Below, one piece after another: positions 1 through 32,436 of a stretch of DNA of 32,436 bases. The notes beneath the pieces were generated by a model, which was not told where the DNA came from, did not search any database, and saw only the letters and a list, made by a program, of their open reading frames with translations. Origin of the DNA: Chiloscyllium plagiosum. Its lineage: Eukaryota. The stretch lies in assembly GCF_004010195.1 (NCBI RefSeq), contig NC_057719.1:2658784-2691219 (forward strand). The letters are read 5' to 3'. The translations under genes were made by a program, and so were the position numbers. Numbering within the stretch: position 1 is the first letter of the stretch; every line of letters starts with the position of its first letter.

Positions 1-126
1 CCCTCAGAATCCCCTCCAACAACTTGCCCACTGCTGATGTCAGGCTCACAGCTCTATAGTTCCCTGGCTCCTCCTTACCACCATTTTAAATAATGGCATC
101 ATATTAGCCAACCTTCAGTCTTCTGG
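1..126 (-). mobile_element. CR1/HER1 LINE ORF2 fragment, left part; continues at 2684-2826 after a PLE insertion
   Basis: Reverse complement reads as the CR1 RT N-terminal region. Imperfect 17-bp duplication AACCTTCAGTCTTCTGG (110-126) / AACCTTTGATCTTCTAG (2684-2700) flanks the interrupting element. Confidence 0.7.
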
Positions 127-903
127 AGACAAGCAGGAGGCTGGAAGAACACAGCAAGCTAGGCGAAGGTGAAGCCAACAATTTCGGAATAACCTTTCTT
201 CGGGACTAGGGCTGGGGAGAGGGGCAGAGTGGTGAAGTAGTGATTGGTGAATGCAGGTAGTGGGTATGTTCTAGTTGGTCAATGGGAGGAATAAATCTGG
301 TTGGCAGCTGGAAGGAAGTTTGATCAGAGGAATGGAAGAGAGGGAGGGGTTGGGAAGGGAGTTGGGGAATGGGAAAGGTTATCAGAAATTGGAGAACTTA
401 ATGCTCAGTCCTCTGGGCTGCCCAGGCAGAAGATGAGATGTTGTTCTTCCAATTTGTGGTCTAATTCGCTGTGGCAATGGAGGAGGCCAAAGCTGGTCAT
501 GTCAGAGAGGGAATAGGAAGGGGAATTAAAATGGGCAGTGACTGGAAGGTCAGGTCTGCCCTTGCAGGCCCGGCTGAGGTGCTCAGCGAAACATGCCCTT
601 AGTTTGCGTTTGGTCACACCGATGTTGAAAAGACATAGGGAGCATCTGAACAGTGAACAAGGTTGAAGGAGAGGCGGGTGAATCTCTGTCTCACCTGGAA
701 GGAGGTGAGGGAGGTGGTGAGATGACTGGCCTTGCAGGGAAAGAACCTGGGGGCTTGGGGAGAGGGATTGGTTGGTGGGGAGAATGGTGCAAACCAAAGA
801 TGACAAAGGGAACAGTCCTTGCCGAAGGCAGACAGGGGTGGGGGGGGGGGGGAAGATGTTCTTGGTGGTGGGATCTAGTTGGAGTTGGCAAGTGTTTCAG
901 AAT

Positions 904-1131
904 GCACGGTCGCTCAGTGGTTAGCACTGCTGCCTCACAGCGCCAGGGACCAGGGTTCAATCCTCGCACAATCCAAAAATATGCAGGTTAGGTGAATTGA
1001 CCATGCTAAATTGCCCATAGTGTTAAGTGCAGGGGTAAATGTAAGGGAATGGGTTTGGGTGGGTTGCTCTTTGCAGGGTCGGTGTGGACTTGTTGGGCTG
1101 AAGGGCCTGTTTCCACACTGTAGGGAATCTA
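904..1131 (+). mobile_element. HE1-type tRNA-derived SINE, internally deleted, inserted in the PLE
   Basis: tRNA-like head GCACGGTCGCTCAGTGGTTAGCACTGCTGCCTCACAGCGCCAGGGACCAGGGTTCAATCC (A and B boxes), central GGTTAGGTGAATTGACCATGCTAAATTGCCCATAGTG, and CR1/HER1-type tail GGGCTGAAGGGCCTGTTTCCACACTGTA. Confidence 0.88.
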
Positions 1132-2462
1132 AGGATGATATTTTGGATGTGGAGACTGGTGAGGTGGTAGGTGAGGACATGGGGGACCCTATGTTTATTT
1201 CTTTTGGAGTAGGGGTACTTTAGAACAGTAAAGCCGGGAATGAAGGAAGTGCAGTGGAGGACTGTTTGGATAACGAGGGAGGAAAGCATGTTGTTCAAAA
1301 AGGGTGGACATCTGTGATGCTTAGGAGTAGATGTATTCATTGAAGGAATTGGGAAAACAGGATGGAGTTCTTGCAGGATACTGGGTGGGAGGAGGTTTAG
1401 TCCAGGTAGTTGTAGGAGTCTTTGGGTATATAGTAAATGTCTGTCTGTAAAAGGGGCGGGAGGTGTCCAAGATGGACCAAGTGAATTTGAGGGCGGGGTG
1501 GAAGTTGTGGGTGAAGTTGACAGCAGCAGTGTTACAGTCAACAATGTGACAGCGGAACAGCTGGGGCACAGTGCCTGTGTAGGTACTGAAGAGGGACTGT
1601 TTGACATAGTTGACAAAGAGGCATGTGTAGCTCAGGTCCATCCAAATGCCCGTGGCCACACCCTGGATTTGGAGGGAATGGGAAGAGTTGAAGGAACAGT
1701 TAATGAGGGTGATGACATGTTTGGCAAGGTGGATGAGGGTATTGGTGGAGTGGAAGCTGGAGGAAGCAACTAAGGGCCTGAAGGCCATCCTTGTTGGGTT
1801 TTGATGTGTATAAGGACTGCATGTCCATAGTGAAGATAAAGCACTATTAGGTGGAGAAATGCAAGTTACTGAATAGGTGGAGGGTGTGGTTGGTGTCACT
1901 GATGCAGGTGGGAAATGTCTGAACCAAACGGGCGAGTATGGAGTTGAGATAGGAAGAAATAAGTTCGGTAGGGCAGGAGCTGCGGAGACAAAGGGTTTTC
2001 CAAGGTAGTTGGGCTTGTACTTCTAGGGGAGCAGGTAGTAGGGCTGGGGTTCTGTGAAGTTGGAAGCGGTAGAGAGGAGATCACCAGAGGCAATGAGGTC
2101 ACGGACAGTGTGAGTGATAGTGACCTAATGGGTTGTGGTTAAGGGTGAGATAGGATGTTGTGTTGGAGAGTTGGCGTTCGGCCTTTGCAACATAGAGGTC
2201 CGTCCTCCAGACTCCCACCGCCCTGCCTTTGTCAGTGGGTTTGATGGTGAAACAGTTATTGGTGCAGAGGGAGTGGGCAAAAAAAACTGCAGGTGCTGGA
2301 ATCCAAGGTAGACAATCTGGAAGAACAGGCAGCATCAGGAGGTGGAGAAGTCAATGTTTTGGGTATAACCTTTCTTTAGGACTCAGGGTACAGTTAAAGG
2401 GTTTGTGAGGTATTTGGGTAGGGAGAGTGGCAGAATGGTGAGATAGTGATATGTGAACACAG

Positions 2463-2617
2463 TCAAGAGTGTGGTGCTAGAAAAGCACAGCAGGTCAAGC
2501 AGCATCTGAGGAGGAGAGTCAATGTTTTAGGCAAAATCCCTTCATCAGGAATCTCCAGCTTTTCCAGCACCACACTTTCAACTCTGATCTCCAGCATCTG
2601 CAGTCCTCACTTTCTCC
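2463..2617. mobile_element. 155-bp non-autonomous PLE pseudo-LTR insertion, partly inverted, with degenerate hammerhead on the minus strand
   Basis: 14-bp TSD ATATGTGAACACAG (2449-2462 and 2618-2631). CCCTTCATCAGG reads CCTGATGAAGGG on the minus strand. Ends in CAGCATCTGCAGTCCTCACTTTCTCC. Confidence 0.85.
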
Positions 2618-2683
2618 ATATGTGAACACAGGTAGGGGTACAGCCTGGGTTGGCCGATAGGAAGATTGAATCTGATTGTCTCT

Positions 2684-2826
2684 AACCTTTGATCTTCTAG
2701 TACCTCACCCATGGCTATCAATGATACAAATATCTCAGCAAGGGGGCCAACAATCACTTCCCTAGCTTCCCATCAAGTTCGAGGGTACGTCTGATCCGGT
2801 CCCGGGGATTTATCCACCTTTATGCT
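2684..2826 (-). mobile_element. CR1/HER1 LINE ORF2 fragment, right part
   Basis: Minus strand encodes a KVDKSPGPDQTYPRT-like CR1 pre-RT motif and is collinear with 1-126. Confidence 0.7.
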
Positions 2827-3459
2827 CACGTTTCTTGGCAATTTAGTAATCGATGCAAATTTGGAATGTTGAAAGCTAACTAATGTTTAAGGGGTGAAAA
2901 CGTGTCCAGGATTTCTCCCAACTTGCTGCTTATCACGAGAGATTGCACTACCCGGCATTTGGATATCACACGCTGACTGAAGCCTGAGATGCAACTTATC
3001 TCAGCATCATGTAACATTATTGCCCTGTCTCAATGATTGCTAATTTTTCCTAAATGGTAAGGTGGACCTGAAAAGTGCAGATCTTTTAAGGTGGATCATC
3101 ACTGGTATATATATATATTCATATTGATATGAAAACATTTATGTAACAGCAGAAAAAAATAATTGAGTGCAGAAATAAACATGTCCACAGGCAATTTGGA
3201 AACTCCATATAACTAACATTCAATAACACAGTGAAAGGAAGTCTAAACATAGAACTTTAAGGCTGGAAGTAGATCTCTTATGCTTGTAGTGCATCATGTT
3301 CTCTTGGATGTCACTCCAGTTCGATGTCTTGATCCTGATCCTCAGACAATTAGTCTTGTTCTCCATTTTGTCTGCATCCAGGATATCTCCCTTTGTTGGA
3401 TCCTCGGATGCTGCCTGAACTGCTGTTTTTCCAGCACCACTCTAATCTACACTGGGTTT

Positions 3460-3944
3460 AGACAGGTTAACTGGGTAAAAACCTGGCAGGTTGGAACTGT
3501 GAGGGTCTGCACTTTGAAAGGAAGAATACAGGCACAGAATATTATTAAAGTGGGGAAAGACTACAGAAAGCTATGATACAGAGGTATTTGGGAGTTCTTA
3601 TTTATCATCCACACAAAAAAAGCAACTTTCTAAATGCAATGGGTAATAGTGAAGGGAAAGGCAATTTTTGCCTTTATTCCAAAGGGAATGGAGAATAATA
3701 ATGCAAAACCTTTGTTGTATAAGACACTAATCAGACCTCAGCTGGAATTCTGTGAACAGTTTAGGGATCCCGTTTCTAAGCAAAGACAAGCTGACATCAG
3801 AGGCAGTTTGGAAAAGGTTCATTCAGGATGGAGGGACTACCTTATGAAGAGATGTTGAGTAGGTTGGCCCTGTACTTCTTGGAGCTTAGAAAAATGAGAA
3901 GTGACCTTATTGAAACATGTATGTTTCTCTGGGGACGTAACAAG
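3460..3944 (+). mobile_element. Old CR1 LINE ORF2 3' fragment, preceded by a short PLE pseudo-LTR piece at ~3401-3450
   Basis: LLYKTLIRPQLEFCEQF motif typical of the CR1 ORF2 C-terminus. Confidence 0.75.
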
Positions 3945-4080
3945 CTCTATTCCTGACGAAGGGCTTTTAACTGAAACGTCGATTCTCCTGCTCCTCAGAT
4001 GCTGTCTGAACTGCTGTGCTTTTCCAGCACCACTCTGATCTAGAATGTGGTTTCCAGCATCTGCAGTCCTTGTTTTTATC
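3945..4080 (+). mobile_element. PLE pseudo-LTR fragment with minimal hammerhead motif (helix II decayed)
   Basis: CTGACGA (3953-3959)-AGGGCTTTTAACT-GAAACGTC (3973-3980), followed by the shared block GCTTTTCCAGCACCACTCT...CAGCATCTGCAGTCC. Confidence 0.75.
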
Positions 4081-4549
4081 CAGCTGTGAAGGGTATGGCA
4101 TACCACAATGGGATGATACATGCTTCTGAGCTACAAGGCAAGGCCGTGGTGGATTGGTCCAGGTACTCTTATGATTGTAGCTGATGGTACGTGAACAAGT
4201 TAAATCCCAGAATAAAATCTGGATCAATAGTACATATGTTTTTAAATATAGTTAACTGTTTTTCACTTAAATATAGTCACAAAAGGCTGTGGAGTTTAAT
4301 TTACAACTTCATTAAATAAAGTCACTAATGTTTCATTTGGTTCCACTAGGACCACTCAGCTCTTGACCTCAATAAAGTCTTGGTTCACACATGGACAAGA
4401 CAGTTGAATTCCAAAGGTGAGGTGGGAGTGGTTGCTTCTGATACAGAAGCAATTGATTAGACTTTGCATCAAAGAATGCTATGAAAATTACAGTCAGTGG
4501 GATCAGGGGAAAACTTTCCATTGGTTAGATAGATAGGAGTTTCAAGGAT

Positions 4550-5400
4550 GTGGTCACACTAAAGGTTCAGCCAGGTAGATGGGTGACTGCCAGGTGAGGC
4601 AGGCAGGCAGTGCAGCATTCCCCTATGGCTATTCTCGCTTAAAACAAGTATACCATTCTGGATGGAGTTAGAGAGGGGATGGCCTCTTGGGAGACAGCAA
4701 TGGAAGCAGCCAGATCAGTGGCACCACGACTGGCTCTGGTGTACAGCAGAGAGGGTTGAAATGTAGGTGAGTGGTAGTGATAGAAGATTCTATGGTCAGG
4801 GGGCACAGATTGGCATTTCTGTGGCTCTGAATGAGATTCCAGGATGGTATGTTGCTTCCCTGATGGCAGTGTCAATGATGTACGTGAGCAGGTACAGAAA
4901 TGGGAGGGTGAGTAACCAGAAATTGTGGGGCATATCAGTAGCAATGATGTCCTGCAAAGGGAAGTAAGGGAGTTAGGTATAAAGTTGAAGAGCAGGACAT
5001 CTGGGGTTGTAATCTCAGGATTACTTTCTATACCATGTGCTTGTGAAGTCAGAAATAGGAACAAACTACAATTGAACATATGGCCCAAAGAGCTGGTATG
5101 GAGAGACAGCTTTAGATAGCTAGAACATAGGAATCTCTTCCAGGGGAGGGGGGACCTACACAAAAAGGAGAGGCACCAATATCCTTGCAGGGAGGTTTGC
5201 TTGTTCCACTCAGAAAAGTTTAAACTGCTGTGGCAAAGAGGTGGAATCCAGCATGTGGAGTGATTGAGGACAAGGTAGAGGTTAAGTCAAGTAACTAAGA
5301 GGAAGAACAGACAGGGTCAGGTTAACAAACATGGCAGGACTGGCGATCTGAAACTTAAGAGTATTTATTTCAATGCAAGAACGTATTACAGGTAAGGCAT
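4550..5400 (+). mobile_element. CR1 LINE ORF1 (SGNH esterase) and ORF2 start remnant
   Basis: VVIEDSMVRGTDWHFCG...SRMVCCFP and LKSRTSGVVISGLL motifs. ATTTATTTCAATGCAAGA (IYFNAR) marks the APE endonuclease start. Confidence 0.75.
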
Positions 5401-5549
5401 GTTTACAGCTGATGCATACAGCTGATGCAACTCCATTGAGTACAGACCCAGAATTGTCAACTACACAGGTTTAGTACTAATGAAAGGAACCTTGATTTTG
5501 ATTTTAAATGCACTACAGTTGAAAACGAGCAAAATAGTTTTGAAGATTT

Positions 5550-5730
5550 AATCACTCCATCACTGCTAGTCTCGCTTTCTGTTATTTAAGCTCTAAACTC
5601 TGGAATTCCCTCCTTGAACCTTTCTATACCATTTTCCTTCAAAACTCTCCTTAAAATCTATTTATTTGACTGTTCTTTTGGTCATCTGATCTAATAACTC
5701 CTTCTGTGGCCAGGTGTCACCTTTTGTTTT
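5550..5730 (+). mobile_element. Old L2-type LINE/SINE 3' fragment
   Basis: CTCTGGAATTCCCTCC...CTTCAAAACTCTCCTTAAAATCTATTTATTTGAC (LWNSL...FKTLLKIYLF) is typical of L2-clade ORF2 ends. Confidence 0.5.
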
Positions 5731-6556
5731 ATCATAGAATTCCTACGGTGTGGAAACAGGCCATTCAGCCCAGAGTCCTCACCAACCTGCTAAAGAGCAT
5801 CCCACACAGACCCACTCCCTACCCTGTATTTCCTGTGACTAATTCACCTAGCCTGCAAATCCCTGGACCTGGACACTATGGGCAATTTAGCATGGCCAAT
5901 CCATCTAATTTGCACAACTTTGGACTCTGGGAGGAAATCAGAGCACCCAGAGGAAATCCAGGAAGACTTGAGCTGTGGATTCTGGGTAATCCAAGATGGA
6001 GGACAGAAAAATTTCTGGCTGTAACAACTGCTCCTTTTTTGAGGTATTTTAGGTGTTGGAGGTAATGTCCTTGGATTACAGAAGCAGCAATTACAGTTTC
6101 ATATGCTGCTGCATTGTTTTGGAACTTTGGGAATAATAAGTCAAACCAACAGCAGTTTTAAAAAGGGAGAGGTACAAAGAAAGAAACTGACACCACAGTG
6201 AACCTGCACAGTTACTACCTTTGCTATTTGCTTTTTCACACAGATAGTGGCACGTGTATGGAATGAGCTGTCAGAGGAAGTGGTGGAGGGTACAATTGCA
6301 ACATTTAAAAGGCATTTGGATGAGTATACGAATAGGAAGATTTTGGAGGAATATGGGTCAAGTGCTGGCAGGTGAGACTAGACTGGGGTTGGATATCTGG
6401 TCGGCATGGACGGGTTGGACCGAAGGGTCTGTTTCCGTGCTGTACATCTCTATGACTCTATGAATGTTCAAGCTCCACACAGACAGTTGCCTGAGGGTGG
6501 AATTGAACCTTGGCATTGTGAAGCAGCAGTGCTAACCAATGATCACTGTGCCACCC
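5731..6556 (-). mobile_element. HE1 SINE split by later insertions (unclassified repeat ~5975-6229 and HER1/CR1 3' end 6230-6462 on +)
   Basis: Tail and core at 5731-5960 (CACTATGGGCAATTTAGCATGGCCAATCC), tRNA head at 6463-6556 (GCAGCAGTGCTAACCA). The intervening CR1 3' end has FFSQ..WNEL and a CTCTATGA-type tail. Confidence 0.75.
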
Positions 6557-8362
6557 TGTGAAGCATTCGACCTTTAACTACATTACAGAAGGTATGTTTG
6601 TTATGGGGGAGAGAATCACTTGTTCTTCACTTCCTTCAATGGCCTTTGGGGACAATGCGCTCCATTTGCATCGTAATAATTTTTAAATTCTTAACCAGCT
6701 CTCAACAGTCTGTTGGCATCATACTTGTGTTTTCTCTAATGTTTTGTAGTTCCTTGTAGTTCTCTATTATGGGCTTAAACTTTCCCAGTTCTTACATTTC
6801 AAAACTAACATGCGCATTCAAATCAAAAAACTGACTTGCACGGAAATATTGCTGAAGTAGTTTTAATTTATGACTTACATGCAAATATTACATACAAATC
6901 ATGTTCAATAATTGATTCTGCAGCTTGATATACATCTTCCTATGAATAAATATAGATATACATTGTATTACACAGTGATATTTCAGTCATTTATTTTTCA
7001 TTATAATCTTGCATCCCAATTTCCAGTTGTTCAATATAAATCATACAACTGTCTAGAATAACATATTCTCCATTTCACTTGTCAAATTCAAGGTTTCTGA
7101 GCATCTTTTTATTCAGGTACTGATGTTTAGGAGTGTGTTAGATTTAAGCGTAGTAAAACAATGAATTTACACTGGCTTAGAAAGTAAGTAAGCCACAATT
7201 TTCTCTGGTACTGAACACATGCAACAAAATTACATAATGTCATATCACAAACCACTTTAAAATCTATTACAAACTGATACATTAAAGGTTTCTGGTGCTG
7301 TGTTTATTGTCAGTAATGACCTTAATTCACCTTGATGATAGAAGATAACTTCTTTAATAATACTCAAAACGGAGGTGAGATTGCTCGTATTATCAAGGCA
7401 TTATGTGGCAGAATTCAACATCTCAGTTCTCCCTCTGGCTAAGGGAACAGAGAATTAGGCACGTGCAAGGGAACGTTTAAGTATGTTAAACGCAAACTTG
7501 GCCAGAGACAACTAAGAAAATGCAATTTGTGTGAAACTAATGACTGCATTTAGAAGTGCGAAAGGAGGTCTATGCCAAAAATAAGACTCAGTTCACAATA
7601 TAAAGAATGTCATTTGTTCATTTTTTTCAATCTTTTCAAGGAGGGAAGCTAAATTCATTGGCTGGAATTTGTTTTTGTTTGTTACACAGTATGCTCATTT
7701 GTTATCTATGAAATACAAGGTACATTTAAGAAAGTGAGAATGAGAAAATCAGTTCTGCTTTAGAAATGAGATACCAGGTACAACTTGCTGAATATTCAAT
7801 TTCAAAATGGATGAGATAATTAACCGTTAAAGATGCTGTCAAAGTTTTTCAATCCTTTGGAGACTTGGCAACCATGTGAATATGAGAACAATTTTGGGGT
7901 AAGTTACATGTGACCCCACACTCCCCAGGAGCAAAATCATGCTAAATAATTGCAGTAATGGTTGTCTGTTGTGTGTTTTATCCAACTGGAAATAAAGCCT
8001 GACCATTGTCTTGTTCAAAGCAAAGCTATGTTAACTGTGCAGGAAACTCAAACTTTCCTATTTCCCAAGAGAAACCACTGGAAAATATCAAAGGACTGCT
8101 CAGATGGGTGGAACAGTTGCAAACAGAGCTCAATTTGGTCAAGTCTTAGGTAACGCATTTGAGGAAGACTAACAATGCAGCCGATAGGATACTGAGAAGC
8201 ATGAAGGAACAGAGGAACCTTGGAGTGCATGTCCCACAAATACCTGATGCTGGGCAAGTAGATAAGGTGAGCAATACAGCAACTTTCACTGGATGAGGTA
8301 CAAGGGAGGGAGGGATACATATATCCTCTGAAGGGGCTCCCCTTCCCCAAATATCTCATTAT

Positions 8363-8665
8363 GGCAAATGTAGAAATTTGAATTTGATATAAATCTGGAA
8401 TTTAAAGCTAGCCTCATGATAACTATAACTATAGCTGATTGTCCTAAATATCCATATGGTTCATTAATGTCCTGTTACAAATGAAAACTGGCATCCTTTT
8501 CCAGTCTGGTCTACATGTAACCGCAGAACCACAGTAAAATTTTTGATGATTATAAGTGCCCTCTGAAATGGCCTAGACTGCCCTCAGTTGAGGGGCAATA
8601 AGGGTTGGCCAATAAATGCTGACGCAGCCAGCAAGCTCACATTCCATGAATAAGTAAAAAAAAAT
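8363..8665 (+). mobile_element. Old SINE-like repeat with RTE-X-type 3' tail and poly(A)
   Basis: GGGCAATAAGGGTTGGCCAATAAATGCTGA...CACATTCCATGAATAAGTAAAAAAAA. The tail motif is shared with the fragment ending at ~11353 (CAAGGGCAATTAGGG). Confidence 0.5.
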
Positions 8666-8897
8666 CAAAATCCCTGACCTCCTGATCTTTGGGGACTGCT
8701 CATTGTCCCATCAGCAGTCTAAAAAGGAACTATGCTGACTTAAATACCAATGATGAGCACTGCTGCTTATTATCAGAGCCATCCCATTTTAAAAGATTTC
8801 ACATCTCCAACTCCTCAAATAAAGTTGGTTCCCTGACTATCAGGACCCCTCAAATATTGTCAATCAAATGCCTTATGGTCCTTATCTTACCACACTA

Positions 8898-9290
8898 ATG
8901 GTGCGGAGTGGGGATGACAGACAGCAGCCCACAGCAGGTAAGGCAGCCAGTGGCGCAGAGCAGGATAGGACAGCAGCAAGTGGCCTGGAGTGATGTGGAG
9001 ACAGCCAGTGGCCGGGAATGGAATGAGACGGAACGAAGATGGCTACTAATTGGAAACCAGTGGAACCCATTGACCATGTGGCAACCCAAAAGACTGTAAT
9101 GTCTATCTTTTTAGCTTTATTACTTATTTTCCTAACATATACTATGTATTTCTGCAGTGTAATTATTTTCTTTATTTTCTCTATTTTTGTACTTAAGATA
9201 GCACCATGTGTTGGTGACATTGTACACTTTTCACTGTGCTCTTCTTTTGTAACTTGAGTACATGTGACAATAAACCTAATTCTAATTGAA
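8898..9290 (+). mobile_element. Non-autonomous retroposon with Rex1/Babar-like 3' tail
   Basis: GC-rich head switches abruptly to AT-rich body. 3' end CTTTTCACTGTGCTC...GTACATGTGACAATAAA plus short repeats (CTAATT). Confidence 0.4.
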
Positions 9291-10033
9291 AATCTGATAC
9301 TCAATTTAATCTGTAAAGACAATCTTATTTTCATCAACAATTCTTTATAGCAAAATAAATCAACCATAGATTCTTGTAGGCTGAAAAAGATTACAACTTG
9401 CAAATTCGTGGCACTGCTACGGAATTTTTAAAGATGTTTTCTTGCACTCCAAGATGTTAGAGTGTTACTACATAAATTTTATGTTTTATTTTGAAATGTA
9501 TTAAGAACTTGGCAAGAGTTCATGGCAATGATGTGAGTTCTTACATACAATATTATTCAAATTAAACATTTGCTTAAAGATAGTGCAATAATTAAAAGAT
9601 GCAATTGCTACATAATTCAGACTTGAAATGTTTATCTCAGTGTCAGTGGCTGACATTTCTGTGAAGAATTTAGTTTCACATTCACTAGATGAGAGAGTGT
9701 AACAATAAGGATTCTTCAGAATAATGAACAATGTCAACATTGTAAGAATATGAAAAGGTACAAAACAAACTAATGGCATAATAGCCTAGCTGGTAGTTCT
9801 CTCAGTACACAGAAGAATAGGGCAGAGAGAAACAACTGGTATGCTTTATTGCAGAAAATTCTCAGAATGAACAGAGAACATTCGTTTATCACTTAACAAC
9901 CTGAGCTACCTTAGTTTGAGTTGGTATGAAAGGATTATGACCTGGGAGACAGATAGGACAATGAAAGTAGCTAACCATTTCATGTCAATAGGTATCTACA
10001 AGATCGACACTTTGTTACTCTTAGAACAACAGT

Positions 10034-10876
10034 TTATCCCCATGGTAGGCTACTGCAAAAAATACAGAGGTATGGCATTGAGGGTGAGTTGGAGGTTTGG
10101 ATTAGGAATTGGCTGGCTGGAAGAAGACAGAGGGTAGTAGTTGATGGTAAAGGTTCATCTTGGAGTGCAGTTACTAGCAATGTTCCGCAAGGATCTGTTT
10201 TGGGACCATTGCTGTTTGTCATTTTTATAAATGACCTGGAGGAGGGGCTAGAAGGTTGGGTGAGCAAGTTTGCGGATGATACGAAAGTCGGTGGAGTTGT
10301 AGACAGTGAGGAAGGGAGTACTGTGGTCATGTTGCAGTTGTATAAGACTCTGGTGCAGCCGCATCTGGAGTATTGTGTGCCGTTTTTGTCGCCATACTAT
10401 AGGAAGGATGTGGAAGCACTGGAACGGGTGCTGAGGAGGTTTACCAGGATGTTGCCTTGTATGGTAGGAAGATCGTATGAGGAAAGGCTGGGGCACTTGG
10501 GGCTGTTTTCATTGGAGAATAGAAGGTTTAGGGGTGACTTGATAGAGGTGTACAAGATGATTTGGGGTTTAGATAGGGTTGACCATGAGAACCTTTTTCC
10601 ACGTATGGAGTCAGCTATTACGAATGGGCATAGCTTTAAATTAAGGGGTGGTAGGTATAGGACAGATGTGAGGGGTAGATTCTTTACTCAGCGAGTCGTG
10701 AGTTCATGGAATGCCCTGCCAGTAGCAGTGGTGGACTCTCCCTCTTTATGGGCATTTAAATGGGCATTGGATAGGCATATGGAGGATCATGGGCTAGTGT
10801 AGGTTAGGTGGGCTTGGATCGGTGCAACATCGAGGGCCAAAGGGCCTGTACTGCGCTGTATTTTTCTATGTTCTAT
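10034..10876 (+). mobile_element. 5'-truncated HER1/CR1 LINE (RT C-terminal half) with an in-frame internal deletion
   Basis: ORF 10089-10802: [41 protein letters not shown], then directly [13 protein letters not shown]...[24 protein letters not shown] tail. Confidence 0.92.
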
Positions 10877-10974
10877 ATACATTTCTGAATTGCCTTGGAA
10901 TACCATGGCAGGTAACTCACATCCTGACTTCCCAATGCTTGTCCACAATCTAAAAGTATGCGATGAAATATTCT

Positions 10975-11353
10975 CCACTTGCCTGTAGTAATGCTGCTCA
11001 AAAGATACTCAAGAAGCTTGACATCAAGCCAGTCCAATTGCTTAGCACCTCATGCACTGATTAAACATTTTCCCTCCACCACTGACATGCAGCAGCAGTG
11101 TGTACCAAGCGTAAGATTCACTGCAGCAAATCAGTCTCAGGTTTTACGATAGAAGATTAATTAGAAACCACACTTGCACATTCCCCTCCAAGTGACAAGC
11201 CAAATACTAACCTGGAACTACAAAACTACTCCTTCATTCTTTGACTAAAATCCCAGAACTGCCTTCCTGACAGCTCTGTGGCTGTACCCATACCAATTGA
11301 CTGGAGGGGTTCAAGAAGGCTTCTCATCACCTTCTTCTCAAGGGCAATTAGGG
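10975..11353 (+). mobile_element. Old RTE-X-like LINE 3' fragment
   Basis: Decayed 3' coding end ...GAACTGCCTTCCTGACAGC...TTCAAGAAGGCTTCTCATCACCTTCTTCTCAAGGGCAATTAGGG. Confidence 0.5.
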
Positions 11354-11554
11354 TAGAATTAATAGTTCCAAGGTAAAATGTTGATTGGGTTGATTCAGAA
11401 GAATCAGAATAGATTTGTGATGGGGTAATTGTGTCTAACTAACTTACTTGAGGAAGAACTATAATGGAGAAGAAAAGGCTGCACATGAATTTCCAAAACA
11501 AGCCAGACTTGTGAGGAAACTTACAGATTATTGAGTAGAAGGTACAGTACTAAA

Positions 11555-11639
11555 CTTTCCTGAAGAAGGGCTCATGCCCGAAATGTCGATTCTCCTGCTC
11601 CTTGGACCTGCTGCGCTTTTCCAGCAACACATTTTCAGC
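11555..11639 (+). mobile_element. 85-bp PLE-derived mini-insertion consisting largely of a minimal hammerhead ribozyme motif
   Basis: 11-bp TSD ACAGTACTAAA (11544-11554 and 11640-11650). CTGAAGA (11560-11566)-A-GGGC-TCAT-GCCC-GAAA-TGTC. Confidence 0.85.
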
Positions 11640-11723
11640 ACAGTACTAAAGTGGCTATAACATTGGTTAAGAGATAGGAAACAGAGAATAATAGTTAATG
11701 GATGTTTTTTTCTGGTTGGAAGA

Positions 11724-12538
11724 TATTACAAAGTCAAAAGAGTATATGTTCATTTTAAAACAGAAAATGTCTGAATTTTAAAGTAAATTTAAAGTACAGC
11801 CTCGGGTGCCAGAACAGAACAGCTAAGAGATGGGCTGTTCCAAAATAAACACATGTAACAACTGCCTGTTAAATGGGTACTTGAGTTTTGGTTGCTGTTT
11901 TGACAACAATTCAAATTTAACCAATTAATTTAAAATATGCCTAGAATAGTAAAACCCAATTGAGTTTGAATTTATTGTATTGACTACATCTGATGAATGA
12001 GAGGGAACAATGTTGGGGGGCATTTTGAAAACTGGTCAGACCAACTTACACTGAACAGGCAGAGTAACTGTTGTGGAGCCAGAGAGCCATCTGCCCACCT
12101 AATATGAAAAACTTTCAAAGAAATCAGGAGGCACTATCTATCGAAAGGTATCCTTTCCTGTAAAAACGTACATGCACTAAAAAGAAAGCAGACAAAGGGA
12201 GAAGACATCAGAATCGGAAGACCAGAAGGTAGACAGCTCATAAGACATTGTCGACTTGAGATTAAGTTAACGTAATGTTTAATAATTGTGTTCTTGGAAC
12301 AGCAGTATTGATAAAATTGTGTTCAGTTAAGGGATAGTGATTAGTTAGGGGAAAGATTGTTCAGTTTGTTAATCGTTTTACTTAGTGTTCACTATTAGAG
12401 TTAGGAAAATAAATTGTCATTTTTCTTCAATTAGTGGAAATTAGGAATTCTCTTTCAGTCACACACATTTTAATAGATTATGATGAGCTTTTCTGGGTGT
12501 TTTGTTTAACAGAGGGGTTTGACCTCTGCGTCGTAACA
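11724..12538 (+). mobile_element. Solo LTR (Gypsy/ERV-type)
   Basis: Termini TATTAC (likely decayed TGTTAC)...GTAACA. AATAAA at 12408-12413. Imperfect 4-bp TSD AAGA/AAAA. Cleanly interrupts the CR1 remnant. Confidence 0.65.
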
Positions 12539-13774
12539 AAAAATTGTAAAAGTTGGTATTGGGCCCCTTGTATTCTCTGATATGTATTAATGGTGTAGAA
12601 TTTGGTGTACAGGGAATGATTTAAAAATTTGTGCATGTCACAAAACTTGTGGGAGTTGTAAACAGCGATGAAGGCAGCATGCAACTTAAAACAATGTTGG
12701 CATCTTAGTGGAGTGAGCAGATAGATGAAAGATAAAGTTCAAGGTAGAGAAGAGTAAGGTGATTTACTTTGGTGCAAAGAAATGGAGAAACAGTATAAAG
12801 TGTATTTTTCTAAAAGGTATGGAGAAACAGAGACACTGAATGTATATGTACATAAGCTATTAAAAGTGACAGGACAGGTAGAGAGAGAAGTGTATTCTCA
12901 AGTTCATTAATACCAGCATAGAGCATGAAAGCAGAGGTTGTGATGAAGACATTTGTTAGCCCTCAGTTGGAGTACTGTGTACACTATAGGAGGGATGCAA
13001 ATGCATTAGAGAAGTTGGGACTATTTTCTTTGAAGAGGTTAGGACAGGTGTGATGAAGGTTTCAAGGTCACAAGATGCCTGGACAGAGTAGATAGGCAGA
13101 AACTGTTCCAACTTGTAAACATTTTAAGAATCAGAGGCCCTAGTTTTAAAGTGCTTTGTAAAATACCCAAGGTGAGAGATGAGGTGAGAAAAAAAACTTT
13201 TCCACACAGCATGTAATTAGGAACTGAAATGCACTGTCTGGACATGTGGAGGCAGGGGTTCAGTTGAGATATTCATGAGGGTACTGATGATTATTTATAT
13301 TGAAAGAATATGCAGGGTTACTGACTGGCAACTTCAAAATCATTGCAAATGAAACTTAAATATTTTTAAGTCGTATCATGGTTTGCTTTGATCATGAGGA
13401 ATGAACACTCACACAGAATGGATAAACTAAAATTTCTTCCAATTAAATAATGGCATACTGAAGCTTTTGCCTTCAGATCCTATGAACTCTGGTTCCAACC
13501 CAAGTATTCCATCCTCATCTGTGGTTAATGCCTCAGGGTGAATCAAACTTCAACATGGCATTGTTCAATGCTAATTAGAATTTCTAACCCCCCCCCCAAA
13601 AAAATTTCCTCAAACAGACATGCATGCGGTCATATCTGAAAGTACTACGTATTGAAGTATACTAGATTGTATTTTTGTATTTTAGATCAAATTTCAATAG
13701 ATAGGAGACCAAACAGTGCCTCAGAAGAAGTGCTATACAACATTTCAAAGTTTTTTTTGTTGGACACTGTGTAA

Positions 13775-15635
13775 GAAGAACTGCATTTATATGGTGTTTT
13801 TCATGACAATCAGAAGTCTCAAATTGTTTTACAGTGACTAGGAGAAAGTGAGAACAGCAGAGAGATCAGAGAGGAAAAGTGTAGTGTTGGAAAAGCACAG
13901 CTCAGGCAGCATCCAAGGAGCAGGAGAATTGATATTTTGGACATAAGCCCTTCATCAGGAATGTTGGGTGGTGGGAATAGTGGTGGTCCTCACCCTCAAC
14001 AACTCTTCCTTCCTACTTCCTTTAGACCAAAGGGAAAGCCATGGACACCTGCATGGGTGCTGGCTGTGCCTTCCTCTTAGTCAGAACTGTCCATCCTCTG
14101 TAGTTACACTGGCACCATTCCCCACCTTTTCCTCTGTTACATGATGACTGTGTGGGCCCCACCTTATGCTCCCACAAGGAGGTTGAACAGTTCATCAACC
14201 TCACAAACACCTTCCACCCTGACCTCAAGTTCACCTGGACCATCTTGGACACCTCCCATCCCCTCTTGGACCTTTCCATCTCTATTTCCAGTGACCTACT
14301 CAACATGGACATCTACTTTAAACCCAGCAACTCCTACAGTTACCTAGACTACACCTCCTCCCATGCTCCCTCCTCTAAAAATGCTATCCTTTAGTCACAA
14401 TTTCCCCGCTGTATTCACTCCCAGGAGGAACTATGCCACTCCTGAACATCCCAGGTGGCATTCTAGTTCAAGGACCGCAATTTTCCCTCCACATGGTCAA
14501 GGAAACCCGTGAGTGCATCTCCTCCACTTTCCGCTCCTCCGCCCTTGAACCTCATCCCTCCAACTGCAACAAGGATAAAACCTCCCTGGTCTTCACTTTA
14601 TACCCCACTAATCTCTGGACACAGTGAATCATCCTCCTCTATTTCCAACACCTACAGTCAGAACCCGCCACCAGAGATATATTTCCCTCCTCACCCCTAT
14701 CAGCATTTCGAGGAGACCATTCCCTCTGCAAATCCCTCATTAGGTCCACACCCCTCACCAATCACTATCCATTACAAGCACCTTCTCTGCCACTGCATGA
14801 GGTGTAAAACGCTCTCATGTCCCTCCTCACCTCCATTGAAGGCCTCAAAGGATCCTTCCACATCCGCAGAGATTTTCCTGCATATCCAAACACCTCATCT
14901 ATTGTGTCTGTTGTTCTCCATGTGGTCTCCTCTACACTAGGGAGACAGAATGCCAACTCACAGAACGTTTTGGAGAACATCTGGGACATGCACACCAAAC
15001 AACCCTACTGCCTTGTGGCCGACCACTTCAACTCCCCCTCACTCTGCCAAGGACACCCAAGTCCTGAGCCTCCTCCACCGCCAAACCCTAGCCACCTGAT
15101 GCCTGGAGGAAGAATGCCTCATCTTCTGCTTGGAACCATACAACCACAGAGCATCAATGTCGATTTCACAAGTTTCCTCTTCTCCCCTCCCCCCACTTCA
15201 TTCGGGATCTAATCCTCCAACTTGGCACCGCCTTTTTGAACTGTCCTACCTGTCCATCTTCCTTCCCACCTATACACTCCGACCTATCATGATTACGCCC
15301 AACCTGCAGCTACCTATTGTCTTCCCAGCTACCTTCTCCCCAGCTCCACCCCACTCCTACTTATTTCTTGGCCCCCTTTCCCTGCACCCCCCCAATGAAT
15401 GGTTTATGCTCGACACATTGATTCTTCAGCACCACACTTTTTGACTCTGTTTTACAGCCAATGAGGTACTTTTGATCTGTTATAACTGTTAAAATGTCGG
15501 AAATCCTGCAGTAAACTTGAACACAGCAAGCTTCCACAAACAGCAATGTGATAATAACCAGAAAATCCATTCTCATGATGTCAACTGAGGCATAAATATT
15601 GGTCAGAACACCAATAATGCCCCAGTTCTTTGAAT
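13775..15635 (-). mobile_element. Deu-domain SINE (AmnSINE1/SacSINE1-like), split into 13775-13834 and 15448-15635 by a PLE
   Basis: CTGCATTTATATGGTG...TTTACAG|CCAATGAGGTACTTTTGA...CACAGCAAGCTTCCACAAACAGCAATGTGATAATAACCAGAAAATC matches the reverse complement of the Deu domain and tail as recalled from AmnSINE1. Confidence 0.75.
13835..15447 (+). mobile_element. 5'-truncated Penelope-like element with inverted pseudo-LTR at its 5' end
   Basis: 10-bp TSD TGTTTTACAG (13825-13834 and 15448-15457). QTKGKAMDTCMG, FINLTNTFHPDLKFTWTI...DIYFKPSNSYSYLDYTSSH (RT), VADHFNSPS (GIY-YIG region). Inverted pLTR at 13841-13963 has a minus-strand CTGATGA core. Confidence 0.88.
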
Positions 15636-15729
15636 GGCTGGGGTTGTTTGAAACAAGGTGTCAATTACAATGTTTAATTTGTGCTAAATATGTATGTAAA
15701 CTATGTTCTAAAACCAAATTAATGGAGGA

Positions 15730-16490
15730 TATGGCAAAAGGACAGAATATATACAGTGAAAGGTGGAACCCTTAGGCGTATTGATATGCAGAGTGATCTG
15801 GATGTGCAGATCTACAGATCACTGAAGGCGGTAGCAATTTATATTTCTGAAGGAAGTGAAAAAGCCTATAGCATAATTGCCTTCATTGGAAGGGGAATTG
15901 AGTATAAGATTAGGTAAGTTATACCACACAGCTTTACAGAACCTTAGTTAGGCCACACCTGGAATATTGCATACAGTTCTGGTCACACACTATCAGAAGG
16001 ATGTGGATGCTTTGGAGACGGTATAAAAAAGCTTTACCAGGATGTTGTCTGGTATGGGGGATTTTAGTTATGAAGAAAGGCTACTTGTTTTCACTGGAAC
16101 ACAGGAGATTGAGGGGCGACCTGATAGAGGTTTATAAGATTGTGAATGGCATGGATACAGTGGAAAGTATGAGACTTTTTCCCAGGGTGGAGGGGTCAAT
16201 TAATAGGGGACACAGGTTCAAGGTGCAGGATGGGGGACAGGGGAAGTTTAAAAGAGATGTACGCGGCAATTTATTCTTACAAAGAGTGCTGAATGACTGA
16301 ACGCGCTGCCAGAAGAGATGATGGAAGCAGACACAATAGCAGCATTCAAGATGCACCTGGATGAATGCATGAATAGGAAGGGAATAGAGGAATACGGATC
16401 CTATGAGGGAAGATACTTTTAGTATGAAAATGCAAAATGTGTCACCACAGACTCGGAGGCCCAAAGGGCATGTTCCTGTGCTTTGGACTA
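15730..16490 (+). mobile_element. CR1/HER1 LINE 3' fragment
   Basis: LVRPHLEYCIQFW and [20 protein letters not shown] motifs. 3' UTR GGAGGCCCAAAGGGCATGTTCCTGTGCT. Confidence 0.85.
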
Positions 16491-16617
16491 TCTGAAATGT
16501 GACTTCATGCAAAAAACTCAGGTATGTAATAAAGATTTCTGTCAGGCACAGCATTGAAATTCAGCATTTATTTGTCGTTTTGATTGAAAACTGATCATCA
16601 CACTGAAATGGGAGAAT

Positions 16618-16694
16618 CAAAAACCAAAACTGCTGGAAATGCTCAGCAGGTGTGGCAGCATCTATGAAGAGAAATCAGAGTTAACTTTTCAGGT
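16618..16694 (-). mobile_element. Left half of a PLE pseudo-LTR/hammerhead piece whose right half appears at 23213-23238
   Basis: CTGCTGGAAATGCTCAGCAGGTGTGGCAGCATCT...GTTAACTTTTCAGGT joins CTGGCGATCCTTCCTCAGAACT (minus strand: TCTGAGGA-AGGAT...). Confidence 0.55.
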
Positions 16695-17542
16695 TAGACT
16701 GGTATGAAGGTCGGAGCAGGGAGACAGTTGGGAAGGTAAGTGATTGCAATTTAAGCATTCACCTCGAAGCCAGCAGTCTTTTTTTACAGCAGAGAGTAGC
16801 AGGAGCTGGGTGACAGTGAGCTTGGAGGCTGTTGGGAAGGCAACAGCCTACTATTTAAGTAAGTGGGTTTAGTAGCGTCAATCAGGGGGCCTACAGGGAA
16901 AGTGAGTCACCACATTTAAGGTTTCAAAAAAACTTACCTCTACCAGCAGAGCCCTCCATTTCTGTTCCAGCAGCAGGAAGAGCGGGAGCTCTAACCCAAA
17001 AGGACTTTCATGTATTGTTAAGGTTAAGATTTTTCAATTTATATTTCTTGTGTATTGTGTAATTGATTAAAGGTTTAATTGATTAATTGAATAAGACCAT
17101 AGCAGAGAAGTACTAGAAATCATTGGAAGTACTAGCTTTCGGAGCGTTGCTCCATCATCAGGTGGTTGTGGAGTATAAAATTGTAAGACACAGAATCTAT
17201 GGCAAAAGTTTACAGTGTAATGTAACTGAAATTATTATTGAAAAAGACCTGGGCGATTCTTCAGTCTGTCATCTGTTAGAATGACTATGTTGGTTTCAGT
17301 TCTTTCATAAGTAAATTGCAAAACTTCTTTAAAAGTTACATTCTCAAGTGAACTTTAACAATTGGTGTCATGTCGGCCCAGATAACGCATTTAAGGTATG
17401 AGCCTGTGTGAGACTGTCTGTGCCACAATGGTCAGATGATTCTAATCTAAAATACGGATTTACAGAATCTTACATGGATTCATGCAGTTTTTGAGCAAAG
17501 TAAAATGCAATTCTGCAAGTACAGATTCACCCCACAAATTTA

Positions 17543-17762
17543 TATGTGTATGTATGCATGTAGATGCGTATGTGTGGCGGGGTGGGGGGGGTTATGGGTG
17601 TCTGTGAGAGAGTCTGTGTATGTGAGTGTAAAAGGGTATAAGTCTGTGAGAGAGTGCGTGTGTGAGTGAATGTGTGAGGGTATGAGAGAGGGTCTGCGTG
17701 AGTATGTGTGTCTGTAGGAGTGTGTGTGCGTGTATATGTGCAGGAGCGTGTGTGTGTGTGTA
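17543..17762 (+). repeat. Degenerate (TG)n/(GA)n microsatellite
   Basis: Direct inspection: runs of TGTGTG, GAGAGAGT, GTGTGCGTG. Confidence 0.9.
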
Positions 17763-17883
17763 TAATGTTACATCACACTGTAAACTTTTAATATAAATTC
17801 TGTCTTACAATCTTATACTTCGCAACCACCTGACGAAGGAGCAGTGCTCCAAAAGCTAGTGCTTCCAATTAAACCTGTTGGAC

Positions 17884-18580
17884 CAAACCGCATCATCCGC
17901 TGACATTTCCGCCACCTCCAAATGGACCCCTCCACCAGAGTTATATTTCCCTCCCCATCCCTTTCCGCAAAGACCGTTCTCTCCGTGACCACCTGGTCAG
18001 GTCCACGCCCCCCAACAACCCACCCTCCCATCCTGCCACCGCAGGAATTGCAAAAGCCTGTGCCCACACCTCCTCCCTCACCTCCATCCAAGGCCCCAAA
18101 GGAGCCTTCCACATCCATCAAAGTTTTACCTGCACTTCCACCAATGTCATTTATCGTATCTGTTGCTCCCGATGTCGTCTCCTCTACATTGGGAAGACTG
18201 GACGCCTCCTAGCAGAGCGCTTTAGGGAACATCTCCGGGACACCCGCACCAATCAACCCCACCACCCCGTGGCCCAACATATCAATTCCCCCTCCCACTC
18301 TGCCGAGGACATGCAGGTCCTGGGCCTCCTCCACCATCACTCCCTCACCATCCGACGCCTGGACGAAGAATGCCTCATCTTCTGACTTGGAACACTTCAA
18401 TCCCAGGGCATCAATGTGGACTTCACCAGTTTCCTCATTTCCTCTCTTCCCACTTTACCCCAGTTCCAACCTTCCAGCTCAGCACTATCCCCATGACCTG
18501 TCCTACCCCTGACCTGTTGTGCTTTTCCAGCACCACTCTAATCCAGACTTGGGTTTCCAGCATCTGCAGTCCTCGTTTTT
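17884..18580 (+). mobile_element. 5'-truncated PLE (GIY-YIG endonuclease end), nested inside the previous element
   Basis: FTCTSTNVIYRICCSRCRLLYIGKTGRLLAERFREHL...EECLIF*LGTLQSQGINVDF. Duplication ACCTGTTGGAC at 17873-17883 and 18581-18591. Confidence 0.9.
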
Positions 18581-18706
18581 ACCTGTTGGACTATCGCCTG
18601 GTGTTGTGTTATTTTTAACTTTGTACACCCCAGTCCAACACCGGCATCTCTAAATCATTGAAATTATTTAATACATAAATTGTAAAAGTTAATTAAGGAA
18701 GTAGTT

Positions 18707-19653
18707 ATGGTTGGACAAGTGATATGCTGTAGCTGTATGATGTGGGAGCTGGCTGATCCCATTGTGAACAGCAGTGACCACATCTGCAGCAAGTGTTGGT
18801 TGCTGGAAAAACTCCTGATCAGAATTGATGATCTGGAATCTGAGCTTCCAACTCTGTGGCACATCTGGGACGGAGAGATTTACCTGGAACTTTGTTTCAG
18901 GAGATTGTCACACCCGGTACATCAAATTCAGCAAGTGTTCAGGGACAACAGGGTGTTACTGTAAGTGAGGCGGGTAGGGGGATTCTGAGTTCAGAAGTGC
19001 AGGAGCCTTAGCCCTTGACCTTGTCCAACAGGTATGAGATTCTTGCTTCCTGTACGGATGAGGGAAAGGGCTGTGGACAGGACGAGCCAGCTTACCACGG
19101 TACCATGGTGCAGAAGGCCATTCACATGGGGGAGAAAAAAAAGTTGTTATAGGGATTCTATAATGAGTGGGACAGATAGTATCCTATACAAGCCAGATTG
19201 GGAATCCCGCATGGTGTGTTGCCTGTCTGTTGCCAGGGTGCAGGACATCTCAGAACGCTTGTAAGGATATTGGAGCGGGAGGGGGCGGATCCAGTTATTT
19301 AGATCCACGTTGGGACTAACAACATAGGCAAAGCGAGGATGGAGTACCTGTTTGGGAATTGTCAAGCACTAGGAAGGAAGTTGAAGTACAGGTCCTCAAG
19401 GGTCATAATCTCCGGATTACCGCCCGAGCCACATGCCAATTGGCATAGGGATAAGAAAGTTAGGGAAGTTAACATGTGGCTAAGGGATTGGTGTGGGAAA
19501 GAGGGATTCCATTTCATGGGGCATTGGCATCAGTTTTGGAAAGGGGGGGGGGGGGGGGTCTGTAACATTGGGACGGGACGGTCTCCACCTGAACCGATCT
19601 GTGTTCCAGTGAAAACGATAAATAGGATGTTCAGTAGGACTTTAAACTACTGA
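18707..19653 (+). pseudogene. CR1 ORF1 (zinc finger, coiled coil, SGNH esterase), frameshifted
   Basis: MVGQVICCSCMMWE...HICSKCWLLEKLLIRIDDLESEL; DSIMSGTD...SRMVCCLSVARVQDI; IHVGTNNI; SRVIISGLPPEP. Confidence 0.88.
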
Positions 19654-21850
19654 GTCGGGGAGAAGGGAAAGTGAAAGCTACAGGGAGAATGGAGTTAAAT
19701 GGAAAGATAAGCAGCAGGACAGCACGTGTGCAGGTGGGTTTAAGCTCGAGGCAAATTAAGAATGCAGCAAAAAGGAAGGATAACTTGGGAGATCTTTTGA
19801 TTTCCAATATATCTAATAATGATAAGAAAGATAGTAATGAGGCACTTTACCTGAATGCTTGTAGTATTCGTAACAAAGTAGATCAATTAACGGCACAAAT
19901 CATCGTGAATTGTAATGATATAGTAGGCATCACAGAGACATGGTACCAGGGGGTTCAGGACTGGCAGTTAAACATCCAAGAATTTACACCTATTAGAAAG
20001 ACTGGGAGGTGGGCAGAGAGGACAGAGTTGCCTTGTTAGTTAAGAATGAAATTAAATCTATGGCACTGATTGACATAGAGTCAGATGATGTGGAGTCTGT
20101 GTGGGTGGAGTTGAGGAACCACAAAGGCAAAAAAAACAAAATGGGAGTTATGTACAGGCCTCCAACTGTGATCAGGACCAGGAGCACAAGATGTAAGGGA
20201 AACAGGGCATGTCAGAAAGGCAAGGTCACGGTGATCATGTGGGACTTCAATATGCAAGTGGACTGGGTGAATAATGTCACCGGTGGATCCAAAGAAAGCG
20301 AATTCATGGAATGCTTACAGGATGGCATTTTGGAACATCTTGGAGCCCACAAAGGAGCAGGTTATTCTGGACTTAGTCTTATGTAATGAGCCAGACATTA
20401 TAAAAGATCTTAAAGTAAAGGAACATTTAGGAGGCAGCGAACATAATATGGTAGAGTTCAGTCTGCAGTTTGAAAAAAAAAGGCAAAATTAGATGTAATG
20501 GTGTTACAGTTAAATAAAGGTAATTACAGGAGCATGACAAGAGGAACTGACAAAAATCGACTGGAAGCAAAGCCTAGTAGAGCAACAATAGCAGGAGTTT
20601 CTGAGTGTAATTGAGGACACAGTATAGAGGTTCATTCCAAAGAAAAGAAAGATTATCTGGGGGAGGCGGTGGGGGGGTGGGTGCATTAGACAGCCATGGC
20701 TGACAAAGGAAGTCAGGAAATGTATCACAGGAAAAGAGACAGCCTATAAAGTGGCCAAGAGCACTGGGAAATCAGAAGATTGGGAAGACTACAAAAAAAC
20801 CCAGAGGATAACAAAGAGAGAAATAAGGAAGGAGAGGTTCAAATACGATGGTAGGCCAGCCAGTAATATTAGAAATGATAGTAAAAGTTTTTTTCAATAC
20901 ATAAGAAACAAATGAGAAGCAAAATTAGACTTTGGGCCGCTCCAAACTGATGCTGGAAGGCTAGCGATGGGAGATAAAGAAATAGCTGAAGAACTTAATA
21001 AGTACTTTGCGTCAGTCTTCACAGTGGAAGATGAGTAATATCCCAACAATTGAGGAGAGTCAGGGGCAGAGTTGAATATGGTAGCCATTAAAAGTGCTAG
21101 AAAAGCCAAAATGTCTAAAAATTGACAATTCTCCTGGCCCCGATGGGCTACCTCCTAGAGTTCTGAGGGAGGTGGCTGAGGAAATAGCGGAGACATTGGT
21201 TGTGATCTTTCAAAAGTCACTGGAGTCAGGGAAAATTCCAGATGATTGGAAAATCTCTGTTTTAACCCCCTTGTTCAAGAAAGGATCAAGACAAAAAAAT
21301 GGAAAATGATAATCTGATTAGCCTAACCTTGGTTGTTGGTAAAATTCTAGAATCCATTGTTAAGGGTGAGATTTCTAAATTCTTGAAAGTGCAGGGTCAG
21401 ATTAGAACAAGTCAGCATGGATTTAGTAAGGGGAGGTTCATGCCTGACAAACCTGTTAGAATTCTTTGAAGAGGTAACAAGTAGATTAGACCAGGGCAAA
21501 CCAGTGGATGCTATCTACCTCGACTTCCAAAGGGTCTTTCTTAAGGTGCCTCACAGGAAGCTGCTGAGTAAGGTGAGGGCCCATGGTGTTTGAGGTGAGC
21601 TACTGACATGGACTGAGGATTGGCTGTCTGATAGAAGGCAGAGAGTTGGCATAAAAGGTTCTTTTTGGAATGGCAGCCGGTGACAAGTGGAGTCCCACAG
21701 GATTCAGTGTTGGGGCTGGAGCTGTTCACTTTATATATTAATGATCTGGATGAAGGGACTGGGGACATTCTGGCACAGTTTGCCGATGATACAAAGTTAA
21801 ATGGACAGACAAGTAGTACTAAGGAGGTGGGGAGGCTGCAGAAAGATTTA

Positions 21851-22074
21851 AGGAGAAAGTGAGGACTGCAGATCAGAGCTGAAAATGTGTTGCTGAAAAA
21901 GCGCAGCAGGTCAGGCAGCATCCAAGGAACAGGAGAATCGACGTTTTGGGCATAAGCCCTTCTTCAGGAATGAGGAAAGTCATTCCTGAAGAAGGGCTTA
22001 TGCCCGAAACGTCGATTCTCCTGCTCCTTGGATGCTGCCTGACCTGCTGCGCTTTTCCAGCAACACATTTTCAG
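21851..22074. mobile_element. 224-bp palindromic PLE-derived insertion with two divergently oriented hammerhead motifs
   Basis: 14-bp TSD TGCAGAAAGATTTA (21837-21850 and 22075-22088). 95-bp inverted arms 21879-21973 and 21980-22074 with 3 mismatches and a 6-nt spacer. Confidence 0.92.
21980..22020 (+). ncRNA. Minimal type I hammerhead ribozyme motif (PLE type)
   Basis: CTGAAGA (21986-21992), extra A, helix II GGGC-TTAT-GCCC, GAAA (22006-22009), self-complementary ACGT, GTC cleavage triplet (22011-22013). Helix I is short and weak. Confidence 0.75.
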
Positions 22075-22939
22075 TGCAGAAAGATTTAGACAGTTTAGGG
22101 GAGTGGTCCAGGAAATGGCTGATGAAATTCAATGTGAGCAAATGTGAGGTCTTGCACTTTGGAAAAAAGAATATAGGCATGGACTATTTTCTAAATGGTG
22201 AGAAAATTCATAAAGCCGAAATACAAAGGGATCTGGGAGTGCTAGTCCAGGATTCACTAAAGGTTAACTTGCAGGTTAAGTCCTTGATTAAGAAAGCGAA
22301 TGTAATGTTGTCATTTATCTCATGAGGGTTGGAATATAAAAGCAGTGATGTGCTTCTGAGACTTTATAATGCTCTGGTTAGGCCCCATTTAGAATACTGC
22401 ATCCAATTTTGGGCCCCACACCTCAGGAAGACTACACTGGCAATGGTGCACATCCAGTGCAGATTTACACAGATGATTCCTGGAATGGTCGGCCTAACAT
22501 ATGATGAACGGCTGAGGATCCTGGTATTGTATTCATTAGAGTTTAGAAGGTTGAGGGAGATCTATTAGAAACTTACAAGATAATGCATGGCTTAGAAAGG
22601 GTGGACGCTGGGAATTTGTTTCCGTTAGGCAGGAAGACGAGGACCCCTGGCACAGCCTTAGAATTAAAGGGGGTCAATTTAGAATGGAAATGAGGAGACA
22701 TTTCTTCAGCCAGAGTGGTAGGCCTGCGGAATTTATTGCCACGGACCCCAGTGAAGGCCAGGACGTTAAATGTCTTCGGGGCAGAGATTGATAAATTCTT
22801 GATCTCGCAAGGAATTAATGGCTACAGGGAGAGTGTGAATAAGTGGAGTTGAAATGCCCATCAGCTATGATTAAATGGTGGCGTGGATTCAATGGGCTGA
22901 AAGGCCTTGCTTCCACTCCTATTTCTTATGGTCTTAAAA

Positions 22940-23212
22940 GGTGAGTGACATGGTATCAGGGGTAAGCTAGCAAGATGGATACAGAACTGGCTTAGTCAAA
23001 GAAGACAGAGGGTAGTGGTGGAAGGATGCTTTTTGGAATGGAGGGCTGTGACTAGTGGTATTCCACTGGGATCAGTCCTGGAAGCTCTGCTGTTGGTGAC
23101 CCATATAAATGATTAGAAGGAAAATGTTGCTAGTTTAATGAATAAGTATGTGTACGATACAAAAATGGGTGAAACCAGTTTTAATAGTTTCTGTACTGTT
23201 CTTTGTTCTTGT
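22940..23212 (+). mobile_element. Second CR1 RT fragment with tail
   Basis: WIQNWLSQRRQRVVVEG...VTSGIPLGSVL. Tail TTCTGTACTGTTCTTTGTTCTTG. Confidence 0.75.
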
Positions 23213-24301
23213 GTCTGGCGATCCTTCCTCAGAACTGAAATGGAAGAATGTTGACTAACCAATATGGATGCAGTAAAAATTCTGACTCACAACTAAACAC
23301 ACACATACAATAGTTGAAGTAAACTAATGTCCATGCATTGAAACATGATAACCTTCCTAGCATTTGAAGAAGCAAAAACTGTGCCGTTAAATTTCATTTC
23401 ATTAATTATCTGGCAATCAATGAAATTTGGCAACTGTCCCAAATAATGAAAGTGGAAACACTACCTTGCTCATATTTTTGTTGTGCGATAAAGTATTTTC
23501 AATTCACTTATCCATTTTTAAGAAACCAGGTATAAAGGCTTTACAAAAAATAAACTCCCCATTGCCAAAATTATTGGCCATTACAAAGATAATTTATGGA
23601 AGCACTGCTCATAACTTCCCAATTATTGCGTGTTTCTGCCCCTGCATTTCTCTTCTTTCCCTTGAAACTCAAATTCATATTTCTATTGTCTCCAGATTCA
23701 TGCATTCCAATGTTATGTACACTTAAAGCTATCTAACATGGTAGCAGTGAGCACGCAGAGCACCACTACACAAGTAGTCAGCAGCACCGAGAACAGTAGG
23801 TAAATAAGGCAGTCAACAGGTTCTAGAAGACCTAGCAGAAGGGAAACATAGGTTTCATTAGTTATCTAACTCTTAAGTGGTAAAGGTTATTGAACTGTAA
23901 GGTTTAAATTAGTTCAGTAAGTGATAGTGAGGATAAATTAATGAATTAACCATGTAAGTAGTTAATTACTTAATTAAAACACAATGAAGATTTCATAACA
24001 AGTCTGTTGTGAATAAAGAATGTGAAACTTCCTGAAAATGAAAACAGATTAAGAGTTTGAATGCATATTTAAAAAATAAATGAGTAATAAAGTGAAATTT
24101 GATGTTATAGAAAGTGAGTCTAGGGAAGTAAAAGTGGAAAATAAGCTTACAGATGAATTGCAACAAGTAGTTTGTAATCTTCATTATGAAGGATATAAGT
24201 AATATTCCAGCAATACCTAGAAATGGAAAAGGTTGAAAAGAACTCAAAAAAATTCTAAACTTCCCTAGAAATACAGGAATGTTTTTGAAGCAAGGGAAGA
24301 T

Positions 24302-24583
24302 TAAAAGACAATAGGCAATAGATGCAGTCGGCCATTCAGCCCTTTGAGCCAGCACCGCCATTCAACATGATCATGGCTGATCATCCCTAATCAGTTATCC
24401 TCTTCCTGCCTTATCTCCATAACCCTTGATTCCACTATCTTTGAGAGCTCTATCCAACTCTTTCTTAAATGAATCCAGAGACTGGGCCCTCCACTGTCCT
24501 CTGGGGCAGAGCATTCCACACAGCCACCACTCTCTGGGTGAAGAAGTTTCTCCTCATCTCTGTCCTAAATGGTCTACCCCGTA
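24302..24583 (-). mobile_element. HER1/CR1 3' end fragment
   Basis: Minus-strand IRGRPFRTEMRRNFFTQRVVAVWNALPQ and 3' UTR GGCTCAAAGGGCTGAATGGCC. Confidence 0.88.
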
Positions 24584-24919
24584 TGAACATGTTTACTGAA
24601 ATATAATGCTGACAGATATTATACTGACTAACAAGAAAATAGCCTGAATCACTGTCAAATGTACACTGCAAAATAAATAGACCCTAATATCTCAAATTAC
24701 AAAGCAACACAAAATAAAGAAAAATCTTTACAGTAAAGGAAACCCAAAGCCTTATAATAGAAAAGACATGAGGAAGCCATCAGTAAATGGACCACTTAGG
24801 GAAGGGGTCCAATAAATTCAGGGCATTGACAGGGCACCAGCTAAAGAGGAAATTTTACATGTTACTTCATGGAATAGAGTTCAATGGTGCAGGAAATTGA
24901 AGATTTGTGAGATGAGACA

Positions 24920-25085
24920 AAATGGAGAAATGGAAGGATGAGAGATCCATTAAATGGAGGAATGGGCGAGGGCTCCAATAACCAGTGGATTTGGAGGGAG
25001 GATTTCAGTTAATGGAGGAATGGGGAAAGGCTTTAGTAGTTGAAGGAAAGTGGGTGAGGGCTCCAATAAATGGAGGAATGGAGAG
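24920..25085 (+). repeat. Degenerate purine-rich tandem repeat
   Basis: AATGGAGGAATGG recurs at ~24953, ~25011 and ~25069; GAGGGCTCCAATAA occurs twice. Confidence 0.6.
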
Positions 25086-25401
25086 TGGCGGTAAAATCAA
25101 GTGATTTCTATATTGGCTCATATGGGAGCACCATCATTGTGACCATCATCCTTATTATCTTGGTTCCTGACTACTCCCAAAGGGAGAGAAGAAACATTTT
25201 TTCTTCCAGATGTCCTCAGAATTCAATAGTATTTTGAATAGTTCCATTTTGTACAGATCCTCACTTTGATAAAGAAATATCCTATTGACTTGTCACAATT
25301 CTCAGCCAAAGGACATTTCCGTCACCTCCAGCCAGTCACTTATTCCCTTTGTGGAACTGTGTGAAACTGATAGTTGCATGATGGGAAAACTGGTCAACCC
25401 C

Positions 25402-25929
25402 TGTTGTAACACAATACAAGTTAAGACTATAGCAAAGGTCAAAGCATTATTAACTTCAGCAGGATTTGACGTAGGCTATGTCCACATAAATTCTTTAACC
25501 TTGGTCGACCTCATCAGAGTTGGCTCCACAAAAATTCTGCGATACTGGCTAAACCTAAATAAAGACATTCCACAGAATCCTCTGAGCCCCCAAACAAAGA
25601 CGAGATTATGGCATGACATATATGACACAAGGTTTTGGGGAGTCAGTATGACAAACATTGGAAGTAATGACACAATGTACCGGTATAATGGATAATGAAC
25701 CTCTAGTGATAGTTATTGATAAGTTTCAACTGTAAAGATTCCTTCTTTTCTCTCTGTAAGCACAAACTTTTGAGAGAGACTGAGAGCTGTGAGCAATTCT
25801 CTCTCTCTTCTAAATTCAGCCATCTGCATGCAGCTTCCTTGTTAATAAAGACCAATTATTTTGTCAGAACAAGGTTTGTTAATTTTTTTGAATATTGTTG
25901 ATTTTAGTTATTTTTAATTCATTTCCACA
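25402..25929 (+). mobile_element. 5' LTR of an endogenous retrovirus (5' boundary uncertain)
   Basis: Ends ...TTCCACA (25929), 2 nt before the PBS. AATAAA at 25844-25849 followed by a T-rich U5. Start guessed at TGTTGTAAC (25402). Confidence 0.6.
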
Positions 25930-25931
25930 TT

Positions 25932-25949
25932 TGGCGCTGTGAACAAAGA
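25932..25949 (+). promoter_or_regulatory. Primer-binding site, best match tRNA-Ser(CGA)-type
   Basis: TGGCGCTGTGAACA matches 13 of the first 14 nt of TGGCGCTGTGAGCA, the complement of the vertebrate tRNA-Ser(CGA) 3' end as recalled. Confidence 0.7.
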
Positions 25950-26318
25950 CCAAATACCCTGAAGTGAATTCTGTGAGGGAGTGAAAAAGTGATCGAGCCA
26001 CAACCCAGAGGTTAGAGATGGATGAGTACAACAAGGCAAGCTTTACCTTTGGTCTCTCTCTTTCCCTTGGCTGGGTGCTGCAACGTCTCATCCCTTGCAG
26101 AGGACACTAACAGGTGACGGTTTCCGAATCCAAGTTCTAAATTCTCACATTGGACTGTGATTTGAGTGCAGTGGATCAGGGATCCAGTTGTTCAGGAAGT
26201 GCGCACAGGGGTTTTTTAAAATTTAAAATCAGAGGCACCCTTACCTTTCTGATTGGGTCTGGACTCTAGTTTCTTTTGATTTTAGTACCAAGAATAATGA
26301 AGCACTGTAGACTATAGT

Positions 26319-28391
26319 ATGGGGCTATCCTTAGCTAAGACCAAGGATAATTTACCCTTGTCATATATGTGTTCTAAATATCCTGAGCAGGCCCATAACT
26401 TATATTGTCTGTCAATAGAATTAAGCAATAAATTGGGTAAAGACATTTGGCCACTAGGGATCTTAAAAATTGCTCAACTGCCGAAAAAGCTATCTGGACG
26501 CGAGAAACAGGCTCCAAATAGAGTCATAGAGATGTACAGCATGGAAACAGACCCTTCAGTCCCACTTGTCCATGCTGACCAGATATCCCAACCCAATCTA
26601 GTCCCACCTGCCAGCACCTGGTTCATACCCCTCCAAACCCGTCCTATTCATATGCCCATCCAGATGCCTCTTAAATGTTGCAATTGTACCAGCCTCCATC
26701 ACTTCCTCTGGCAGCTCATTCCATACACATACCATCCTCTGTGTGAAAAAGTTGCCCCTTTTATATCTTTCCCCTCTCACCCTAAACCTATGCCCTCTAG
26801 TTCTGGACTCTGTGACCCCAGGGAAAAGACCTTGTCTATTTACCCTATCCATACCACTCGTGATTTATAAACCTTTATAAGGTCACCTCTCAGCCTCCGA
26901 CACTCCAGGGAAAACAGCCCCAGCCTGTTCAACCTCTCCCTATAGCTCAAATGCCCCAACCCTGGCAACATCCTTGTAAATCTTTTCTGAACCCTTTCAA
27001 GTTTCACAACAAATGGAAAATGTTGATTTCAAATTGGACAAAGGAATCAACTAGGTGCCACAAGCACTCGCGATTAATTAATTGGAGGGACAGTGCTCAT
27101 AAATGGGGAATTGACGAGTGGGCAAATGGTAAAATGAAAGATTGGGAAACTTTAAAATTCGAGTGTGCCAGATGGGATTTCAGACATCAAGACCTGAAAC
27201 AAGCAGCTGCAAAACAAACAGTCAGGGCTAACCCAGCTGGTTCAAATAATGGAGGATCCTCCCAGTTGCTTAGCATGCCGATTGTTTCCAGATTCAAATG
27301 ATATGGACGAGGAAGAGGCTTTTAAGTTCCCCATTCTCCCCATGACCCCTCCTTTCTACTTCTGATTCAACTCCCGCTGACCGTGTTTCTTACCGCATTA
27401 GGTCCCGAGTTAAACTTCTGCCAGTACAAAAGCCCTGATCAGTCTCTCTGTAATATTTCTCCTCAGCCGCCACCCCCTGCCAAATTTCCAGTTAGATCTG
27501 TTAGCAATCCCTGAGTTGCTCTTGATGTCCAAGCATCTCAGTCCATTGAGGTCTGGGAAGCCTTCGAACTCCAGGAGCTGTGTTTAATCATGGCCTATTG
27601 TCTGTCCTGCAAGGAAGACCCGGAAGGGTTTATAGAATATTGAAGACACACTGCAATCATGTACAATGCTACTACTCAGGACCAATATTCCATTATTTAT
27701 GCCTCTCTTCATCCTGAACTGGGAAAAAGATGGAAGGCTGAATTGGGAGCAAATGGGGACATATGGGATATGTTTAGTGCTGTGCACAAAGATGAGGATG
27801 ATCAGCACACACTGATGTTCAAGTCACTGAAACACACACTGTTAGCCCACAGACATCTCCAAACTCCTTGACTGTAGACCCGTCCCAGAGGAGAACACTA
27901 CATTTTTTGACTGCTTCTGTGGCATTTAAACCCTCTATTCTGGGGATACCACTTTTACTGAAGGGAGACAGTCTCCTCAGTTCAATGCGCTGCTAATGCA
28001 GGTTGCCTGATCGGGTAGTGTCTTGTATAAAAACTAATACCACAGATTGGTCAAATAATTCAAGGTCCCAGATGCAATGTGTGGTGTCCTACTACTGGAT
28101 CAATGGCCTTGACCATTTAGCAGGACTGGACACTGCGCCCTGCATCAAGTTTGAGTTCATACAATCTGCTGGGTACCATTCTCCTCTGCCCATGATGGAA
28201 CAGGGACACCAGATTGACCAGCGCTAGTACAGACCATTTCCTACGGAGCCCTGCGCTTCACCACCAGATCCCTTATCGGAATGCTTGTTTTAACTGTAGG
28301 CCACTACACCAGGGCTTTTCCGTTACCTTGCAAATGGGGCCAGCGTTCTCGTCGTAAGCAGACATCCTTCACTACCTCTAACCCTTTTTGA
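26319..28391 (+). pseudogene. gag: ERV gag (decayed; interrupted by CR1 at 26520-27009)
   Basis: MGLSLAK (myristoylation-type start), PLSYMCSKY, WPLG. Capsid-like KEDPEGFIEY...MYNATTQD (~27611), PEENTTFFDCF (MHR-like), LPDRVVSCIKTNTTDW. Degenerate knuckle CFNC...HY (~28286). Ends SNPF-TGA. Confidence 0.8.
26520..27009 (-). mobile_element. HER1/CR1 3' fragment inserted in ERV gag
   Basis: Minus [25 protein letters not shown]...FFTQRMVCVWNELP. CTCTATGA-type tail. Possible 5-bp TSD CAAAT (26515-26519 and 27010-27014). Confidence 0.9.
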
Positions 28392-29141
28392 CTAGCCTGC
28401 ACTAACTATGTGGTCCTCTCATGAGACCACGCTGACAAGCCCACAGCTATAATTAATGTTGAAGGTATCCCTATTTCCTTTCTGATTGACACTGGCATGA
28501 TTCACTCCATGCTGGCTTTGGTTCAAAGACATACATTTCCCCCCTCTGGTAAGCCTCAGACTGTGTAACATTTATTGGATTAATTAAGGGACAGGAGGGT
28601 TCTGCCTTCCTTGTAGAGATGCTCCGGAAACTCTGGCATCAATCGGGTCTCGTGGCCCCCCATGTGACTCTCACTGTTCATGAGGATTACAGTGTCAAAT
28701 CCCTAAGATATTTAGCCGCGGCTTGCACGAGCAAGCAGATCCTTTCTACACTAGGGGACAAACCTTCCCTCAGGGTTCCTTTGGAATATGGTCCGCAGCC
28801 TGTGTGACTGGCATACTGGCCCGCCATGTCACCAATAAGCGTCTGACCTCAGAGGTTCCTCCGGACTTATGGGCGGTGTCCAAACACGAAATGGGATTCA
28901 CTAATGTCCTCCTGAGCCATATTAAAGTAAAACCTGGTTTGCCCTTGCCCTCGATTCCGCAAGGGTAAGGGCTGAGGAAGGATTCTCTGCCAGCATTCAG
29001 TCTTTCCTTCGATCGGGAATCTTAGTTCCATGCTGTCACATTGTAGCACCCCAATCATCCCTGTTCCAAAAGGCGGATGACCGTCCAAATGGCACTTGAT
29101 CCAAGACCTCTGACAATCGTGTAACCTTTGTATCCCATTGT

Positions 29142-29641
29142 NNNNNNNNNNNNNNNNNNNNNNNNNNNNNNNNNNNNNNNNNNNNNNNNNNNNNNNNNNN
29201 NNNNNNNNNNNNNNNNNNNNNNNNNNNNNNNNNNNNNNNNNNNNNNNNNNNNNNNNNNNNNNNNNNNNNNNNNNNNNNNNNNNNNNNNNNNNNNNNNNNN
29301 NNNNNNNNNNNNNNNNNNNNNNNNNNNNNNNNNNNNNNNNNNNNNNNNNNNNNNNNNNNNNNNNNNNNNNNNNNNNNNNNNNNNNNNNNNNNNNNNNNNN
29401 NNNNNNNNNNNNNNNNNNNNNNNNNNNNNNNNNNNNNNNNNNNNNNNNNNNNNNNNNNNNNNNNNNNNNNNNNNNNNNNNNNNNNNNNNNNNNNNNNNNN
29501 NNNNNNNNNNNNNNNNNNNNNNNNNNNNNNNNNNNNNNNNNNNNNNNNNNNNNNNNNNNNNNNNNNNNNNNNNNNNNNNNNNNNNNNNNNNNNNNNNNNN
29601 NNNNNNNNNNNNNNNNNNNNNNNNNNNNNNNNNNNNNNNNN
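29142..29641. other. Assembly gap (500 N, probably a placeholder length)
   Basis: Run of N. RT motifs on either side are in the expected order. Confidence 0.99.
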
Positions 29642-29660
29642 GACACTGATGCTCCCTGGG

Positions 29661-29873
29661 GGATCCACTATCATTCAATACGTGAATGGTTTACTCCTTG
29701 CTAGCCCTGATTTGGTTAATAACCAGCAGGGCACTGTTTACTTCCTCACACAGCATCTGCAGACCTCACTTTCTCCTCGAAGGATCCACTATCATTCAAT
29801 ATGTGAATGGTTTACTCCTTGCTAGCCCTGATTTGGTTAATAACCAGCAGGGCACTGTTTACTTCCTCACACA
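29661..29873 (+). repeat. 92-bp direct duplication of the RT active-site region separated by a 29-bp PLE terminus
   Basis: Copies 29661-29752 and 29782-29873 differ at one C/T. Spacer GCATCTGCAGACCTCACTTTCTCCTCGAA matches the PLE end seen at ~2594-2617 and, inverted, at 21852-21872. Confidence 0.9.
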
Positions 29874-30210
29874 TCTCTATTCATGGGGATATGGTCCCCC
29901 CCCTCTAAGGCCAATGGCAAGTTAAATCTTTGGGTGTTCTGATCAGTGCGACTTACTCAGGAATGCATTCATCCCATCTTGCCAACCCCATCCCCACCTC
30001 ACCCAAATGGATGAGGGCCTTTTTGGGACTGGTGAAATTTTGCAGGCAGTGGTGTCCAAACATTACAACACATACTAAAGTGCTTACTCCATATTTCTCT
30101 CTGACTGCCCCCCCCCCCACCCCCAAAAGTTTCAGCTGTTCATTCTGCAGGTGCCCTAGCGCTGTGTGGGTAGCTAAGGTGTCTTTGAGGACAGAAAATT
30201 CGCCGAAAGG

Positions 30211-30254
30211 ATCGCTTCTCGGCCTTTTGGCTAAGATCAAGTGTCTTCTTATCA
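30211..30254 (+). pseudogene. U2 snRNA 5' fragment (nt 1-34 exact, then TTCTTATCA matching U2 nt 43-51)
   Basis: ATCGCTTCTCGGCCTTTTGGCTAAGATCAAGTGT is identical to the vertebrate U2 5' end. No Sm site or 3' stem-loops follow. Confidence 0.95.
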
Positions 30255-30413
30255 AGACAGGGGTCGAGTTGCGAGTCATCAGAGCTAGTGGAGATCATCG
30301 CTGGATCGTGATTGGACGTTGGAGGATCATTTGGTTGTGCTGACCTGTTATTGGTGGATCTTCATGCTGGCTTCGGCCTAACGCCAATTCAGGGACCAGC
30401 CAACCTCAGAGCT

Positions 30414-31873
30414 ATGGCCTCAATAGCTGCCCGCACCCTGGGCCAGGGGATTCGAAACACCGTCTGGGCGTCTGTCAAGAAGGTGGAAGAGCGTACACCA
30501 GTTGATCGGACGGTGTGCGTCAAGAAGGTGCTGTTCGAGTGCTGTGGGTTCGCCGCAGCAGATGTGTACTGCCTGCAGGATTTCCCTGGGGCAGGCTACT
30601 TTGACGTCACCTTCAGGAGCGTGAAGCAATGCGAGCAACTCCTGAAGGTCTTCAAGGAAAAGGAAGGGGAGCCGCTGTTCTCCATCTTGTCGGCGGTCCC
30701 CTTGTGTGTGCTTCCTGCACAGAGGAGTCGGGTTGTTACGATCTACATGTACAACCCCTACGTGCCAGCAACTGATGTCCTGACCTTCCCTGGAAGATAT
30801 GTGCAGGTTGAGGGACAAAGCACCGATGTGGTTGACCCTTTCGGGATCTGGACCAGCAAACGACAGGTCAAGGTAACCCTGAGGGTTGACGCCAGCGGGA
30901 ATATCCTCCACTCATCCTCCAGCTTTGCTATCAGAGGGAGCAGAGGGTCCCTGACTTATGCAGGGCAGCCGAAAGTGTGCCGAACCTGTGGGAGGTCAGG
31001 CCACATGGCGGCGGACTGCAAGGTCACGATCTGTCGGAACTGCAAAAAGGAGGGGCACCCGACCAAAGAATGCAAGGAGGAAAAGAACTGCAATCTGTGT
31101 GGGGAGGCGGGCCACATGTACAGGGGCTGCCCAAGACGAGGGGCCGCCACCTACGCGCAGATGGCCGGAGGTGGGCCACAAAAGGAGGGCAAGGCACCGC
31201 AAACCGGCAAGGGATAGGTGTCTGGGGGCACGCAACAGGAAGGACAGGCTGGAGCAGAGCAGATGACAGCTACTGGAGAGGTACAGCTACCGAGCGAAGC
31301 TCCGACAGGACAGGCGGAGGAGGAGGAGATGGAGAAGGGAAACAAGGAGGCAGAGGAATGGACCATGGTGCAAAGCAGGAGGAGGAAAACCAACCGGCCA
31401 CCAAGACCTCCCAGAAAAAGGGGAAAAGGCAGCTGCATGGGGAAGACATGGAAAGCTGTTTGGAAGGTGAGGACGGGCGTAAGGAGGGTCGTCACCAAAA
31501 GAAGAGGCAGAGCGCTGCGAGGAGAAAGGACAGCAGCAACTGCCAACCAAGGGACGAACCTCCTGAGGAAATGGGAAACCACCACCCCCCCACCAGGTGA
31601 AAGCCAGGAGGGCCCCACCGCCATACAGCTCCAGGCCACTGGGAGCAGTGACCCTCTGACAGAGCCCCGCTGTCAGATATAGAAACAGACAACGTGGATC
31701 CTGGCTGCGGCCCGATGACACCGAAGCGGGCAAATGGACCGAGTGGGGAGCTGGACAGCTACCTCAGCCCTGCGAGGATCCAGCAATTCGTGTTCTGCCA
31801 GGGGATGCAGACAGCTACTCCAGAGGGGCAGAACCAGCGACAATCGGACGTGGGTAACTCTACAACCTGTTAA
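30414..31873 (+). pseudogene. Tx1 ORF1 (ZCCHC3-like N-terminal domain, three CCHC knuckles, low-complexity tail); premature TAG at 31215-31217 and a downstream frameshift
   Basis: MASIAAR...GIRNTV...YFDVTF...PFGIWTSKRQVKV...YAGQPKV; CRTCGRSGHMAADC, CRNCKKEGHPTKEC, CNLCGEAGHMYRGC; EWTMVQSRRRK; C-terminal YLSPARIQQF ending at TAA 31871-31873. Confidence 0.88.
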
Positions 31874-31877
31874 AAAA

Positions 31878-32436
31878 ATGGGGTTAAAAATTGCAATTAT
31901 TAATGTGCGCAGCATAAAATCTGCTGCGCGATGTGTTTCAACACTGGCCTTTCTGGTCAACGTGAAAGCCGATGTCCTCTTCCCGCAGGATACTGCACCT
32001 CAGCAGTTACAGGAGATGGTCGAGCTTGTGGGCCCATGGGCCGTCAGTGTGGTCAGGGGGCAACGATAACCACTCCTCAGGCCTGGGTATCCTGTTGCGG
32101 GGAGGCAACTTCACTATCTCCGAGGTTAAGGAGGTGGTGGGCGGGCGCCTCCTCGTAGCTGATGTGACATACAGAAACGCTCCCGTGAGACAAATCAACG
32201 TGTACGCCCCAGTGGGTAAGAGTGAACGGTTGGCCGTCCTGCAGCAGCTTCCACTGTTGCTGGCTACGTCCAGGCCGGTCATTCTGGCCGGAGACTTCAA
32301 CTGCATCATTGATGCAGATGGACGATCCAGCTGGGGGGACAGTAAACTGGACGCCACGTCCAGAGCCCTGATGGACACGGTCAAAGATGCCAAGCTGCGC
32401 GACGTCTTCAGCACCCCTGCAGACGGAGCGCAGCGT
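31878..32436 (+). pseudogene. Tx1 ORF2 N-terminal APE endonuclease (frameshift near 31990)
   Basis: MGLKIAIINVRSIK...ADVLFPQ; GLGILLRG; GRLLVADV; INVYAP; VILAGDFNCII; LRDVF. Confidence 0.9.

Follow-up and report, generated by a model that had tools for sequence, protein, structure and literature searches.

The stretch of Chiloscyllium plagiosum DNA analyzed here (the window, 32,436 nt) contains a Tx1-type LINE whose coding region is preceded by a perfect piece of U2 snRNA sequence. This arrangement raises the questions of where the element begins, whether the U2 piece is a property of this one copy or of its whole family, and how such a piece came to be there. A sequence-only reading of the window had placed U2 nt 1-34 at 30211-30244, and comparison within the same genome agreed exactly: 30211..30244 (plus strand) is identical to nt 1-34 of L043, the best U2 gene of this genome (190.6 bits against Rfam U2), which served as the U2 reference. 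In a search of 501 nt, Rfam U2 (RF00004) matched 30211-30280 with 36.3 bits (E = 8.9e-6), and a search of the whole window at the gathering threshold returned no match. Since the score falls short of the gathering cutoff of 46 bits and the gathering search was empty, we regard 30211-30244 as a U2 fragment rather than a gene. The other attributes of a U2 snRNA gene were likewise not found in the window, as only nt 1-34 align and a promoter-like upstream region is absent. The fragment forms the first bases of the LINE, as the matches elsewhere in the genome revealed.

Comparison of positions 30100-30420 with the window's own 3.56-Gb assembly yielded 601 first-look candidates, of which the best 40 were scored. 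All 39 of the other scored matches begin at query positions 105-119 (window 30204-30218), at most 7 nt from U2 nt 1 at query position 112. The upstream flanks of 29 other copies were dissimilar to one another and to the 70 nt that precede U2 in the window. The first bases were exactly ATCGC in 20 of 30 copies, and the other ten varied only in their first 1-4 nt; variable first bases are common at LINE 5' junctions. As the matches begin there, the upstream flanks are unrelated and the 5' ends are shared, the element begins with U2 nt 1, although the loci read were the best-scoring ones and the uniformity of their 5' ends is in part a selection effect. The leader had been proposed to start at a TCATTC at 30141, with U2 at about +70. 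That start has to be abandoned, since no other copy has the 70 nt and U2 nt 1 comes first.

The head of the family consists of U2 nt 1-34 joined to nt 40-52 and accounts for 47 nt at the start of the 205-nt leader. It was present on all 30 of the 5' ends read. A genome-wide search with an exact pattern spanning the junction, in which 0-8 bases were allowed between the two parts, found 96 heads on many chromosomes (reversed-pattern control, 0). Ninety-four of these had the 5-nt gap and two had an intact U2 1-52. These counts give good support to the proposal that the U2 piece belongs to the 5' end of this family as a fixed feature, and the element thus has the feature of snRNA-headed Tx1 LINEs, a family 5' terminus derived from U1 or U2 snRNA. 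The two copies with intact heads (L073 and L074) have unrelated flanks and lack a U2 promoter. Their existence indicates that the head was once U2 1-52 and that the deletion arose within the LINE lineage.

In the window copy, the U2 nt 40-52 part is represented by a remnant at 30245..30255 (plus strand; 11 of 13 nt in the alignment of 30 5' ends), which has an extra copy-specific 2-nt deletion and one G>A change. The sequence had been read as resuming inside U2 after nt 34, and this it does, the family as a whole having nt 40-52 and lacking only nt 35-39. The remainder of the leader, or 5' UTR, occupies 30256..30413 (plus strand) and is ~99% common to all 30 aligned copies. The ATG of ORF1 follows at 30414, 170 nt past U2 nt 34, which is the spacing given in the earlier reading.

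The first 267 codons of ORF1 (30414..31217, plus strand), located from the ORF list and Pfam domains, run to an in-frame TAG at 31215, and the reading frame extends to ~31682 with more lesions. Matches were obtained to RBD_ZCCHC3_1st (1.5e-15), RBD_ZCCHC3_2nd (3.6e-19) and zf-CCHC (5.6e-9). A family copy, L033, is without the stop at 31215. ORF2 begins with an apurinic-type endonuclease at 31878..32436 (plus strand), where it leaves the window; Pfam Exo_endo_phos was matched on 31972-32436 (1.3e-5), and there is a frameshift within this endonuclease in the window copy. Both ORFs therefore carry lesions, as had been noted. An RT segment with its active-site motif could be read in L033. The order of an apurinic/apyrimidinic-type endonuclease followed by an RT, a feature of Keno elements, is present in this family, based on Exo_endo_phos in the window, the RT of L033, and PF03372, PF00078 and PF13966 in relatives. 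Overall, the family is ~5.64 kb long and poly(A)-tailed, with an ORF1 that has ZCCHC3-type RNA-binding domains and CCHC knuckles and an ORF2 with endonuclease, RT and zf-RVT. The window copy ends in a short A run at C10:2694635, which is 3,416 nt past the end of the window (window-equivalent 35852), and is 5,642 nt long. In two protein searches the closest proteins were unnamed or uncharacterized, with 62% identity to a ray protein and 47-49% to salamander and frog proteins.

The insertion target of the window copy is degenerate ERV pol (RT palm/thumb) at 29686..30113 (plus strand), recognized from its match to MLV RT and from ERV-family matches in the genome. Within the translated segment 29930-30139, positions 29978-30097 match MLV RT residues 266-302 (E = 0.0023, PDB sequence search), in agreement with the RT-thumb similarity reported upstream of the element, and matches from 29930 to no further than 30113 were found at 24 other ERV-family places of the genome. 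The ORF at 29686-29925 contains what we take to be an RT active-site-like motif. Beyond the poly(A), the 3' flank continues in frame as retroviral RT, matching MLV RT residues 324-409 (E ~1e-13, PDB sequence search). A Pfam search of the two ERV flank translations gave no match. Resumed pol past the 3' end was one of the checks suggested for this locus, and its presence, together with MLV RT similarity on both sides, places the LINE inside ERV pol. The assembly around the ERV RT region has a ~500-nt run of N at window 29140-29640 and, just past it, a ~53-nt direct repeat (29700-29752 and 29821-29873).

The ~70 nt between the recognizable RT and U2 had been described as neither pol nor U2. This description did not hold, as both parts of the interval recur in the 3' flank. 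Segment A (30095..30144, no strand assigned) is the upstream copy of a direct target duplication, with 41/50 identity, in direct orientation, to the 46 nt that immediately follow the poly(A). Segment B (30145..30207, no strand assigned) is an inverted duplicate of the ERV pol target, with 57/63 identity in reverse orientation to C10:2694682-2694744. Its source is 47-109 nt beyond the 3' end of the LINE, inside the RT frame of the 3' flank. The order of A then B seen in that flank is the native one, as it was found in another ERV copy (C16). Three nucleotides, AGG (30208..30210, no strand assigned), fill the 5' junction and match neither segment B nor other family copies. Judged from these alignments, the window copy has a target duplication of ~109 nt (30095-30210 and C10:2694636-2694744) with its LINE-proximal 63 nt inverted. 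The target duplication looked for at this copy is therefore present, but in a rearranged form. The inverted 63-nt junction may be an assembly artefact.

Members of the family are dispersed outside U2 genes. In a rough first look, candidates for the 3' end numbered 691, and the similarity of this count to that for the 5' end suggests many full-length copies. Target duplications of 7-17 bp were clear in 8 of the 14 copies with both ends read (3/7 and 5/7), and the remaining 6 were ambiguous or, in the window copy, rearranged. U2 from nt 39 was found in none of the 27 main-family 3' flanks, that of the window copy included. None of 30 heads is preceded by a U2-promoter-like region; genuine U2 genes are alike upstream between -200 and -40, with a common motif near -63 in three of them. 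Patterns for the 5' junction of a headed copy inside U2, at nt 52 and at nt 37 of the U2 variant, gave 0 matches each. These target duplications and unrelated flanks uphold the view that the lineage now inserts elsewhere than in U2 genes.

The 5' flanks (30) and 3' flanks (27) revealed no other common target, the elements' own poly(A) ends apart. An insertion preference of the Mariner-N4_AMi type was not seen either, as judged from the dissimilarity of the flanks. TC follows the A run directly, as it does at the U2 site, in 6 of 26 distinct 3' flanks, where ~2 would be expected by a rough estimate; we considered a residual preference for the U2 site on this basis and rejected it, as this excess is too weak for such a claim. 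The elements do at times land next to each other. In 4 of 30 cases the head directly follows the poly(A) of an older copy, and in two pairs (L015 with L087, and L021 with L089) the new target duplication begins exactly at the boundary between the older poly(A) and its flank, which implies that one nick site was used twice. Two small contigs, L082 and L083, have the same LINE 3' end and an identical 70-nt flank, and because of that flank they probably represent one locus assembled twice.

Elements that do occupy U2 were found among relatives of the family. Keno elements are U2 snRNA gene-specific LINEs of the Tx1 clade (Kojima and Fujiwara 2004, as cited in the text of PMC4494074, PMC4640811 and PMC6136364). 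According to the text of PMC4640811, the U2 sequence downstream of Utopia begins at nt 39 and the Keno 3' flank is the same, and PMC6136364 cites the same insertion site. The Keno arrangement of an insertion in U2 with a 3' flank from nt 39 was not found in the main family and occurs only in its relatives L067 and L068. At L067, an element tail and poly(A) are followed by U2 from nt 39, and L068 has two tail/U2 junctions with U2 from nt 42. The connection drawn earlier between this LINE and the Keno site is strengthened by these loci. The elements at L067 and L068 have 78-87% identity to the main family across their last 0.3-1.3 kb, which is why we consider them relatives and not members. Such tail/U2 junctions are rare in this genome: among 37 rows matching the tail of a relative, 3 (the query included) extend at least 30 nt into U2, and 2 more extend ~15 nt.

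A sibling family has a different head, consisting of a U2 variant to nt 38, with 74 exact dispersed matches (control, 0). Its 5' region (L072:1652-2300) comprises the U2-variant head, ~80 nt resembling ORF1, and a leader that is homologous to that of the main family from ~nt 50. A head that ends at nt 38, the nick site, has the boundary expected from read-through of a U2 promoter across a Keno insertion.

We consider that the window copy is most likely one damaged member of a young, dispersed family of Keno derivatives, in which a co-transcribed piece of the target became fixed as the head and strict targeting was lost. We would give this explanation a probability of roughly 60%. The lineage would have descended from a Keno element that targeted U2 genes. 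A master copy in a U2 gene would have been transcribed from the U2 promoter, so that its RNA began at U2 +1 and included the upstream part of the target, and this chimeric RNA may then have founded a lineage that did not depend on U2 for its insertion. Loss of the 5 nt at the former nick site would have come later, within the LINE lineage. Since the copies share their exact 5' end and not their flanks, present-day transcription probably starts at U2 nt 1 under signals internal to the element. The family-wide head, the non-U2 flanks, the target duplications, the two intact heads, the relatives at the Keno site, the nt 38 boundary of the sibling head and the ERV pol on both sides of the window copy all speak for this explanation. 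Some observations count against it. No headed copy of the family was found in U2, either among the 30 heads or with the two junction patterns. The main head ends at nt 52 and the nick site is at 38|39, which requires a hypothetical 14-bp stagger with nt 39-52 duplicated. Template-switch products also occur in this genome and favor a different origin.

In that alternative, the RT, on reaching the 5' end of the RNA of a headless ancestor, jumped to U2 snRNA at ~nt 52 and copied it to nt 1, and the product became a master. Several structures are in line with such an event. At L072, a second U2 piece (nt 32-167) precedes the U2 head that the sibling element already had. Eight of this genome's 30 best U2 loci (L044, L048, L051, L052, L058, L059, L063 and L069) hold a near-full-length U2 whose 3' side runs, at a point that varies among them, into the 5' end of a SINE. 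These fusions resemble chimeric U2-SINE retrocopies or a family of the SINEU kind; the text of Kojima 2015 (PMC4494074) reports SINEU from crocodilians only. Some of the fusions retain 7-15 nt of the U2 gene 3' trailer. Compound 5' regions also occur: at four loci (C39:14870099/14870529, which is L030; C21:25828261/25828695; C13:21429928/21430354; and C26:40720902/40721322) a sibling 5' unit, made up of head, leader and the first ~165 nt of ORF1, is situated 420-434 nt ahead of a main-family head. Their structure suggests that units were added in series and copied together. Template switching is, from the look of these junctions, plainly active in this genome. The nt 52 boundary of the main head, which differs from the Keno nick site, also fits a jump of the RT, and Kojima 2015 (PMC4494074), in its text, favors template switching for the heads of SINEU and Tx1-Mar, with recurrent 5' additions of U1 and U2. 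The sibling head is harder to accommodate, as it stops at the Keno/Utopia nick site in all 74 exact copies, which would be unexpected if the jump were random, and the Keno site in U2 still harbors relatives. On balance, we see a template-switch origin as possible, and tentatively less probable than derivation from a Keno element by co-transcription.

A separate matter is whether the leader, or the U2 head within it, has a function that accounts for its retention. Among the 30 copies, 0.85% of cells differed from the majority base in the head, 0.78% in the rest of the leader and 8.55% in the first 200 nt of ORF1. Of the 43 head sites, none had a difference shared by three or more copies; elsewhere in the leader such differences affected 2 of 158 sites, as against 39 of 200 in ORF1. 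The loci had been selected by leader similarity, which biases this comparison of leader and ORF1. Because the leader is uniform and ORF1 is diverse, distinct ORF1 subfamilies have one leader in common. Two loci illustrate the divergence of ORF1: L039 and L040 have 89% identity to the main-family query over the first 658 nt and no match beyond it at E 1e-30, and by this pattern they belong to a diverged ORF1 subfamily. A common leader across subfamilies could result from swapping of the 5' module or from constraint. It is conceivable, if unlikely, that the 205-nt leader is a portable start module, swapped or shared among ORF1 subfamilies, that fixes the start at U2 nt 1, and that the 5-nt deletion gave immunity to the Keno endonuclease and allowed a burst of copies. 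If that were true, a single genome would record how a target-specific LINE got away from its target, first internalizing it and then disarming it.

Still less probable, in our judgment, is that the U2 head itself is kept as an RNA module (by pairing with U6, as a host-factor mimic, as a stabilizing 5' structure, or as a determinant of the start site) and that selection favored loss of nt 35-39, which takes away the nick site and so protects the element from its own kind. The excess of deleted over intact heads (94 to 2), the position of the deletion over the 38|39 site described in the text of PMC4640811, and the scarcity of shared differences in head and leader across ORF1 subfamilies could be read in its favor. 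Against this, a single lucky master could explain the 94:2 ratio, and the choice of loci by leader similarity weighs on the conservation argument. The head has neither an Sm site nor the branch-point-recognition bases, and its conservation is no better than that of the rest of the leader. The predicted fold of the leader was no more stable than that of shuffled sequences (z = -0.14). No insertion into an intact head was found with a pattern of poly(A), U2 40-52 and leader (0 matches), only two intact heads being known. The U2 piece of the window copy had been singled out earlier because it is unmutated although both ORFs have lesions; with a head that is no better kept than its surroundings and an ordinary fold, it needs no special explanation.

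An ordinary Keno insertion into a U2 gene or pseudogene, with the 70 nt as U2 promoter flank and U2 nt 39 onward after the 3' end, has next to no chance of being correct and is refuted for the window copy: such insertions do exist at L067 and L068, in elements whose 3' tail is related, but here the 3' flank is ERV pol and the upstream 70 nt are ERV-derived and do not resemble the sequence upstream of genuine U2 genes.

The family resembles Keno in its architecture of an apurinic-type endonuclease and RT, and through the related copies of this genome that sit in U2 with a 3' flank from nt 39 or 42 and the sibling head that ends at nt 38. It differs from Keno in that the main family is outside U2 (0/27 3' flanks and 0/30 promoters). 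Closer parallels have been described in crocodilians. The text of Kojima 2015 (PMC4494074) describes Tx1-Mar LINEs that co-cluster with Keno, a U2 head on Tx1-11_Crp and U1 heads on three other families, and SINEU SINEs with U1 or U2 heads, the heads having been added recurrently. Tx1-11_Crp and the other Tx1-Mar families share with the shark family a Tx1-type LINE body, a 5' end derived from U2 or U1, a location outside snRNA genes, recurrent 5' snRNA additions and poly(A) tails. The crocodilian families are old, with 85-87% identity to consensus in that text, whereas the shark family is young, with <1% of leader cells off the majority in the 30 best copies. They also prefer one Mariner transposon, whereas the shark family is dispersed, with no common target in its 30 5' and 27 3' flanks. 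Further differences are the cartilaginous-fish host, the copy number and the deletion over the nick site.

SINEU elements, as described in the text of PMC4494074, are similar in having an snRNA head, internal head deletions, sequential additions and Tx1-type mobilization, but they are short and non-coding, whereas the element described here is a 5.6-kb coding LINE. Co-transcription of R2 with its 28S rDNA target, discussed in the text of PMC4494074, is comparable to the origin proposed here for the head, a transcript that begins at a host promoter and includes upstream target sequence. In R2, however, a ribozyme removes the upstream rRNA and the element stays target-specific, whereas here the piece of target was kept and the target was left. 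U6/L1 and other snRNA-LINE chimeras (Buzdin 2002 and Garcia-Perez 2007, as reported in the text of PMC4494074) likewise have an snRNA at the 5' end, a LINE at the 3' end and one target duplication. They are, in that account, one-off dead copies with variable junctions, whereas this family has the same fixed junction in at least 96 copies.

Whether a family of this kind had been described was left open in the sequence-only reading. Tx1 LINEs with U1 and U2 heads are, however, present in the text of Kojima 2015 (PMC4494074). In the full-text literature searched, we found no description of the family in cartilaginous fishes. The core idea of the sequence-only reading was right, and its anatomy of the 5' end and its claim of novelty were wrong. 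snRNA-headed Tx1 LINEs are already known from crocodilians, and the cartilaginous-fish family is a further, well-documented example.

The text of Kojima 2015 (PMC4494074) did not settle by which route LINEs and SINEs acquire U1 and U2 heads or how elements of this kind are transcribed; it favored template switching. In the genome studied here, young copies of several related forms occur side by side: the nt 38 head, the nt 52 head in intact and deleted form, relatives inserted in U2, and template-switch products. These related young forms in one genome are therefore good material for deciding between target-gene co-transcription and template switching, and the same genome is suited to a test of promoter activity in the leader. 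For annotation, the finding means that dispersed matches to U2 nt 1-34 in this genome are best taken as the 5' ends of LINEs and not as U2 pseudogenes.
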